Part shown: piece by piece, positions 1 to 64,000 of the stretch
Layout of the letters: each line of letters begins with the position of its first letter
Numbering within the stretch: the stretch's first letter is position 1
Source: a virus
Lineage: Duplodnaviria; Caudoviricetes
Virus record (IMG/VR): IMGVR_UViG_2595698395_000001
Span: 1-64,000 of that record
DNA: 64,000 bases
Direction: 5' to 3' (one strand)
Notes under the pieces: generated by a model
The model's database searches: none
What the model was told of the DNA's origin: nothing
The model's input: the letters and a program-made list of their open reading frames with translations, nothing else
Translations under genes and position numbers: made by a program

Positions 1-12
1 TTGGTTTTTTAT

Positions 13-249
13 TCACCGTATCAAAAAATCTGATACGAATGATATATCTGTAATTTTAAGTTCGTCGTCATTGTTTACTTTTAACGATCCTTCGTCATCG
101 AATAGGCTTTTAACCTTAGTGTCGTTTTTGAAGTGCTCAGTAACTTTTATTTCTGCCTCAGCATAATTCCTTGCGGAAACCAAAATTTTATCTGCACTCC
201 ACCTTCCTTTTATCCGTACCTCGTAAATGTTTTCATCGTTATGTGTCAT
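13..249 (-). CDS. hypothetical phage protein
   Basis: 78 aa ORF co-oriented with neighbours. Confidence 0.6.
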   Translation of the reverse strand: MTHNDENIYEVRIKGRWSADKILVSARNYAEAEIKVTEHFKNDTKVKSLFDDEGSLKVNNDDELKITDISFVSDFLIR

Positions 250-275
250 GTGTTTAGTTTTCTTGCTTATTAATA

Positions 276-557
276 TTAATCAAGTACTGTGATTGTCCGC
301 CAAGTTAAGTGAGGATTTTCAATCTCAAAGTATGCTATTGCAGTTTCTCGATTTGGTGCAGTAATATATTTAATAAACTTTTCTTTATTTTTAATTCCAG
401 AGAATCTAAAAGCACTTTTACTAACAACGTTTATATGTTTTTTCTTATTGTGATCTTGTTCACATTCATTCCAAACTTGTAATAAGGCTTGTTTTACACT
501 TAAACTTTCTGGATAAGCCGTTTGTTCTTGGATTTCTTTAATTCTTTCTGATGTCAT
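276..557 (-). CDS. hypothetical protein containing an internal cassette-type junction (KHINVVSKSA)
   Basis: ORF; minus-strand CATATAAACGTTGTTA at ~422-437 resembles the right arms in the 12-16 kb array. Confidence 0.65.
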   Translation of the reverse strand: MTSERIKEIQEQTAYPESLSVKQALLQVWNECEQDHNKKKHINVVSKSAFRFSGIKNKEKFIKYITAPNRETAIAYFEIENPHLTWRTITVLD

Positions 558-604
558 AATATTAGTTTTTAGTTTATTTATTCTGTATTGCTATATGCGA
601 TATT

Positions 605-650
605 TAACTTAGTATATAAAACATTAAAACGCTTTTATATACGGATGTTA
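605..650 (-). repeat. attC-like TAAC...GTTA hairpin
   Basis: minus strand TAAC-atcc-GTATATAAAAGCGTT ttaa TGTTTTATATAC-taa-GTTA. Confidence 0.7.
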
Positions 651-657
651 AAAAACA

Positions 658-679
658 AGCGGAGATTTTACACTCCGCT
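658..679 (-). terminator. hairpin downstream of 686..976
   Basis: AGCGGAG-attttaca-CTCCGCT followed on minus strand by TGTTTTTT. Confidence 0.55.
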
Positions 680-685
680 ATAAAA

Positions 686-976
686 TTAAGCGACTAAACT
701 ACCCGAACCAGTTTTTAAATCCGTTAGTATTTTTGTGCGCTCTTTTGTGTTTAACTCATCTTCTTTGATTTTATCTGTATCTATTGAAGCAGAATCAGGA
801 CAACCTAAAATTGGAATAGGAATGCCTAACACACTAGTCCATCCTACAATAACCAAAGTAGAACAAGAAGATTCACTAGGCGGTGTTTCTGGACTATCTC
901 CTTGACGTGATCTCTGCGCTTCCATGCTAGAAATTGACAATAATAAAAAACAAGATAATAAAAGTACTTTTTTCAT
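686..976 (-). CDS. small secreted protein (Sec signal, ..MEA|Q)
   Basis: MKKVLLLSCFLLLSISSMEAQ signal-like N-terminus, two Cys in mature part. Confidence 0.7.
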   Translation of the reverse strand: MKKVLLLSCFLLLSISSMEAQRSRQGDSPETPPSESSCSTLVIVGWTSVLGIPIPILGCPDSASIDTDKIKEDELNTKERTKILTDLKTGSGSLVA

Positions 977-1053
977 AATTCTAAATTGCCTAATAATTTA
1001 TACCAGGACTTTATTAAGGGTTAACATTATTTTTTTATATACTTGTGTTGTGC

Positions 1054-1233
1054 TTAATACGTAACTACCTCGCAATCTCCATACAGCCATTTGTGATTAT
1101 AATCAATAGCGTCATTTCTTTTATCAAATCTTTTTGCTTCCGAAAGTGAGGAAGTAAACGTGTGTCCTGTATGGTCTTTACATTTAAAATAAACCGTTCC
1201 CACATCTTCTTTTGTTAAAATATATTTTTTCAT
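1054..1233 (-). CDS. hypothetical 59 aa protein (not in ORF track)
   Basis: MKKYILTKEDVGTVYFKCK...CEVVTY*; stop followed by GCACAAC. Confidence 0.55.
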   Translation of the reverse strand: MKKYILTKEDVGTVYFKCKDHTGHTFTSSLSEAKRFDKRNDAIDYNHKWLYGDCEVVTY

Positions 1234-1557
1234 AAAAAAATTAGTTTTTCGTCTCCTTTATAAAGGCGGTAGACTATACCTTATTTTATATTTAACTTAA
1301 TATATAAAACATTAAGCATAGTGATTTTTAATTTGTTCTGTCCTGTGTCTAATTAATAAATCTATTTTATCCAACATTTCAATTTCTTTTTCATCCAGTA
1401 TCGCAGTTGCGGTATTTGTCTTTTTATCAAGTAAATATTTAGGCGTTAAACTGTTTAATAGTTTTGTTTTTTTTCAAGAAGTTGTTTAATATCTGGATCT
1501 TCTAAAAGGCGTTTATTTATCTCTCTAATTTTATCAAAGTTTGTTTTCATAATTTTT

Positions 1558-2412
1558 CTATTTTCTTTGTGATCCTCCTTTGAATACTACAACATTAAAC
1601 ATTGAGAACAACCTATCAAAGACTCTGCTTCCGTATTTTAAACCGAACTGTTCCAATCCTTTTGACACATCGTCCGGAAACTCATCGTTAAAGTTACAAG
1701 TGGCGTAGGTTCGCTTATTTGCATCGTATCTCTTTTCAAGAATATCCTTAAAGATATTGATTTTTCCGTAATTATTAGCTTCTCTTTCCGTAAGTAAATC
1801 ATCGAAATTTAAAACACCGGTAACCATATCCTTCCAAAACAACTCTTTTTCAGTATTGGTTTCGCATGCTTCGTATTGTAGAACAACATCGTTTGCAGTT
1901 TTTGTTTTGAAAGTGAAATTAGAAAACTTCATACTTTCCTCCATTGCTTTCATTACAGATGTTTTACCGTTTCCGTAACCGCCAATAATTAAAAGGCCTT
2001 TGTTTTTATCTGGAGCAGAAATTGGAGAAACGTTCTTGCATTTTTTGAAATTTTCAAAATCTCCAATGAAATAATAAACCAATGGCTTAAGGTTCTCTAT
2101 GCTATCTTCGCTTCTTGAATACTTGACTTTGTTTAATTCAAAATATTTTCTATTGAATACCTCCCAAAGTAATTCTTTTGTCAAAAAAGGTTTTGGTTCC
2201 TGTTTTTTTTCAGGTGTTGCTTTTTTTTCAACAACAAAAACCGTTGGATGCTTTTCTTCGTAAGCCTCAATTTTTTTTAAAGCTTCAGCAATTGTTAAAT
2301 CAGGAAATTGCATATTAAAAAAACCAATAGTTTCATCGTTAATTTCTTCCAAATTTAAAGCTTTTAATGCTTCGTATTTTCTTTTTCCGATTATTTTGTT
2401 TTGATTTTCCAT
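1558..2412 (-). CDS. DnaC/IstB-like P-loop ATPase (helicase loader)
   Basis: Walker A GGYGNGKT, FDDL Walker B, YGSRVFDRL..M and GGSQR motifs; follows initiator gene; likely start MENQNK at 2412. Confidence 0.85.
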   Translation of the reverse strand: MENQNKIIGKRKYEALKALNLEEINDETIGFFNMQFPDLTIAEALKKIEAYEEKHPTVFVVEKKATPEKKQEPKPFLTKELLWEVFNRKYFELNKVKYSRSEDSIENLKPLVYYFIGDFENFKKCKNVSPISAPDKNKGLLIIGGYGNGKTSVMKAMEESMKFSNFTFKTKTANDVVLQYEACETNTEKELFWKDMVTGVLNFDDLLTEREANNYGKINIFKDILEKRYDANKRTYATCNFNDEFPDDVSKGLEQFGLKYGSRVFDRLFSMFNVVVFKGGSQRK

Positions 2413-2413
2413 A

Positions 2414-3076
2414 TTAATTTCGGTTTGTTCCAAAACTTGGTTTTGTTTTTTGTTGATTATTGGCATTGTATGTTCTTTCCCTTTCTTTCCACGTTTTTAA
2501 TCTTAACGATGTACTGAAGCTTTTTTCTTTTTCCTTTCTAAATTTTTTGTCTTTATCTCCATGTTCTGACCAGTAGTTGTAGAATTTATTTAAAAGATTA
2601 CGATCATATTTTTCTTCAAAAGCTAGTAAGGAATTTTTAAATTCCGCTTTTCTATCTTCAATACTTTTTTTTATAACTTTAACTGTATCTGTATCTGTTA
2701 CTGTATCTGTTACTGTATCTGTTACTGTATCTGTTACTGTATCTGTTACTATGGTATCGGTTGGATTTGTTGAGCTTTGTTTAACACTTTCAACATGTGT
2801 TGAATTTGAGGACTCTTGTTTTCTTTTTTCAGCACTTGCTTTACCTGCTTTAGATCGCTTGCTAACTATTGATTCATAGCGATTTAAGTCTCTTTTTAGT
2901 TGTAATTTTATTGGTTCAAAAACTAAATCTATAATTTGGTTTTCGGGCTCAGGATTTTTATCATTTACATATCTTAGTATGTGTTTTAGTAATTTTCCTG
3001 CTTGTTCGTCTTCTAGTTTTTCTACAGTATGGACCAAATCACAATACATTAGAAATGATTTTTTATCTTTAGCCAT
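2414..3076 (-). CDS. phage replication initiator (DUF6291-like N-terminus)
   Basis: KKSFLMYCD..L.DEQAGKL..I..Y N-terminus, low-complexity TDTV linker, C-terminal FYNYW...RLKTW domain. Confidence 0.8.
   Translation of the reverse strand: MAKDKKSFLMYCDLVHTVEKLEDEQAGKLLKHILRYVNDKNPEPENQIIDLVFEPIKLQLKRDLNRYESIVSKRSKAGKASAEKRKQESSNSTHVESVKQSSTNPTDTIVTDTVTDTVTDTVTDTVTDTDTVKVIKKSIEDRKAEFKNSLLAFEEKYDRNLLNKFYNYWSEHGDKDKKFRKEKEKSFSTSLRLKTWKERERTYNANNQQKTKPSFGTNRN
2683..2750. repeat. 12-bp tandem repeat GTATCTGTTACT x5 within initiator gene
   Basis: exact copies at 2691, 2703, 2715, 2727 and 2739 plus a partial copy. Confidence 0.9.
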
Positions 3077-3087
3077 TATTTTTAGGT

Positions 3088-3191
3088 ATAAAAAAACCGC
3101 TAAAAAACCATAGCCCTCTCACAAGCATCTGGTAATTTAGCGGTACATAATCAATATTTTTCATTGTGAGAGAATTTGAGCACCAAATGTA
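3088..3191 (-). promoter_or_regulatory. TAnnTTTG promoter plus structured leader/terminator upstream of initiator
   Basis: TACATTTG (3184-3191), interleaved helices CTCTCACAA/TTGTGAGAG and ACCGCTAAA/TTTAGCGGT + U-tract. Confidence 0.65.
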
Positions 3192-3221
3192 TAAAATTAT
3201 TTTAAATTAAATACTATTTTT

Positions 3222-3419
3222 TTAATTATTTTTTAGTAAAAATTGCATTGTTGTAGTGAGTTGTGTTATTTCCATTTTGAAATTCTCTATATCGTTATTA
3301 GCGTAGAATAGATCCGCTTGCATTTCTGGTTCATCTATTATCTTTTCGGAGTTCTTTATCTCTGCCTGAAGGTCTGCAATACGCTTCTGGATGGTTAGTA
3401 TTGCTTTATAGTGTGTCAT
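3222..3419 (-). CDS. hypothetical coiled-coil protein
   Basis: ORF with overlapping start/stop coupling. Confidence 0.6.
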   Translation of the reverse strand: MTHYKAILTIQKRIADLQAEIKNSEKIIDEPEMQADLFYANNDIENFKMEITQLTTTMQFLLKNN

Positions 3420-3706
3420 TTTTTATTTAATTTATCTTTTAATCCCCAATATGTCCCAAGTAAACCACCAATTAAACTACACATTATTACAGGTAAATAA
3501 GCAAAATTAAAATCCTTCATAAGAGAATTAATACTTACAACTCCAATAGAAATACTGACTAACCAAGCTATGTGAATTATGGCCCCACTTATAAGCGCTT
3601 TTTTCATATTTTTATCAGCTATTGCTTTTACATTTATAGTTCTACTTCCTATAAATATTATTTGTGTTAAAAAAACTACTACACTATCTATTAAAATGCT
3701 GCTCAT
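3416..3706 (-). CDS. small membrane protein
   Basis: three hydrophobic segments. Confidence 0.7.
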   Translation of the reverse strand: MSSILIDSVVVFLTQIIFIGSRTINVKAIADKNMKKALISGAIIHIAWLVSISIGVVSINSLMKDFNFAYLPVIMCSLIGGLLGTYWGLKDKLNKK

Positions 3707-4230
3707 AAAATTATTTTTAATATTATATTAGTTACTTTATTTTCCAAATCTGATAATGTGCCATTGTTTGTTATTATGAAATCAGAGTACCTAAATAAAT
3801 CTGCTGTATTTGATTCTTTACTTTCACGTTTTACCCTCCAATTATAAACACCTATGATGTGGTCAAATACTTTTGATTCCTTAGCTTCTTGTACCTCTAA
3901 AGCACTTCTTAGTCCTACGTATATGTTAGCTACACTTAAAACGTCTCTAACTAGTCTTAATTTATCTAATGAATTGTATCTACAAATTTCGTTGTACCAT
4001 ATCTCTCTGTGATTAACTCTATCGTTAAAAGCATCTTCTTCATTATCATATGTTAATCCATATTTTAAACTTAGAACACTCCTTAGAAACACCCTAAGCG
4101 CAACTCTTGAACTAGAATCGTTTTTTAATCCAGTTTTATTTGTGATAAACTTAGCTAGTTCATCTTTTCCGTGTCTTGCGTCTCCGAGTATTAAAATACT
4201 TGTAGATTTATTTATTTTACTCATATCCAA
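3703..4230 (-). CDS. deoxynucleoside monophosphate kinase-like
   Basis: G.ARHGKD P-loop, GLRS..E, DFIITNNGTLSDL C-terminal motif. Confidence 0.75.
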   Translation of the reverse strand: MDMSKINKSTSILILGDARHGKDELAKFITNKTGLKNDSSSRVALRVFLRSVLSLKYGLTYDNEEDAFNDRVNHREIWYNEICRYNSLDKLRLVRDVLSVANIYVGLRSALEVQEAKESKVFDHIIGVYNWRVKRESKESNTADLFRYSDFIITNNGTLSDLENKVTNIILKIIL

Positions 4231-4344
4231 ATTGTTTTTTAATACGTTGTTTTTCTTTTTCTATTGATTCTATGTTTGTAAGGTATAAATACCTGTGGTA
4301 CTCTTCGTTTAGATTTACTAGTTCTTTAGGTGTTGAAAGCATAA

Positions 4345-4812
4345 TTACGCTACTTTAAGGTTATCTAATAAGTTGAAGTCTTGGACTACTACTTCGTTTA
4401 TATACGAATCTGTATTATTGTATCTTTTAAGGTTGTCTAGTAAATTGAAATCTTGAACTACTACTTTGCTTATCTCGGTGGTTTTATATTTAATTTCTTT
4501 AATGTAAAAGTCTATTTCCTCCTTTAAGTCTTTATAAATTTCGCAATGATCTGAAATTTTTTTATATCCATGCCAAACATTTGCGTGGTTGTAAGGTCTG
4601 TTTCTTCCGTATATTAATGAAATTTCACCAATTTCTTTTAAAGAAGGTTTTGTAAATCTATAGCATAAGTAAAAAAACTTCTGCCGAGTATACATTAAAT
4701 CTGTTTTTCTTGTGTTTGAAAAAAGTACTTCAGGAGTTATTTCGTTGTATTCGCAAACCAATTTCAAAATGAAATCAGGACTTACCGTTGATTCTTCTAT
4801 AAATCTTTCCAT
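4345..4812 (-). CDS. DnaA C-terminal-like HTH DNA-binding protein
   Basis: S.TRK..L..RQ.F.YL....SLKEIG....HANV.HG.KKI pattern of Bac_DnaA_C. Confidence 0.75.
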   Translation of the reverse strand: MERFIEESTVSPDFILKLVCEYNEITPEVLFSNTRKTDLMYTRQKFFYLCYRFTKPSLKEIGEISLIYGRNRPYNHANVWHGYKKISDHCEIYKDLKEEIDFYIKEIKYKTTEISKVVVQDFNLLDNLKRYNNTDSYINEVVVQDFNLLDNLKVA

Positions 4813-4851
4813 ATTATTGATTTTTTAAATTAAACTCTGAGATAAAATTAT

Positions 4852-4977
4852 CTACCTCATGGCTTGGATTTTTTTTAATTTTTTACATGTTTCCTGGAAT
4901 ATTTCTAGTGGTCCAGTGGTTACGCAAAAAGTTTTTGCAATCTTCTTTTCTTCTCGTGATTTTTTAATGTTTGCCAT
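4852..4977 (-). CDS. small DNA-binding protein candidate (likely start MANIKK)
   Basis: basic short ORF; TATATTTG promoter at 4999-5006 lies inside the longer called ORF. Confidence 0.4.
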   Translation of the reverse strand: MANIKKSREEKKIAKTFCVTTGPLEIFQETCKKLKKIQAMR

Positions 4978-5039
4978 ATTTTTATATTGATGTTGAACAA
5001 ATATAGTTAATATATAGTTATGTTTTGCATTAAGCATAA

Positions 5040-5074
5040 AAAAAGCATCAAGTTTTTTAAGTTTGATGCTTTTT
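5040..5074. terminator. intrinsic terminator
   Basis: AAAAAGCATCAA...TTGATGCTTTTT inverted repeat with A/T tails. Confidence 0.75.
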
Positions 5075-5106
5075 ATTAATGTAAGTTACTGATAATCAGT
5101 TAGTTA

Positions 5107-5466
5107 TTAAAATGGTAAATCATCCTCTTCCTCTTCTGATTGTGCAGGTGGTAGGTCTTTGGACTCGTACTTATCTACTGCGGATTCTGGTTTTGCCTCT
5201 GGTTGGCCAAGTAGTTCAATTCTCCATCCTTGGAGGTTGACGTAGTACTTCCCATTATATTCAGATCCCCTATGGTTTATACCAACTTTTACTGACTGAC
5301 CAATCGTGTAGCTGTTTAATAAATCTCCTTTATCTTTAACAAAGTCCATGGCTAGTTTTTGCGGAAAGTTTTCATCCGTTTCTATCACTAGTTGTCTCTT
5401 GCTAAAACCGTTATTTCCGAAAGTCTCTGTTTCGCCAATTACTATAATTTTTCCTTCTAATTCCAT
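5107..5466 (-). CDS. DUF3127 family SSB-like protein
   Basis: MELEGKI..ETFG.NGFSKRQLVIET, GSEYNGKYY..LQGWRIE, acidic DDLPF tail. Confidence 0.9.
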   Translation of the reverse strand: MELEGKIIVIGETETFGNNGFSKRQLVIETDENFPQKLAMDFVKDKGDLLNSYTIGQSVKVGINHRGSEYNGKYYVNLQGWRIELLGQPEAKPESAVDKYESKDLPPAQSEEEEDDLPF

Positions 5467-5741
5467 AATTCTGTTATTGTTTTTTCTTTTGGTTTATTTC
5501 TAATGTATTTTTTTATGATGTAATTTTCTGCTCCAACATCAAGCCAGTTAATAATTTTGAAAAAAGTCTCCATTCTTATAAACTTGCAGTGACGTATATT
5601 GTATATGGTTTTACGATCTATTTCAATTTTTTTTTGTAGATACTCTAACGACTTATTTACAGAGTTTAATTTTACTCTAATGTCAGTATATAGCTTTTCA
5701 AAATCTAGCGTTGTAATCCATTCTCCGTGATTCGTTTTCAT
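5457..5741 (-). CDS. HTH DNA-binding protein
   Basis: IEIDRKTIYNI...METFFKIINWL XRE-like pattern. Confidence 0.6.
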   Translation of the reverse strand: MKTNHGEWITTLDFEKLYTDIRVKLNSVNKSLEYLQKKIEIDRKTIYNIRHCKFIRMETFFKIINWLDVGAENYIIKKYIRNKPKEKTITELWN

Positions 5742-5829
5742 TCTCTATTGTTGTAATTATACCAAAATTTAGCAACCAATATTAATGCAATATAAATTAT
5801 TATGCAAGTTAAATGAATCATTTGTGTTA

Positions 5830-6114
5830 TTAGTTTCCGGTTCCTGCTATGTATTGCCCATAGTCAATTTCTGCGATTAAATCTTTAAGTGTTTTTCCAT
5901 CCATGTTGTTTATGGTAGGGAACTTAGATCCTTCTTCGTCTGCCAGGTATATTTCATCCCATTTACATTTTTTGATCTCTTTAACATTGCTATCTCTTAG
6001 TTCCGAAATATCTATGTTTTGTTCTTCGCAAAGAAGTATTGTTGCTAATAGTTCTGTTTCTGCGGCAACAATATCCATTTCTCCGTCTTCGTGTATAAAT
6101 TTGAATATTCTCAT
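5830..6114 (-). CDS. hypothetical protein
   Basis: ORF in operon; motif similarity to 14607..14918. Confidence 0.65.
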   Translation of the reverse strand: MRIFKFIHEDGEMDIVAAETELLATILLCEEQNIDISELRDSNVKEIKKCKWDEIYLADEEGSKFPTINNMDGKTLKDLIAEIDYGQYIAGTGN

Positions 6115-6115
6115 G

Positions 6116-6466
6116 TTATGTTAGTTTTTCGTTATCAAGTAGGCTTGGGATTGATGAGTTAATTTCAGATGGTTCTCTATTCATTATAAAATGCTCAAAC
6201 CTCATATTAAATTCTGCATTTGTCTTTTCTATTTCATTATCATACCAAGTATATCCAATATCATAACCACCTCTTATAATTGATGAATGATTTCTTAAAG
6301 CAGGTTGACCTGTATGCCCCATTCTTCTTGATTTAACGAAATAACTATTAAAATACTCTTCTCCAGATAGCATTTCAGGCTTACCAATTTCTTCTATAAT
6401 TTTTGCAGCAGCTATAGGAGCCACGGCAATACCTAATAAGGATTTTAAAAAACTACTTCTTTTCAT
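6116..6466 (-). CDS. hypothetical protein with Tat-like N-terminus
   Basis: MKRSSFLKSLLGIAVAP. Confidence 0.6.
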   Translation of the reverse strand: MKRSSFLKSLLGIAVAPIAAAKIIEEIGKPEMLSGEEYFNSYFVKSRRMGHTGQPALRNHSSIIRGGYDIGYTWYDNEIEKTNAEFNMRFEHFIMNREPSEINSSIPSLLDNEKLT

Positions 6467-6467
6467 G

Positions 6468-7211
6468 TTAAAATGCGTATTTATTTAGGTTAATACTTAA
6501 TCCCGAATCTGCAATATATGTTTCTTTTATAAATTCTTCTTCGATTTTTCTCTTAAATTCAATTTCGTTGGAGTTTCTATCCGATAAGTGAATTAATGTT
6601 ATTGTTCTTGTTTTTGATAAGTCATTCGCGCGAAGCATATCTTGTAGGTTTTGGAAACTCATGTGGCTAGAAAGTACTCTATCTCTTAAGAATTGGTTCT
6701 CGGAGCCAGATTTTCTTTTTTCTTCAATTATATCTTCGCAATAATTAGCTTCTACGATCCAATGGCTAATGTTAGCAAATTTAAAAGGAGAATATACCGT
6801 ATCAGTAATAAAACAAATACTTCCGGATTCTGGATGGTGCACAACAAAACCAAACGGTTCTTTTGTGTCGTGAATTGTATTAAATCCTAATACGGTATAT
6901 GGTCCAATTTTTACTTTTTTCATTGGTTCTAATATGACTGACCTATGGTGGTCAATCATATTAGTTTCTTCCAATGTTCCTTTAGATGCGTAAATTGGTA
7001 CTCCGGAAGCTGCCAAGTGGTTTATGGCTTTGCAATGATCTTGGTGCCCGTGAGTAAATATACACGCGGACACGTTTTCAAGATTATAGTTAATGGCTTT
7101 TTTTACATCTACTGGATGGACTCCTGCTTCAACAATAAGCATTACACCATCATTATCTGTAAGTAGATAACAGTTACCATTGCTTCCTGAGCCAATTACA
7201 TCTAATTTCAT
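6468..7211 (-). CDS. MBL-fold metallohydrolase (exonuclease partner of RecT)
   Basis: GSGSNGNCY, THGHQDH, HD, TDT, EANY, HLS motifs. Confidence 0.9.
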   Translation of the reverse strand: MKLDVIGSGSNGNCYLLTDNDGVMLIVEAGVHPVDVKKAINYNLENVSACIFTHGHQDHCKAINHLAASGVPIYASKGTLEETNMIDHHRSVILEPMKKVKIGPYTVLGFNTIHDTKEPFGFVVHHPESGSICFITDTVYSPFKFANISHWIVEANYCEDIIEEKRKSGSENQFLRDRVLSSHMSFQNLQDMLRANDLSKTRTITLIHLSDRNSNEIEFKRKIEEEFIKETYIADSGLSINLNKYAF

Positions 7212-8065
7212 TAAAACTTCTTGTCTATGATTTCACCGGTAATAGTGTCTACATCGTCAGTCGTTTCTTCTTCGTGCTCAATATCGATAACATCTGTGTT
7301 GGCATTTTCAGAAATAGCATGTTTAACATCTTCTTTAGCAACATCAATTTCGTTGTCAACATCATCGTAAAGAACTTTATCATCACTTGAACGAATAAGC
7401 ATTTTACAAGCTCTGTTTAATACAGTACGTTGTGCCATTTGATCTGGAAAGTTTTTGTGTGCCGGAGAGCCACCGTTTGTTGCCCCTTGGTTCCAAGATT
7501 TTTTAATCTGGTCCATGTTCATTATTTCAACATCCATAGTTCCATCAACAAGTTCAAATGCTGCGTATGCTCCAATAATTTCATCGGAACCAATACTTTG
7601 AAGCGTTTGTTTATGCTTTACAATTCTTCTTAATCCTGTTTCTGGAACGATTTCAAACTCAAATTCATCGCCTTTCATAATACAGTTAGCTTTTATAGTT
7701 TTAAGCTTACCGTATCTCTTAGCCATCATTACGTTTCCTAAGTAAGATACGGACGCTTCTAGCTTATCTCCGTAAGGCACAAAGTATATTTGTCCTTTCA
7801 ATGGAGAAACGCCCCATACGACCATCTTAAGTAGTGCATTTGCAATACTTCCTTGGGAGCAAGCTGTTAAAACAGGCTTCTTGTCTCTTGTAAGGGATTC
7901 ATTTAAAACCAAGTATGCTGATTTCAATGCATTTTCGGCAGAATAGTCTTTCGGAAGCCTAAGTTCTCCGGACTGCTTAAAAGTATTTATCTTGTTTAAG
8001 ACGATTGCTGTAATGTCTTTTTCTTTCGTAGCTACCGCAGTAGTCTTTTTAGTTTCTGTACTCAT
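7211..8065 (-). CDS. recT: RecT family ssDNA annealing protein
   Basis: SIANAL..M...G.SP.K.Q.YFVPYG..L....SY.G; HKNFPDQMA.RTV.NRACK. Confidence 0.9.
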   Translation of the reverse strand: MSTETKKTTAVATKEKDITAIVLNKINTFKQSGELRLPKDYSAENALKSAYLVLNESLTRDKKPVLTACSQGSIANALLKMVVWGVSPLKGQIYFVPYGDKLEASVSYLGNVMMAKRYGKLKTIKANCIMKGDEFEFEIVPETGLRRIVKHKQTLQSIGSDEIIGAYAAFELVDGTMDVEIMNMDQIKKSWNQGATNGGSPAHKNFPDQMAQRTVLNRACKMLIRSSDDKVLYDDVDNEIDVAKEDVKHAISENANTDVIDIEHEEETTDDVDTITGEIIDKKF

Positions 8066-8081
8066 GCTTATTGTTTAATTG

Positions 8082-10094
8082 TTATACTATTCTTAATGTT
8101 TTGTCTGGTTTACTTACTACTAATCTGATTAATTGACTATCAGTTTTTGGTGTCTCGGTAACGCTCTCTGCGTTGTCTAAGAAAATAGGTCCTTGTACTT
8201 TGTAGAACTTACATAGTGCATTGATTATTTCGGTACCGCAATGTATTTTTCCTGCGGAATTAAGGATATTAAAATCAACTCCTAGATATGTGGCCTTGCA
8301 AGTTGGTATTTCAGAACCGTTTACCTGAGTTTCAAATAATTTGAATTTAGTTACCTCAAACAATGCGTTTACTTTATCTTCTATTTGAGATACTTTAGCG
8401 ATTGTAAAACTCTGAGCAACAAACTCTTGTTTCTCAATATCTGCTATAAGTTGCGCTAATTTCGATTCCTCTTTAGATAGTTCCTCTACTCTTTTTTCAA
8501 TTTCTGCAATTTGATTTTTCTTTGAAAGTAAATCGTTTACTACTTGCAAATCATTTTGAATAGCTGTTTTTTGAGCTTTCAAATCAGAAATATCTACAGT
8601 TTTAGCTTCTTCTAGTGTAGATTCAAGAGTAGCAATAGTCTTAATGTTTGTTTGGTACTCTTTGTGAGTAGAAAGAATTTTTGCTGCATCCGCTTCTGGA
8701 TTTACAGGATTAACACTTTCTTTTTCACTCTCTTTTTTTAATTCCTCCTTAAGAGATTCTAATTCTTTTTTGGTCTCTGAAATAAGTTTTTCTCCATCTA
8801 AAATTCTCTTTGAAGTTTCGGAAACCCTAGATTCTAAAGTTTCTTTTCTTAACTTATTAGCTTGTCCGTTTGTATTTATGCTTAATAATGTATGGTTTTT
8901 TTCTTCCTTAAAATCAAGAAGCATCTTTTCTTTTTTAGACTCAGCATCAATTGAGTCTAAAGGCCTTTTACAGCTAGGGCAGTTAATGTTTTCTTCGTCG
9001 AATTTAAGAGACTTAGCGTTTTCTATATCAAAATCTTTTCTTAATTTAGAAAGAGTGTTTTCTATTTCAATTATAGAGTTTATGTCTTTTTGTTTTTCGT
9101 AAATATAATCAGAAACTCCTTTTGCATACTTTTCTAAAGTATTCTCCTTTGCTGAAATTTTTGCATTTAATAAAGAGATAGGATCCTCTAGTTGCCCTGC
9201 TAATGAATTAACCTTTTTCTTAACCTCGAACTCAATGTTCTGATTCTTAGTCTTTAAAGCGAATACTTCGTTAGATACTTCGTTTCTTTTTGCGTTGGCA
9301 ATCTCTACAGTTTTGTTTTTGTCCTCTATTTTAGAGTCTATTTCTGAAATTTTTGCTTCCAACTCAACTTTTTTACCTTCTGCTTCTTTAAAATCAATTC
9401 CCTCTGGCTTGCTTTTAATCTGCTCGTCAATCCTAGTTGGAATAGATTCTATAGATTTTTTGTGAAGTAAACGTGTTGCAGCAAGTTCTTTTTTATATTC
9501 GTCCAGGTCTTTACCTACTAATTTGGATAGTAAGGCCTCAAATTCTTTGTTTCCTGCAGCAATTTCTAAATTAGATACATTACCTGCAATTGAAATTAAA
9601 AGTTCTCTCTGCTTCTCCCAGTGAAGTGCGTTAAAAGCTAAAGGATCTGAAATCATCTTGAAAATTAGTTCATCAAGTATGTTGCTTATTTTTTCTTCAT
9701 ACTCCTTTTTTGACTTCGGAACGTTGTTGTAGAAATACTTTGTAACATTTCCCTCAAAAACAGTTTCTAATGCACCCTTCTTTTTGGTCCATTTCTCGGA
9801 TAAAATTCTGGTAAGTGTAATCTCTTCTCCATCTACATCTAAAATAGCCTTAACGCTGTGATCTAATTTTGGAATAGCTACATTATTTTCATCTAATGTT
9901 TTGATTGTAGATTTAGAGTCCGATTCTCCAATCATATTTTTACCAAAAAATAACCAAGAGAATGCGTCTCCAATGGTGGATTTTCCAGTACCATTGTCAC
10001 CAAAAATACTTGTGATGTGGTTGAAGTCGATATTAACTTCTTTTGCTCCTTTAAAGTAACGGAGTTCTAATCGCTTTAATTCAATGTGTTTCAT
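8082..10094 (-). CDS. SbcC/Rad50-like ATPase
   Basis: GDNGTGKST Walker A, long coiled coils, CPSC zinc hook, IFLDNAES Walker B. Confidence 0.9.
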   Translation of the reverse strand: MKHIELKRLELRYFKGAKEVNIDFNHITSIFGDNGTGKSTIGDAFSWLFFGKNMIGESDSKSTIKTLDENNVAIPKLDHSVKAILDVDGEEITLTRILSEKWTKKKGALETVFEGNVTKYFYNNVPKSKKEYEEKISNILDELIFKMISDPLAFNALHWEKQRELLISIAGNVSNLEIAAGNKEFEALLSKLVGKDLDEYKKELAATRLLHKKSIESIPTRIDEQIKSKPEGIDFKEAEGKKVELEAKISEIDSKIEDKNKTVEIANAKRNEVSNEVFALKTKNQNIEFEVKKKVNSLAGQLEDPISLLNAKISAKENTLEKYAKGVSDYIYEKQKDINSIIEIENTLSKLRKDFDIENAKSLKFDEENINCPSCKRPLDSIDAESKKEKMLLDFKEEKNHTLLSINTNGQANKLRKETLESRVSETSKRILDGEKLISETKKELESLKEELKKESEKESVNPVNPEADAAKILSTHKEYQTNIKTIATLESTLEEAKTVDISDLKAQKTAIQNDLQVVNDLLSKKNQIAEIEKRVEELSKEESKLAQLIADIEKQEFVAQSFTIAKVSQIEDKVNALFEVTKFKLFETQVNGSEIPTCKATYLGVDFNILNSAGKIHCGTEIINALCKFYKVQGPIFLDNAESVTETPKTDSQLIRLVVSKPDKTLRIV

Positions 10095-10117
10095 TTTTCC
10101 CGATGTTTAATTATTTT

Positions 10118-10315
10118 TTAATCTACTATTTTGAATTTCCTGGTTTCGTCAATTAGCTTCTGGACGCTTTCTAGTGTAAATAAGTTTGTTTTAAGGTCCA
10201 ATTTATGAACTTCTAATTTAGATTTAAAGTTCTTGTAGAAAGTTGTCCGGCTGCAATTAAGCATTTCACAGGCTTTTTTTGTTGTTACTGCTATTGGTTT
10301 TTCATCTGATTTCAT
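10118..10315 (-). CDS. excisionase-like HTH protein
   Basis: TTKKACEMLNCSRTTFY HTH_17-type motif. Confidence 0.7.
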   Translation of the reverse strand: MKSDEKPIAVTTKKACEMLNCSRTTFYKNFKSKLEVHKLDLKTNLFTLESVQKLIDETRKFKIVD

Positions 10316-10380
10316 AGTTTTGTTATTATTTGTAAAGAAGTGTAAAAATATGTAAAATTATTGGTATTATGAAACTTTAA

Positions 10381-11049
10381 TTAGTTCTTTATTGTGTAAA
10401 TTATGTTTTGTTCTTTTGCTTGTATTACTGGCATTAAAATTAATTCTGAGGGGCCAATCTTAAATAATACAGGGCTAGATGGTTCTAATATTTCTGAAAC
10501 CTCAATTAAGTCAATGTTTAAAGAATCGCATATAGCTTTAAGTTCTAATATTCTGGAGAAACTCAACCTAGTTGATTTGATGTCTATATAAGAATTTTCG
10601 TCAAAAATTTTGCGTCCTGATTTTGTTCTTTTAGATTTAGGAATATTTCCTTCTCCTTCGCAAACAGGGCAATCAAAATCTCTACAGTGTCCTTTAAATT
10701 CCCATTCAACTTCTCCGCTGCCTTCACATTCTTTGCATTCTCCATCTGTATTTGTCTCTATATATTCATCCACAGTAGGTATCATCTTTTCTATGTCTGA
10801 TAAAACACTGTACTTTATATTAAAAGAACTAATGAATTTTTCTTTAAAAAAAGATGGACACTTACGGATAAGAGAATCGTCTTCCTGAACTTTATACCCA
10901 TCGACCATATACTTGGGAACTCTAAGCATTGCACATGCATTTGTTGAATAAATATAAAGACCTATAGCGAATGGTTTATGAAATAAAGGTCTATATAAAT
11001 CTGTTCCAGACACACTTTCAAGCGCTTTTTTGATGTTTTCTGTTTTCAT
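10381..11049 (-). CDS. hypothetical protein with DnaJ-type CxxCxGxG zinc finger
   Basis: CKECEGSG...CPVCEGEG; C-terminal LILMPV reminiscent of clamp-like phage proteins. Confidence 0.7.
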   Translation of the reverse strand: MKTENIKKALESVSGTDLYRPLFHKPFAIGLYIYSTNACAMLRVPKYMVDGYKVQEDDSLIRKCPSFFKEKFISSFNIKYSVLSDIEKMIPTVDEYIETNTDGECKECEGSGEVEWEFKGHCRDFDCPVCEGEGNIPKSKRTKSGRKIFDENSYIDIKSTRLSFSRILELKAICDSLNIDLIEVSEILEPSSPVLFKIGPSELILMPVIQAKEQNIIYTIKN

Positions 11050-11051
11050 AA

Positions 11052-11441
11052 TTAAATTTGATTTAAAAATTTATAAAATGCAGTTAAAAAAGGTTTTACG
11101 TTAGTTGAATCACTCCATCCTGCAAAACCTATAAAGCCTTCGCCTTCTTTATCTTGAGTATTAAATGAAATAGCCTCTCTTCTTTCAAAGTGAACTTGTT
11201 TTCCGTCTATAACACCTTTAACCATAAAGAAGCATTTTTTTAGGGTTCCATCTTCTTTGTACTCAATATCCCTTTCTCTTAATCTACACAAAGTCATAGT
11301 AAAACCGTCGTTTTCAAAAACAGATAACTCTTCTTTTAAAAGCCTCGTTAATACTCCTATTTCTTTACTGCCAATATCCGAGTAGGTTAACCCTTTTTTA
11401 GATACTTCTTCTCTTAGATCACTTCTTTTCATGTTTTCCAT
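11052..11441 (-). CDS. conserved phage hypothetical protein
   Basis: F.RREAISFN...FIGFAGWSD..N..P motif. Confidence 0.7.
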   Translation of the reverse strand: MENMKRSDLREEVSKKGLTYSDIGSKEIGVLTRLLKEELSVFENDGFTMTLCRLRERDIEYKEDGTLKKCFFMVKGVIDGKQVHFERREAISFNTQDKEGEGFIGFAGWSDSTNVKPFLTAFYKFLNQI

Positions 11442-11526
11442 AATACGTTTTTTAGATTAAATTATTAATGAGTTCAAATATATGTAAATATTTGTAAACT
11501 TGTGTATTTTATTATGAAAAATAATT

Positions 11527-11620
11527 GTTGTTCAATGGTTGTTCAAATTTCATTGGACCAATGACGGCAAGTGCCGCCAGTACTGCATTGACTTCTTTGG
11601 CTCCGTGCCCGGAGTTAGAA
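11527..11620. other. candidate att site (paired GTTGTTCAA arm-type repeats plus tRNA-3'-end-like core)
   Basis: GTTGTTCAA at 11527 and 11538; minus strand CTCCGGGCACGGAGCCA; lies between xis-like and integrase operons. Confidence 0.4.
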
Positions 11621-11715
11621 TACGTTTTTTAAAAGAAATACTTGCACAGTATGTTTTTTGGATATATATTTACATATCTTTACAAATATGTACAGAAATT
11701 AAAAACAAATAAATT

Positions 11716-11895
11716 ATGGAATTATTTACAGAAGTAGAATTTAATAAAAACGAATTTGATAAGATAGATGAAGTCAGATTTAAGTTAGGTGAAGATGGAT
11801 GGGAGGAAATTAACAAGACTGAACATAGAGTTATCAAATCAAATAAAGATGTAGTTGTTGGAGCAGTTAAATATAAATGGAGGCGAATAATTTAA
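11716..11895 (+). CDS. hypothetical 59 aa protein, first gene of array (not in ORF track)
   Basis: MELFTEVEFNKNEF...KWRRII*; stop is part of TAAC. Confidence 0.6.
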   Translation: MELFTEVEFNKNEFDKIDEVRFKLGEDGWEEINKTEHRVIKSNKDVVVGAVKYKWRRII

Positions 11896-11934
11896 CCTAC
11901 AAATCAAAAACTAATTTAATTAAATAAATGAATT

Positions 11935-12273
11935 ATGAATAAGCAGAAAGAAAACAAAGAAACAGAAACTAAGCATAAACTAAGTAATGTGTTATCTCGT
12001 TTGCATGATGTTGGTGCTCATTTCAGGCTTGAAGACTATGAAGATGAATTTGTTTTATCAATAATTGATAGAGGCATTTATCCTAGAATTTGGTCGGATA
12101 ATTTTGCAGATAATCAGGTAGTTATTATTGCTGAAACGGATGATAACTTAATTAACAGAAACACCATTCATTCTAAAGATTGGAAGGAAAGGTGGTATGG
12201 CGAAACTTTAGATGAAGTACTTTATGAAGCTTATGAATGGTTATCATCTTTAAATATCGAAAAAACAACATAA
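11935..12273 (+). CDS. hypothetical cassette protein
   Basis: junction NVLSR (GTG TTA) at 11991. Confidence 0.65.
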   Translation: MNKQKENKETETKHKLSNVLSRLHDVGAHFRLEDYEDEFVLSIIDRGIYPRIWSDNFADNQVVIIAETDDNLINRNTIHSKDWKERWYGETLDEVLYEAYEWLSSLNIEKTT

Positions 12274-12286
12274 AAACAAATGAATT

Positions 12287-12628
12287 ATGATAACAGAAAA
12301 TGATATTAAGATAGTAGAAGCTATTAAAAAGGAAATTGACAAAAAGGCAACGACCAATGAAAATACAATAGATTGGGAAGCAGTACAAAAGATTGAAGTA
12401 CTCGATAGATTAGTAAATAATTTACGTATAGCCAATGTTAGCTACTGTGTCGTTTCTGATGAAGATAAAGCCAATAATTACTATACTGCAGAATGTGGTA
12501 AGTGCGATTGGTGGGGAAGCTCTAAGCTATTAGAGGGCGGTGGATCAATAGCTGATACAGGTGATTATTTTGACTGCTCTTGCCCTGTGTGTGGAAATGA
12601 TGATGTAGGTGAAAGGCATTGTAGCTAA
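12287..12628 (+). CDS. cassette protein with zinc ribbon (CxxC...CPVC)
   Basis: junction GTTAGCTAC 12437 complementary to terminal GTAGCTAAC 12621. Confidence 0.7.
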   Translation: MITENDIKIVEAIKKEIDKKATTNENTIDWEAVQKIEVLDRLVNNLRIANVSYCVVSDEDKANNYYTAECGKCDWWGSSKLLEGGGSIADTGDYFDCSCPVCGNDDVGERHCS

Positions 12629-12688
12629 CGGTTTGTGTATGATTTCGGGCGTGAATTAAGCTAAATATTAATAGATAAAAACAAAATT

Positions 12689-12856
12689 ATGAGTAAGTAT
12701 AAACCAGAAATAGACGAAAACAAACCTTTTGATTTTGAAACAAACTTTGTTGTTTGTCAATGTGAGGAATCAGACATATCTGATAGACATTTGGGTGATG
12801 CAGGGTATGATTGGTGCAAAAATTGCAAAAGGCCATTAGCAGTTATTGATTATTAA
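12689..12856 (+). CDS. 55 aa Cys-containing cassette protein (not in ORF track)
   Basis: MSKYKPEIDENKPF...CQC...WCKNCKRPL. Confidence 0.6.
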   Translation: MSKYKPEIDENKPFDFETNFVVCQCEESDISDRHLGDAGYDWCKNCKRPLAVIDY

Positions 12857-12859
12857 TGA

Positions 12860-12983
12860 TAACGCTTGCAGGTATGTTTAGTGCCTGATTAAATAGTATA
12901 AATTTTTAAAATACAGATAACGATGAAAAAAGAACAGAACTTGAATAATGCAGAAACACAGGCATTAAATATACCTGTTGTTA
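12860..12983 (+). repeat. attC-like hairpin enclosing start of 12923 ORF
   Basis: TAAC-gcttg-CAGGTATGTTTAGTGCCTG pairs with CAGGCATTAAATATACCTG-tt-GTTA. Confidence 0.9.
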
Positions 12984-13228
12984 TGTCCCGTTTTGATATT
13001 GAGCGTAAGGATTTGTATGAATATGACAAACCAAAAGAACGCACAAGAAAACGACTTACTGAAATGTCTGAATGTGGTATGGAAGAAACAGGTATTGCTT
13101 CATTTGGTTATAATGGCATAATGAGTGGTTTGTATATCGAAAAAGTGTGGGGATATTCTGATGAAGATTTCAAAGATTATATGGATTGGGCGAAAGGTTT
13201 AATTGCAGCTTCCTTAAATGGGGCATAA
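12923..13228 (+). CDS. hypothetical cassette protein
   Basis: leader QALNIPVV encoded by right arm; stop in TAAC. Confidence 0.7.
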   Translation: MKKEQNLNNAETQALNIPVVMSRFDIERKDLYEYDKPKERTRKRLTEMSECGMEETGIASFGYNGIMSGLYIEKVWGYSDEDFKDYMDWAKGLIAASLNGA

Positions 13229-13433
13229 CGGTGATAGGTATGGTTAGAAAATTTAACGATTAAATAAAACGAAATGAAAACGCCAGAAGAAATATTAAAT
13301 GAAGTTGCTACTGAAAATATGATAAATATACAGCAAATGGTAACAACTAAACAATTAGCAATAATTGCAATGAGAAGATACGCCAAATTATACCACGAAA
13401 GTAAGGTTAAAAATTTGGATATACAACGTGTTA
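13226..13433 (+). repeat. attC-like site (degenerate arms)
   Basis: TAACGGTGATAGGTATGG...TTTAAC / GTTAAAAATTTGGATATACAACGTGTTA. Confidence 0.6.
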
Positions 13434-13561
13434 GCCAACAACGTGAACTGTTAAAGTTTTTTTCTTCTCAATTAAGCGAGAACCTTGATATAGATGTAGG
13501 AATGAATTATATAACAGAAGAAGATATTGAAGAATGCCTAAAAAACTTTAATTGCGGGTAA
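13274..13561 (+). CDS. hypothetical cassette protein
   Basis: junction LDIQRVSQQRELL; stop in TAAC. Confidence 0.7.
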   Translation: MKTPEEILNEVATENMINIQQMVTTKQLAIIAMRRYAKLYHESKVKNLDIQRVSQQRELLKFFSSQLSENLDIDVGMNYITEEDIEECLKNFNCG

Positions 13562-13668
13562 CAATGCTATATAGCTAACTACACAAACTAATTGAATTAA
13601 AACAATAAATTATGATTAAAGAAAACAGTAACCAAGAAAGCAAAAGCAATGAACTTTATATATTGTTA
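13559..13668 (+). repeat. attC-like hairpin
   Basis: TAACAATgctATATA / TATATATTGTTA. Confidence 0.7.
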
Positions 13669-13836
13669 CCTACTGTAGAAAATACGGACAAAGAAGAACT
13701 AAACTTAATTAACAGTCTAAAAGAATATATAGATTGGTATGGTTGCAGAGATAGTAAAATGGATAAAATACTGCCAATAGAACAACAAGAAGGAATTGTA
13801 GTAACAGCAATGACTTTATTAAAAGAACTAACGTAG
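13612..13836 (+). CDS. hypothetical cassette protein
   Basis: junction ELYILLPTV. Confidence 0.65.
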   Translation: MIKENSNQESKSNELYILLPTVENTDKEELNLINSLKEYIDWYGCRDSKMDKILPIEQQEGIVVTAMTLLKELT

Positions 13837-13852
13837 TATTTTATATTGTTGG

Positions 13853-13977
13853 TAACATATTTGGGTATGGAAAGTACGAGTAAATAAACAGTAATTTTTA
13901 GTAAAACACAAAATAAAGTAAATATGAAATTAAATAGAAATAGTAAGATAAGTAAGTATTTTTTATACCCGTTGTTA
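13853..13977 (+). repeat. attC-like hairpin
   Basis: TAACA-tattt-GGGTATGGAAAGTAC / GTATTTTTTATACCC-gt-TGTTA. Confidence 0.85.
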
Positions 13978-14139
13978 TATGTAGTGCTTACAATACCTTT
14001 TGCGCTTTTTGCAATATTGTACTACAGCTCTAAAATAACACGAAGTTTAAGTTATCTATGCGTTTTTAAAATAGAAAGCGCAAAGCAAGAAATCACAGAC
14101 TTTTGGAGCATAGAAACAGCTTTGGGAGATGTATTTTAA
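13924..14139 (+). CDS. small membrane cassette protein
   Basis: hydrophobic segment right after junction YFLYPLLYVV. Confidence 0.65.
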   Translation: MKLNRNSKISKYFLYPLLYVVLTIPFALFAILYYSSKITRSLSYLCVFKIESAKQEITDFWSIETALGDVF

Positions 14140-14148
14140 CATTACATA

Positions 14149-14400
14149 TAACGTTAAAATATATGGCTAGTTGCGGAATTAATAACTTAAAATAACAAGT
14201 AATGACAGAATTAGACAAAAAGATTAAGGATTTAAAAGACTTTATTAAACAGAAAACAGACCAAGGAACTGCAAACTACTTAGGTAAAGAAATACGAGAA
14301 ATTTGCGGAATGGTAGAAACTGAGCAATTAAATAAAGAGAAAAACAAACTTACCTCTAAAAATGAAGCACTTAACCAGCAATTAATTTTATCTGGTGTTA
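14149..14400 (+). repeat. attC-like site with long loop
   Basis: TAACGTTAAAATATATGGCTAGTTGC / GCAATTAATTTTATCTGGTGTTA, partial pairing. Confidence 0.65.
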
Positions 14401-14546
14401 GCGGTAGTAATTTACTACCTGATGGATGGAAGGTTTATGAATGTACTGACTGCCAAGAGATAAATGTAAAAAAAGATAATAGACAAATAACCGTTGGATT
14501 ATGTGATAACTGTGAACATCCATTATGGAATGATGATGTTGATTAG
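14202..14546 (+). CDS. cassette protein: coiled-coil leader plus zinc-ribbon body
   Basis: junction QLILSGVSGS; CTDC...CDNC after the junction. Confidence 0.7.
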   Translation: MTELDKKIKDLKDFIKQKTDQGTANYLGKEIREICGMVETEQLNKEKNKLTSKNEALNQQLILSGVSGSNLLPDGWKVYECTDCQEINVKKDNRQITVGLCDNCEHPLWNDDVD

Positions 14547-14606
14547 TATTACCGCTAACGGTTAGTTGTATGGCTTGTTGCCGAATAATCACAAAACAAA
14601 ATAAAG

Positions 14607-14918
14607 ATGAACATATACGAATTTAGTTATTCTGGAGGCGAAACCGATTGGGTTTTTGCACCAAACATTAAAGAGGCAAAAGATTTCTATTTAAAATTTA
14701 CAGGTTGTGGCGACTTAACATTAACTACGGTTAAAAGAGTGCCTAAAAGTAAATGGAATGAAATGTACTTATTAGACCCAAATTATAGTGAGCCAGATGA
14801 GGACGAAGAAGATTATAATGAAGAAGATTATTCTTGTGGGTTAAAAATTATAGAAACTTTTGCAGAGTATGCAGAAAGAAATACTATTACTGATATGATA
14901 GCAACAACCGAGTATTAA
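14607..14918 (+). CDS. acidic hypothetical cassette protein
   Basis: 103 aa ORF between orphan arm 14556 and TAAC 14922. Confidence 0.7.
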   Translation: MNIYEFSYSGGETDWVFAPNIKEAKDFYLKFTGCGDLTLTTVKRVPKSKWNEMYLLDPNYSEPDEDEEDYNEEDYSCGLKIIETFAEYAERNTITDMIATTEY

Positions 14919-14921
14919 TGG

Positions 14922-15014
14922 TAACGGCTCTGGGCTATGATTTCGTGCCTATATAATGACGGAACATTGAATTAAGCACCAATCTAACAAGGGTATGAAT
15001 TATAGCCCTTGTTG
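14922..15014 (+). repeat. attC-like hairpin (non-coding)
   Basis: TAAC-ggctct-GGGCTATGATTTCGTGCCT / GGGTATGAATTATAGCCC-tt-GTTG. Confidence 0.85.
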
Positions 15015-15028
15015 TAAATAGTAAAATT

Positions 15029-15181
15029 ATGGCAAAGTATAAGATTGAAATTAACCAAACTTGGAGTGAAGAAGTAATTGTAAATGCAAAGAACGCAACC
15101 GAAGCAAAGAAATTAGCTTGGGAAAAGTGGAAAGCTAAAAAAAGTAACTATAATTTATTTGTGGAGAAAGAACCTGAATAA
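15029..15181 (+). CDS. 50 aa self-contained cassette gene (not in ORF track)
   Basis: MAKYKIEINQTWSEEVIVNAKNATEAKKLAW; flanked by GTTGTAAATAGTAAAATT / AATTTTATTGTTTACAAC. Confidence 0.7.
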   Translation: MAKYKIEINQTWSEEVIVNAKNATEAKKLAWEKWKAKKSNYNLFVEKEPE

Positions 15182-15193
15182 TTTTATTGTTTA

Positions 15194-15390
15194 CAACGAA
15201 AATAGATATGAATTGATTTTTAAACGAATAAATAAGATGAAAATAAAAGAAGCAATACAAGTATTAAAAGACCATAATATATGGCGAAAAGGTGAAAATG
15301 AAGAAGTGCAAATGACAGACCCTAAAAAATTAGGAGTTGCCATTGATACAGTAGTAAATAAGTTTGAAAATTTGTTTATATCTGATGTTA
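15194..15390 (+). repeat. attC-like hairpin enclosing start of next gene
   Basis: CAAC-gaaaat-AGATATGAATTGATTTTTAAAC / GTTTGAAAATTTGTTTATATCT-gat-GTTA. Confidence 0.85.
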
Positions 15391-15554
15391 CCCAATGTGA
15401 AGCCACAAAGACAACAAATAAAATCGAAGAAATACAGGTTTCTGTAGATAAAAAACTATTTGTTGAGTTATATAACTTTGCTTATAAAAAAGCAGTAAAA
15501 ACAAATACAGTAGCAGAATTACACGATATTGATAGAAGGCTTCATGGTGGGTAA
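15237..15554 (+). CDS. hypothetical cassette protein (likely start MKIKEA at 15237)
   Basis: EAI..LK.HN.WRKG....PK.LG.AID leader fused at LFISDVTQC. Confidence 0.7.
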   Translation: MKIKEAIQVLKDHNIWRKGENEEVQMTDPKKLGVAIDTVVNKFENLFISDVTQCEATKTTNKIEEIQVSVDKKLFVELYNFAYKKAVKTNTVAELHDIDRRLHGG

Positions 15555-15600
15555 CGCTAAGTATATGAGCCGTTTTTTCTATGGCTTATATACATTGTTA
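15552..15600 (+). repeat. minimal 49-bp attC-like hairpin
   Basis: TAAC-gctaa-GTATATGAGCC gttttttctat GGCTTATATAC-att-GTTA. Confidence 0.9.
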
Positions 15601-15630
15601 CCTGTTGTACGGATTAATTAAAAATGGAAT

Positions 15631-16359
15631 ATGAAAAGAAACGAAATATATTTAGGGGATTGTTTAGAATTAATGCCTAAACACGTAGAAGATAAAAGTA
15701 TTGATATGATTTTTTGCGATTTGCCTTATGGAACTACACAATGCAAATGGGATAGTATTATTGATTTAGATAAGTTGTGGAACGAATACAGAAGAGTAAT
15801 AAAAGATAATGGTGTAATAGTTCTTTTTGCTTCTCAGCCATTTACAAGTATATTGACAAGTAGTAATTTAAAGATGTTTAAATACTCTTACACTTGGGAT
15901 AAGATAACCAAAACAAACCACTTAAATGCTAAAAAGCAACCATTAAGACAAGTTGAAGATATTTGTGTATTCTACAAAAAACAACCGACTTACAAGCCAC
16001 AAGGATTGATTGAATGTGAAGTTTCTAATTTTAGACCAAATCATTTTAAATATAAAAAAGGTGAAAAGGTTTATGGAGAGCAAAAAGAACATGGTAACAA
16101 AAGCACTTATACAAACTATCCAAGTAACCTAATACAATACAGTAACGGGAATCATAATAGTTTGCACCCTACACAAAAGCCTTTAGATTTAATTGAGTAT
16201 ATGATAAAGACGTACACCAACGAAGGAGATTTAATACTTGATAATACTTGCGGAAGTGGAACAACGGGATTAGGAGCAAAAAATCTTGGACGAAACTTTA
16301 TTATGATGGAGCAAGACCCTAAATACTATGATGTAGCTTGCAAAAGAGTACTAACGTAG
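15631..16359 (+). CDS. DNA methyltransferase (N6A/N4C, beta class)
   Basis: GDCLE, DLPY catalytic motif, HPTQKP, DNTCGSGTT SAM-binding motif. Confidence 0.95.
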   Translation: MKRNEIYLGDCLELMPKHVEDKSIDMIFCDLPYGTTQCKWDSIIDLDKLWNEYRRVIKDNGVIVLFASQPFTSILTSSNLKMFKYSYTWDKITKTNHLNAKKQPLRQVEDICVFYKKQPTYKPQGLIECEVSNFRPNHFKYKKGEKVYGEQKEHGNKSTYTNYPSNLIQYSNGNHNSLHPTQKPLDLIEYMIKTYTNEGDLILDNTCGSGTTGLGAKNLGRNFIMMEQDPKYYDVACKRVLT

Positions 16360-16405
16360 TATTGCAGGTAACAATGTTATATAACTAATTCAAAAAACTG
16401 AATCT

Positions 16406-16642
16406 ATGGAAACTACTGCAAAACAAGTGACTTTAAATATAATAGATGGTAAATTTACATCTTTAGAATTGCAAAATTTACTTCAATTAATTGCACAAGA
16501 GTTGAAATTACAAACTACATCCAATTATGCTAAAGAAAACAAACTATCTTTTAATGGAGTTAAAAACTTTAGGCCTCATATTTTAATTGATGGAATCAAA
16601 TTTCATTCAGACGGAATTATAGAAAATAGCTTACCTTTTTAA
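16406..16642 (+). CDS. small HTH-like protein
   Basis: TSNYAKENKLSFNGVK motif. Confidence 0.65.
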   Translation: METTAKQVTLNIIDGKFTSLELQNLLQLIAQELKLQTTSNYAKENKLSFNGVKNFRPHILIDGIKFHSDGIIENSLPF

Positions 16643-16660
16643 TAAAAAAAACTTCGGGAA

Positions 16661-17947
16661 ATGGCAACAATAAGACTAGTAACAAGAAGCAAGAAAAACC
16701 CTTGCAATTTAAACATTCGATTTTCTGCAGGAAGGGAGAACAACTTCTACTTGCCTACAAAAGTCTTTGTTAATCCAAACCATTGGGATAATAAAAAATC
16801 GAACTACAAAAACTCTAGCGAAATAGAAGATAGAATGATTAAAGCGGCTAAATTTGAACGCTTAAAATCTGATATTTTAAACGAGTATAACACTGCTTAT
16901 ATGAATGGCGAAGTTACCGATCCTCAATGGCTAGAAGAAGTTGTTAAGGACCTGTTTGATCGTCCAGAAAAAGAGAAAGGAAACAAAGTTCGTGAGCATT
17001 TTGTGTACTACTTGGATTTTTGTGAGTATTGGTTGAAGGAAATTGCACCGACCTGGAAGACAGAAAAGAATAAATTCATGTCAAAAAGAGCAATTCAACA
17101 GTACGACACCTTCGTATTGGCCTTTAAAAATTTTCAAAACAGTTCTACAGGAAGGAGATATCGTATAAAAGATGTAAATAGTGTTGTTTTAAACGATTTC
17201 TCGACTTATCTGTGTGACGAATCTAAGTTTGCCCCTACGACATCGAAACGTTTAGTAGGTCGCGTTAAATTCTTTTTAAACAGAGCAGAGAAGACCGGAA
17301 TAAAAACAGATCCAAGCTTTAAAGAACGAGTTTATGTATCTAAAGAGGAAGGAGATATTTTGGTTCCGTATCTTAACGAAGAGGAAATTAGTAGAATTTT
17401 CAATTTAAACCTGGAGCACGATCATATTTTAGATAACATCCGGGATAGTTTTATAATTAGTTTGTGGTCGGGTCTTAGAATTTCGGATTTCAATAATAAC
17501 CTGAAGGCCGATAACATAGAAGGAGATTATATTAGTATAAAAACAAATAAGACTGGTAGTTGGGTGACAATTCCACTTCATAACCAAGTTAAATTCGTGC
17601 TTAGTAAGCGTTTTGGTAATTTGCCAGCTAAATTTAGTGACAAGCTTTTTAATAAGCACATCAAAACAATATGCATGCTTGCCGAAATTGACGAAGATAT
17701 TAAAGGGAAGTTATTCGATAAAGAAACGAAGCGCAAACTTACGGGTATCTATCCAAAGTATAAATTAATTAGTTCGCACTCTGGACGTCGAAGTTTTGCC
17801 AGTAACCTCCATGGCTTCGTGCCTAATCACATACTTTCGGATCTTGGTGGTTGGTCCAGTGAAAAAATGATGCTTCACTATGTTAAACGAACAAAAAAAG
17901 AAAGTGCAGAAATTTTAAAAAACATTTGGGATGAAAAATATAAATAG
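16661..17947 (+). CDS. int: tyrosine recombinase / phage integrase (Bacteroidetes type, arm-binding + SAM-like + catalytic)
   Basis: SGLRISD (R), KTNKT (K), SSHSGRRSFA (HxxR), LGGWSSEKM...Y. Confidence 0.95.
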   Translation: MATIRLVTRSKKNPCNLNIRFSAGRENNFYLPTKVFVNPNHWDNKKSNYKNSSEIEDRMIKAAKFERLKSDILNEYNTAYMNGEVTDPQWLEEVVKDLFDRPEKEKGNKVREHFVYYLDFCEYWLKEIAPTWKTEKNKFMSKRAIQQYDTFVLAFKNFQNSSTGRRYRIKDVNSVVLNDFSTYLCDESKFAPTTSKRLVGRVKFFLNRAEKTGIKTDPSFKERVYVSKEEGDILVPYLNEEEISRIFNLNLEHDHILDNIRDSFIISLWSGLRISDFNNNLKADNIEGDYISIKTNKTGSWVTIPLHNQVKFVLSKRFGNLPAKFSDKLFNKHIKTICMLAEIDEDIKGKLFDKETKRKLTGIYPKYKLISSHSGRRSFASNLHGFVPNHILSDLGGWSSEKMMLHYVKRTKKESAEILKNIWDEKYK

Positions 17948-17948
17948 T

Positions 17949-18197
17949 ATGGAAAATAATAAAAATATTCCTTGGTACGATAAGTCAAAAAAGGATTTAA
18001 TGTTGGATCACAGTAAAGGTTGGGATTGTCCTGATTGTGGAATTAATTTACCTAGCGGTATTGTTGGAATTTCTAGCCATTGGGCGCAGTGCGGAGGTAA
18101 AGAAATGCATGAAAATATTGTTGATTTTTTTGATAGAAAAAGTAATGATTTTAATGAGTTAAAAGATATACTAAAAAATAATACTGATGGAGAATAA
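17949..18197 (+). CDS. hypothetical zinc-finger protein
   Basis: CPDC...HWAQC. Confidence 0.6.
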   Translation: MENNKNIPWYDKSKKDLMLDHSKGWDCPDCGINLPSGIVGISSHWAQCGGKEMHENIVDFFDRKSNDFNELKDILKNNTDGE

Positions 18198-18537
18198 TAT
18201 AATAGTACACGAAAATTATGCTGTTCATTTTAAAATGAGTGATGGTTGGATTAATTTTACAGCATATTTTATAATCAAAGGAAGTATAGGTCAAGTTGAA
18301 ACTTTCTGGTACACAGATAAGGACGACGAGCAAAAAACACTAAAAGATTTTGATGAAAATAAAGCATTCCATAAATTAAAAGGAAGTTATGTTTGGCGTG
18401 GAGTTTGGGAAGGAAGATTATACTTCACTGACGAAGAATATTGGAGTGAAGATTTAAAAGAATTGAGCGACTTATTTAGTGACACCATCGAGCCTTTTTG
18501 TAAAGAAAAAATCACAGAATATAACGATAAAAAATAA
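18187..18537 (+). CDS. hypothetical protein
   Basis: WRGVWEGRLYF.DEEYW motif. Confidence 0.65.
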   Translation: MENNIIVHENYAVHFKMSDGWINFTAYFIIKGSIGQVETFWYTDKDDEQKTLKDFDENKAFHKLKGSYVWRGVWEGRLYFTDEEYWSEDLKELSDLFSDTIEPFCKEKITEYNDKK

Positions 18538-18623
18538 TAATGGATGCAATCCTGGCGAAGATCTTTATCACAATAATTAAACGATTTTAAAATTGTGGCA
18601 TCGTAACTTTAAAAACAGGACAC

Positions 18624-18660
18624 AAAAAAACCCTTACTAGTAATATAGTAAGGGTTTTTA
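18624..18660. terminator. bidirectional terminator between convergent operons
   Basis: AAAAAAACCCTTACTA-gtaata-TAGTAAGGGTTTTTT. Confidence 0.85.
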
Positions 18661-18693
18661 ATTTTATGGTTCTATTTAAAAAATTTCTATAAC

Positions 18694-18936
18694 TTATCTT
18701 TTTGCGTTAAAATTAATTTCTGAGTTTATTGCTTTTAATATTCTTGATGCTGTAACTATAGAGGGTCGTTTTAGCCCTCTGATTATCTTTGAAATATCGC
18801 CCTGACTTATACCCGTTTCGCGAGAAATGAAGCCCTGTGTAATTCCTAAATCTTGCATTCTTTCGCTTACGTAGTCCGCAAACTGCATAATAATCTCTTG
18901 TTCTGTTTCCGTGTGATCGATATAAGTCTGAGCCAT
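18694..18936 (-). CDS. XRE-family HTH regulator
   Basis: GITQ..ISRETGISQGDISKI.RG..RPS. Confidence 0.85.
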   Translation of the reverse strand: MAQTYIDHTETEQEIIMQFADYVSERMQDLGITQGFISRETGISQGDISKIIRGLKRPSIVTASRILKAINSEINFNAKR

Positions 18937-19431
18937 AATATTAAAAAGTTTTAATTCGTTCTACTAGTGCGCCCCTTTCATTTATAGAAAGTTCTTCGAA
19001 AGTTCTGTTATTCATATGCCATCGTCCGTTTAAAACTTGATAGTTAGTATTCGGTCTTGGTATTTCTTCCTTTATTTCTCTGATTGTTTCTAATATTCCA
19101 AACATAGTATTTTGTTTAATTTGTTTCTTTTTTAAACTGCTTCTTTTGATCTCTTTTTGGCGGCAAAGTTCCGCTAATAGTTCCGCCTGTTATTAGGCAC
19201 TTGTTTTGTTCCCACCAAGCAGGAACTAATTTTTTTTGTGTCGTTTCCATGTTATAACAATAATAAGATTGATATTGATAAAATTAAAATAATCGTCCAA
19301 TAATAGACGTCTTTAAATGTCGGCTTTTTCATAATAGTAAACCGTAAATGTTAATTGATATTCCTATTACCCAAAGAATTAGCACGGTTAAAATCACCGT
19401 GCTATCTTTAATTTTTATGTCCTTCATACTT

Positions 19432-19725
19432 TTAATTTAAAATTGATACGTGTGTAAAAATTAAATACTTTTTTTCCTCGTCAATTTCAAGAAAATATTC
19501 GTTTTTAAGTGCCCAACCTTTGCAAAATATCTGCATATTTTCAACCATTTTATCTAGTCCTATTTTATCTTTTAAATTATATAAATCGTTATAAAATTCT
19601 GGCATTGGATCTTTTAGCGTTTCGGGTCTGTCAAATTTTACAACGTATTGCCCTTTGTTTTCTACGTGTTTTTTGTTGTACTCGTTTATTTTCTGTATCA
19701 TGTCTTTATTTTTTTGGTTCTTCAA
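19432..19725 (-). CDS. hypothetical early protein
   Basis: ORF in early operon. Confidence 0.55.
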   Translation of the reverse strand: MKNQKNKDMIQKINEYNKKHVENKGQYVVKFDRPETLKDPMPEFYNDLYNLKDKIGLDKMVENMQIFCKGWALKNEYFLEIDEEKKYLIFTHVSILN

Positions 19726-19999
19726 TATTAATATACTGCTTATACTCTTTTCCTGTTTTCTTACTGGTCCGTAAAATGTACAAACTACCGCGCGAACTTT
19801 TAAAAACTGGGTAACTAGTTCCTTTAATATCGATAGTAAACTTAGTTTTTACCGCTTCGGTTGCTGTTTTGGCCGTTTCTACCTTAACGAGCTTGTCACC
19901 GTTGACCACATATGTAGGTTTTTTTGATTGAGCGAAGCTACAAGACGATATAAGTATTAAAATTCCCGTAATTGTGCCTAAAATGTTTCTTTTTTTCAT
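19706..19999 (-). CDS. hypothetical protein with signal-like N-terminus
   Basis: MKKRNILG...SFAQ; YPVFKSSRG.LYI.RTSKKTGKEYKQY motif. Confidence 0.7.
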   Translation of the reverse strand: MKKRNILGTITGILILISSCSFAQSKKPTYVVNGDKLVKVETAKTATEAVKTKFTIDIKGTSYPVFKSSRGSLYILRTSKKTGKEYKQYINIEEPKK

Positions 20000-20009
20000 G
20001 TTGTTTAAT

Positions 20010-20168
20010 TTATTTGATTTTAAAAAAATGGTTGTACCTTCCTTTTGAGGTTTCAAACCTCGTTTTAATAAATCCGTTTACCTCTCCAGAATATGAAACC
20101 ATACTTTTATATTCTCCAAGGTTAAACGCTTTGCAGATTTGCAAAACTTCTTCTTTTACTTCCTTCAT
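20010..20168 (-). CDS. hypothetical protein (likely start MKEVKE)
   Basis: 3' part of called ORF; avoids overlap with ardA. Confidence 0.5.
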   Translation of the reverse strand: MKEVKEEVLQICKAFNLGEYKSMVSYSGEVNGFIKTRFETSKGRYNHFFKIK

Positions 20169-20250
20169 AATGTTTAATTTAATATTAATTAGTTCCTTAG
20201 TTGGTAGCGAACCAATAAAATGCGCTTTGCATCTAAGGAGTGGGTTTGGT

Positions 20251-20817
20251 TTATATACTTCTAAAGTAATGGCCGTTACTCTCTGAATAGTCATACATTA
20301 AGTCCCTTGCTGCTCTTTCCCAGTCAATACAATTGTGAGGCCATGAATTTGATATTTCAACGCCTGTTTGTTCTGCTAAATCTTCTGCAAAATCTTCATC
20401 GCTATTGTATTGACCTGAATAACTATCCTCTAATGCATCAAAAAATTCGTCTATATCATTAATGTCATAGCTTCCTAGTTCTGCGAATGCTTCTACAATA
20501 TCAGCATCATAAAAACAATTATCTAACCTATCAAAGTATTCAAATAATTTTTCAAAATCCATACTTTCAGAATAAAAAGCCTTTGGGAAATCCTCAAAAT
20601 CTGTTATCATTGTTTCTTCTCTTGGACTGTCTAACGGACTTTTTTCGTCGCACTCTTGGAAGTGGTTTAAAATATACTCGTTCAATTCTTCTGCATCGCT
20701 AAATTGGTCTAACTCTACCCAGTGCCCAAACTCGAATTGTGTCCCATTGTTATAGCTTGCATAATCAGTTAAAAATATTCTTCCCTTTGTTGCTGTACTT
20801 GTTGTTGCTGTTGTCAT
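20251..20817 (-). CDS. ardA: antirestriction protein ArdA (DNA mimic)
   Basis: YASYNNG...GHWVEL, EE.MITDFE, Y.GQY.S.EDFAE, IDWERAARDL; highly acidic. Confidence 0.9.
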   Translation of the reverse strand: MTTATTSTATKGRIFLTDYASYNNGTQFEFGHWVELDQFSDAEELNEYILNHFQECDEKSPLDSPREETMITDFEDFPKAFYSESMDFEKLFEYFDRLDNCFYDADIVEAFAELGSYDINDIDEFFDALEDSYSGQYNSDEDFAEDLAEQTGVEISNSWPHNCIDWERAARDLMYDYSESNGHYFRSI

Positions 20818-20865
20818 AATCGTATCTTTTAAAATGTTTATTAATTTGTTTTTGTTCTGGTGAGC

Positions 20866-21048
20866 TTATTTGGTTAGTTCCATGTCCTTTATGTAACTAT
20901 CCTTTAAAGAAACTGCTTCTTTCTTTGGGTACTTGTCGGACCATACTAAAAAGCGTTTAAATCCTTCTAGTGAGTAACCAAGGTATTCAAAATATAGTTT
21001 TGAATTTTTTATTGTTCTGGTGTAAGTGGTGTTTACTTCTAATTCCAT
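20866..21048 (-). CDS. hypothetical early protein
   Basis: short ORF in operon. Confidence 0.55.
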   Translation of the reverse strand: MELEVNTTYTRTIKNSKLYFEYLGYSLEGFKRFLVWSDKYPKKEAVSLKDSYIKDMELTK

Positions 21049-21208
21049 AACCTTATCTTTTATTTGTTACCTAATAAATACCTTATAACGGTATTAATTT
21101 TGTTCTTCTCGTTTAATTCTTTCAGCTCTTTAGCTGTATAAACGTTTACTCTTGCGCCTGCATGTATAATTGTCAAGCCTGTTTTTGTCTGTGCCATTGG
21201 TGAGGGGT

Positions 21209-21565
21209 TTAAATTGTTGTTTTATTGTTTGATGTCTCTAGTAATATGTTTATTCTACTTAATTTTATTTCAAGTTCTTTTTTTTCTAGTAGTAATTTAT
21301 CCTTTAGTATTTCTTCTTTACTTTTAACCTCTTCAATAGACTCTATTTTTTTAGTAACAAATTCTATTTCTTGATCTAATTTTAAAGCTTCTTTTAAACT
21401 CGTCGGATTAAGTTCTATGTAGTCATCAGTATTTGAGTCATTAAGATCCGACTCACCGTTTAAAGCTTTTTTTCTTGCTTCCTCTTCATTTTCTGCGATT
21501 ACTGTGTGATACTCAGTAATAAAACAAAGGTCTATATTTGATATTTCAATTTTAAATGTCTTCAT
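21209..21565 (-). CDS. hypothetical early protein
   Basis: V.AENEEEA..KAL motif. Confidence 0.65.
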   Translation of the reverse strand: MKTFKIEISNIDLCFITEYHTVIAENEEEARKKALNGESDLNDSNTDDYIELNPTSLKEALKLDQEIEFVTKKIESIEEVKSKEEILKDKLLLEKKELEIKLSRINILLETSNNKTTI

Positions 21566-22027
21566 AACTCTATTATTTTAAGTAATCCGTGTTTAAATCT
21601 CCGTTAATTAATCCTATTACTAAACTTCCAATAGTTACCGCAATAACTCCAAGAAATAAAACCTTAATTAATAACTCTACTTTGTTCGTGTTTTCTAATA
21701 CTCTGTTTAATGTCTTCATAATATTTATGTTTTAAATGTTTGTTTTTTGGTTTAAACTACTCAGCCATTCTTTTATTTGAATAGCTTTATATTTATCTTT
21801 ATTTAATTTTTGTGTTATACTCTTTTGCCAAGTTTCAAAAATTACTTCGTTTGTGTGTTTGTTTACTATTACCCAACTCATAGTCTTCTATCTTGTTGAA
21901 TTAAACCTATCTATTATAATTTTGTCGATGTCTGCTTTTAATAAAATAGCCTCCTCAAATGTGAACTCGTTTACTGGGCAATCTAAACTTTCCAGGTATT
22001 CAGCAAATTTTAAGTAATCGTTCATGT

Positions 22028-22330
22028 CTATTGTGTTTTAGTTATTATAAAATCAAGTTCACCGCTATTGTTGTAATCTATAATGTAGTTCCCTTTTTTG
22101 TACCATCTTGGTAAAAGTTTTTCATCAACCTTATTGAGTGTAGATTTGATACTCCTAATATCTATATTATCAATAATTTTATTTAGTTCTTTTTTATTGT
22201 CTTCTCTTTTGTTGTGATAGCTTGTAAACTGTCCACCTAACGCCGATAAATTAAAAGGTGTTGTATTATATGTATTTTCCGTTATATGTCTGTAAATAGC
22301 TGTTTTTAAAGTTTCAAAGTTTCTTTGCAT
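22028..22330 (-). CDS. hypothetical early protein
   Basis: first ORF of leftward early operon. Confidence 0.6.
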   Translation of the reverse strand: MQRNFETLKTAIYRHITENTYNTTPFNLSALGGQFTSYHNKREDNKKELNKIIDNIDIRSIKSTLNKVDEKLLPRWYKKGNYIIDYNNSGELDFIITKTQ

Positions 22331-22339
22331 GTCTTTAGT

Positions 22340-23460
22340 TTTAAATGGTTAATACTCTTTAATTAGCTAGGCAGTTAGTAGCGAGCTAAATCCAATCTCT
22401 TTTATACCTTATATATAGGTATTAGATTCTGCCTAATTTTATGCTTACCAATATGTCAATGAACTTTGCGCCTCTCGCAACCCCTATAAACGTTGGGCCT
22501 ACATCCTTACGCATGGCTAAAGTACATATAATTAATGGATATATAAAAAAAAAGATGTCTATTCGTTATCACTTGTTTTTATGGCTATTTTAAGATCAAT
22601 AGATATTTCTTATAGGTCAATGAATCCAGGCCATTAGACGTGTTCTTATTGTGGTTTACATGCACCTATATAATAGGACTATTTAAAGACCTGTATAAAT
22701 AAAGGGTAATTGTCGTAGTTTTTAAGTATTGTAGATGTGTGGGTTTTGTTTGTCACTAACACGTAAACACACGCAGAAAATAAAATTGTGGTCCAGATCC
22801 GGAGAACTAAGCGAGATCTGGACGTTTATACCTTATTATAGTACATCATTACTGGAATATAGTTGCCCGTTGTGCATTGGTTGTTCAAATATTGCACGTA
22901 TGAAGCGTAACTTTCTGTAAATTAGTAGGTTAATTGCTAAAAGGCGTGCCCATAGTAGGAGTACGCACAATTAGTATGATTCAAAACTCACAAATTAGTA
23001 GCATGCAAAAAGTCAAAAATCTAACTGGACACATATCGAAATGCACCCCCGTGGGGTAAATATCTCGAGTTTTCCTTTCGACCGGGATCGCTCGATACTA
23101 GTACTCCATCCCCACAACATTATCACGAGAGATTTTTTGGAATAAAAAAAGGCACCGACTATAAATCGATACCTTTTAGATGTGGGTCTCCTTTCTTTGG
23201 GTTAAACTTCCGTTATGTAAATATAGGTTAATTATTCTTAAAATCAGTAGTTTCTATCTATACTATATAAAGTAAGATAGGATTTCTCCTTTATATTACT
23301 GGTTATTAATAAGTTACGATATTTTCATTGGGCTGAGGGTGTGTCTAACTTTCATTATCTGAGACGTTTAGACATTCTGTAAAATGCTAACTTTCATCCT
23401 GAGTGAAAGTTAGACATTGGAATTACATACGATTTTTATATTAGAATCAAAAGTTTTATT
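22340..23460. other. non-coding divergence region, candidate genome terminus/packaging or control region
   Basis: >1 kb without credible ORF, GC-richer tract CACCCCCCGTGGGG, palindromes and repeats. Confidence 0.5.
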
Positions 23461-23461
23461 A

Positions 23462-23567
23462 TATATTTGTCTAGCCGACCTTCACATTAAGGCGAAAGAT
23501 ATTCAAGGACCTATATAATTTGGAATCAGGGTGAAGGCTGAGGAAGGGTTGTACTAGGTCTTTTTTT
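23462..23567 (+). promoter_or_regulatory. TAnnTTTG promoter plus structured leader/terminator
   Basis: TATATTTG 23462; CCTTCAC/GTGAAGG interleaved with GACCTA/TAGGTC + T7. Confidence 0.65.
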
Positions 23568-23580
23568 AAAGGGGAAAAGT

Positions 23581-24030
23581 ATGGGATTACTATCAACACA
23601 TCATCACAGACATACTAAAAAAGTGTATGAAAAGTCTAATATCAACATTACAGAAAAAAGAGCTCCAACGGACGAAAGTGTTAAGTTGTTAAAAGAGTTT
23701 CAGGAAAAGGCTATTAAAAACCTAATCGATAGCGTTAGGATTAATACTATGGGAATAGATGTCATGGTGTTTATTTTTAATCAGGAAATGATTACGGATG
23801 AAGTAGAGCTAATGGTATCATTTAATATAAATGGAAACAATTATAGACTAGTCGAAAAGATTTTTCGCGGAGAATATCAGAACGGAATAAGAAAGAAACT
23901 TGGGCACTTAGATTTCAGTCGTGCTGTATCATATACTATACACGAGATTTTATCTAAAGCAATAGCTAGGGAGATTATGCTTAAGGCTCCGCAGATGAAT
24001 GAGATACTTAGAAGTTTAAAAAGTCATTAA
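23581..24030 (+). CDS. hypothetical protein
   Basis: EKRAPTDESVKLL.E motif. Confidence 0.7.
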   Translation: MGLLSTHHHRHTKKVYEKSNINITEKRAPTDESVKLLKEFQEKAIKNLIDSVRINTMGIDVMVFIFNQEMITDEVELMVSFNINGNNYRLVEKIFRGEYQNGIRKKLGHLDFSRAVSYTIHEILSKAIAREIMLKAPQMNEILRSLKSH

Positions 24031-24050
24031 CAGTAAAAGGGGGAAAAGTT

Positions 24051-24410
24051 ATGAAAGCAAACGAATTAAGAAAAGGTGTTTACGTAAGAGACAGGGGTGG
24101 TAAAGAACTGTTAATAGATTTTATTGATATGCCTAACAATAAGGTAGGTATGAATATGTTAGTCATGGGTGTTCCTGTTCACCCTTTAACAGAATTTATT
24201 GACTACTTGCAGCCAATACCATTAACAAAAGAGTGGTTGGAACGGTTTGAAGTTTTAAATCCAGAGTATCCTTATTCTTTTGAGGTAGCAATAATAGGCG
24301 GTGAGTATAGAATTATTTGGAATGGAATTATGAAAGAGGTTAGATACGTAAACCAACTACAAAACCTTTATTTCGCACTTATAGGAGAAGAACTAACAAT
24401 TAAAAACTAA
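24051..24410 (+). CDS. conserved Bacteroidetes-phage protein (YopX-like)
   Basis: MKANELR.G..., PIPLT.EWL, YV.QLQNLYFAL.GEEL. Confidence 0.75.
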   Translation: MKANELRKGVYVRDRGGKELLIDFIDMPNNKVGMNMLVMGVPVHPLTEFIDYLQPIPLTKEWLERFEVLNPEYPYSFEVAIIGGEYRIIWNGIMKEVRYVNQLQNLYFALIGEELTIKN

Positions 24411-24420
24411 ATTTAAAACT

Positions 24421-24933
24421 ATGAACCTAAGTATTAAAACAAGTAAATCACAAGTAGTATCACAATACAATTGGATAGCCAAGGTTGACAGAGTTAAATA
24501 TGATGGCTATAAGTTTAGGTATCTAGAAGCAGTTGCATACGGACAAACCGAAGAACATGCATACAACAAGCTAAAAGATAACTTAGAAAAAATGGGCCAT
24601 ACCGTTATAAAGGAAGAAAACAAAATTACTCCTAGAATAAAAACGGATGAATTAGGTTGGTCGGAGATAGTCAACTTAATAGGCAACGAAGATATTAGTC
24701 CGGCAGAAATACTAACGGAGATCGCGTTAGACAAACAGAGTATTGAGAAGGACATATTGATTGCTGAGACAAAGCTACAGCGTTTAAAAACTAAAGAATT
24801 ACAATTAAAAACTTCGGCATTACATGTTATGAAGTATACAAAGAAGGAGTTTCCGTTGGTGGTAATTAACGACGGATTTATTGTTGTTGTAACTAAGGAC
24901 GAAATAACCATAGAAAGTAACGTAATAAAATAA
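24421..24933 (+). CDS. hypothetical protein
   Basis: 170 aa ORF in operon. Confidence 0.65.
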   Translation: MNLSIKTSKSQVVSQYNWIAKVDRVKYDGYKFRYLEAVAYGQTEEHAYNKLKDNLEKMGHTVIKEENKITPRIKTDELGWSEIVNLIGNEDISPAEILTEIALDKQSIEKDILIAETKLQRLKTKELQLKTSALHVMKYTKKEFPLVVINDGFIVVVTKDEITIESNVIK

Positions 24934-25112
24934 CCAATGGGATATAAAGACGAGAACATCAAGCACAGAATGGGGTTTAATACTAGTAAACCTAAATACA
25001 AATGCCCTTATTGCAAGGGCGGCATAGGCGTTAAGGCATCTTTTGTGAGTTGTCCTACATGCAAGAAGGTAGTAGACGGAGACGATTTAATAACAAGTAA
25101 ATAAAGGGGATT

Positions 25113-25283
25113 ATGGAATACATAAGTGTAAAAGAAAGATTACCAAAAGATAATAGATTCAGACACGTTATGTGTACTGATGGAGTTAATATATGTTATT
25201 ATTGTGAGTTTGGAGAAAACTGGTTTAATAGACAGCATGACTGTATTTACAATGTCGTATCATGGCAAGAACTACCAGATTAA
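25113..25283 (+). CDS. DUF551-like small protein (not in ORF track)
   Basis: MEYISVKERLPK...VVSWQELPD. Confidence 0.6.
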   Translation: MEYISVKERLPKDNRFRHVMCTDGVNICYYCEFGENWFNRQHDCIYNVVSWQELPD

Positions 25284-25322
25284 GTAGATGTAAATATATC
25301 AATGTAACTAAATAAAACTAAA

Positions 25323-25694
25323 ATGGAATTAACAGGAAAGTGTGAAGAAGAATTTGAAAAGTGGTTAAAAGATAGCGAATTAAATATAGATGTAGTTCCT
25401 TATGTATCTGGAGTTTATTGGAAAGTGGTTGATTTACTTAAAAGAATGCCTAACGAAATGCAATGGGGAGTTTATCAAAAATACTTTGATAGTGTAGGAT
25501 TGATATTGGATATGCAGCCCGTTCTTGACTATAATGATATTTGCTATACTAAATTAAATCATTTTTTGGTAAAAGTATTTGAGTTAAACGAAACAGAACA
25601 AACAGAAATTATAATTAAAAAAACAAGAATAGAGTCTCAAAAAATATCTATAGATAAAGCAAACGAACTAAGAAACAAACAACTAAATAAATAG
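25323..25694 (+). CDS. hypothetical flavobacterial phage protein
   Basis: MELTGKC.EEFEKW...MQWGVY..YFDSVG. Confidence 0.7.
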   Translation: MELTGKCEEEFEKWLKDSELNIDVVPYVSGVYWKVVDLLKRMPNEMQWGVYQKYFDSVGLILDMQPVLDYNDICYTKLNHFLVKVFELNETEQTEIIIKKTRIESQKISIDKANELRNKQLNK

Positions 25695-25697
25695 ATT

Positions 25698-25952
25698 ATG
25701 TTTCCAAAAGAAAAAGCGAAAGAGTTGGTTAATAAGTTTAAAAAACATGCAGAAAGTTATTGTTCAATGAGTTCGGGTTTAGAGAGGCTTTCAATAGCTA
25801 ATACTATTTTAATGAACTCTAAGCAATGCGCTAAAATTTGTGTAAAAGAAATAATAACAGAATTAAATAGTATAGAGAGTAAAGATTTAAGTGATTTACA
25901 ATTTTGGAATGAGGTTGATTACGAAATAGATTCAATTCAAAATATAGATTAA
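25698..25952 (+). CDS. hypothetical phage protein
   Basis: PKEKAKELV.KF...KQCA.ICV.EI...W.EV..EI. Confidence 0.7.
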   Translation: MFPKEKAKELVNKFKKHAESYCSMSSGLERLSIANTILMNSKQCAKICVKEIITELNSIESKDLSDLQFWNEVDYEIDSIQNID

Positions 25953-26171
25953 ATGAAACTATTATCTAACGGAAAAGTAATACTAGATCCGCAAGAATAC
26001 GCTAATGTATTAGAAACCATTAAAAGCCAAAAGAAGCTATTAGCAAGCAATAACTTTTACATGGAGAAATGGACTAAAGAAATTAACGCTCTAAATAAAG
26101 AATTAGAGATTAAAGAAACTGAATTAAACGAAAGCCATTGCGGTGGATGTGTTAAAAATAAAAGAGAATAA
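25953..26171 (+). CDS. hypothetical protein
   Basis: ORF abutting upstream gene. Confidence 0.55.
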   Translation: MKLLSNGKVILDPQEYANVLETIKSQKKLLASNNFYMEKWTKEINALNKELEIKETELNESHCGGCVKNKRE

Positions 26172-26326
26172 CTAATGAAGGAGTTAAATGAAAAAATGAA
26201 TTATCATTTTGACAACATTGATAAAGAAAAGTTTAGAAACGATTGGAATAATATTGTAACTGAGTCTATTTCTATTGATTTAGATCCTGATGAATTTATT
26301 TCTTATCACAGATAAAATATAAGGCC

Positions 26327-26638
26327 ATGAAGATACCAAAAAGCTTTAAGTTATTCGCTACTACAATAAACGTTGAGTTCGATAGTGAGACGTTAAGCTA
26401 CAACTCTACATTGGGAGACTGTAGTTTTTGCGACAACAAAATAAATCTTAGCGATAGTTATAAAGGAAATCCTATTCCAGAATCAACAATTGTTGACACG
26501 TTTTATCACGAGCGAACACATGTTATACTCGATGCAATGGGAAGACACGAGTTATCTCAGGACGAAGAATTTGTTGAGGTATTCTCTAGGCTCCTAAGAC
26601 AAGCAGACGAGACTGCGGAATTTGATAAAAGAGAGTAA
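26327..26638 (+). CDS. HExxH zinc-metallopeptidase-like protein
   Basis: TFYHERTHVIL...DEEFV. Confidence 0.75.
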   Translation: MKIPKSFKLFATTINVEFDSETLSYNSTLGDCSFCDNKINLSDSYKGNPIPESTIVDTFYHERTHVILDAMGRHELSQDEEFVEVFSRLLRQADETAEFDKRE

Positions 26639-26644
26639 CCCTTA

Positions 26645-27115
26645 ATGGACGGAAGAAAACTGCTTGCGGAGATTGATGCGTACGCTTCCAAGTGTTGGAG
26701 GCGTATCAATACCCATTACGGTTATTTTACGTACAGCTTTAGTTCCTACAGGCATAAAGTTATGATTGACGATCTTAAAATGAAAGAGTTAATCAATGAC
26801 TGCGAAGAAGGAAAAATTAGTTACCAGGACATTGTATTTTTTATCAAAATAGTAACCATGCTAAAATTTAGCAGAGAATTTCACGAAGCTGCAGTGGTCC
26901 GGATAACCAAAGAAGACATGAAAGGATTCTGTAATAACAACTCATACAAGTCTAGTAAAGAAAAACTTATAGAGTATAAGCTATTGATACCTACCATTAG
27001 CCGGAACCATTTCATAATCAACCCAAGGTACATCAATAAGTTCTACAAAACTAAGGTTGATATGTCGCCAGAGGACTTCAAAGAGTATAAGGAAAAACGA
27101 TTGAATAAAGAGTAA
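26645..27115 (+). CDS. winged-helix/RepL-like protein
   Basis: KLIEYKLL......FIINPRY. Confidence 0.5.
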   Translation: MDGRKLLAEIDAYASKCWRRINTHYGYFTYSFSSYRHKVMIDDLKMKELINDCEEGKISYQDIVFFIKIVTMLKFSREFHEAAVVRITKEDMKGFCNNNSYKSSKEKLIEYKLLIPTISRNHFIINPRYINKFYKTKVDMSPEDFKEYKEKRLNKE

Positions 27116-27222
27116 CTATAGAATTTTCAAATAGTTACTCTTTTTTTTGTTCCAAATCCCGTATAAACCACTTTTTTGGTTATATTTGCTTTATACTTAT
27201 TACAAATTAAACGGGAAACAGT

Positions 27223-27480
27223 ATGAATCACGAATTGAAAGTTCAACAAGTAGTATTAAGCGGAGACGATTACTTGAATCTACACAGAACTATAACGGCA
27301 TTAGAAAAACAGAATGCAGATCAGATTAAGATTATCAATAATTTGCAAGACCTACACATTAAAATGCGCGCGAATGGAATAGGTATTGATGATAGTGCGT
27401 ATGGAGCAAAAAAAATAGTTGTCTTAAACCAATTTAACGATGAAGCTACTCTTAGTATTCGCGTTCAATCTAGAGATTAA
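27223..27480 (+). CDS. hypothetical protein
   Basis: follows TATATTTG promoter at 27181. Confidence 0.6.
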   Translation: MNHELKVQQVVLSGDDYLNLHRTITALEKQNADQIKIINNLQDLHIKMRANGIGIDDSAYGAKKIVVLNQFNDEATLSIRVQSRD

Positions 27481-27498
27481 TCACAAACAATAAATAAA

Positions 27499-27783
27499 AT
27501 GGCAAGATCAAAAAAATCGACTCCGGCAAGCGGAGATGAATTAGACTTAACAACAAGTGCTAAGGCTAAAGAAGAAGTTACTCCAACTAAAGAGATTGAG
27601 GTAAAGGAACCGGAAACAGTAGAAACTCCCAAGGAAGAGGTTGTAGCTAAACCTGCAAAGATCGAGTGGGACATTAAGAAGTTAGCTACTCAGAAAACAA
27701 TAACAGTTATTACAAACTATATCAACAAAGGAGCAGTAGACTCTACGGAGTTAGAAGCGTTGTTAGATAGCTGTGTAAAGTAA
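27499..27783 (+). CDS. hypothetical low-complexity protein
   Basis: E/K/P/T-rich ORF. Confidence 0.65.
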   Translation: MARSKKSTPASGDELDLTTSAKAKEEVTPTKEIEVKEPETVETPKEEVVAKPAKIEWDIKKLATQKTITVITNYINKGAVDSTELEALLDSCVK

Positions 27784-27795
27784 TACAGTAGTGTT

Positions 27796-27876
27796 TAGGC
27801 AGTATATTATAATGATGAAGTTGGTACATCACCCAGTTTGGTTTATAAGTCGTGGGTTCGAGTCCCACCTGCCTAT
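27796..27876 (+). pseudogene. atypical tRNA-like element (Pro-TGG-derived?)
   Basis: acceptor TAGGCAG/CTGCCTA, perfect T arm GTGGG-TTCGAGT-CCCAC, D-like arm GATG/CATC, anticodon stem not pairing. Confidence 0.6.
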
Positions 27877-27902
27877 CTAAATAATTAATAAATCGGGAAA
27901 AG

Positions 27903-28259
27903 ATGACAAATAGATTTAAAGAGGCTAATTCAAGAGTTATACAGTGGGCGGCAGTAAAAGGAATTTTAGCCAAGGCAACTCCTTTAACTCAACACTCTAA
28001 AACAGAAGAAGAGGTTGCGGAACTTAAAGAGGCTTTATACTTCAAAAACAATGACGTTGTTAGTTATAAAAACTCGAAAGGAAAATCGGTATATACTGAC
28101 GAAGAAGTTAAGGATGCTATAGGAGATATATTAGTTACTTTATTAATACAATGTGGACTTCAGGATTTAGATCCATTAGACTGCCTAGAATCGGCTTTAG
28201 ATGTGATCGAAAACCGTACAGGCAGAATGGTTAATGGTCAATTCGTTAAAGATGAATAA
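27903..28259 (+). CDS. MazG-like nucleotide pyrophosphohydrolase
   Basis: WA..KGI...Q..K..EEVAEL, DAIGDILVTL, CLE.A...I..RTG.MVNG.FVK. Confidence 0.85.
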   Translation: MTNRFKEANSRVIQWAAVKGILAKATPLTQHSKTEEEVAELKEALYFKNNDVVSYKNSKGKSVYTDEEVKDAIGDILVTLLIQCGLQDLDPLDCLESALDVIENRTGRMVNGQFVKDE

Positions 28260-28554
28260 ATCTAAAGAAAACTTTACCACTATCATGTCATCTTTGCAGC
28301 AGCAGCACGACTCGGACATTCAGTTTGCAAAGGATGCAAGTATACTACTTAAATCAGAAGTTAACCCTTACAATAACTCACTACTTGTAAAACTATTGGT
28401 AGACGTTATGGCTTCTTGGTTTGGTGCAGAAGATTCCAAAGACCGCATAAACCACTTCATGTACGGAATGGATTTTGGAAGATATAAAGAAAAAGAGGTC
28501 GTATCAATAAATGACCTATGGGATTCACTAGTAAAAAACAGCCAAAATGAATAA
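28252..28554 (+). CDS. hypothetical protein
   Basis: likely start MNKSKE; I.HFMY.MDFG motif. Confidence 0.6.
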   Translation: MNKSKENFTTIMSSLQQQHDSDIQFAKDASILLKSEVNPYNNSLLVKLLVDVMASWFGAEDSKDRINHFMYGMDFGRYKEKEVVSINDLWDSLVKNSQNE

Positions 28555-28786
28555 TATAGAATGGATTCCTGTAAAGAGCTCACAGATTAAAGAGATAGGC
28601 CACGACGGGGACTTAACACTTTACATTAAGTTTAAAAGAAAAGATACGGTTTATTCATACTGGCCGATAGAAAATATACAGTTCATTGAGTTCAAGGATG
28701 CGGAAAGCATTGGAAGCTATTTCCATCAAAACTTAAAAATGAACAAGACTCTTGTTATCACCAACGAGAGTAAGAAAAATACGTAG
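28547..28786 (+). CDS. KTSC domain protein
   Basis: PVKSSQIKEIGH....LYIKF....YSY......F..AESIGSYF. Confidence 0.85.
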   Translation: MNNIEWIPVKSSQIKEIGHDGDLTLYIKFKRKDTVYSYWPIENIQFIEFKDAESIGSYFHQNLKMNKTLVITNESKKNT

Positions 28787-28908
28787 CCTAATTGGAGATT
28801 TAAAATTTACCTGTCTGTAGATTGGATTGTCGGTATGGTTGTTTCATAAGTTCGGAGCTAATTAGGTGATATATTCATAAACTCCTACAAATATCGATTT
28901 GACTGGCT

Positions 28909-28935
28909 TACCAGTGAAAAGTAACTGGTTTTTTA
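28909..28935 (+). terminator. intrinsic terminator
   Basis: ACCAGT-gaaaagta-ACTGGT-TTTTT. Confidence 0.6.
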
Positions 28936-29063
28936 ATTTCAAACAAATGAATTGTACATATTGCGATAAGCTAATACCACCTGACCAAGAAAGATACTTA
29001 GGTGAAAGTGAATTGGCATTTTGCGAAGAGTGCTTTAAGATAATAAATTAAACTAAGGGAAAA

Positions 29064-29645
29064 ATGCAAAAAGAATTTACAACAGAACAATTATTGGATC
29101 AACACATCAAGAATAAAAACGGTGTAATTTTCAATGTGTTCTTACACGAGACTAGAAACGATATTTGTTACTTAAGAAGAGCTAATAAATACACTAGGAA
29201 AAACATAAGAGAAATTAAGCAAGGAATTGTTGACGGCACCTGGATTAGAATCAATGAACACGAATTAAAAAAGTTCATGAAAGAGGATAACGATAAAATG
29301 ATTAGCCTTACTAGAAAAATGGTAAAGAGAACTATCATTACTCAACTTCTATTAGAGGGAGACGACGAACTTAAAGTGGATTACGAAGACGATAAGTACT
29401 TTAAGAGCACACTAGAGAAGAGTAATCGAGAATGTGAGCGCATAGCATCAAGACAATTCGATAAGGTGTATGACGCGGATAATGTGACTTCCCAAAACCT
29501 AATGAATGCCGTTGACCGAGTTACAACAAAACTAGCAAGCCTAGATATTTCAGATTATCCATTCTTTGAGAACTTAATTGACGATTATTTCGCCAATAGA
29601 GAAGAGCACTTAAAAAGAGAAACATTTTTTACTAAAGTAGATTAA
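29064..29645 (+). CDS. hypothetical protein
   Basis: 193 aa ORF. Confidence 0.65.
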   Translation: MQKEFTTEQLLDQHIKNKNGVIFNVFLHETRNDICYLRRANKYTRKNIREIKQGIVDGTWIRINEHELKKFMKEDNDKMISLTRKMVKRTIITQLLLEGDDELKVDYEDDKYFKSTLEKSNRECERIASRQFDKVYDADNVTSQNLMNAVDRVTTKLASLDISDYPFFENLIDDYFANREEHLKRETFFTKVD

Positions 29646-29650
29646 CATAA

Positions 29651-30100
29651 ATGCTAACATTAACAATATTAGGGACGCCAATACCAAAACAATCTGCTAG
29701 GTTTAGAATAGTTAAAGGGAAAGGGAAAGGGAATTGGATTTCATCTTACCAAAAGAAATCTGTTAAAGATGCAGCCAAAAGTATAGCCGACCAGATAAGA
29801 GAGCAATTGCCAAAAGGATTTGAAATAATTGACAGCCCTATTCAAATGGATATTCTGTTTGTGTTTCCTCCATTAAAATCTTGGAGTAAGAAAAAAGTAA
29901 AACAACTAAAAGACGGAGAAACTATATACAAAGACACTAAACCAGATATAGATAACACTACTAAAAATTTATTAGATGCAATGGAGAAATTAGTTTTTGC
30001 TAATGATTCTAGGATTTGCAGAATAAGGATTCAAAAAATATATGGATTTGAGCCAAGAACCGAAGTTAACTTAAAAGAAATTTATCATGAAACCAATTAA
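29651..30100 (+). CDS. rusA: RusA family Holliday junction resolvase
   Basis: G.PIPKQSAR, KPDIDN..K.LLDA......NDS.I, KIYG. Confidence 0.9.
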   Translation: MLTLTILGTPIPKQSARFRIVKGKGKGNWISSYQKKSVKDAAKSIADQIREQLPKGFEIIDSPIQMDILFVFPPLKSWSKKKVKQLKDGETIYKDTKPDIDNTTKNLLDAMEKLVFANDSRICRIRIQKIYGFEPRTEVNLKEIYHETN

Positions 30101-30335
30101 AAAACAAATATTTGCTGAGATAGTAGATAACGAGACTACACAATCTGGAATAATCATTGTTGGAGAATCTTCTGTTAAAAGAAATATTGCCAAGGTTATA
30201 GCTATCGGATCGCAAGTAGAAAATGTGAAAGTTGGTGATACTATCGACTACAACAAATTTGAAGCTACAGAATACACACACGAAGGTAAAAAGTGTATCT
30301 TTGTTAAAGAAGTAGGAACGCTATTTATACACTAA
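30087..30335 (+). CDS. GroES-like co-chaperonin
   Basis: MKPI....TTQSGIII...AKVIAIG..V..VKVGD.I.Y. Confidence 0.85.
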   Translation: MKPIKKQIFAEIVDNETTQSGIIIVGESSVKRNIAKVIAIGSQVENVKVGDTIDYNKFEATEYTHEGKKCIFVKEVGTLFIH

Positions 30336-30338
30336 TGC

Positions 30339-30587
30339 ATGATTACACTAAATGTTTTTATTTATCCGGAAGATGATATAACTAGAATAGAAAACGACAT
30401 TGATCCAATAACTCCAATGGACCAATGTGAATACTTAGAGTGCACGTTTTACCAAATAGCATACGTTAGGAGGTATGATGATAATTTCGCAGAAGTTGGA
30501 AGCAACGGAGAATCATTTGTTGTCGCGCACTCTATGGAAGAAGTAAATATGAAAATACAATTAGATGGTGCAATATACCTAAACTAA
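30339..30587 (+). CDS. hypothetical protein
   Basis: short ORF ending operon. Confidence 0.6.
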   Translation: MITLNVFIYPEDDITRIENDIDPITPMDQCEYLECTFYQIAYVRRYDDNFAEVGSNGESFVVAHSMEEVNMKIQLDGAIYLN

Positions 30588-31210
30588 TAAAGTTTTTCCC
30601 TGAACTTATCTGGACTACGCTTAGATTCTGTTTTTAATTTAAGCATAAGTTTTTCTCTAATTCTATCAATCCTAGAAACCTTACTACTTCTAAAAGGGTT
30701 TAAATCAGATTTGATAGTTATTGTTTTTTCTCCAGAAAGATACTTGTAGAAATCCATTACCGCGTTCAAAGACCTTTCGGTTAACTTATAAATATTACCT
30801 GCGCTATCCACCTTCTTAACACACAACTCAATATATCCTAAATCCTCCATAGTTTTTATATGGAGGTTGTGTTGTTTTAGTCCTAGTTGCCTAAAATCAT
30901 CTAATGTAAAAAACTGAATAGGGAACAAATAAAGCAATGCTTCTAGTTCCGAATAATGTTTGATGTTATATAGTTTGCATATAAACGGCCTTACAACAAT
31001 CAAATGCTGCAGCAGATTATACCCTTCCACAAAATTATAGAGAACAGTCTTATCTTCTCGATTGTATTTCCTCTTCAATTTTGGATTAGAACTACTGTTT
31101 GAAATTTTAGCCTTGTTTGCTATAATAGTTTTTCTGGTACTTTCACTTAAATTCGCAAGTGCTTCTTTATCAGATAATTCTCCTTTCTTCAATTTTAAAT
31201 CTTTTTTCAT
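30584..31210 (-). CDS. winged-helix-like protein, possible regulator
   Basis: solitary minus gene divergent from fibre operon; MEDLGYIE....YKLT pattern. Confidence 0.55.
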   Translation of the reverse strand: MKKDLKLKKGELSDKEALANLSESTRKTIIANKAKISNSSSNPKLKRKYNREDKTVLYNFVEGYNLLQHLIVVRPFICKLYNIKHYSELEALLYLFPIQFFTLDDFRQLGLKQHNLHIKTMEDLGYIELCVKKVDSAGNIYKLTERSLNAVMDFYKYLSGEKTITIKSDLNPFRSSKVSRIDRIREKLMLKLKTESKRSPDKFREKLY

Positions 31211-31272
31211 GAAATTTATGATATAATAGTTTTATATTACAAAAATACACTTATTAATATAAATATATTTTA

Positions 31273-31280
31273 TACTTTTG
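31273..31280 (+). promoter_or_regulatory. Bacteroidota -7 promoter element
   Basis: TACTTTTG upstream of 31309. Confidence 0.6.
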
Positions 31281-31308
31281 TAGTATTCAATAGAAAAAAC
31301 CTATAGCA

Positions 31309-31641
31309 ATGTCATTAATCAACGATGAAGCAATTTACGCTTTAACACAAATGGTCGAAGGAGGCACTGTTTTAGGCTCTTTACCAAAAACACATCCTAC
31401 TAATCCAGGAGGTACCGTTCAATATTCTGTTTCAGGAATATTAGACTTCATAACAGGAAAATTAGATTTCGTACACTACAATAACGCAACAAGAGCAGGG
31501 CAGACTGTTTTAATAAACGATCCAGATTTACCAGAAACTTACTTGGCCGCAATAAACGATGGAGCAAAATGTATTTGCACACTTAAGGTTTATCCTCCTA
31601 CTTCAGATTCAGATGTTTCATTCATTGTAAAACTTAGGTAG
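31309..31641 (+). CDS. hypothetical virion-associated protein
   Basis: first gene of fibre cluster. Confidence 0.6.
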   Translation: MSLINDEAIYALTQMVEGGTVLGSLPKTHPTNPGGTVQYSVSGILDFITGKLDFVHYNNATRAGQTVLINDPDLPETYLAAINDGAKCICTLKVYPPTSDSDVSFIVKLR

Positions 31642-31643
31642 AT

Positions 31644-31856
31644 ATGGCAACAACAGTATTAATAATTTCTTCTGCGGCATTAGCAATAAGCATATACTCA
31701 GCATTCTTTAAAAAACCTCACACAAAAATAGATGGTAAAAGAATACTTACAATTTTGGATTCAGAAATGAATGTATCAACTAAGATTGTTGGAGACAAAA
31801 GAGTATTGGTTGACGAGCAAGGAGAAGTTTTAGATAAAAAACGAATCAACATATAA
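31644..31856 (+). CDS. small membrane-anchored protein
   Basis: N-terminal TM helix. Confidence 0.6.
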   Translation: MATTVLIISSAALAISIYSAFFKKPHTKIDGKRILTILDSEMNVSTKIVGDKRVLVDEQGEVLDKKRINI

Positions 31857-31863
31857 CGCAACA

Positions 31864-33285
31864 ATGAAAAATAAAATAACCATAATAATGATTTTGATGT
31901 CTATATCTTTCGGATATTCTCAGGTGTTGGTACCAGAGAATACCGGTTACGGATATGACAACTTAACAACTGTAGAGCTAAATGCTCTTACCAAAAAGAA
32001 GGTAGGGGATATTTATTACAATGCAGATTTAGGGTATCACGTAAAATGGAACGGAGTAATCTTTGAAAGTTTAGCTAGTGGTATTTCAGGAATAGATCCT
32101 GCTGACCAGGATAAGCTTAACAATATTTCAATTACTCAGCCGGTTAATTTAGATACTGTAGAATCTTTAGCTAATTCAGCATTACAAACAGAAACCGATC
32201 CAACAACTACTCCGGACAACATAAAATCAAAATTAGAATCACTTACCGGAACAAATAGATTAGATGCTTTTGCTATAAAGAACTTATCAGCACAAGAAAC
32301 GGACCCTAACTTAACTAAATCTAACGTAGAAGGCTTAGGAATTAGCTATACAAGTTTAAGTGATGTTCCTGCTGTTAGCCCGCCTTTAACTTTTGGAACA
32401 GGATTAACGAGGACTGGCGACAACATTGTTTTAGATAACCCATTTACAACAGCAAACGAAACGACATTAAATAGTGCGTTACAATCAGAAACAGACCCTT
32501 TATATTCTGCATGGGATAAGGAGTATACTGATTTAATAAATAGACCTGTAAACTTAATCACATACGACCCGTTAACCGCACAAGATGTGCAAATAAGCGT
32601 TTTAGGTGGTAGCGATTCAGAAAGTTATATTTTAGAGTTCGACCCAAACGGTTATGATTATAGTGGTGAACCAAGCGGAACAGGAACAGTGTCTCAAACA
32701 ATTATAGACGGAGATACTAATGCGGTTAGTGGAAACGCTGTTTTTGATGGATTAAGCAGTAAATTGAACTTGTCAGGTGGCACAATGACTGGCGAATTGG
32801 ATTTAAGTTTATTAATGCCATCTTCTGCTGTTAGTTTTATTGGGTCAAATACAGACCCTTTTTCTTCTGGATCATTCAAAGACTTTAACGTATCAGATGG
32901 TTCTACTTTAATTGATTATCAATTTTCTCCAACTTCTACAGCTCTATCTATAAGAACAAACACACTAGTGAATCAAACGGCTTATACTGCAAAATACACA
33001 CTACCGCACACAGGAACACCAGTTAACGATACTGATTTAATTACTAAAGGTTATGCGGATGCTACTTACGGTTCTGGTGGAGGTGATAATTTAGGTAATC
33101 ATTTAGCTACGGAAGATATAGAAATGGATGGTTTTTGGTTAAGAGATGTCGGAAACATTACTAGTCAGAATGGATTTATAGGAATAGCCACAATAGAAGG
33201 ATTAAATTCAACTAGTTTTTTAACTATTACAGGAGATGCAACAGTAAGAAATAGATTTACTTTTTTCCTAGAAACGAAAGTCTAG
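31864..33285 (+). CDS. tail fibre-like protein with signal peptide (N-part; continues in -1 frame)
   Basis: ETDP repeats, KLNLSGGTMTG, GGGDNLGNH.AT fibre motifs. Confidence 0.75.
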   Translation: MKNKITIIMILMSISFGYSQVLVPENTGYGYDNLTTVELNALTKKKVGDIYYNADLGYHVKWNGVIFESLASGISGIDPADQDKLNNISITQPVNLDTVESLANSALQTETDPTTTPDNIKSKLESLTGTNRLDAFAIKNLSAQETDPNLTKSNVEGLGISYTSLSDVPAVSPPLTFGTGLTRTGDNIVLDNPFTTANETTLNSALQSETDPLYSAWDKEYTDLINRPVNLITYDPLTAQDVQISVLGGSDSESYILEFDPNGYDYSGEPSGTGTVSQTIIDGDTNAVSGNAVFDGLSSKLNLSGGTMTGELDLSLLMPSSAVSFIGSNTDPFSSGSFKDFNVSDGSTLIDYQFSPTSTALSIRTNTLVNQTAYTAKYTLPHTGTPVNDTDLITKGYADATYGSGGGDNLGNHLATEDIEMDGFWLRDVGNITSQNGFIGIATIEGLNSTSFLTITGDATVRNRFTFFLETKV

Positions 33286-33524
33286 ATAATGGAGTTCCTA
33301 GTGAAGGAATGGTGTATTGGAATAGTTTAGAAAACAGGTTAAAGGCTTATGACGGAACAAGTTATAAAAACTTTTTACTAGACGGAGACGAAAGAACAAG
33401 CGGAACAACGGCTAACAGACCAAGTTCACCAGCTACGGGAAAATTCTACTTAGATACTACTCTTAATTTACCAATATGGTATAACGGCACAAACTGGATA
33501 GACGCAACAGGAACAACAAGATAA
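33267..33524 (+). CDS. C-terminal fibre segment in -1 frame
   Basis: open from CCT AGA AAC; EGMVYWNS...YDG and SGTTANRP....G.FYLDTTL..PIWYNGTNW.DATG motifs. Confidence 0.7.
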   Translation, partial: PRNESLDNGVPSEGMVYWNSLENRLKAYDGTSYKNFLLDGDERTSGTTANRPSSPATGKFYLDTTLNLPIWYNGTNWIDATGTTR

Positions 33525-33528
33525 GAAA

Positions 33529-35862
33529 ATGAAAAAAACAATTTACATATTATCGATTTTATTGCTCACTATTTCAGGAGTAAGCGCACAGACTGTTATT
33601 AAAATAAAACAGCCTAATCCGCAACAGATAACAATAGCAGACGATTCAATAAAACTGAATGGTTCAACTTCTGTTCCTTTGTCTGATATAATTAAGCCTA
33701 TCACATTAGCGGAGTACAACGCAATGGATGCGGCTACTAAATTAAAGAATGCAGGACGTCAAATTATAGACCCTACAGGAGTTCCTACAGCTATAAGTAT
33801 TGTTGATGGTAGTGTTAGTACTGCTAAGATTGCAAATAGCGCTGTGAGTGGAATTAAAATACTTGATGAAGCGATAACAGAAAGTAAAATAGCTGATGCA
33901 AGTATAACGGATGCAAAAATAAACGCTGATACATATAATAAATTATATTATGCTGTTCCTGATGGATACATTTCGCCAAGAGATTACGGAGCAGTTTTAG
34001 ATGGAGTAACCGATGACCGTGCGGCTTTTGTTGCTACATTAGCGGCTGCTAATACTTTAGGTAAGAGAATTAGGATTGATGCTGATAAAATGTTTTTAGA
34101 TGTTGAAGAAACTGGAACTAAATCGATATTCATACCAGATAACACATGGATAGAAGGTAGCAATAAGGATGTTCAAATCGTAGTTAACAACATATTAAGT
34201 CCTGCTTTTTACTTGGCTCTAGTTGATAATGTAACTATAAAAGATATCACTTTCACTTATGACCAAACATATGATCCTACATATGGAGAAGACGCAACTA
34301 ATTTTGCGGCAGACTTTACTATTAATCAGCAACAAGTAAGAGACTACTTAAGAGATAATAAAGCGATTGATTTTTCAGGTGTTTTTCCTGTAGATAACGG
34401 CTTTGTTAGTTACTATTATATGTTTTTATTAGAGGCTGCCGAAAACGTAACTTTTGATAATGTAACATTTAAGTCTAAAGGTGAAACGGCTGATACTTTC
34501 ATTACCGGAGTTATAAAAATGAAAGAACAATACCAACCAAGTCAAACAGTTTCAAATACTTCGGCTCCAAGAACTCAATGTAAAAACATATCATTAAGCA
34601 ATATAGTTATAGATGGTGCTTTAATGGGAATACAAGGATTAGTTGATGGTTTTACTGTTAACAATCTAAAATCATATCGTTATTCAGATATGCAAGATGC
34701 AAGCGGCAACTATCTAGGTGGTTTTGATGGTGTTGATTATGATTTTCCTCCACCTCATTTATTCTATTTAAACAATAGCTCATCATCTACATTCAACACA
34801 AAAAACGTTAACATAAATGATGTTTACGATTATGGTAAGTATGTAGGAACAGCAAGTGTGAGAGGAACAAGCGGTATCAATATAGGATATTGTAATTCTC
34901 TTAAATTAGTTGAGACACAAGATAACGTTCATGTTAGCAATTATAAATCTTTTCGCAGGGATGGAATGGCGGATATAGGAATACTTTCTAATAGCTCTTT
35001 TTCTAATATGTATTCAGAGTCTACTACGGATATTTTTAGTTCAACATCTAGTTATCCTGCTTTAAGGTTTTTAGGGAACTTAACAAATGTTGTTTTTGAT
35101 AATATCATAATAAAAGACAACTCAACTACATCGGCAATATACCCAATAGATTACGGTGAGGGTAATTTCGTCACATGGAACAATGTACATGTATTTGTAA
35201 AGACACTTAACACTATAGACGTAGGTACTTTTGGAATTTGGGGTTCAAATAACAAGATAACAAACTCTAGCTTTAATATAGAAAATCATACGTCTACACA
35301 AACTTTAAGAGGTATAGTTTTAAATAATTCAACAACTAGAGACTCTGGAGCAAACAATTACTACGATGTAACATTAAACGGTTGGAGAGATATATCTAGT
35401 GATCCTTTAAATAGGAAATCAAGAATGCTTTTTGCTACGGCTGTTAATACAAATAACAACTATGCTAGAGTTCATGACACTAGAAATAATTTTGTAATTG
35501 AGCAAGTAAACGAGATAGAAACAGATACATGGACTAGAACAGAAACAGTATCACTAGGTAGCGGAACACAGCAAGCGTTGACAATGACAATACCTAGTGG
35601 ATTTGCCGTAAAAAAAGCAACTGCAATAGTGACAAGTGCTTTAGATGCAGGTGTTACAGCTTCAATAGGAACAGTTTCGGGTGTTGCGACTAACTTAATA
35701 GCGTCAATATCTAACACAGCGAACTCAATAAACTCTAATGATTTAAACGAGATTTCTAATGGTAGTTTGAGGCAGATATTTATAAGAACAAGTACAGGAA
35801 CTTTCGCAAGTACAGGAACGGTTAAGGTGACTTTAGTATTAACACGTACATCATTAAATTAA
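33529..35862 (+). CDS. tail spike-like beta-helix protein (pectate-lyase-3-like) with signal peptide
   Basis: I.DG.V...KIA repeats; ISPRDYGAVLDGVTDDRAAF; N/S/T-rich beta-helix. Confidence 0.8.
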   Translation: MKKTIYILSILLLTISGVSAQTVIKIKQPNPQQITIADDSIKLNGSTSVPLSDIIKPITLAEYNAMDAATKLKNAGRQIIDPTGVPTAISIVDGSVSTAKIANSAVSGIKILDEAITESKIADASITDAKINADTYNKLYYAVPDGYISPRDYGAVLDGVTDDRAAFVATLAAANTLGKRIRIDADKMFLDVEETGTKSIFIPDNTWIEGSNKDVQIVVNNILSPAFYLALVDNVTIKDITFTYDQTYDPTYGEDATNFAADFTINQQQVRDYLRDNKAIDFSGVFPVDNGFVSYYYMFLLEAAENVTFDNVTFKSKGETADTFITGVIKMKEQYQPSQTVSNTSAPRTQCKNISLSNIVIDGALMGIQGLVDGFTVNNLKSYRYSDMQDASGNYLGGFDGVDYDFPPPHLFYLNNSSSSTFNTKNVNINDVYDYGKYVGTASVRGTSGINIGYCNSLKLVETQDNVHVSNYKSFRRDGMADIGILSNSSFSNMYSESTTDIFSSTSSYPALRFLGNLTNVVFDNIIIKDNSTTSAIYPIDYGEGNFVTWNNVHVFVKTLNTIDVGTFGIWGSNNKITNSSFNIENHTSTQTLRGIVLNNSTTRDSGANNYYDVTLNGWRDISSDPLNRKSRMLFATAVNTNNNYARVHDTRNNFVIEQVNEIETDTWTRTETVSLGSGTQQALTMTIPSGFAVKKATAIVTSALDAGVTASIGTVSGVATNLIASISNTANSINSNDLNEISNGSLRQIFIRTSTGTFASTGTVKVTLVLTRTSLN

Positions 35863-35866
35863 TAAG

Positions 35867-37843
35867 ATGAAACACACAATTAGCATAGTATTATTTTTCA
35901 TCCTTTCACTGGGATTAAACGCTCAAACGGTTGAGGGTACTGTAGGTAGTGATGGTAGTTTAATTCCTTATAATGTTTCCGCTAGTGCGGATGTGCAAGA
36001 CGGAACTATAACAAAGGCTAAATTAGATGCTAGTTTAGCTGCTGAAATTGACTCTAAAACAAATTATAGTGAGGTTTTAAATTTACATAGAACGTCAGAC
36101 CCTACTAGCAATGTAAAAGAATCAAATATCATTAATGCATGGGTTAAAGCTACTTTGGTAGATTTAGAATCCGTATCGACTGATAGCTATATTGGTGATT
36201 TGTCTCTAAAAGCAACTAAGAATGCTTCTGGATCGGGTGTTATTTATTCGCCTAATTATTCTGTAGAAATAGGTAAAGAATATGTTTTTAGCTGTAGAAT
36301 TAAAGTAGGAGGTGGATTTATAACTGGTAGTAATTTATACTTAGCTGATAAGTCCGGAGCGTTCACACAAACACCTATAGACCACACTAATTCAGATTGG
36401 CAATTAGTAACGGTAACACTTGGATTCACTAAAACAAGAACTAGAGTTAATTTCTCAATGTCAGCACAACCATCAGGAGCTTTTATGCTTATTGATGACA
36501 TGAAGCTTTACGAGAATGAAGAATCTATAAAGGCGTTTCCTAACGCTTACGGTTTTGGCGCAGTATCTACAGGGGGAAGAGGTGGAACAGTTAGAAAGGT
36601 GACAAACTTAAACGATAGTGGTTCAGGAAGCTTAAGAGAAGCGGCTGGAATAGCTAATACATATGTAGTTTTTGATGTTGCAGGAAACATAGAGTTGAGC
36701 AGTCCTATTTCTGTAGCTGACAATGTGACTATTTTTGGTCAAACAGCATTTAGAAATGGAGGGCAAGGAATAACATTAAAAGCAAACTCTACAAACGAAT
36801 CTAGTTTAATGACTGTAAGCGGAAAGGAAAACTTTACAGTTCAATACATAAGATTTAGAAGAGGTGTAACTCCTTTTGCTACGGCTTCTACAGGAGGTCA
36901 AAACTTAGCCTTAGCTAATGCAGCGAACAAAGCAATAATTGACCATTGCTCTTTTGGTTGGGATGAAGACGAAAGTTTAACTATTTGGGATGCGCAACAA
37001 GTTACAGTTTCAAATTCAATAATCAACCACTCTTTAAAAGTAAATGCCTATGGTCGTGTAAAAACAGGCAAGGGAGTTATTATTGGAAACAATGCAGAAG
37101 AGGTTTCATTGTATTGTAATTTAATAGGCAATGCAGACCAAAGAAACGCATTATTTGGTGGTTCCACACCGCCACTAGGAAACTTTGAGTTTAAAAATAA
37201 CTTAATACATAATTGGGGTACAGCAGGAACATACTTTACGGAGGGAACAAATGACTTTAAAGTTAATATTATTGGAAACAAATGGAAGCTTGGAAATAAC
37301 TCTATACTAAATAGACACGCTTTACAGGCTACTGGTAATACTGGAGATTTGTTTTACCTAGAAGGTAACATTTCAGCGGAAAGACCTACAGACGATTTAG
37401 ACGAATGGTTAGCTATAGGAGACACAGCAACGCCTTCTATTAACCTATCTACTTCATTTCAACAGTTAACACCTTTTGACTACCCTTTACAGGATTCTCC
37501 TACATATACTATAGATGAATTAGAAAGTACAGTTATAAAACAAATGGGGGTTAGTTTGTATGAAGATAAACCAGACTATGGAGCTAAACAAGATTACTTA
37601 AACGGAACAGGTTCGCATATAAATATACCTAGTGACGATGGTGGTTATCCTGTTTTAAGTAACTTTACAACATCAATAGTAGATTCTAATAGCGACGGCA
37701 TAGAAGATAGTTTTGCAACTACTCATGGAATAACATCGCCAAATCAAATAATAGGCTCTTACGACTTTGGAGATTGGATATTTGACAACTCTATAGGGTA
37801 CGAAGCAATAGAGGTTTACGCTTACTGGTTAACAAAACAATAA
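35867..37843 (+). CDS. polysaccharide lyase family 1-like protein with CBM-like domain and signal peptide
   Basis: AFP.A.GFG....GGRGG.V.KVTNLNDSGSGSLREA, VVFDVAG.I, IDHCSFGW..DE, QRN. Confidence 0.85.
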   Translation: MKHTISIVLFFILSLGLNAQTVEGTVGSDGSLIPYNVSASADVQDGTITKAKLDASLAAEIDSKTNYSEVLNLHRTSDPTSNVKESNIINAWVKATLVDLESVSTDSYIGDLSLKATKNASGSGVIYSPNYSVEIGKEYVFSCRIKVGGGFITGSNLYLADKSGAFTQTPIDHTNSDWQLVTVTLGFTKTRTRVNFSMSAQPSGAFMLIDDMKLYENEESIKAFPNAYGFGAVSTGGRGGTVRKVTNLNDSGSGSLREAAGIANTYVVFDVAGNIELSSPISVADNVTIFGQTAFRNGGQGITLKANSTNESSLMTVSGKENFTVQYIRFRRGVTPFATASTGGQNLALANAANKAIIDHCSFGWDEDESLTIWDAQQVTVSNSIINHSLKVNAYGRVKTGKGVIIGNNAEEVSLYCNLIGNADQRNALFGGSTPPLGNFEFKNNLIHNWGTAGTYFTEGTNDFKVNIIGNKWKLGNNSILNRHALQATGNTGDLFYLEGNISAERPTDDLDEWLAIGDTATPSINLSTSFQQLTPFDYPLQDSPTYTIDELESTVIKQMGVSLYEDKPDYGAKQDYLNGTGSHINIPSDDGGYPVLSNFTTSIVDSNSDGIEDSFATTHGITSPNQIIGSYDFGDWIFDNSIGYEAIEVYAYWLTKQ

Positions 37844-37859
37844 AACACGTATAGAAATT

Positions 37860-38135
37860 ATGACAAAATTAATAGAAAAAACACAATCAAAAGCAGAGAA
37901 CTATTGGATATTATTCTTTAGAATACCTGGACTATTTTTATTCTTTCTTCCGTTTATTCCTGTAACTATGGGGTATATTAATTCTAACGTTGATAAGGTT
38001 AGATTAGACGGTGGAGATTGGCAATTACTTGGATTAGGATTTTTCCTAGTTTGGGGAAGTTCTTATTTTGGTATTTTAGGAAACAAATTAGGAATGTTCT
38101 TATCTAGCAAGTTTGGATTAAACAATAAAGAGTAA
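37860..38135 (+). CDS. holin-like membrane protein
   Basis: two TM segments, upstream of endolysin. Confidence 0.5.
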   Translation: MTKLIEKTQSKAENYWILFFRIPGLFLFFLPFIPVTMGYINSNVDKVRLDGGDWQLLGLGFFLVWGSSYFGILGNKLGMFLSSKFGLNNKE

Positions 38136-38242
38136 GGATATGAAAACATTAATAGCAATATCTATTATATGCTTGATTATTCAATACTTCCTAGAAGACA
38201 CTAAATCAAGCAGAGATAATACACCGAAAACAGATCCATAGA

Positions 38243-38890
38243 ATGTACAATAAAATCCCCCCTTTTTTTTTGGGAACAACAAAATTTGTAAGTAGATACA
38301 ACTATAAAAGGAGGATTTTAGCTTTCAGGTTGCGTTGCGCAAAAAAAAGATTGAGACAGAAAGCTTGGGTAAGAAGAATAATACGTAGCAAAGTATTGGT
38401 TTATATTCCTGTAGCCATGCTTTCTATTAAGCTTTACATAGAGAGAGAGGCTAGAGTTACTGCAGAAGTAAAGGCGGCCCTATACGAAAGCCAGGCAAAG
38501 AGCACTATTAAAACCTTTGACGATATGAAGGTTAGTTATTTCGAGAAGCTTTTAAGAAAGAACTACTTCATAATGCTAGGCACTAATGATTATTACGACG
38601 AGCAGTTTACAAGTAGACTTGGTTTTGAAGGAATAGATTATTTAGGTAAAAAAGATTCAGATTTACAAGACACTACAAGCGCGTATGGATATTCTAAAAG
38701 CGATATGAAGGTTGTGTACTCTTTAGATCGAGAATGGTTCAGAGAATACTTTATAGTAAAGAAAGATACTCAGGAATTAGCTGTATTCAAATTTTGTAGA
38801 ATAGAACTAAATAAAGATACAGTGGTAGGAGGACTTCCTTTTGATATGGAAAAACTAAAAAAAGAATTAAAACTTAAAGACATAGAATGA
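38243..38890 (+). CDS. membrane-anchored PAS-domain-like protein
   Basis: ML.TN.YY...F......DYLGKKD.DL.......SD.KV pattern of PAS_4. Confidence 0.55.
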   Translation: MYNKIPPFFLGTTKFVSRYNYKRRILAFRLRCAKKRLRQKAWVRRIIRSKVLVYIPVAMLSIKLYIEREARVTAEVKAALYESQAKSTIKTFDDMKVSYFEKLLRKNYFIMLGTNDYYDEQFTSRLGFEGIDYLGKKDSDLQDTTSAYGYSKSDMKVVYSLDREWFREYFIVKKDTQELAVFKFCRIELNKDTVVGGLPFDMEKLKKELKLKDIE

Positions 38891-39393
38891 AAGTTTCAGG
38901 AATAATTGCATTTATCTTAGCTATAGTGATGACCATTATAAGCAAGGCTCCTAGTTTTTCACAACTAGCGTTAACATTATACACACCATTATTGGACGGT
39001 TTTTTGTTTTGTATTGCATTATCGTTTTTAATACGCTCTAAGGATGCTTTAAATAGAAACGATGTGATACTATGGAAGTGCGAAACTAAGTACTTTGACA
39101 TACTTAGCTGCGTGTTTTTTGGACTTATATTGATTACTCCGGTAACACATACAGAAGAGTTTATTCAAATAGCGCACATGATAGCTACCGGAATGGCAAT
39201 ATTGATAAGCTACACAGCTTTAGTTGCTCAACAAACTGATAGAATGATGAAAGCCGGAAGTATTCTAGGTGTTGTTGTTGGAGGTGTTGGATTTTTGATT
39301 GGATTCTTAACTCCATATTACAGCACGGGAGAAGGCGAATTAATAGCTTCATTGCCGTTGGCAGTTCACATGTTCTTTACCAAAACAAAATAG
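38887..39393 (+). CDS. multi-pass membrane protein
   Basis: about six hydrophobic helices. Confidence 0.7.
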   Translation: MKVSGIIAFILAIVMTIISKAPSFSQLALTLYTPLLDGFLFCIALSFLIRSKDALNRNDVILWKCETKYFDILSCVFFGLILITPVTHTEEFIQIAHMIATGMAILISYTALVAQQTDRMMKAGSILGVVVGGVGFLIGFLTPYYSTGEGELIASLPLAVHMFFTKTK

Positions 39394-39438
39394 TATACAT
39401 AAAGCTATATTTTAAAATATAAAAACATACATATTACT

Positions 39439-39984
39439 ATGAACTTAGATTATTACAAAAATATAGTGAGAAATCACCCAGAGGAATTTGAGCTATTCAA
39501 GAATAAGTTCTTTCCTATTGTGATGAAGTGGGAAGGTGGAGGTAAACTACACAACGTTAAAGGTGATTCTGGAGGATGGACTGTTTGGGGAATAGCATAC
39601 AACTATAACAAAGCTCTATTCGATGATTTTAATGACTTTAAAGACACAACATTAGAAGAAGCTGCGTATATTGCATTTGTAAAGTATTACTTGGCGGCCA
39701 ACGCAGAATTGGTACCAATGGATGCGAAGCTATACTATTTTGATATGTGCTATAACATGGGCGTATCAAGAGGTATTAAGATACTTCAAAAATGTATAGG
39801 TGTTAATGCCGATGGTAGAATTGGAAACATTACCAAGTCAAAAATACACAATGTAACAGAGTGCTGTTTGATGATCGAAAGAAATAAGTTCTATAATAGG
39901 CTAGTTGAAAACAACTATAAAATGGGGAAATTCATTAAAGGTTGGTTAAATAGAAGTAAGGGAATATTTGATTTTAAATACTAA
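39439..39984 (+). CDS. endolysin, glycoside hydrolase family 108
   Basis: WEGG.....GDSGGWTVWGI, FD..YNMG, LQ..IGV.ADG.IG..T, F.KGWLNR. Confidence 0.9.
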   Translation: MNLDYYKNIVRNHPEEFELFKNKFFPIVMKWEGGGKLHNVKGDSGGWTVWGIAYNYNKALFDDFNDFKDTTLEEAAYIAFVKYYLAANAELVPMDAKLYYFDMCYNMGVSRGIKILQKCIGVNADGRIGNITKSKIHNVTECCLMIERNKFYNRLVENNYKMGKFIKGWLNRSKGIFDFKY

Positions 39985-40149
39985 TGCTATGACAGACGAT
40001 GAATGGTATGGTGAAGTATTCAAAACAGGAACAATGCAAGATGTGATGGACTTGAAAAGCATCCTAATAAAAGAAGGAGACTTTTTATTGGCCGCAGCTT
40101 GTGATGGAAGATTAAAAGAATTACGAATTAAAAATTCAGACTGTTAGTT

Positions 40150-40431
40150 ATGACAAAAACGATAGCAATAATAGCAATTACAATACTAATTACATCCTTA
40201 ATTTGGTGGTTTGGAATAAATCCAGTATCAGATAAATCGTACATTAATGTAATAAAAGAGAAAGATAGTATAATTTTGGTGCAAAAAAATATTATCTTAG
40301 ACGCGTATAAGGATATTAACGACTCAATACAATATGGAAAAGACATCCAACACATCAAAAAACTTCATGATCGTTATCCTGATGATGCTATTCTCGATAG
40401 CTTGCTTCGCGCAGGACAAGAATTACGTTAG
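40150..40431 (+). CDS. spanin-like inner membrane protein
   Basis: N-terminal TM then coiled coil; overlaps next gene, after endolysin. Confidence 0.5.
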   Translation: MTKTIAIIAITILITSLIWWFGINPVSDKSYINVIKEKDSIILVQKNIILDAYKDINDSIQYGKDIQHIKKLHDRYPDDAILDSLLRAGQELR

Positions 40432-40702
40432 TGTTCATAGAGATAGTTTGTATAACGCTTTACTTAATATCTCTGAACTAAAGGTTGAGAATGCATTTTT
40501 AAGGAAAAAGAACGATAATCAAAAAGTAATCATAACTGCTCAAGAAATAATCATTTCCGAAACAGAATTTAAAACTGAAATACTGACTAAGCAAATAAGC
40601 ATAGAACAAAGTACCGGCACTAAAAAATGGTGGAATGGTTTTGGAAAAGGAGTTGCTACAGGAGGTGTAATAGTTTTAGGGTTATTCTTAGGGTTAAAAT
40701 AA
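40334..40702 (+). CDS. spanin-like protein (overlapping)
   Basis: signal-like segment, coiled coil, C-terminal GFGKGVATGGVIV. Confidence 0.5.
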   Translation: MEKTSNTSKNFMIVILMMLFSIACFAQDKNYVSVHRDSLYNALLNISELKVENAFLRKKNDNQKVIITAQEIIISETEFKTEILTKQISIEQSTGTKKWWNGFGKGVATGGVIVLGLFLGLK

Positions 40703-40707
40703 GTTTT

Positions 40708-41310
40708 ATGAAGGGATTAAATCATTTTATAGTACACATACCGGAAAAGTGGAGTCAAACATATAAGACCGAAAGCGGACTTGAATTGCATGCAGATAGA
40801 AGGTTTTCTTTAAGACAAGTAGGTAATACCATTGTGAAGGTAATTGAAACTCCATACAACTACGATGGCCCTGTTAAGATTGGAGATACACTATTTATCG
40901 ATGTAAATGCATTGTCTCAACAATCGTATGTTATTGGAGGTGAATTAGAAAACCAACATCTAATTGATAGGGAGAAAAAATTATACAAAATTGATTCTTC
41001 TTTGATATTCGCGTATAAAGAAACTGATGATTCTGAATGGATAGGTTTTGAAGAGAGTATTTTATGTAAAAGCATAAAGGAGGTTAAGGCAGAAAAAAAA
41101 CCTAGCCTTATCTATATTCCAGAAGATAACAGGGAAAAAACTATTGAAGGTAAGTACATTGTAGATGTTCTAAATCCTATAGCGGAATCAATGGGAATAA
41201 AAAAAGGAGATACTATTTATGTTGAGAAACATTTATTTTTAGATGTTAGGTTAGAAGATAAAGAGTATGTAAGAATTAGAGTTAGAGATATTTTGGGATT
41301 AGCAATTTAA
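40708..41310 (+). CDS. GroES-fold-like protein (likely start MKGLNH)
   Basis: TESGLEL, VIETP....VKIGDTL, GIKKGD...RIRVRDILG. Confidence 0.6.
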   Translation: MKGLNHFIVHIPEKWSQTYKTESGLELHADRRFSLRQVGNTIVKVIETPYNYDGPVKIGDTLFIDVNALSQQSYVIGGELENQHLIDREKKLYKIDSSLIFAYKETDDSEWIGFEESILCKSIKEVKAEKKPSLIYIPEDNREKTIEGKYIVDVLNPIAESMGIKKGDTIYVEKHLFLDVRLEDKEYVRIRVRDILGLAI

Positions 41311-41321
41311 AACACAGAAAA

Positions 41322-41621
41322 ATGAGTACGGAAAAGGAGTTATCAAAATACTACAAAGAAAACATTCCTGATTTAATATTAGATTTGAAGGTAGCGGTTA
41401 AAAACAATAGAAGTGTTATTACACAATCTGTGGATAGCGATTTAAGTGAGGACAAGTATGTAAATGTACTTAAGGCAAGAAGAATGGCGGCTGATGATAC
41501 TATACACTTTTTAAAAGAAATAGATCGTCTTGAAAACGAATTAAACGAAGTAGAAGAAGTGGGTGTTTCTACTAAAAAGAAAATTACAAACCCTGCTAAA
41601 AAATACGCAAGTAAAGAATGA
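41322..41621 (+). CDS. terminase small subunit candidate
   Basis: helical 99 aa ORF overlapping terL start. Confidence 0.55.
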   Translation: MSTEKELSKYYKENIPDLILDLKVAVKNNRSVITQSVDSDLSEDKYVNVLKARRMAADDTIHFLKEIDRLENELNEVEEVGVSTKKKITNPAKKYASKE

Positions 41622-43945
41622 TATTTTATCTAGGAGAAAAAGTTAAGGGTGTTGTCGATAATAAGACAAGATTAACCAAGAACAAATTACGTTCTTGGGA
41701 GTACGGCTATAATCCTGATTTAGACATTGTTATAATTTCAAGAGACGGAACATTAGGAGAAGTATTCAATATCCAAGGACTAAAAATTGGACTACCTCAA
41801 CAGCCTGATTCTGAAGAAATAATCAACCACGGCAAAAATACATTCAGCCAAAAATGGAAACGAATAGATTTACCAACGGCATTAACCGACAAATCTATAG
41901 ATAAAAGAGTTTCTGAAATATATTCTAGCGGTATTCCTAAAGACAAGGCTGAAGAAGAGGTTAACGAATACATGATAAATCTATTCGACGAACACGAAGA
42001 TTTTATTGCTACTGAGTACAAAAAAAGACACGAAGGCATTTGGATATACGTAAACGGGAATCCTGTTTATGTTCCAGGAACCTATTACTTCGGAGTTCAA
42101 TGGGTTAAGGAAACAACTGATTTTCCTAACTTTAGAATAATACAAAACGAGTTAATGATATTTTGGGAGGCTTGCAAGGCCGATTCAAGATGTTATGGAA
42201 TGCAGTACGTTAAGAATAGACGTATGGGAGCAACGCTACTTGGGATATTTGAGTTCTTAGAATCAGGAACTATTACCGAAGACAAGATTTTAGGTATGAT
42301 TTCTAAAAAAGGGGATGATGCAAAGAAGATATTTAGAAGACTTGTAACCGCTTTTAAGAGATTGCCGGCATTCTTTAAACCTGTTACCGATGGTACCAAC
42401 ACTCCAAAGAAAGAACTAGTCTTTGAAGAACCAACGAAAAGAAGAGGCCGCGGAGACGTAAGCACTAACGAAGGGTTAAGCACTTATATTTCTTGGCATA
42501 ATACTGATATGAACTCGATGGATGGGGATGCGATATTCAGATCCATACTAGATGAAAGCGGTAAGTACCCGCCAGATGTAAAATTTAGCGAATATTGGTC
42601 AATTGTAAAAACTTCTCACCGTAAAGGAGTTAAGATTACCGGAAAATCTATGGTAGTTTCTACTGTAAACTCCCTAAAAAAAGGTGGTGGAGAATACAAA
42701 AAAGTATGGGACACTAGTGATTTACTTGATAGAAACCCTAACGGACAAACAAAATCTGGACTATACAGAATATTTATACCTGCAAAATTCTGTTTAGAAG
42801 GAATGTTTGACGAGTATGGATTTAGTATTATTAAAGATCCAGAGAAGCCAATTAAAACAGACGAAGGAACCATTGTATCTATTGGTTCAGAATCTTGGTT
42901 AAGAAACGAAGAAGAAGCATTAAAAGGTGATCCTGAAAAGTATAACGAACAAAGAAGACAGTTTCCCGACACTATAAAAGATGCGTTCAGGGATGCAAGT
43001 AACGATTGTGAATTTAATCTACCTAAGATTTTAGAGCAAATGGAATACTGTGAATTTGAGTTAAATGACAGATGGACTATTGAAAGAGATTTTTTAGGCA
43101 ACGATGACTTAGAGCGCGGAAACTTTACTTGGAAAGACGGTATTAAAGACACAGAAGTTGTATGGCGTCCAGACAAAGAGAATGGAAGATTCTTTATAAA
43201 AAAAGGATGTCACCCACCAATAGAGTACAGAAACAAACATGAAGAAAAGTATAAAAACGGATCCCTTGGCAAAGCTCCTTTAGCAGAACATATAGGTGGT
43301 TTCGGAGTCGATCCATATAACAGAAGTATTAATGCCGATGGTAGAGGCTCTAAGGGTAGTATTATTGGTACCACTAAAACAAATACAGCAGATAACTTCC
43401 CTAACGACTTAATGTTTTTAGAATACATAGACAGACCAAAGAAAGTTAAGCTATTCTTTGAGGACGTAATTATGTGCTCAGTTTATTTCTCAATGCCATT
43501 TTTAGCAGAGCAATCTAACGACCAGTTTTTGGCATACGTAAAAGACCGAGGGTATAGACACTATAGCGCGAACAATCCATTTAAAGTTTATAATGATTTA
43601 ACTCCACAAGAAAAAGAATTTGGTGGAGCTCCGCAACAAGATTCTAAAATTGGTGAAGGACAGTTTTATGCCACGGAAGCATTTGTAGAAGACCAACTAG
43701 GAGTTGCTAGGGACGCAAGCAATAGAGCTGTAGGTAAGATAGGAGATATGCCATTCACTAGGACGCTTATTCAAATAAAAGACGTAGAAACATCAAACAG
43801 AACGAAATACGATGCATATATTGCATTCTCACTTTCAAGGTTGCTTAACCAAAAAAGAGTAAAAAAAGAAACAACAAAACCTCAACCAGTATTTATTCCA
43901 TTCCAGAAATATGACAATTCAGGTGGAATGTCAAAAAGATTATAA
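41618..43945 (+). CDS. terL: terminase large subunit
   Basis: KNRRMGAT Walker A-like, ILDESGK Walker B, GVDPY RNase H nuclease motif. Confidence 0.92.
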   Translation: MIFYLGEKVKGVVDNKTRLTKNKLRSWEYGYNPDLDIVIISRDGTLGEVFNIQGLKIGLPQQPDSEEIINHGKNTFSQKWKRIDLPTALTDKSIDKRVSEIYSSGIPKDKAEEEVNEYMINLFDEHEDFIATEYKKRHEGIWIYVNGNPVYVPGTYYFGVQWVKETTDFPNFRIIQNELMIFWEACKADSRCYGMQYVKNRRMGATLLGIFEFLESGTITEDKILGMISKKGDDAKKIFRRLVTAFKRLPAFFKPVTDGTNTPKKELVFEEPTKRRGRGDVSTNEGLSTYISWHNTDMNSMDGDAIFRSILDESGKYPPDVKFSEYWSIVKTSHRKGVKITGKSMVVSTVNSLKKGGGEYKKVWDTSDLLDRNPNGQTKSGLYRIFIPAKFCLEGMFDEYGFSIIKDPEKPIKTDEGTIVSIGSESWLRNEEEALKGDPEKYNEQRRQFPDTIKDAFRDASNDCEFNLPKILEQMEYCEFELNDRWTIERDFLGNDDLERGNFTWKDGIKDTEVVWRPDKENGRFFIKKGCHPPIEYRNKHEEKYKNGSLGKAPLAEHIGGFGVDPYNRSINADGRGSKGSIIGTTKTNTADNFPNDLMFLEYIDRPKKVKLFFEDVIMCSVYFSMPFLAEQSNDQFLAYVKDRGYRHYSANNPFKVYNDLTPQEKEFGGAPQQDSKIGEGQFYATEAFVEDQLGVARDASNRAVGKIGDMPFTRTLIQIKDVETSNRTKYDAYIAFSLSRLLNQKRVKKETTKPQPVFIPFQKYDNSGGMSKRL

Positions 43946-43948
43946 GCC

Positions 43949-46387
43949 ATGAACACAACAGAAATAAAATTTAGCCTTGCTTCTGGAATTACTCCGGATC
44001 CGTTAGCCTCTTATGCCGAAAAACTAGATCCTCAATACGGATTAAAATACGCCATGACTATTCAACAAGAATGGTTTAATGGAGGTATGATTACTAAAGA
44101 CTGCGATTTTATGTCTAGGCACAATTGGGTTAGAGAAATGCGTCTTTACAATAGAGGTGAACAAGGAATACAACCATACAAGGATATTGCTGCGAGACAG
44201 AATGAAGACCTGGAATGGATGAACATGGATTGGACTATCATAAATGTTCTTAACAAGTTCAACAATGTTGTTCGCAATGGTATTTCTGATGAAAACTACA
44301 ACCTAGACATTCGTTCTGCAGATAGATTTTCTTTATTACAAAGAGAAAAGAACATTTTACGCCACAAAAAAAACATGGCTAACAAGGAAATGTTTGAAAA
44401 AGCGAAAGCAATGGGACTTCCTGACCTTATGCCACAAGGATTTATACCAGAAGACGAGGAAGAAATGACTCTTTATTCTGAAATAAAAGAACGTCCAAAG
44501 CAAGAAATAGCGGAAGAAATACTAATTAAGTTCGTTAAAAATGTAAGCGGATGGAACCATATCAAAAAAGAAACTGATAAGGATGCTGTATTGGTTGATT
44601 TACAAGTAGCAAGAGTTTACACTGACCCTAACAACGGTGTTATGGCAACTTATGTTGATCCAGAAAACTTCGTACATAGCTATACTGAAAAGAATGATTT
44701 TTCTGATACATACTATTTCGGTGTTGTAGATACTATAACTATCAACGATATACGAAGAGAAAGCGGATATTCTGATACGGTATGTAGAGAAATTGCTAAA
44801 ACTTACTCCGGTGATAATTCTCAAAGTGGAATAGCAAATTTTGATGAATGCGATATGGACCAATTACTTGATTTTAAAATTCAAGTCCTACGATTCACTT
44901 TCAAATCTGATAAAAAACAAGTATACAAAGCATACTACGATAGAAAAGGAAAACTTAAAAAAGTATCTAAAAGAGACGAGAACTATGAAGTTCCTGAAGG
45001 ATCTGAAAAAAGTAAACTAGAACAAGGATTAGATACTTGGTACGAAGGAAACTATATAGTTGGAAGTGATAAGTATGTTTACGGATATAAAGAGTCTGAG
45101 AACACTACATTCGATGATATGGATCGCGTATTACCTCCATTCATAGCACAAGCTTCTGAATTATATAAAAACAAATTAAGGTCATTCCAGAGTAATGTTA
45201 TTCCTATAGCTAATCAAATGCAGTATGTTCACTTGAAAATGCAACATTTAATGTCTGAGTTAAAGCCTGACTTGATTGAATTAGATATTGACCAACTAGC
45301 ACAGTTAACTACTGACATGAAAGATGGTGATTCTAAACAAGAGAATTGGAAAATGGCTTTATCCATATTAAACGCTAAGGGTGTTGTTCTTAAGAAAAGA
45401 ATACAGATGGGTGACGAAGGTATTAAAGACGGTGCTAGTGCAAGGCCAATGGGTAACCAACAAGGTTCTGCATTAACTATCCTATTAAATCTTTGGGCAC
45501 ACTACTACAATTTAATAAGAGAGACAACAGGAATTAACCCTGCTATGGACGGTTCTTTATCTGAGGATGCTCTTGTAGGTGTAAACCAATTAATGAAGTT
45601 AGCAGGTAACTCCGCAACAAAACACATAGCAGATGCAGCCGTTTCATTCGATAAAAGAGTATCAGAAACTATAAGTTCTAGGCTTAAATCTATCTTCACT
45701 TTAAAGAAGGAAGCATCCCATTTAATTAAGATGTATGAGCAAGCTGTAGGTAAGCATAATGTGGATGCATTAGAAACTTTGAAAAATAGAAGCAATTTTG
45801 AGTTCGGATTTACCGTAGAATTAGTACCTTCGAAAGAAGAACTAGCAGAACTTAGAGAAGATTTAGGAATTGCACTAAACGAAGGGACTATAGATGTGTC
45901 TGAAAAATCTGATATTATGCGCATTGCCAGAGGTAATATGAAGCAAGCTGTAGAGTATATGAGGTTTGTAAGGACTCGTAAGATTAAAGAGCGAATGAAA
46001 GAAAATGCATACAATCAAAAATTGCAATCTCAATCTAATGCGGAAGCAGCACAGGTTAAAATGCAGGGAGATTTAGAATTATTGCAAATGAAAGCTCGAA
46101 TAGAACTTCAAAAAGAAGGAAACTTATCAACATTAAGGGTAAAAGAGCATTTCCAAAAACTACAAGTTGAAGCACCTATAAGACAAGAATCTTTCCAACA
46201 AGACGTTTATATAGAGCAAATCAAAAATTTACAAACAATAAACTTAACAAAATACAAAGAAGACGCTAAATCGGATAGAGAAATCGAGAATAGTACTCGA
46301 CAAAGTAAAATGATAGACCAAAGATTAAAAGATAAAGGTCCTATCGATTTTTCTAAAAAATTCAGCCTAGAAAGTTTAATCGGTTAA
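43949..46387 (+). CDS. portal protein (crAss-like)
   Basis: 812 aa after terL; RLY.RGEQ....YK, YVDPEN...SY.E..DF.D.YY.G, IRE.TGIN.A.DG. Confidence 0.88.
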   Translation: MNTTEIKFSLASGITPDPLASYAEKLDPQYGLKYAMTIQQEWFNGGMITKDCDFMSRHNWVREMRLYNRGEQGIQPYKDIAARQNEDLEWMNMDWTIINVLNKFNNVVRNGISDENYNLDIRSADRFSLLQREKNILRHKKNMANKEMFEKAKAMGLPDLMPQGFIPEDEEEMTLYSEIKERPKQEIAEEILIKFVKNVSGWNHIKKETDKDAVLVDLQVARVYTDPNNGVMATYVDPENFVHSYTEKNDFSDTYYFGVVDTITINDIRRESGYSDTVCREIAKTYSGDNSQSGIANFDECDMDQLLDFKIQVLRFTFKSDKKQVYKAYYDRKGKLKKVSKRDENYEVPEGSEKSKLEQGLDTWYEGNYIVGSDKYVYGYKESENTTFDDMDRVLPPFIAQASELYKNKLRSFQSNVIPIANQMQYVHLKMQHLMSELKPDLIELDIDQLAQLTTDMKDGDSKQENWKMALSILNAKGVVLKKRIQMGDEGIKDGASARPMGNQQGSALTILLNLWAHYYNLIRETTGINPAMDGSLSEDALVGVNQLMKLAGNSATKHIADAAVSFDKRVSETISSRLKSIFTLKKEASHLIKMYEQAVGKHNVDALETLKNRSNFEFGFTVELVPSKEELAELREDLGIALNEGTIDVSEKSDIMRIARGNMKQAVEYMRFVRTRKIKERMKENAYNQKLQSQSNAEAAQVKMQGDLELLQMKARIELQKEGNLSTLRVKEHFQKLQVEAPIRQESFQQDVYIEQIKNLQTINLTKYKEDAKSDREIENSTRQSKMIDQRLKDKGPIDFSKKFSLESLIG

Positions 46388-46409
46388 AACAAAAACTAAA
46401 CATTACATT

Positions 46410-47903
46410 ATGAAAATTCGGAAAAAGCTGTACAAGGAAGAGGCAGAACTATTAGGGTTAGATCCAAAGCCAAACATGAAAAACAGAAATCAAGCGGAGT
46501 ATTACATCGAGGAAGATGATTGGGATAAAATCCTAAAAATTAGAGAAGGTGGAATTATTGACACTAAAGAAAAAGCTAAACCAAAGAAAAATAGCTTAAA
46601 ACAAAAAGAACAAAGAAAAGGATTAGAGTCAAGGGGCGAAAATGTTGTTATTAATTGGAGTAATAGAACAATTATAACTGACCTAGGGGAGTACGGGAAC
46701 TATGTTTGTGGATTTGATAGACATAGTTTGATTCAAAGAAAGTATGTGTATTCACATGGTAATGAAACAGCAGCAATTGTCGCTATGGAGTTTGACTTCA
46801 TACACACTAAAGCAGTTTATATCTATGCTAGAATACATGGATTTAGTAAATCTTCTCCTGGTCAAACCGATTTAGAATTTGAATTAGGACTAGATGTTGA
46901 CCTAGCGGTAGAAGAAAACATTCAGACCCTAAAAAGAAGGGTGTATAAAAAAACCCAAAAGAGGGAATGGGAGGAAACAGTAAAAGCCGCTTCTAATTGG
47001 TGGAACTTCGAGAACACATCATTGGAATCTATAAGAGCTATGATTTCTGAGTTCCAAATAGAAAAGCCAGAAAAGGTTAAGATTCAGAAAATAAGTGATT
47101 TAGATTACGCTTTTTCAGCAATAATTGGAATATCTGATGCTCACTACTTAAAACTTTGTTATGACCATTTAGGAAGAGTTGTTTACGACAGGGAAATTGC
47201 CAAGAAAAGGATAAAGGATCACATAAAGAGTTTAGCTAACGAGGTGGCTAGATATGGTAATCCTGAAAACTTCTTTGTATTTGTTGGAAACGACAACATT
47301 CATGTAGATGGAATGCACCAATCAACTACAAAATTAACAGGTCAACACCAAGCAACTGACGGACTTTGGAGACTAGAATTTAAAAACTACCTTAAACTTC
47401 AAATAGAAATAATAAATTTCTATAAGCAATTAGCAAAAGTAGTATTAATACCAGTAAAGGGCAATCACGACTACGAAACATCTATAGCTATACAATCATT
47501 CCTGGAAATTTACTACGAAGATGATGAAGATGTTGAAGTCGTTGTATGTCACGACGCAAGAGCTTATTACCAATACGGTAAGGTTTGTATTGTGGCAACA
47601 CATGGAGACGAATTAGGATCGGTAGCAACGCTAGAAAGAGAATCACACAAAATGATATTAGGAGAAGCAAAACTTCAAGGAATAAACATCCAAGAGGTAG
47701 AGCACTTTCTTTTAATACACGGCCATGAGCATGTAGGAAGTTATAGGGACTTAAACGGTAACGTTCAAAGAATAGGTTTACCTTCTCTAAGCGGAACAGA
47801 TGATTGGTGGCATAAAGAAAAAGGCTACGTCGGGAGACAACCAGAAAGCAACACAATAATTGTGGACCCAGATAAAGGGAGAAAATCAATTTTATACGCA
47901 TAA
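46410..47903 (+). CDS. calcineurin-like metallophosphoesterase
   Basis: SDAH, GND.IH, GNHD, THGD, HGHEH motifs. Confidence 0.85.
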   Translation: MKIRKKLYKEEAELLGLDPKPNMKNRNQAEYYIEEDDWDKILKIREGGIIDTKEKAKPKKNSLKQKEQRKGLESRGENVVINWSNRTIITDLGEYGNYVCGFDRHSLIQRKYVYSHGNETAAIVAMEFDFIHTKAVYIYARIHGFSKSSPGQTDLEFELGLDVDLAVEENIQTLKRRVYKKTQKREWEETVKAASNWWNFENTSLESIRAMISEFQIEKPEKVKIQKISDLDYAFSAIIGISDAHYLKLCYDHLGRVVYDREIAKKRIKDHIKSLANEVARYGNPENFFVFVGNDNIHVDGMHQSTTKLTGQHQATDGLWRLEFKNYLKLQIEIINFYKQLAKVVLIPVKGNHDYETSIAIQSFLEIYYEDDEDVEVVVCHDARAYYQYGKVCIVATHGDELGSVATLERESHKMILGEAKLQGINIQEVEHFLLIHGHEHVGSYRDLNGNVQRIGLPSLSGTDDWWHKEKGYVGRQPESNTIIVDPDKGRKSILYA

Positions 47904-47915
47904 AAACTAGAAACT

Positions 47916-48272
47916 ATGGAAACATTTGGATTATTATTAGCATTAGCAGTCATTTCTTTTATTCAGAACATGGCATTTACATTCACAAGTAGATCACGTA
48001 ACAGCGGTGACCCTCAATACCACAGATTTGCTTCATGGGCGAGCAATGGTGTATGGATGGTTAATCAAATATTTTTGGTGAAAATTGTATGGGAACCGGT
48101 AATGTCAGGAGAATGGATGTACGTATTCTTGGCTTGTATCGTTTATATAATATTTACAACAGAAGGTAGCGTTTACATGATGAATCTTATGCTAGGAAAA
48201 GTAAAGGATAGTAAGTTATCGAGAATTTTTAAAGAAACAGGTAACAGAAAGGTTGGTAGTTTAGGTAAATAA
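47916..48272 (+). CDS. small membrane protein
   Basis: FIQNMAFT..SRSRNSG...YH..ASW.SNGVW, TM helices. Confidence 0.7.
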   Translation: METFGLLLALAVISFIQNMAFTFTSRSRNSGDPQYHRFASWASNGVWMVNQIFLVKIVWEPVMSGEWMYVFLACIVYIIFTTEGSVYMMNLMLGKVKDSKLSRIFKETGNRKVGSLGK

Positions 48273-48389
48273 GCAAATCAGCTTATTTTAAATAAAATTA
48301 CTTTTTTGGCTTATATAACGGATATTTATATTATCTTTGGTACTAGCTTTTTTAGTCCAACATACCCCCCGTAATGTTTAAAACCCTTC

Positions 48390-48836
48390 CTAATCTGGAA
48401 GGGTTTTTTTGTTTAACTTATAAGAAGCATAATCAACAGCTATTTCTATAGTACTCAATGAAACTCCTGATAATTTTTCTTTATATGGATAATACCCTCT
48501 TTCATAAACTCTAGTACTATAATGCCATACAGGTTGAAATATAAAAAAATAAGGATTCTCAACAGAATCAAGCCAAGAGAATAACTTATTAGAATATTCA
48601 TTAAATTCATTTTCACTAACTTTTAGACAATGTAACTTACCCATTATATAATGATTCTGCATTAAGTTCTTTATTAAGTAGATGGAGTTGTAATCGTTTT
48701 TTCTGTATAATTCACGTAAAATTTCATTTCTATTCTTGTTTTTTAAATAATTAAACGCCAAATCATTTCTATACACAGATAACAAATTCCAATAATCAAC
48801 TCCCATTGAGTCACACTTCATCTTAACCAATTCCAT
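48390..48836 (-). CDS. hypothetical protein
   Basis: minus-strand insert in structural module. Confidence 0.55.
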   Translation of the reverse strand: MELVKMKCDSMGVDYWNLLSVYRNDLAFNYLKNKNRNEILRELYRKNDYNSIYLIKNLMQNHYIMGKLHCLKVSENEFNEYSNKLFSWLDSVENPYFFIFQPVWHYSTRVYERGYYPYKEKLSGVSLSTIEIAVDYASYKLNKKTLPD

Positions 48837-48881
48837 TTCTGAATCAATTTCATGAACTCTTTTTTTTCTAAATTATATGAT

Positions 48882-49178
48882 CTATTCATTTAAAATATAT
48901 TTTAATCTTGATTCTGTTTTAGAGTATTCTAACTTCAATTTCATTGCTCCTTCAATCAAGTCTGCTTTTTTTATTTGAATTAAAATATTAAAGGCTTTAT
49001 CTAAATTACCATCTTCTAGGTCTATAAAACATCTAAACTCATCTTTAAATCTTTTAAACTTATAATCTATTTCTTCTAATTCATATTCTTTATAATGTAT
49101 TTGTCTTTTTAAGCCATTAAGCATATGTATGCATTGCTCCTTATTTAATGAATTGTAGTAAGAATCCGAGTTATCCAT
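48882..49178 (-). CDS. hypothetical protein
   Basis: minus-strand insert. Confidence 0.55.
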   Translation of the reverse strand: MDNSDSYYNSLNKEQCIHMLNGLKRQIHYKEYELEEIDYKFKRFKDEFRCFIDLEDGNLDKAFNILIQIKKADLIEGAMKLKLEYSKTESRLKYILNE

Positions 49179-49285
49179 GTGTGTTTATTTATTAATTACA
49201 AGCAAATTAAGCAATAATTTACAACAAAACACATACTTAATATAAAAATATTGATATTTTATATCTACTATAAGGAAAATTTATA

Positions 49286-49293
49286 TAACTTTG
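49286..49293 (+). promoter_or_regulatory. promoter TAACTTTG for capsid operon
   Basis: same octamer at 55702 and 63872. Confidence 0.65.
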
Positions 49294-49318
49294 TATTAAT
49301 ATAAGAAAAATTTATAGT

Positions 49319-50530
49319 ATGGAATCTATCGGGAAAAACTTTTTAAATGACTTTGATTTTACAGATGACAACGCGGCAACCCAACCAGAGGCGGCAGTTC
49401 CTGAAGTGAAAGCTGAGGAAGAAACTACAGGAGAGGTAGTTGAAACACCAGAAGTTGTTACAGAAGAAGTAGTTGAAGAAACTACTACAGAAGTAAAAGC
49501 TGATACTGAGGTTAAAGAAAAACCAGAAGTAGAAGTTAAGAAGGAAGAAAAAGTTGTAGAAGAGGTTAAGTATATTGAATTAGACGACGATGCTATAAAA
49601 GCTTATTTTAAGGAGAAAAAAGGAAAAGACATTGAATCAATAGATGATTTGTTTAAAACTCCTGAAAAAGCAGTAGATCCATTAGAGGGATTATCTGATG
49701 AAGCTATTCAGTTCATAAACTATTCAAAGGAAACCGGTAGAGGTTTTAGTGATTTTGCAGAATTGAATAAAGACTTTACTAAAATGACTCCGCTAGAAAT
49801 AGCACAGAAGAAAGCAATAGATTTTTCTGATGGTGAGTTTACATCTAGTGAAGCAATAGAGTTCATTGAAAAAGAATTGAATATCGATTTATCTGAGGAT
49901 TTAGATAAGTTTGATTTAATAAAATTAAAAGGTTATGGTAAAGATTGGTTAAACAATAAAATCCAAGACCAAAAAAAATATAAGCAACCTATTGAGAGAT
50001 CAGCTTCGCAAGAAGGACCAGAAATGGTAACACTTGAAAACGGAGTTAATATCCCAAAAGAGCAATACGAAAATTTGACTCGTCAAAGAGAACAATACTT
50101 AGAAGGACTACAGAAGTCGCAGGATAATATCACGGCATCTACTTTCCAAGTTACAATTGACGAGAACGGAGAAGAAATTAAGATGGATATATCTTATGAC
50201 TTTAGCCAAAAAGATAAGCATAATATGTTATCGGCAGCTTCAGACACGGATAAGTTTATTCAAGAATCATTCTCAAAAGACGGTGTAGTAGACTACGCTA
50301 AACTTCAAAAGGCAATGTTCTTTGCTCAAGAAGAAAACATGGGAAAAGTAATCAGTTCCGCAGTGAATAAGGCTAGGGCAGAATGGATTGAAGAATCTGT
50401 GAAGAACAAAACCAATGCGAACTTTAGTACAAAATCTAAAATGCCTTCCGAACAACAGAAAGGTAGAATTGTTCCAATACCAGGAGCATCTTCAACAAGT
50501 GCGATACCATTTTCAGTTAACGATTTTTAA
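49319..50530 (+). CDS. scaffold-like acidic structural protein preceding MCP
   Basis: E/V/T-rich N-terminus, Y.KETGRG..DF..LNKD motif, position before MCP. Confidence 0.75.
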   Translation: MESIGKNFLNDFDFTDDNAATQPEAAVPEVKAEEETTGEVVETPEVVTEEVVEETTTEVKADTEVKEKPEVEVKKEEKVVEEVKYIELDDDAIKAYFKEKKGKDIESIDDLFKTPEKAVDPLEGLSDEAIQFINYSKETGRGFSDFAELNKDFTKMTPLEIAQKKAIDFSDGEFTSSEAIEFIEKELNIDLSEDLDKFDLIKLKGYGKDWLNNKIQDQKKYKQPIERSASQEGPEMVTLENGVNIPKEQYENLTRQREQYLEGLQKSQDNITASTFQVTIDENGEEIKMDISYDFSQKDKHNMLSAASDTDKFIQESFSKDGVVDYAKLQKAMFFAQEENMGKVISSAVNKARAEWIEESVKNKTNANFSTKSKMPSEQQKGRIVPIPGASSTSAIPFSVNDF

Positions 50531-50539
50531 TAGACAATC

Positions 50540-51871
50540 ATGGCATTCGATTTACAAACCAATAACCTTAGCGGAATTTCCGTTATCGACAAACCTGCAG
50601 GAGCAATTGCAGATGCTTCAACATTCATTACTTTAAGCTCTTATGCTGATAAGTATGTACCAAAGTTGAAGCCAAAATTACACATGGCTAATGGTCGTGG
50701 AAAGATCACTAAGCTTATTAGCTTAATGGGTCAAGAAGAACTTTACGCAAATGATCGCGTACAATGGGCTGAGGAAGGTCAGTTAAACACTATCATTAAA
50801 GGCGTAACTTATGCGCTTGCTTCTGGATTTACTTCAACTTCAGATCACAATTTAAGAGTTGGTGATATTGTTTTGATTTCTGATGGTGAAATCAACAAGC
50901 AAGCTACAGTTACCGTTATCACTTCTTCTAAAATATTTGTTGCCACTCCGGATGACGGTGTTGCTTTTTCTTTCGCAGGTACAGTTTCTGTTATTTGTGA
51001 TTTCTCTAACTCTTTTGCTAAAGGGACAGGAAACTTTGAAAAAGGTAAAAGATGGAATCCAGATGTTAAGGAGAACTTTTCTCACATTATCAAAGAAACT
51101 TATTCTATCGAAGGATCAGATATGTTTCACGATACTTGGATTGATACTCCTGATGGACCAAAATGGTACAACCATGAAGTAGAAAACACTGGTATCTTAT
51201 TTGATAACAAGGTTGAAATGACTTTCACATTATTTGAAAGAAAAGCTTCTGGTGACGCAGCAGGTATGAAAGGTTTTGTTCCTCAAATCGAACAAGGCGG
51301 TAACATTGCTAACGAGTATATCACTGATATCGAAGAGTTATCTAAGGTAGCTTTAAGAATCAAGCAACAAGGAACTGGATGTACTGAGTACACTATCTGG
51401 CATAACCACGAACAAGGAGCTTACCTAAGACAAATGATGTCAGGTTTAAATGCGCATTACGCAGCAGGAAGCAACTACGGTATGTTCAACAACAGCAAAG
51501 ACATGGCTATTAAATTAGGTTTTGCTTCTGTTTACATCGATGGTATCACTTTCCACTTTACTCCTTGGGATTTATTGGATAAACCGACATTACTTGGTAA
51601 CCTTCAATTTAAAGCTTCAGGTATTGCTTGTTTAATCATTCCTTCTGGAACGACTTCAGTAATGCGTGACGGTAACACAGTAAGCAAGCCTTACTTATCT
51701 ATCCTTTACAGAAACGCTGCTCGTAAGAGAGAAGTTAAAGTATTTGGACCAGGTGGAACTCAGCACAGAACCGATAATCAAATTACTGATTTTATGTCAG
51801 AATGTACTAACATGTTAGTTGGTGCCAATGCATATTTCGTAGTTAGAACAGGCGCAGATTACTACGCATAA
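50540..51871 (+). CDS. major capsid protein (crAss-like)
   Basis: D.VQWAEEG.L, I.KETY.I.GSD, G.KGF...IE.GGN, LGF, SEC.....GAN; strong codon bias; followed by terminator. Confidence 0.9.
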   Translation: MAFDLQTNNLSGISVIDKPAGAIADASTFITLSSYADKYVPKLKPKLHMANGRGKITKLISLMGQEELYANDRVQWAEEGQLNTIIKGVTYALASGFTSTSDHNLRVGDIVLISDGEINKQATVTVITSSKIFVATPDDGVAFSFAGTVSVICDFSNSFAKGTGNFEKGKRWNPDVKENFSHIIKETYSIEGSDMFHDTWIDTPDGPKWYNHEVENTGILFDNKVEMTFTLFERKASGDAAGMKGFVPQIEQGGNIANEYITDIEELSKVALRIKQQGTGCTEYTIWHNHEQGAYLRQMMSGLNAHYAAGSNYGMFNNSKDMAIKLGFASVYIDGITFHFTPWDLLDKPTLLGNLQFKASGIACLIIPSGTTSVMRDGNTVSKPYLSILYRNAARKREVKVFGPGGTQHRTDNQITDFMSECTNMLVGANAYFVVRTGADYYA

Positions 51872-51889
51872 TCAAATAGTAACATATAG

Positions 51890-51918
51890 GCAGGAGATTA
51901 ATTTCTCCTGCTTTTTTT
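51890..51918 (+). terminator. intrinsic terminator after MCP
   Basis: GCAGGAGA-ttaatt-TCTCCTGC-TTTTTTT. Confidence 0.85.
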
Positions 51919-51934
51919 AATACAAAGAGGAAAA

Positions 51935-52867
51935 ATGGCAAACAAAAACATCGTAACATTCAGGTTAACTAAAGGGAGATCTCCAGTGAGTTTTTCCATT
52001 CCAACAAAAACAATGATGTTGGAAAAAAAGAATGAATCAGGTTTAAAAACTTTAAAGAGGGTTCATTATATTAAAGGAGTAGATAGTATTTGGGTAGAAG
52101 ACTACAAAGGAGATCAAAAACCTAACCCAATTGTATTTGAAGATGGTATTTTAGAGGTTGAAGCACATAACAGACCTTTGCTAGAATTACTTAAGAAGCA
52201 CAAGTGGTATAATAAAGAGTATGAAGTAATCGACGAAGACCTTCAATCGATTAAAGAACTAGAGCAATTTGAGTTAGAGGAAGCTGCTTTATCTCGCATC
52301 AATATTTCTGGTGAAGACGAATTAATGGCCAATGCTTTAATTTTGATTGGTGAACACGCTATTTCAATGTCGGAAGCTAAAGTTAAATTAGAACTTAAGA
52401 GAAAGGCTAAGGCAACTCCACAAGCTTTAATTGACGAAATGAATAGTAGTGATTACAAAGTTAAGTATGTGGGTGCACTTGGTATTCAAAAAGGAGTGTT
52501 GAAGATTGATCCATCAAGGACCCAGGTTCAATGGGCAGACGGTAAAACGATTATCACTGTTCCAGTAGGTCAAAGTCCTATCAAAAAATTAAGTGATTTC
52601 TTAAGCGAGAACACTGAAGCTTCGCAAATTACACTTCAAGAAATTGGAATACAAAACACTAGGATGTACAATAAAAAGAAGGAAGCTGATTTAGGCGCAG
52701 CAGTAAACGAAGTAATTGCTTCAAAAGATGTAACTTTGTCAGACGAAGAGAAACATCAAAACGATCTTGAAGAGGCAAGACAAATGTATAAGGAACTAAA
52801 TAATGGGAAAGAAGTTCCTAATGTAAAGAAAAACGATTTAGATTGGATTATGTCTAAGCTAGATTAA
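51935..52867 (+). CDS. conserved structural protein downstream of MCP
   Basis: IVFEDG.L.V motif; synteny with crAss-like phages. Confidence 0.7.
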   Translation: MANKNIVTFRLTKGRSPVSFSIPTKTMMLEKKNESGLKTLKRVHYIKGVDSIWVEDYKGDQKPNPIVFEDGILEVEAHNRPLLELLKKHKWYNKEYEVIDEDLQSIKELEQFELEEAALSRINISGEDELMANALILIGEHAISMSEAKVKLELKRKAKATPQALIDEMNSSDYKVKYVGALGIQKGVLKIDPSRTQVQWADGKTIITVPVGQSPIKKLSDFLSENTEASQITLQEIGIQNTRMYNKKKEADLGAAVNEVIASKDVTLSDEEKHQNDLEEARQMYKELNNGKEVPNVKKNDLDWIMSKLD

Positions 52868-52918
52868 CAATAAACCGCATAGTTTTTTAGATGTGTGTTT
52901 GCTTTTTCCCGAAAGCGC

Positions 52919-52948
52919 AAAGCCCCTTAGTTGGGGCTTTGTTTTTTT
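52919..52948 (+). terminator. intrinsic terminator
   Basis: AAAGCCCC-ttagtt-GGGGCTTT-GTTTTTTT. Confidence 0.8.
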
Positions 52949-53325
52949 ATACCATCCAATCATTTTCCTCTACTTTATCTCTATAGTCTGGAGACTTTAC
53001 GAGTTTACACTTACCACATACTATTACCGCTAAAATCAATCCTACCCAAAATAATGTTGTTGTCATAATCTTTAATTATTTATATCTTTTCTTTTTCGAA
53101 TTTTAGTCTATATCTATGACCATCACTTATAGATGTCATTTCAATATGTGTTTTTAAATTCAAAACATTCATTGTTGAAATTAATGTCTTTGATATTGTC
53201 TCAATTAATTCGCTAAACTCTTTCTCTTGTTCTTTAGTCATAACTCATTTTTTTTAATTGTAAACTCATACATTTACCTTATTCGATGTAATGTAAATGT
53301 AACTATACACATTTATTAGGCACAA

Positions 53326-53529
53326 TTAAGCGAACTCCCATTCGTCAACTACACAAACCTCCAAAGAACCACTTTCGTGTTTAATGAAGAATCCGTCTCC
53401 GTGCATTTGGTCATCCATGTATTCTGCTATTCCGATAACTTTATTATCTCTACTCACTTTGTACTCTTTTCCGTATATTAGAAAATCCTGTTTTAATCCT
53501 TCTTGTCCTTGTTTTAATATCAATTCCAT
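53326..53529 (-). CDS. hypothetical protein
   Basis: minus-strand island. Confidence 0.6.
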   Translation of the reverse strand: MELILKQGQEGLKQDFLIYGKEYKVSRDNKVIGIAEYMDDQMHGDGFFIKHESGSLEVCVVDEWEFA

Positions 53530-53703
53530 AATTAAATATTTTCTATTTGTTTTTTAAATTGTAAATTGGTGATTCTTGTTGTTGATATATATTATCTTCT
53601 TGCTCCTTTTCCATTGCTTCCAGGTAGTCATGATCAGCATTAACACTATCTTCCCAATGTTGTTCACTATCTATGTAATTTTTCATATTCCTTTGTTTTA
53701 AAC

Positions 53704-54096
53704 CTATAAACATATTACAGCTACTCCCACACCTATTTTAGTATATCTTAATACCCTCATTGGATTTCTTTCATTAATCAAATCAAATCGGTATCTATCC
53801 ATATATCCTACTGCGGTGTACAATTCTGTTCCTTGTTCGTCTATTAATACTAGTTTTGTAATTATACTTTTTCCTTCTTCCACTAATATACCATCCATTT
53901 TCCAACCTCCTGCGATCACATTTAATTTAGATTGATGCAATACACCGTTAATAACTAATATAGCTTCTGTAGGCTCTCCACACTTATCTAAGAACGCAGG
54001 AACTGTAAAAGACATGTTTAGTTCTTCGTATTGTGTTTCGCGCTTACCGCAGGATAATAGCGTTAAAATGGTTAGTATGGTTAGTAGTGTTTTCAT
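53704..54096 (-). CDS. lipoprotein
   Basis: MKTLLTILTILTLLSC lipobox. Confidence 0.7.
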   Translation of the reverse strand: MKTLLTILTILTLLSCGKRETQYEELNMSFTVPAFLDKCGEPTEAILVINGVLHQSKLNVIAGGWKMDGILVEEGKSIITKLVLIDEQGTELYTAVGYMDRYRFDLINERNPMRVLRYTKIGVGVAVICL

Positions 54097-54240
54097 TATT
54101 TTATTTTTTATTTCCATTAGATCCAATCATCCATCCAAAAACAATAGGACCGTATCTTCCAAGTCCAAATTCAAAGTATTCACTTAAATTCCATATACAA
54201 CTAGCAAATAGTCGTTTTGGAGTTTTAATATTCCAATATA

Positions 54241-54429
54241 TCATATTAAATTATTTTCTTCCAAGTATTTTTTGAAATCTCTTTTCATGTTATCTTGTGG
54301 TATTTCTTGCCAAGTCCAATGCATCGAGTGGTTATTAATAGTGTTTCCAAAAGCTCTAGCAAATACTTTTCCGTTCTCTATCTTAATTGGTGTTCCGCTA
54401 TAATTTATTGTAGTGCTTATCACATTCAT
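54241..54429 (-). CDS. hypothetical protein
   Basis: minus-strand island. Confidence 0.6.
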   Translation of the reverse strand: MNVISTTINYSGTPIKIENGKVFARAFGNTINNHSMHWTWQEIPQDNMKRDFKKYLEENNLI

Positions 54430-54431
54430 GA

Positions 54432-54914
54432 TTATATCTCTTTAGTTAAATTTAGTTTATAAGGTATTAAGTCCTCTATTTTATTTATTTCGTCATTAAA
54501 ACAATCAATCCTATCTTTTAATTTATAGAATATTAAATCTGTAGAAGTTGAATGCTCTGTAATCCAATAAGAATACTCGCTATCATCACAAATCATAAAA
54601 CCTGCAAACAAAACCTTTTCTTTTGCTTCCTCATATTCTCTTAAATCTTCCTCGTAACATTCTTGCGGATATTTTTGCATTCCGAACTCTGGATTATAAT
54701 CTGTACTTATAACTAAGTTTAAAGGAACTCCATCTTTACAAGGCACAAACATTTCTAGTTCTATTTCTTGTGATAGAAACTTAGCGTATTTGGCTATATC
54801 AAAATATCTTTTAGCTCTATTTGAGTTTTGGTGAGATAAAGATTGAACTTCGTAACCTTTTTGGTTTTCCATTTCAATAACATATTCAACCATTGTTTTA
54901 TCTAGTACTTTCAT
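54432..54914 (-). CDS. hypothetical flavobacterial phage protein
   Basis: YAKFL.Q..EL.MFVPC...Y.EAKEKVLF.GF. Confidence 0.7.
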   Translation of the reverse strand: MKVLDKTMVEYVIEMENQKGYEVQSLSHQNSNRAKRYFDIAKYAKFLSQEIELEMFVPCKDGVPLNLVISTDYNPEFGMQKYPQECYEEDLREYEEAKEKVLFAGFMICDDSEYSYWITEHSTSTDLIFYKLKDRIDCFNDEINKIEDLIPYKLNLTKEI

Positions 54915-54916
54915 AA

Positions 54917-55216
54917 CTATATATCTTGCTCGTTTAAATAACCAGATTCAATCCAAGAATTAATTTTATCAATTATCCTTTGTTGTTTTAACTTTCCTTT
55001 TTTACTGTTACCAGATAATATAATCTTGTAATCTTCAATCGTTTTTAAAACACCGTCATCATCCTTAAAATCTTTTAATTTATAATCTATTAATAATTCC
55101 TTTTTAGGTCTTATTATTTCTCTTCTAGATGAAGTAGGTCTTGCGTCACTAATTCCAAAAGACTCACTCATTGCTGCCAATGCTATTAATGCATGAATTG
55201 ACTTACTGTTTCTCAT
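54917..55216 (-). CDS. hypothetical protein
   Basis: minus-strand island. Confidence 0.6.
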   Translation of the reverse strand: MRNSKSIHALIALAAMSESFGISDARPTSSRREIIRPKKELLIDYKLKDFKDDDGVLKTIEDYKIILSGNSKKGKLKQQRIIDKINSWIESGYLNEQDI

Positions 55217-55227
55217 AATTTATTTTT

Positions 55228-55428
55228 TTATTGATTATTAATTTCTTCTACTATATTTCTAACTAAATCTCTTGGGCTGCAGGTTTTTATCCAGAAGTCG
55301 AACGATTTTAATTTTGACATTGTACAACCTAGTCTAATTTCTTCTACAGGACCTTTTTTTAAGGTCATAGTTTGCTGCATTTTATTTAGCAGATTGAATG
55401 TTTTTGTTTCTTTTATTTGTTTTGTCAT
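55228..55428 (-). CDS. hypothetical protein
   Basis: minus-strand island. Confidence 0.5.
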   Translation of the reverse strand: MTKQIKETKTFNLLNKMQQTMTLKKGPVEEIRLGCTMSKLKSFDFWIKTCSPRDLVRNIVEEINNQ

Positions 55429-55634
55429 GGCTTAAATAATAAATAACTGTTATTTCCTTCTCTTACTTTGATCAATTTATTTTCGTATAAATGATTCAAT
55501 ATGTCACGTAAAGAAGAAAAATCAATGTTCAACTGCATAGAAACTTGAACCGGAGTAATACCTGATTTGCCACCTGACTTTTCATGGTTAGCACCTATAG
55601 ACTCTAATACCTTAGCAATTAATTCTTTATCCAT
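55425..55634 (-). CDS. winged-helix-like small protein
   Basis: GITPV......LRDILN.LYE.KLIKVREG.N. Confidence 0.6.
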   Translation of the reverse strand: MDKELIAKVLESIGANHEKSGGKSGITPVQVSMQLNIDFSSLRDILNHLYENKLIKVREGNNSYLLFKP

Positions 55635-55740
55635 AATACATATTAACAAACTTATACTAAAATTTGATACAATATAGTAAAAATGTATTGATTGTTTTTA
55701 TTAACTTTGTTTTTAATATAAGTTTTATCTATACTACAAC

Positions 55741-56445
55741 ATGGCCTATTTAATTGACAGGATATATTCCACAGTAAAATTCTTTGTAAACACTGATGTT
55801 AGGGGCAATGTGAAGCCTTCTGATTTCGATAAAGCATTATTTGATGCTATACAAGGACGAAATGAAGAGTACTTTTCTGACATAAGTAGATTCATAAATA
55901 AGCAGAATAGAGGTTTAATGCCTAACTTTTTAGAGAATCTAGCAGATAGATTTAGAGAAAAAGTAAACCATTACCTGGTTGACGAGGAAGATTTAGTGCT
56001 TGCATCAGAATCAACTAACAAATATGTGCTACCTGAAAACTATAGATACATAGACGAAATTTCCATTGCTGGCACAACTTCTTTTGAAGAATGCAAGAGC
56101 TCAAAGGAATTTAATATTGTAAAAACATTAGCAACAACACAATATCCTGCATTGCTTAAAGTAGGTAACACAATTAAAGTTTATCCAGAAACAACGGAAA
56201 CCGTATCGATAACATACCTAAGAACAGTAAACTATCCTAAATGGACTAACGTTGTTGTTAACGGAACCGCATTGTTCAATCCTTCTGCTTCGGATTTTTC
56301 GGATGCAGACATACATCCAAGCGAAGAATTTGAAATTACAAGAAGAGTTTTGTTGGCGTTTGGAATAAACCTTAAAGAGCAAGATATTCAACAAGTAGCA
56401 ATGGCTCAGGAAAATACAGATTTCAATCAAGATAACGCTTCATAA
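55741..56445 (+). CDS. tail ring/adaptor (tubular) protein
   Basis: N.D.RG.V.P..F, I.VYP.....ITYLR....PKW, HPSEE motifs; crAss-like synteny. Confidence 0.75.
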   Translation: MAYLIDRIYSTVKFFVNTDVRGNVKPSDFDKALFDAIQGRNEEYFSDISRFINKQNRGLMPNFLENLADRFREKVNHYLVDEEDLVLASESTNKYVLPENYRYIDEISIAGTTSFEECKSSKEFNIVKTLATTQYPALLKVGNTIKVYPETTETVSITYLRTVNYPKWTNVVVNGTALFNPSASDFSDADIHPSEEFEITRRVLLAFGINLKEQDIQQVAMAQENTDFNQDNAS

Positions 56446-56447
56446 TT

Positions 56448-57257
56448 ATGCCGATCCAAACAGCACAAACATATCACGAAAACGAAGACCTTCACGGAGG
56501 CTACCAATTTATAACGCTAAAAAGTGTTGTGGATCAAATGCTATTAAGAACTACAGACTCAGAAAACTACTTAGCGAACACTAAGCGAAGTCTAATCGTA
56601 ATGCAACTTAAGGATGTTCTGCAAGAGCTAACTCATGAAGTACAGAAAAACATAAAAGCTGTAGAAAGAACCGTTGGCCCTTCTTTGAGATTTCCTTTAG
56701 AACAAGATTATGTTGATTGGGTTTCGGTTTCATTGGTTGGAGAGGATTTCAAATTATATCCTTTAAATATAAACAACGATATACCGACAGCTATAAGCCA
56801 CTTACAAGACAGTAACTACAACTTACTATTCGATAGCGAAGGAAACACGCTTAACGCTAATGGTATAAACGCATACGGCAAACCTTATAAGAAGTATTCT
56901 TTTTGTTTTCATGGCAGCCAAGGAAACTTAGACACTTCTAAGTTGTCAATGTATGGAGAATTTGTAATAGACAAAAAGAACATACTTTTTTCTTCGGACT
57001 TACTAGATAAAGAGGTTGTTATTCATTATTTATCTGATGGATTAGAATTGTATAATTTAAAAGAAGAGGAAATTGAGATTCCAAAAATGCTTAAAACAGT
57101 ATTAACTCAATGGGCTTACTTCAATATTATATCTGAAAGGAGAACTGTTCCTGCTAATGAAAAAGAAAGGGCAAAAAAAGCATACCAATCATCATTACAT
57201 AAAGCTAAAATACAGAAATCTAATTTCAGCTTAAGAGAAATATTTAGACTAGCGTAG
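56448..57257 (+). CDS. tail ring/tubular protein
   Basis: G.YQFITL, DYV.WV.VS, Y.SDGL, K...A..AK motifs. Confidence 0.75.
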   Translation: MPIQTAQTYHENEDLHGGYQFITLKSVVDQMLLRTTDSENYLANTKRSLIVMQLKDVLQELTHEVQKNIKAVERTVGPSLRFPLEQDYVDWVSVSLVGEDFKLYPLNINNDIPTAISHLQDSNYNLLFDSEGNTLNANGINAYGKPYKKYSFCFHGSQGNLDTSKLSMYGEFVIDKKNILFSSDLLDKEVVIHYLSDGLELYNLKEEEIEIPKMLKTVLTQWAYFNIISERRTVPANEKERAKKAYQSSLHKAKIQKSNFSLREIFRLA

Positions 57258-57276
57258 TCAACCAAAATTATATAAA

Positions 57277-60200
57277 ATGAAGAAGTCTTTCGTAAATGGT
57301 AGAATGAATTTAGACATCGACAACAGATTGTTGGAGGATGGAGACTACCGCGAAGCAACCAATATAGAAGTTGTTAACTCAGAGGGATCGGATGTTGGGG
57401 CTATAGAAAACTCCTTGTCTAACAAAAAGTTGACTTCTATTGATTTTGGTGCCAATCCTATTGAGATAGGTAAATACGAAGATGAATTTAGAGACAATCT
57501 GTATTGGTTCGTAAAATCTGATACAGGAACATTTTTAATTGAATGGGATGAAACCAACAAAGTTTCGAGTACTGTACTTAAAGATACTAGAACCGAAGAT
57601 GTTGATAGGGTTTTAAACATAAAAGAAGATTTTTTAATAACCGGCATTGTTAAAGTACTAAGCGAAGATCCAGAAAAGGATTTATTGATGTGGACTGACA
57701 ACAATATGAATATTTGTTGCATTAATATTTCCAGAGCAAAAACATGGGGCGAGAACAATTTTGAAGAAGAAGATATTTTCTTAATCAAAAAGCAACCAAA
57801 ATTCGCCCCAAAAATTACACCTACATACTCTTCTGAGGAAAGCAATTACTTGGAAGAGATATTTATGTCTTTTGGTTACAGATACAAATACTTAGACGGT
57901 GAAAGAAGTGCTGTTTCTACATACTCCAACTATAACTTTAATCCAGGTAAATTCAAAATGGATTACCAGTCTATGGAAAACATAGGCATGGTGAACGCTT
58001 TTAACGCGGCTAGAATCACTTTTGATACGGGACCAAAACAAGTTACTGATATTGAGATTATATCAAAGCAGAGCAACTCTAATAACCTATACCTTATAAC
58101 TTCATTCAATAAAGAAGAAGAGGGATGGGCTGACGACGTAGATAAGAATTATGTATTCTCTAACAATAAAATCTACCAAATTTTGGCAGAGAAAGAGCTA
58201 TACAGAACTTTTGACAATGTGCCTAGAAAAGCTAAGGCATTAACCTTAACAGAAAACATACCGACAATAGGAAACTACGTAGAAGGATATGATATTGTAG
58301 ACGAAGACGACAACTCAATTAAAATGGACTACACTATAGATGTGAAGTCAAATGATGTAAGTGGTGAGGAATTATCAAACTCTATAGGAGCAACGGAAAC
58401 TACTTTTACATTTACAATACCAACAACAATAGAATTAAACCAAAATACGCGTCTTATTTTTAACTTAGACCTTGGTAATTCATTATACGATGGTGAATAC
58501 TTAGACACACTAGAGTATATTCTTACAGAAGATTTTGATAACGCAGCAGGATTGGCCGCTAACGATGATTTTAAGTTTTTTATAGGAACCATATTGACAG
58601 CTAAATTCATAACTGAATACGATATTGATGTTGATGACGCATGGACTTTATCTAGTAACATTCCTTTTTCTGTATCTGGAAGCACAACAACTACAATAAC
58701 TATAAAGGCGATAACCTTAGTTTATACCGTAGATGATACTCCTAATGATCCTGGAGATAACCCTACTAATACACATACAGAAAACCTATTGTTTAAATTC
58801 AATAGCGGATCAAGTGCATTTTTTAGCAATGTAGAGACAGTATCAAGTTGTAAAACGAATAGAGAATATGAAGTAGGTATAATTTATCAAGATAAATGGG
58901 GTAGAAAATCTACAGTTCTAACATCTTTGAATAATACTATTTATATTCCTCAAGAACTAAGCACTTTACAAAACAAGCTTCTAATAAACATAAATCACAA
59001 TGCTCCTTATTGGGCAGACTCTTATAAATTAGTAGTAAAATCAGATGCATTACAGTATCAGACCATCTATGCTACAGTTTACTATCCAGATGGTGTTTAT
59101 AGATGGGTTAAGCTAGAAGGAGCCAACAGAGACAAGGTTAAAGAAGGAGATACTTTAATTGTTAAATCTGATCTTAATGGACCTATAACCTCTTTAATTA
59201 AAACAAGAGTGTTAGAAGTTGTAAATAAGGAGAAAGATTTTATAGAAGGAAATACCGATTCCGAAGACAACGATATTATTGAAGAATCTGGACTTCACAT
59301 GAAAATAAAGCCTAGTGGATATGATATGTCTTATTCTGAAAATGCTATTATAAATATTGACCAAGTAAGATCAGCAGGGAAAAACAGGCAAGAAAAATTT
59401 ATTAACGAAAACATACTAGAAGCATTTTTCGGTGACGAAGCAAAAAGAACAGCCTGGAAAAACTCTACTGGTAATAACGATTTAAAGAAACCTGCAGTAG
59501 TAATAAAAGACTTCAATAGCTATAGCGAAGACGGTACTTTTGAAAATGCTATTGAAATTGTGGCAGGAAGTAAAATAAACATATTCCTTAAGGTAGCAGA
59601 AGACGGTAATGGCCCAGAATTCAATAAAGAATACATTGTTGCGTCTACTTATGACAACATAAAAGATTGGTGGGAAGAAGAAGTTGTAGACTTAGGATCT
59701 GTAGATGATGAATTTGACCTTAATTTTGAGGAAGTAGGAGGTGAGGTAAGAATACTTATTCAAGGAGATAATACCGGAAGTCCTGCAAGCAAAAAACAAT
59801 CTGTATTAACTGTAGTTATAGATGCGATACTAGTTGAAGGACTTGTTGTTTTTGAAACAGAAACAAAACAATCAGAAGACTTTAAGTTTTACGAGACCGA
59901 ACAAACTTTTGAAATAATAGACGGTAAGCATCAAGGTAATTCTCAAAACCAAACTAGCTCACTACCTGCGATTATAGACTTAGATTTCTTTAATTGCTAT
60001 GTACAAGGAAATGGCGTTGAAAGTTTTAGGATTAAAGATGCAGCAAACTCAAACTTCCTAAACATTGATTTAAAGCCTACTGCAACATCTATAGAAAAAT
60101 ACAAAGAAACTAGAAGGTTCGCAGATTTAACATACGGAGAAGGATATGTTGAAGAAACTAATATGAATGGATTGAATGTATTTAATACGTCTCAATTAAA

Positions 60201-62118
60201 CTTTAAATTATTAGAAAAACAGAACGGACCTATACAATTCTTATTTACAAGAGATAGAAATATAGTTGTTTGGCAGGGAGATAAAGCCGGATATGTTTTA
60301 TTTGGAAGAGATTTACTTACAATGGCTAACGGAGATACTGTTCTTTCTGGAACCCCTGAAATATTAGGTGAATATGTTCCATACCAAGGCGAAAACGGAT
60401 GTGGAGAAAATCCAGAAAGTATTGCATGGGATTCTTATAGATTCTACTATGTAAATCCAAAAATGGGAACACCAATTAGACTATCTATTGACGGTACCAG
60501 TGAGATAAACTATGGAATGGTAAATTTCTTTAGAGAGTTATTCATTAATAACCCTAGTTCTAAAAAATTAGGTGGATATGATCCATACCACAAAAAATAT
60601 GTTTTATCAACAGAAGATGAAGACTTAACAGTATTCAATGCTTATTGCGGAAATACAATAACAAAAGATATTACTGAGGCTTTTACATACATATTGAATT
60701 TAAACAATTTATCAGGAGAAGTTTCCTTAAACTACAATATTACTTCGGGCAACGCGACGATACAGGCTGTGTTTGACAATGACATATCAGTATTAAGTAA
60801 TGTAACTGGCTCCGGAGTATTAACGTTCGATAGAGATAACCTAAATGTAGATACAGCAACAATCACAGTTACTCCAATAACGGATAGCGCGACTATACAA
60901 TTAACAAACAATTGTCCGGTTGGCTCCGCTATGAAATTAATAACAATCGTTACTAATGACGAAGGAGATATTGGAGATACAATAATAAACAGATTCAAAA
61001 AAGCTTCTGGAACATACTATGGAGGTACACATTATTTTGAATTAGCTCCGGTTAGCGAGTTTACGGTAGAATCAGGAACAGAAGGAGTTGGAAAATTCCC
61101 TTCAAGTGGTGAGACAATAACATTACAATCATTTAAAGATACCCTAAGTACTGCATTTTTTAATGAAGCACAATTAAATAGACTTGGATATTTAGTATCT
61201 AGCACACTTTATACTCAAGCGCAAATAAATACCATTTTAGCGGCAGCAAGCTACTTATCAATAACCAAAAATATTGTATCTGCTAATTCAGAAACCAACA
61301 CAGGAAGTTTTGTTTTTAATAGACCTAATTCAAACGAAAACCTTTATTTGATTTTTGATTATGAAGATAAAAACGAGGCTCCAATAGCGGTTGCCGATTC
61401 AGTTAGTGTAAACAAAGGAGATTCTGTTATAATTAACGTACTAGATAACGATTCAGATCCAGATGGAGACGATTTAACAGTTATAATTGTTACACAGCCT
61501 TTATATGGAACAGCAGTTTTAAATGCTAACGGAACCATAACATATAGTCACAACGGAAGTGATAACCTAACTGATATTATTACATACAAAGTAAACGATG
61601 GTAACGAAGACAGTAACACCGTTTCAGTAGATATATCAGTAGGAGTTGATTGTAGCGCAGGAATAACAGCTAGTGGAGGTATTGGTATATACGAGGCTAT
61701 TATTGTACTAGGAACAGGATTAGGTTCTTCTGGAATATCATATAATGCATATTCTATTCCTGATAGATTCCAAATAGAGTATGATGGAGTTATAGTAGCT
61801 GATTCTAAATTTGTCGGAAGTGGAATTACAGGTGATCCATCTACATATAATGTTAATGGGAACAACATAATTGGAACACATGAGGATTTGCCTGTATATG
61901 GTTTTAACGGAGTTAGTTTTGATGCGACAGGAGAAAACAGAACTGTTACGGTTGTTCAGAATGATATTGCTAATGGAACAACAGAGCCTAGAGGTGGAGT
62001 AGGTTCTATCACTTTTAATAAAACAACAGCAACTCCAACAACAATGAAAATAATAATAACTGCTCCTATTGGTTCTACATCTTGGAACTTATCAGGAATT
62101 TGCCCATCAAACGTATAA
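57277..62118 (+). CDS. tail stabilization (muzzle-like) protein with C-terminal Ig/cadherin-like domain
   Basis: F..GRMN.D.D.RL...G.YREA.NI, F.YRYKY.DGE.S, G...NPES, APIAVADS...NVLDND.DPDGD. Confidence 0.82.
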   Translation: MKKSFVNGRMNLDIDNRLLEDGDYREATNIEVVNSEGSDVGAIENSLSNKKLTSIDFGANPIEIGKYEDEFRDNLYWFVKSDTGTFLIEWDETNKVSSTVLKDTRTEDVDRVLNIKEDFLITGIVKVLSEDPEKDLLMWTDNNMNICCINISRAKTWGENNFEEEDIFLIKKQPKFAPKITPTYSSEESNYLEEIFMSFGYRYKYLDGERSAVSTYSNYNFNPGKFKMDYQSMENIGMVNAFNAARITFDTGPKQVTDIEIISKQSNSNNLYLITSFNKEEEGWADDVDKNYVFSNNKIYQILAEKELYRTFDNVPRKAKALTLTENIPTIGNYVEGYDIVDEDDNSIKMDYTIDVKSNDVSGEELSNSIGATETTFTFTIPTTIELNQNTRLIFNLDLGNSLYDGEYLDTLEYILTEDFDNAAGLAANDDFKFFIGTILTAKFITEYDIDVDDAWTLSSNIPFSVSGSTTTTITIKAITLVYTVDDTPNDPGDNPTNTHTENLLFKFNSGSSAFFSNVETVSSCKTNREYEVGIIYQDKWGRKSTVLTSLNNTIYIPQELSTLQNKLLININHNAPYWADSYKLVVKSDALQYQTIYATVYYPDGVYRWVKLEGANRDKVKEGDTLIVKSDLNGPITSLIKTRVLEVVNKEKDFIEGNTDSEDNDIIEESGLHMKIKPSGYDMSYSENAIINIDQVRSAGKNRQEKFINENILEAFFGDEAKRTAWKNSTGNNDLKKPAVVIKDFNSYSEDGTFENAIEIVAGSKINIFLKVAEDGNGPEFNKEYIVASTYDNIKDWWEEEVVDLGSVDDEFDLNFEEVGGEVRILIQGDNTGSPASKKQSVLTVVIDAILVEGLVVFETETKQSEDFKFYETEQTFEIIDGKHQGNSQNQTSSLPAIIDLDFFNCYVQGNGVESFRIKDAANSNFLNIDLKPTATSIEKYKETRRFADLTYGEGYVEETNMNGLNVFNTSQLNFKLLEKQNGPIQFLFTRDRNIVVWQGDKAGYVLFGRDLLTMANGDTVLSGTPEILGEYVPYQGENGCGENPESIAWDSYRFYYVNPKMGTPIRLSIDGTSEINYGMVNFFRELFINNPSSKKLGGYDPYHKKYVLSTEDEDLTVFNAYCGNTITKDITEAFTYILNLNNLSGEVSLNYNITSGNATIQAVFDNDISVLSNVTGSGVLTFDRDNLNVDTATITVTPITDSATIQLTNNCPVGSAMKLITIVTNDEGDIGDTIINRFKKASGTYYGGTHYFELAPVSEFTVESGTEGVGKFPSSGETITLQSFKDTLSTAFFNEAQLNRLGYLVSSTLYTQAQINTILAAASYLSITKNIVSANSETNTGSFVFNRPNSNENLYLIFDYEDKNEAPIAVADSVSVNKGDSVIINVLDNDSDPDGDDLTVIIVTQPLYGTAVLNANGTITYSHNGSDNLTDIITYKVNDGNEDSNTVSVDISVGVDCSAGITASGGIGIYEAIIVLGTGLGSSGISYNAYSIPDRFQIEYDGVIVADSKFVGSGITGDPSTYNVNGNNIIGTHEDLPVYGFNGVSFDATGENRTVTVVQNDIANGTTEPRGGVGSITFNKTTATPTTMKIIITAPIGSTSWNLSGICPSNV

Positions 62119-62121
62119 ACC

Positions 62122-62847
62122 ATGCCAAAGACAATAACATATTCAGAAAAAAATAAAGGATGGACTAGTTTCTTTGACTTCTATCCTGGTTTGTTGTGCA
62201 ATCTAAACAACCGATTCTTTAGTGTAAAGGAAGGCCAACTTTATTTACACAATGACAAGGATAATTCTACTAGAAACAATTTCTATGGGGAGCAATTTAA
62301 TTCCAAGATAAAAACTGTTTTAAACGAGGCCCCAAGTCAAGATAAGGTTTTTAAAAACTTAATACTAGAAGGAGATCATTCATGGAGCGCGGATTTAAAA
62401 ACTAATTATTCAGGATCAACAATTGAAAAGTCGGAGTTTAACGCAATAGAATCAAGACACTTTGCTTATTTGCGTAAAAACGAAGACGAAACCGATTTAA
62501 ACGGAGGTTCTGCGGTGGGCGTAGGTGTTATACAAAGTATAACTGGAAGCAATATAACTTTTACGGGAATATCTAACGCTATAAACATCGGAGACAACTT
62601 ATATCAGATAAACGGCAGTGAAAACGAACTGATTGGTGAAATAATAGATAATGCAAACGGGATATTAACAATAGACACATTCACCACTACCCCTGTTAAC
62701 GGATATTTTTGTTTCGCTAAAAAAGATTCAAGAATTGAAGGCGGTGAAATACGCGGTTACTACATGGAGGTTGAATTAGAAAACACAGATACCGAAGCTG
62801 TAGAGTTATTCGCAATTGAAAGTACTGCAATTAAAAGCTACGTGTAA
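62122..62847 (+). CDS. tail protein
   Basis: TYSE..KGWTSF..F.P, NNFYG, G.RGYY..V.L motifs. Confidence 0.75.
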   Translation: MPKTITYSEKNKGWTSFFDFYPGLLCNLNNRFFSVKEGQLYLHNDKDNSTRNNFYGEQFNSKIKTVLNEAPSQDKVFKNLILEGDHSWSADLKTNYSGSTIEKSEFNAIESRHFAYLRKNEDETDLNGGSAVGVGVIQSITGSNITFTGISNAINIGDNLYQINGSENELIGEIIDNANGILTIDTFTTTPVNGYFCFAKKDSRIEGGEIRGYYMEVELENTDTEAVELFAIESTAIKSYV

Positions 62848-63257
62848 TGAAAACAAGATTATTAGAAAATTCGGATTACGAAACTTTAGTTACTTGGTGG
62901 GGTCAAAATAGATTTCCTTCCCCTAACTTTGATGATTTACCAACAGTAAACGGAGAACTTCAAGGAGTAATGGTTTACTTTGAAGATGTTGAAATATGCG
63001 CAGGTTTTATCATAAATACCACCGTAAAAAATGGGGCAATGATTGAATATATTGTTGCAAATTTCAATGTAAAAGACAAACAACTTAGAAAGGATGCCAT
63101 AAAATTACTTACAGATACATTGTGTGACTTAGGCAGAAATATGGGAAAAAAGTATTTATTTACCAGTGTTAAGAATAAAGGACTGGTAGATAAGTTGTTA
63201 TATTCTGGATTTTCTAAAGGAAGTACAGGAACAATTGAAATGATTAAGATAATTTAA
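62847..63257 (+). CDS. GNAT-like protein
   Basis: DYETL..WW, ICAGF...T......EYIV.N, near ejection genes. Confidence 0.6.
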   Translation: MKTRLLENSDYETLVTWWGQNRFPSPNFDDLPTVNGELQGVMVYFEDVEICAGFIINTTVKNGAMIEYIVANFNVKDKQLRKDAIKLLTDTLCDLGRNMGKKYLFTSVKNKGLVDKLLYSGFSKGSTGTIEMIKII

Positions 63258-63315
63258 AATTAGCTAGTCTTTCCTAGCAGTCATATTGACCTATCCCTTA
63301 AGCTATTAATCTCGA

Positions 63316-63381
63316 CTAGCGAGGGGGATTCGAACCCCATTTAGATACCAATTCTCAATAAACGAGCAGAATCGAACTGCA
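63316..63381 (-). pseudogene. two tRNA T-arm remnants
   Basis: minus strand GCAG-TTCGATT-CTGC and GGGG-TTCGAAT-CCCC without upstream cloverleaf. Confidence 0.5.
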
Positions 63382-63384
63382 TTA

Positions 63385-63457
63385 GAGTTGTTGGTGAGAT
63401 TCGAACTCACGATATTAGTTTTGCAGACTAACCTCTTAACCACTTGAGTACAACAAC
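63385..63457 (-). tRNA. tRNA-Cys (GCA)
   Basis: GTTGTTG/CAACAAC acceptor, CTC/GAG D arm, TTAGT-CTGCAAA-ACTAA anticodon arm, GTGAG-TTCGAAT-CTCAC T arm, U73. Confidence 0.92.
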
Positions 63458-63524
63458 ATAAAATATCCAAAAAACAATATTTTACACTTCTCTGTTATTT
63501 TAATTATTTATTTTTATCAAATTT

Positions 63525-63559
63525 AAAAGCTAGTCTAAATTAATAGACTAGCTTTTTTT
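63525..63559. terminator. intrinsic terminator
   Basis: AAAAGCTAGTCTA-aattaa-TAGACTAGCTTTT. Confidence 0.8.
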
Positions 63560-63562
63560 GTT

Positions 63563-63766
63563 TTAGTTCTCTTCGTAAGTATATTGATGAGAACATCTAG
63601 TCTCATAGCTAGTATAAGAAAATACGTATAAAAAGGTTTTCTCTACTTTGTAAACTTTACAAACTCTATTTGTGTCTGGATCCTTCGCTTGAGCATCTAC
63701 GCTTGTAGGTGTTACTGTAAATAACAAGACGAACAAAGCTCCTAATAATAAAATTGATTTCTTCAT
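63563..63766 (-). CDS. small secreted protein (signal ..VDA|Q, two Cys)
   Basis: own promoter TATGTTTG (63793-63800) and terminator; moron-like. Confidence 0.7.
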   Translation of the reverse strand: MKKSILLLGALFVLLFTVTPTSVDAQAKDPDTNRVCKVYKVEKTFLYVFSYTSYETRCSHQYTYEEN

Positions 63767-63907
63767 GATAACTGATTGTTTTTAGTTTGACACAAACATA
63801 CAATATTAAAATTAATATAACAATACTAAATATCTATTACATAATACATTAGTATAATTAAAATTTATACTTAACTTTGTACTAAGTACATTTAAAATAC
63901 AAAAATC

Positions 63908-64000
63908 ATGGCCGCAGCAACAGCTTTAGCAATCGCAGGAGCAGCACAAGGAGGATTCCAATTGTTCCAAGGGATAAAACAAACCAAAGAAGCAAAAGAA
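63908..64000 (+). CDS. 5' end of probable ejection/pilot protein
   Basis: MAAATALAIAGAAQGGFQLFQGIKQTKEAKE; TAACTTTG promoter at 63872; truncated by window. Confidence 0.6.
   Translation, partial: MAAATALAIAGAAQGGFQLFQGIKQTKEAKE

Follow-up and report, generated by a model that had tools for sequence, protein, structure and literature searches.

Between 12.4 and 16.4 kb of the window (the whole stretch of 64,000 nucleotides analysed, from a Cellulophaga phage) lie about ten units of small early genes that are fairly likely to be mobile gene cassettes, part of an integron-like, hairpin-based site-specific recombination system of Flavobacteriia phages. Judged on its sequence, the locus is an integron-like array without a recombinase of its own. 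Arrays of this kind are not wholly new, since phage attC clusters were published in 2023 (PMC9892861).

Anatomy of the array

A site with the core [TC]AAC (S) overlaps or trails the stop codon of 11 of the 13 plus-strand ORFs between 11716 and 16359, much as a sequence-only reading of this DNA had noticed; the exceptions are the ORFs 11716-11895 and 11935-12273. An inverted copy (S', ...GTT[AG]...) lies inside eight genes, and its halves pair with the preceding and the following S. The hairpins so formed are clear in cassettes 3, 6, 9, 10 and 11 and partial in cassette 7 (Table 1), as listed in that reading. Arms are weak at 13226-13433, which it had also remarked, and at 13559-13668, which it had given without reservation. 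S' is weak or absent in three units (12626-12860, 13226-13559 and 14556-14922). All genes of the array are on the folding strand and co-oriented with the sites, and within the loops lie the 5'-UTR, the start codon and, in many cases, 16-65 codons. The asymmetric bulge described earlier is real: the spacer measures 3-7 nt after AAC vs 0-4 nt before GTT, most commonly 5-6 vs 2-3. Complementarity of each cassette's own ends is a classic integron argument, and the eight pairs of complementary ends proposed earlier are all in place, in runs of 15-18 positions with few mismatches (gapless core-anchored alignment).

In the proposed mechanism a cassette would extend from one AAC to the next and comprise, in order, an attC-like site (S right half, loop of 45-250 nt, S') and at its end the left half of the next S, the ORF starting within the loop or just past it. 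Upon circularisation the two S halves would join into one site complementary to S' over its full length. The folded site is predicted to contain two similar boxes, R (GTTR-N4-YAGT paired with ATTR-N4-YAAC) and L (GTAT(G/A)-N3-5-AGT paired with its partner), separated by the asymmetric unpaired spacer, an arrangement shared with tyrosine-recombinase core sites and integron attC.

Table 1. Candidate cassettes and flanking features, in window coordinates (X and M pairings are defined in the next section)
Feature	Coordinates	Strand	Sites and remarks
Conserved left flank, divergent early-promoter region	11423..11718	.	Similarity to three relatives ends at the first ORF's ATG; 95.6-96.6% identity to phi19:3, phi18:3 and phi46:3, stopping at 11718-11724
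Two variable ORFs, 59 and 112 aa	11716..12273	+	No S/S'; inside the variable region, not hairpin-bounded cassettes
Cassette 1, 113-aa ORF	12287..12629	+	S' 12437, S 12626; X stem 18 positions; no S right half found upstream; coiled-coil leader and zinc-ribbon-like body, GTT in frame at codon 51
Cassette 2, ORF 12689-12856, 55 aa, phrog_5259	12630..12863	+	Ends at S 12860; S' looked for, none convincing (cognate rank 8/10)
Cassette 3, hairpin 12860-12983 and ORF 12923-13228, 101 aa	12864..13229	+	S' 12980, S 13226; M stem 19 bp with 2 G.T, X stem 16 positions
Cassette 4, ORF 13274-13561, 95 aa	13230..13562	+	Ends at S 13559; weak arms, M -15.3, X -13.4 kcal/mol
Cassette 5, ORF 13612-13836, 74 aa	13563..13856	+	S' 13665, S 13853
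Cassette 6, hairpin 13853-13977 and ORF 13924-14139, 71 aa	13857..14152	+	S' 13974, S 14149; M stem 15 bp with 3 G.T, X stem 18 positions
Cassette 7, partial hairpin 14149-14400 and ORF 14202-14546, 114 aa	14153..14559	+	S' 14397, S 14556; leader of 65 codons followed by a zinc-ribbon-like body, GTT in frame; X -22.2 kcal/mol (rank 1)
Cassette 8, ORF 14607-14918, 103 aa, phrog_5459	14560..14925	+	Ends at S 14922; no clear S'
Cassette 9, hairpin 14922-15014 and ORF 15029-15181, 50 aa	14926..15197	+	S' 15011, S (CAAC) 15194; hairpin upstream of ATG; X stem 18/18 positions paired
Cassette 10, hairpin/leader 15194-15390 and ORF 15237-15554, 105 aa	15198..15555	+	S' 15387, S 15552; X -26.1 kcal/mol
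Cassette 11, minimal 49-nt hairpin 15552-15600 and N6/N4 DNA methyltransferase 15631-16359	15556..16372	+	S' 15597, terminal S 16369; PF01555, E = 1.7e-32; homologous cassette in P12002L
Array-terminal junction [TC]AAC|AATGTTATATAACTAATTC..., attI-like position	16369..16405	+	Shared backbone joint, four phages
Conserved 78-aa ORF, unknown function, phrog_18952	16406..16642	+	Between array and integrase
428-aa tyrosine recombinase, Phage_int_SAM_5 and Phage_integrase	16661..17947	+	Only tyrosine recombinase in genome

The sequence past S 13559 resembles the array-terminal sequence past 16369.

Pairing of the arms and the folding strand

Two pairings were scored: X, the right half of S' against the S at the end of its own gene, and M, the right half of S against the next S'. 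Cognate means are -17.8 kcal/mol for X (-11.1 for 90 non-cognate combinations) and -20.2 kcal/mol for M (-14.2 non-cognate). None of 20,000 permutations matches either cognate mean (p<5e-5), and the X cognate ranks first in 7 cases out of 10. The earlier description of a phage-borne cassette array with attC-like imperfect hairpins, conserved in structure over sequence, is supported. The right half of S' scores about -10.4 against the S immediately upstream, vs the mean of -17.8 against its own gene-end S, exactly as expected of a circular intermediate opened at AAC. Taken by itself, the loose sequence motif is not enriched (19 matches in 64 kb vs 20.5 expected), a generic genome-wide scan for AAC...GTT hairpins is not significant (87 and 83 matches on the two strands), and the whole-site folding energies of long-loop sites are unexceptional (z = -1.9, +2.0, -1.7 and 0.0), the 49-nt hairpin of cassette 11 being the sole one to stand out (z = -3.8). 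The signal therefore lies in covariation and position, not in thermodynamic stability.

The 20 X and 18 M stems of seven arrays contain 511 Watson-Crick, 71 G.T and 5 A.C pairs, 19 of the 20 X stems having a G.T at position 11. This imbalance between G.T and A.C indicates that the sense strand is the folding strand. Such wobbles are compatible with RNA as much as with single-stranded DNA, and the arms could be RNA structures of early transcripts (processing, stability, translational control), semi-conserved and so mere recombination hot spots, a role like that proposed for promoter/stem-loop cassettes (PeSLs) of T4-type phages in the accessible text of PMC2839356 and PMC4122927. The strand bias, the co-orientation of ORFs and sites and the content of the loops agree with this, as do RNA-library contigs of a relative that cross the terminal site, although contigs cannot reveal RNA ends. 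We nevertheless consider it unlikely: it leaves unpredicted the match of S' to its distant own gene-end S rather than to the adjacent one, stems reach a span of 1.17 kb in phi18:3, and the arms have no Rfam match at E <= 5.

Alternatively, S and S' might be duplex, Xer-like binding sites in alternating inverted order, whose modules move or invert by double-strand Xer-type recombination. Inverted sites do flank each leader and each body, breakpoints are found at AAC and also at GTT, and the associated enzyme is Xer-like. Modules flanked by Xer sites are known: in the available portion of PMC7399989, the Xer-dependent dif modules of Acinetobacter plasmids likewise have inverted recombination sites flanking genes. 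These dif-type sites are conserved two-arm duplex sites, whereas window-type sites have split inverted halves. Dyad symmetry is absent within a single S, whose variable positions are not conserved but change in concert with a distant partner. The G.T over A.C bias means that one strand is selected for self-pairing, needless for duplex sites, and we judge such duplex recombination quite improbable.

Cassette order and breakpoints among relatives

Returning to mobile hairpin-bounded cassettes, the reading we prefer, cassette order and content vary among the relatives scanned, with sharp breakpoints at AAC/GTT cores, as had been anticipated. Four related phages carry four different last cassettes on one backbone, all joined at AAC|AATGTTATATAAC. 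Cassette 3 is present as an entire unit in phi19:3 (99.2% identity, both ends at AAC) but placed after the block 13599-14238, i.e. swapped relative to cassettes 5-6, and cassette 5 is there the first gene of the array. Cassette 5 is also found in the unrelated phage phi10:1 (84% identity, right end at TAACA|), and the leader of cassette 10 (15202-15389) in Polaribacter phage Freya (91.5% identity, stopping exactly at GTT). Metagenome contigs fuse 11704 to 13581 and 12634 to 15561, and match exactly 14922-15013, with neither flank, and 15552-15600; breaks at 16369 occur in one metagenome contig and in RNA-library contigs.

Seven Freya isolates differ solely by AAC-cut cassette blocks immediately 5' of the gene for a 271-aa Xer-like recombinase, and the array regions compared are 99.5-100% identical outside these blocks. 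Variation among them is at the recombinase-proximal end of the array, as in integrons. Between Freya_10 and Freya_1, 2, 5, 6, 8 and 9, all 7 joints lie inside S sites, six exactly at AAC| and one inside a 28-nt overlap containing AAC; at the Freya_9 joint the shared sequence scarcely extends beyond AAC. Single-nucleotide joints with almost no flanking identity are left unpredicted by RNA structures. PeSLs are also short repeated intergenic elements. In hyperplastic regions they flank small early genes that are not conserved, and they coincide with the boundaries of insertions, deletions and replacements. As far as the text of PMC2839356 and PMC4122927 accessible to us goes, however, they are conserved promoter-terminator motifs thought to be homology-driven, whereas window-type arrays have unit-specific covarying arms, joints sharing sequence down to AAC and, in relatives, a linked tyrosine recombinase.

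Within arrays, the similarity blocks between phages have 26 ends, of which only 9 fall <=6 nt from an S or S' core; five are at start-codon or 5'-UTR sequences, in line with RNA structures, and the remainder are within ORFs. As most block ends are away from S/S' cores, other recombination routes are also active here. In the genomes compared, the main breakpoints are at AAC, and those at GTT are real but a minority. Genome comparison shows strand exchange, as far as sequences can tell, at or beside AA|C on the sense (folding) strand. The earlier placement of breakpoints at G|TT is right in that the sense AAC is a minus-strand G|TT; the main crossover is not at the GTTA in the next ORF. With this crossover at the gene-end AAC, a cassette would consist of a hairpin and a whole ORF, not of an ORF tail and the next ORF head.

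Candidate recombinases and known systems

The adjacent 428-aa tyrosine recombinase had been pointed out as a possible cassette enzyme, and the 16369 junction would then be its attI-like site. It is indeed the sole tyrosine recombinase of the genome, 289 nt past the terminal AAC, and the array/integrase arrangement is retained in phi19:3, phi18:3 and phi46:3 despite differing arrays. This assignment is however very improbable. The integrase family is frequent in Flavobacteriaceae genomes, often at the extreme end of provirus contigs, and its 79 viral loci contain 31 plus-strand site matches in 957 kb, i.e. background. The only clear array among them (6 of the 31 matches) is that of L067, which ends at a small Xer-like recombinase that separates it from the large integrase. 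The 428-aa protein is unrelated to the Freya enzyme and is probably a lysogeny integrase, not the cassette enzyme.

We infer that the cassette enzyme would be an Xer-like tyrosine recombinase of ~270 aa, whose gene in other phages begins 47-55 nt past the terminal AAC, the phage's own integrase being the less likely alternative. The recombinases of Freya (271 aa) and L067 (266 aa) share 33% identity (E = 4e-36), and their genes start 47 and 51 nt past the terminal AAC, respectively. The domains of the small recombinase are PF13495 and PF00589, and its best named matches XerA/XerC/XerD. On 50 viral contigs that carry a homologue and extend 3 kb or more upstream of it, sites number 124 in 360 kb upstream (0.345 per kb) vs 9 in 354 kb downstream (0.025 per kb), a 14-fold difference. 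At least one site match is present in 42 of the 50, and in 25 of these 42 the gene begins 51-55 nt after the last AAC, most of the 25 having TAAC-NNN-TATATGTA in common; RNA structures leave this spacing unpredicted. No array was found beside the 19 + 9 bacterial homologues examined. The enzyme scores 96.5 bits against the integron-integrase model (cut-off 265 bits), and its alignment with IntI4, an integron integrase of solved structure, is confined to residues 13-169.

In the accessible part of Qi et al. 2023 (PMC9892861), attC clusters are reported in phages, Polaribacter phage P12002L included, with 17 CALINs only among 10,705 phage genomes and no Cellulophaga in the main text. One of two P12002L sites recombined with attI1 under IntI1, on the bottom strand only, and the sites tested may or may not be S/S' hairpins. 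We observed S/S' sites of the window kind around the methyltransferase genes of P12002L. No literature description of this non-IntI recombinase or of the mirrored layout was found.

Like integrons and CALINs (attC clusters without integrase), the phage arrays have mainly single-gene cassettes with complementary own ends, methyltransferase cargo, and imperfect hairpins that have an AAC/GTT core, an R and an L box and an unpaired spacer; conservation is of structure over sequence, and one strand folds. As in integrons, a conserved terminal site adjoins a tyrosine recombinase gene in relatives. Unlike in integrons, the site is 5' of the gene and in many cases takes in its start and the initial 16-65 codons, it is the sense strand that folds, the recombinase gene lies downstream of the cassettes and points the same way, spacers are 5-6 vs 2-3 nt, the R box has a fixed G.T wobble, and the ~270-aa Xer-like enzyme of relatives is not IntI by model score. 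The window lacks a cognate enzyme, like a CALIN: the small recombinase was not found in its genome (tblastn best E 0.025 over 42 aa; no hit in a further search), so that the array would need service in trans, which may come from co-infecting phages or from a host enzyme.

Genomic setting and structure of the sites

The phage genome measures 72,369 bp, and the window represents its first 64 kb. The region around the array matches the Cellulophaga phages phi19:3, phi18:3 and phi46:3 (Pachyviridae). The flanks are 88-98% similar, yet similarity to these three relatives covers only 28-43% of positions 11500-18000, and the interval between the flanks is therefore hypervariable among otherwise close phages. 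Thirteen + strand ORFs fill positions 11716-16359. Their sole named cargo is an N6/N4 DNA methyltransferase; the other ORFs encode small proteins without Pfam families, six of which match PHROGs of unknown function, and two ORFs display by eye a coiled-coil-like leader followed by a CxxC-rich C-terminal half.

Limits of the variable interval and positions of short hairpins enclosing no gene
Feature	Coordinates	Basis
Conserved left flank	ends 11718-11724	similarity to the three relatives
Conserved right flank	begins 16369 (16357 in phi46:3)	similarity to the three relatives
Hypervariable interval	11718/11724-16369	
Gene-less short hairpins, Freya_10 (Polaribacter phage)	2660-2720, 6453-6513 (array coordinates)	
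Gene-less short hairpins, locus L003	2259-2318, 3001-3063	

In eleven of the thirteen ORFs the end coincides with a [TC]AAC site, here termed S, or precedes it by 0-19 nt. In S the AAC is preceded by (A/T)ATT(R)-N4 and is usually followed by G/A, 5-7 nt and (G)TAT(G/A). An inverted copy (S'), of the form ...ATA(C/T)-N2-3-GTT(A/G)-N4-(Y)AGT..., lies within or before eight genes. In the M stem, the left half of S' is paired to the upstream S, through the latter's right half; the 45-250 nt looped out between them include the 5'-UTR and start codon, and in many cases the first codons as well. Overall, loop length ranges between 45 and 290 nt. In the X stem, the partner of the right half of S' is the left half of the S that follows the same gene, with the gene body between the two. 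Once folded, a site consists of an unpaired spacer flanked by two boxes, GTTR-N4-YAGT and GTAT(G/A)-N3-5-AGT, which resemble each other, are inverted in order and each lie opposite an ATT...AC strand. The spacer measures 3-7 nt after AAC versus 0-4 nt before GTT, most commonly 5-6 versus 2-3. The features of attC sites are thus present: imperfect inverted repeat, AAC...GTT cores, two boxes and unpaired spacer (clear or partial in 8 of 11 window sites). AAC is positioned at the inner edge of one box, which, from what is established for the core sites of tyrosine recombinases, would be the expected cut point of such an enzyme. The sequence-only reading had listed eight pairs of complementary cassette ends, and all eight were found.

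Pairing between partners was compared with pairing between non-partners. The mean energy of cognate X pairs is -17.8 kcal/mol versus -11.1 for non-cognate pairs, and that of cognate M pairs -20.2 versus -14.2; none of 20,000 permutations reached the cognate mean for X or for M. Seven of ten X cognates ranked first in their own row. Against the adjacent upstream S, the energy of S' is only about -10.4. This difference would follow if a cassette is the span from one AAC to the next: upon circularisation its two S halves would form one site, the full complement of its S', and in the array each S would be a chimera of two cassettes, so that S' would match the end of its own gene, some distance away, rather than the neighbouring upstream S. 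The same end-complementarity argument was historically applied to integron cassettes.

The strand that folds was examined on 20 X and 18 M stems taken from this phage, phi19:3, phi18:3, phi46:3, and the Polaribacter phages Freya_10, Freya_6 and P12002L. These stems contain 511 Watson-Crick, 71 G.T and 5 A.C pairs, and a G.T pair occupies X position 11 (AGT over ATT) in 19 of 20 X stems. The excess of G.T over A.C indicates that the + (sense) strand is selected for self-pairing.

Motif searches were informative only when strict. A loose S motif gave 19 matches genome-wide versus 20.5 expected, and is uninformative; generic scans for AAC...GTT hairpins and anchored inverted repeats at loose thresholds gave about 87 background matches per strand. 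With a stricter detector, which required 13 of 14 positions paired, at most two wobbles and a TAT/TAA box after AAC, the + strand of the window has 7 matches in the array and one outside it, and the - strand has one. When the sites were folded, as proposed in the sequence-only reading, the 49-nt hairpin 15552-15600 (folded as 15542-15611) was significant, and the energies of the other whole sites were not. Rfam at E <= 5 returned only two chance-level matches.

For site 14922-15014, the long-range M stem has a local competitor at 14986-15014, the compact hairpin AAC-AAGGG-TAT...ATA-GCCCTT-GTT, and the minimum-energy fold favours the latter. Four hairpins, each about 57-59 nt long, enclose no gene, GTT... 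being paired directly to ...AAC; they look like empty or minimal cassettes, and two of them are located at Freya indel joints. The sequence following the internal S at 13559 (13559-13600; AATGCTATATAGCTAAC...) resembles the array-terminal backbone past 16369 (16369-16405; AATGTTATATAACTAAT...), and in phi19:3 the homologue of ORF 13612, the gene after that sequence, is the first gene of the array. This resemblance may be what remains of a former end of the array, or may reflect the fusion of two arrays. Outside the cassette array, a 16-nt element (GTTGATTACGAAATAG-like, 13-16 of 16 positions paired) is present in three copies at 25914, 26484 and 27019 (window 25914-27022), as direct and inverted anchored repeats; these seem to be a different repeat family.

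Cassette boundaries in related phages, isolates and metagenomes

The sequence-only reading had proposed that related phages would carry the same cassettes in different orders, with breakpoints at the cores. The order does differ: cassette 12861-13231, 99.2% identical in phi19:3 with AAC at both ends, sits after the 13599-14238 block in that phage and before it in the window. Cassette 5 is present at 84% identity in the unrelated phage phi10:1, with its end immediately after TAACA. The four Pachyviridae phages have four different last cassettes and one backbone, joined exactly at the junction of [TC]AAC and AATGTTATATAACTAATTC; the 29-nt terminal junction had no match in IMG/VR. The proposed position of the breakpoints holds for some ends only. 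By our own count of the ends of inter-phage similarity blocks inside arrays, 9 of 26 lie at most 6 nt from an S or S' core; five of the others are at ATG or 5'-UTR sequences and the rest are inside ORFs, which implies that other exchange routes act too.

A natural experiment is offered by the isolates Freya_1, 2, 5, 6, 8, 9 and 10, which have a single host of origin. Their compared array regions are 99.5-100% identical, and the isolates differ by 0.3-4.9 kb of cassettes. All seven joints defined relative to Freya_10 fall in S sites: six exactly after AAC, and one within a 28-nt overlap containing AAC. In Freya_1, 2, 5, 6 and 9 the joining is directly to the terminal site, AAC followed by ACCCCTATAACAAC, 47 nt upstream of the ATG of a 271-aa integrase gene. 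Shared flanking sequence at the joints runs from about 15 of 20 nt to little past AAC in Freya_9, which argues for site-specific, not homologous, exchange. Cassettes of the promoter/stem-loop (PeSL) type, known from T4-type phages, would have near-identical repeats to provide the homology, whereas the arms here differ between units. Genome sizes from Freya_1 to Freya_10 (loci L012/L013-L023) are 44.0-48.9 kb; in the compared regions this range is wholly due to cassette blocks nested within the stretch that extends from the last cassette common to the isolates to the integrase gene. Freya_6 also has a 441-nt stretch missing from Freya_10. In the accessible part of the Freya phages paper (PMC8776804), the words "cassette" and "indel" have 0 occurrences and these cassette differences are not mentioned.

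Metagenome contigs from two runs contain a joint of 12634 to 15561, which is S to S, and a joint of 11704 to 13581; one piece corresponds exactly to 14922-15013 and another exactly to 15552-15600. All runs were searched as Logan contigs, each run with at most 8% of sampled words, and such contigs show no RNA ends, circles or rare joints; stretches that they leave uncovered carry no information. In runs X16 and X17, contigs from an RNA library match only the conserved flanks (window 11500-11704 and 16369-16700), and their loose ends are phi18:3-type sequence (locus L002). The array region of a relative is therefore present in the RNA libraries, in contigs that cannot show transcript ends.

Exact ends at the GTT of S' concern two blocks. 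The first is the leader 15202-15389, corresponding to the 50-codon leader of ORF 15237, which is 91.5% identical in a Polaribacter phage (Freya) and is joined there, at exactly GTT, to an unrelated body. The second is a short, leader-only Freya/Gundel match. Against IMG/VR, ORF 15237 gave one match, of 14 residues. S' is internal to the ORF in 12 of 20 units and precedes the ATG in the other 8. Of the 12 ORF-internal sites, 10 have their GTT in frame as a Val codon, where one third would be expected; because two of the units carry homologous leaders, the independent count falls to 9 of 11. These data, together with the metagenome pieces that stop at 15013 and 15600, suggest as a minority reading that exchange at S' may yield in-frame fusions of leader and body. 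It is rather improbable that the ORF-internal S' is itself a fusion joint, at which occasional exchange at GTT (other strand or box) would swap hairpin-encoded N-terminal leaders between cassette bodies. If true, protein modules would be shuffled besides genes, giving phages combinatorial early proteins. The main reading places the exchange at the AAC of S.

Recombinases associated with the arrays

The Freya enzyme belongs to the Xer-like recombinases (PF13495 and PF00589; 146 bits on the XerA model). On the integron-integrase model it scores 96.5 bits in two stretches, versus 265 needed, and its match to IntI4 (2a3v) is limited to residues 13-169. The two small recombinases, from Freya and from the contig L067 described below, were used as queries and retrieved 151 viral contigs; 80 were kept, of which 50 had at least 3 kb upstream. 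In these 50 loci the density of + strand sites is 0.345 per kb upstream (124 in 360 kb) versus 0.025 per kb downstream (9 in 354 kb). At least one upstream match is present in 42 loci and at least two in 28. The last AAC is located 51-55 nt before the start of the recombinase match in 25 of the 42 loci, most of which have TAAC-NNN-TATATGTA in common.

The window contains a single tyrosine recombinase, the 428-aa protein, which carries PF13102 and PF00589 and is unrelated to the Freya enzyme. It matches no integron-integrase model and no PDB sequence; its best named match is XerD, with 29.5 bits versus a cut-off of 329.6. The family includes 549 homologues, many from Flavobacteriaceae genomes, and in IMG/VR its members are often at the extreme end of provirus contigs. 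As sole query, the 428-aa integrase gave no match in IMG/VR and none in bacterial genome contigs. Around 79 loci of the family, the detector found 31 + strand and 22 - strand matches in 957 kb, which is background, and one clear array only, in L067. A tyrosine recombinase beside the array, as given in the sequence-only reading, is thus confirmed, but this neighbour is most likely a lysogeny integrase.

L067, a 70-kb IMG/VR contig, presents at 6491-9311 the following order: array, 266-aa Xer-like recombinase, two small ORFs, and a 436-aa homologue of the window's integrase (40% identity). The array ends 51 nt upstream of the 266-aa ORF, whose full-length identity with the Freya enzyme is 33% (E = 4e-36), and the large integrase lies 650 nt beyond this ORF. 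The presence of both recombinases in a row suggests that the small gene was lost in the window's lineage. No trace of the small gene was found in the window, phi19:3, phi18:3 or phi46:3, and P12002L, phi10:1 and Gundel_1 have no PF00589 gene whatever.

Homologues in bacteria were also considered. The Freya recombinase matched 19 loci in bacterial genome contigs (22-36% identity), in which the detector found no array. The L067 recombinase has homologues in 9 of 401 Bacteroidota genomes, Cellulophaga itself being outside this set, with 39-49% identity; the 4-10 kb around each of the nine hold no arrays and three isolated detector matches. One of these three is S-like: in bacterial genome G222 (locus L214, 87-356), a single perfect 14/14 S'/S pair, with an S-type right arm (GTTTAGTATAAAAATTGAAGCGG) after it, lies about 9 kb away from a homologue with 40% identity to the small recombinase. 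Outside the examined L214 stretch there may be a host-borne array.

Comparison with integrons and significance

Integrons, defined by the single enzyme family IntI, are the textbook case of gene capture through hairpins. Neither the window's 428-aa protein nor the small recombinase of relatives scores as an IntI-type integrase, a type marked by the IntI-specific extra domain. The arrays resemble integrons in their cassette boundaries at the core (G/TT, equivalent to AA/C) and in the complementarity of each cassette's own ends. The orientation differs: in integrons the ORF precedes its attC, whereas here the site precedes or overlaps the 5' end of the ORF in all 20 units examined, and the sense strand is the one that is cut, at the site located at the gene end. 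Cassettes of integrons lack promoters and are read from Pc beside intI; here the genes point toward the recombinase gene, not away from it. Seen on the minus strand, the geometry is that of a classical integron (recombinase gene pointing away, terminal site beside it, sites in one orientation), except that the ORFs are inverted and start inside the site. With 8-11 sites in 3.8 kb that are attC-like in structure, and with neither IntI nor a small Xer-like recombinase encoded in the genome of 72 kb, the array corresponds structurally to a CALIN, an attC cluster without integron integrase. Xer/dif systems use a conserved duplex site with two inverted arms and a 6-8 bp spacer; here a single S has no dyad, the variable positions covary with a distant partner, and a G.T bias is present. 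Hairpin transposons of the IS200/IS605 type, MITEs, ribozymes, RNase III sites and invertible promoters were also considered and dropped; they leave unexplained the unit-specific arms, the AAC joints and the linked tyrosine recombinase.

CALINs in phages have been described. In a screen of 10,705 phage genomes, Qi et al. 2023 (PMC9892861) reported 17 CALINs, including one in Polaribacter phage P12002L, encoding two methyltransferases. Of two sites tested from this phage, possibly S/S' hairpins, one underwent recombination with attI1 under IntI1, and only as the bottom strand. In our data the P12002L locus contains three annotated methyltransferases, one of them homologous to window ORF 15631-16359, and the first and third genes are bracketed by the same S/S' sites; attC-like cassettes in phages are therefore already in print. 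The available main text of PMC9892861, as distinct from its supplements, contains 0 occurrences of "cellulophaga" and of "flavobacter". In the literature available to us, supplements of PMC9892861 and PMC8776804 aside, we found no description of the linked non-IntI recombinase, the mirrored layout, the sense-strand bias or the Freya isolate series.

With this anatomy, covariation, strand bias, set of AAC joints and enzyme linkage in relatives, the window is read as an integron-like cassette array without its cognate recombinase, in a CALIN-like state. The sites would fold as single-stranded DNA, and the small recombinase, as comparative evidence suggests, would catalyse exchange and act in trans on this phage. 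The persistence of the array without its enzyme predicts cassette exchange in trans during co-infection. Marine flavobacterial phages would follow the logic of integrons: folded single-strand sites, AAC/GTT crossover, end complementarity of circular cassettes, and cassettes gained or lost beside a recombinase gene. They would depart from it by a smaller Xer-like enzyme and by the mirrored orientation of site and gene. If true, phages own a cassette platform for accessory early genes, which would account for the sharp mosaic boundaries in the early regions of these phages and would offer a second, independent system for how tyrosine recombinases read folded DNA.
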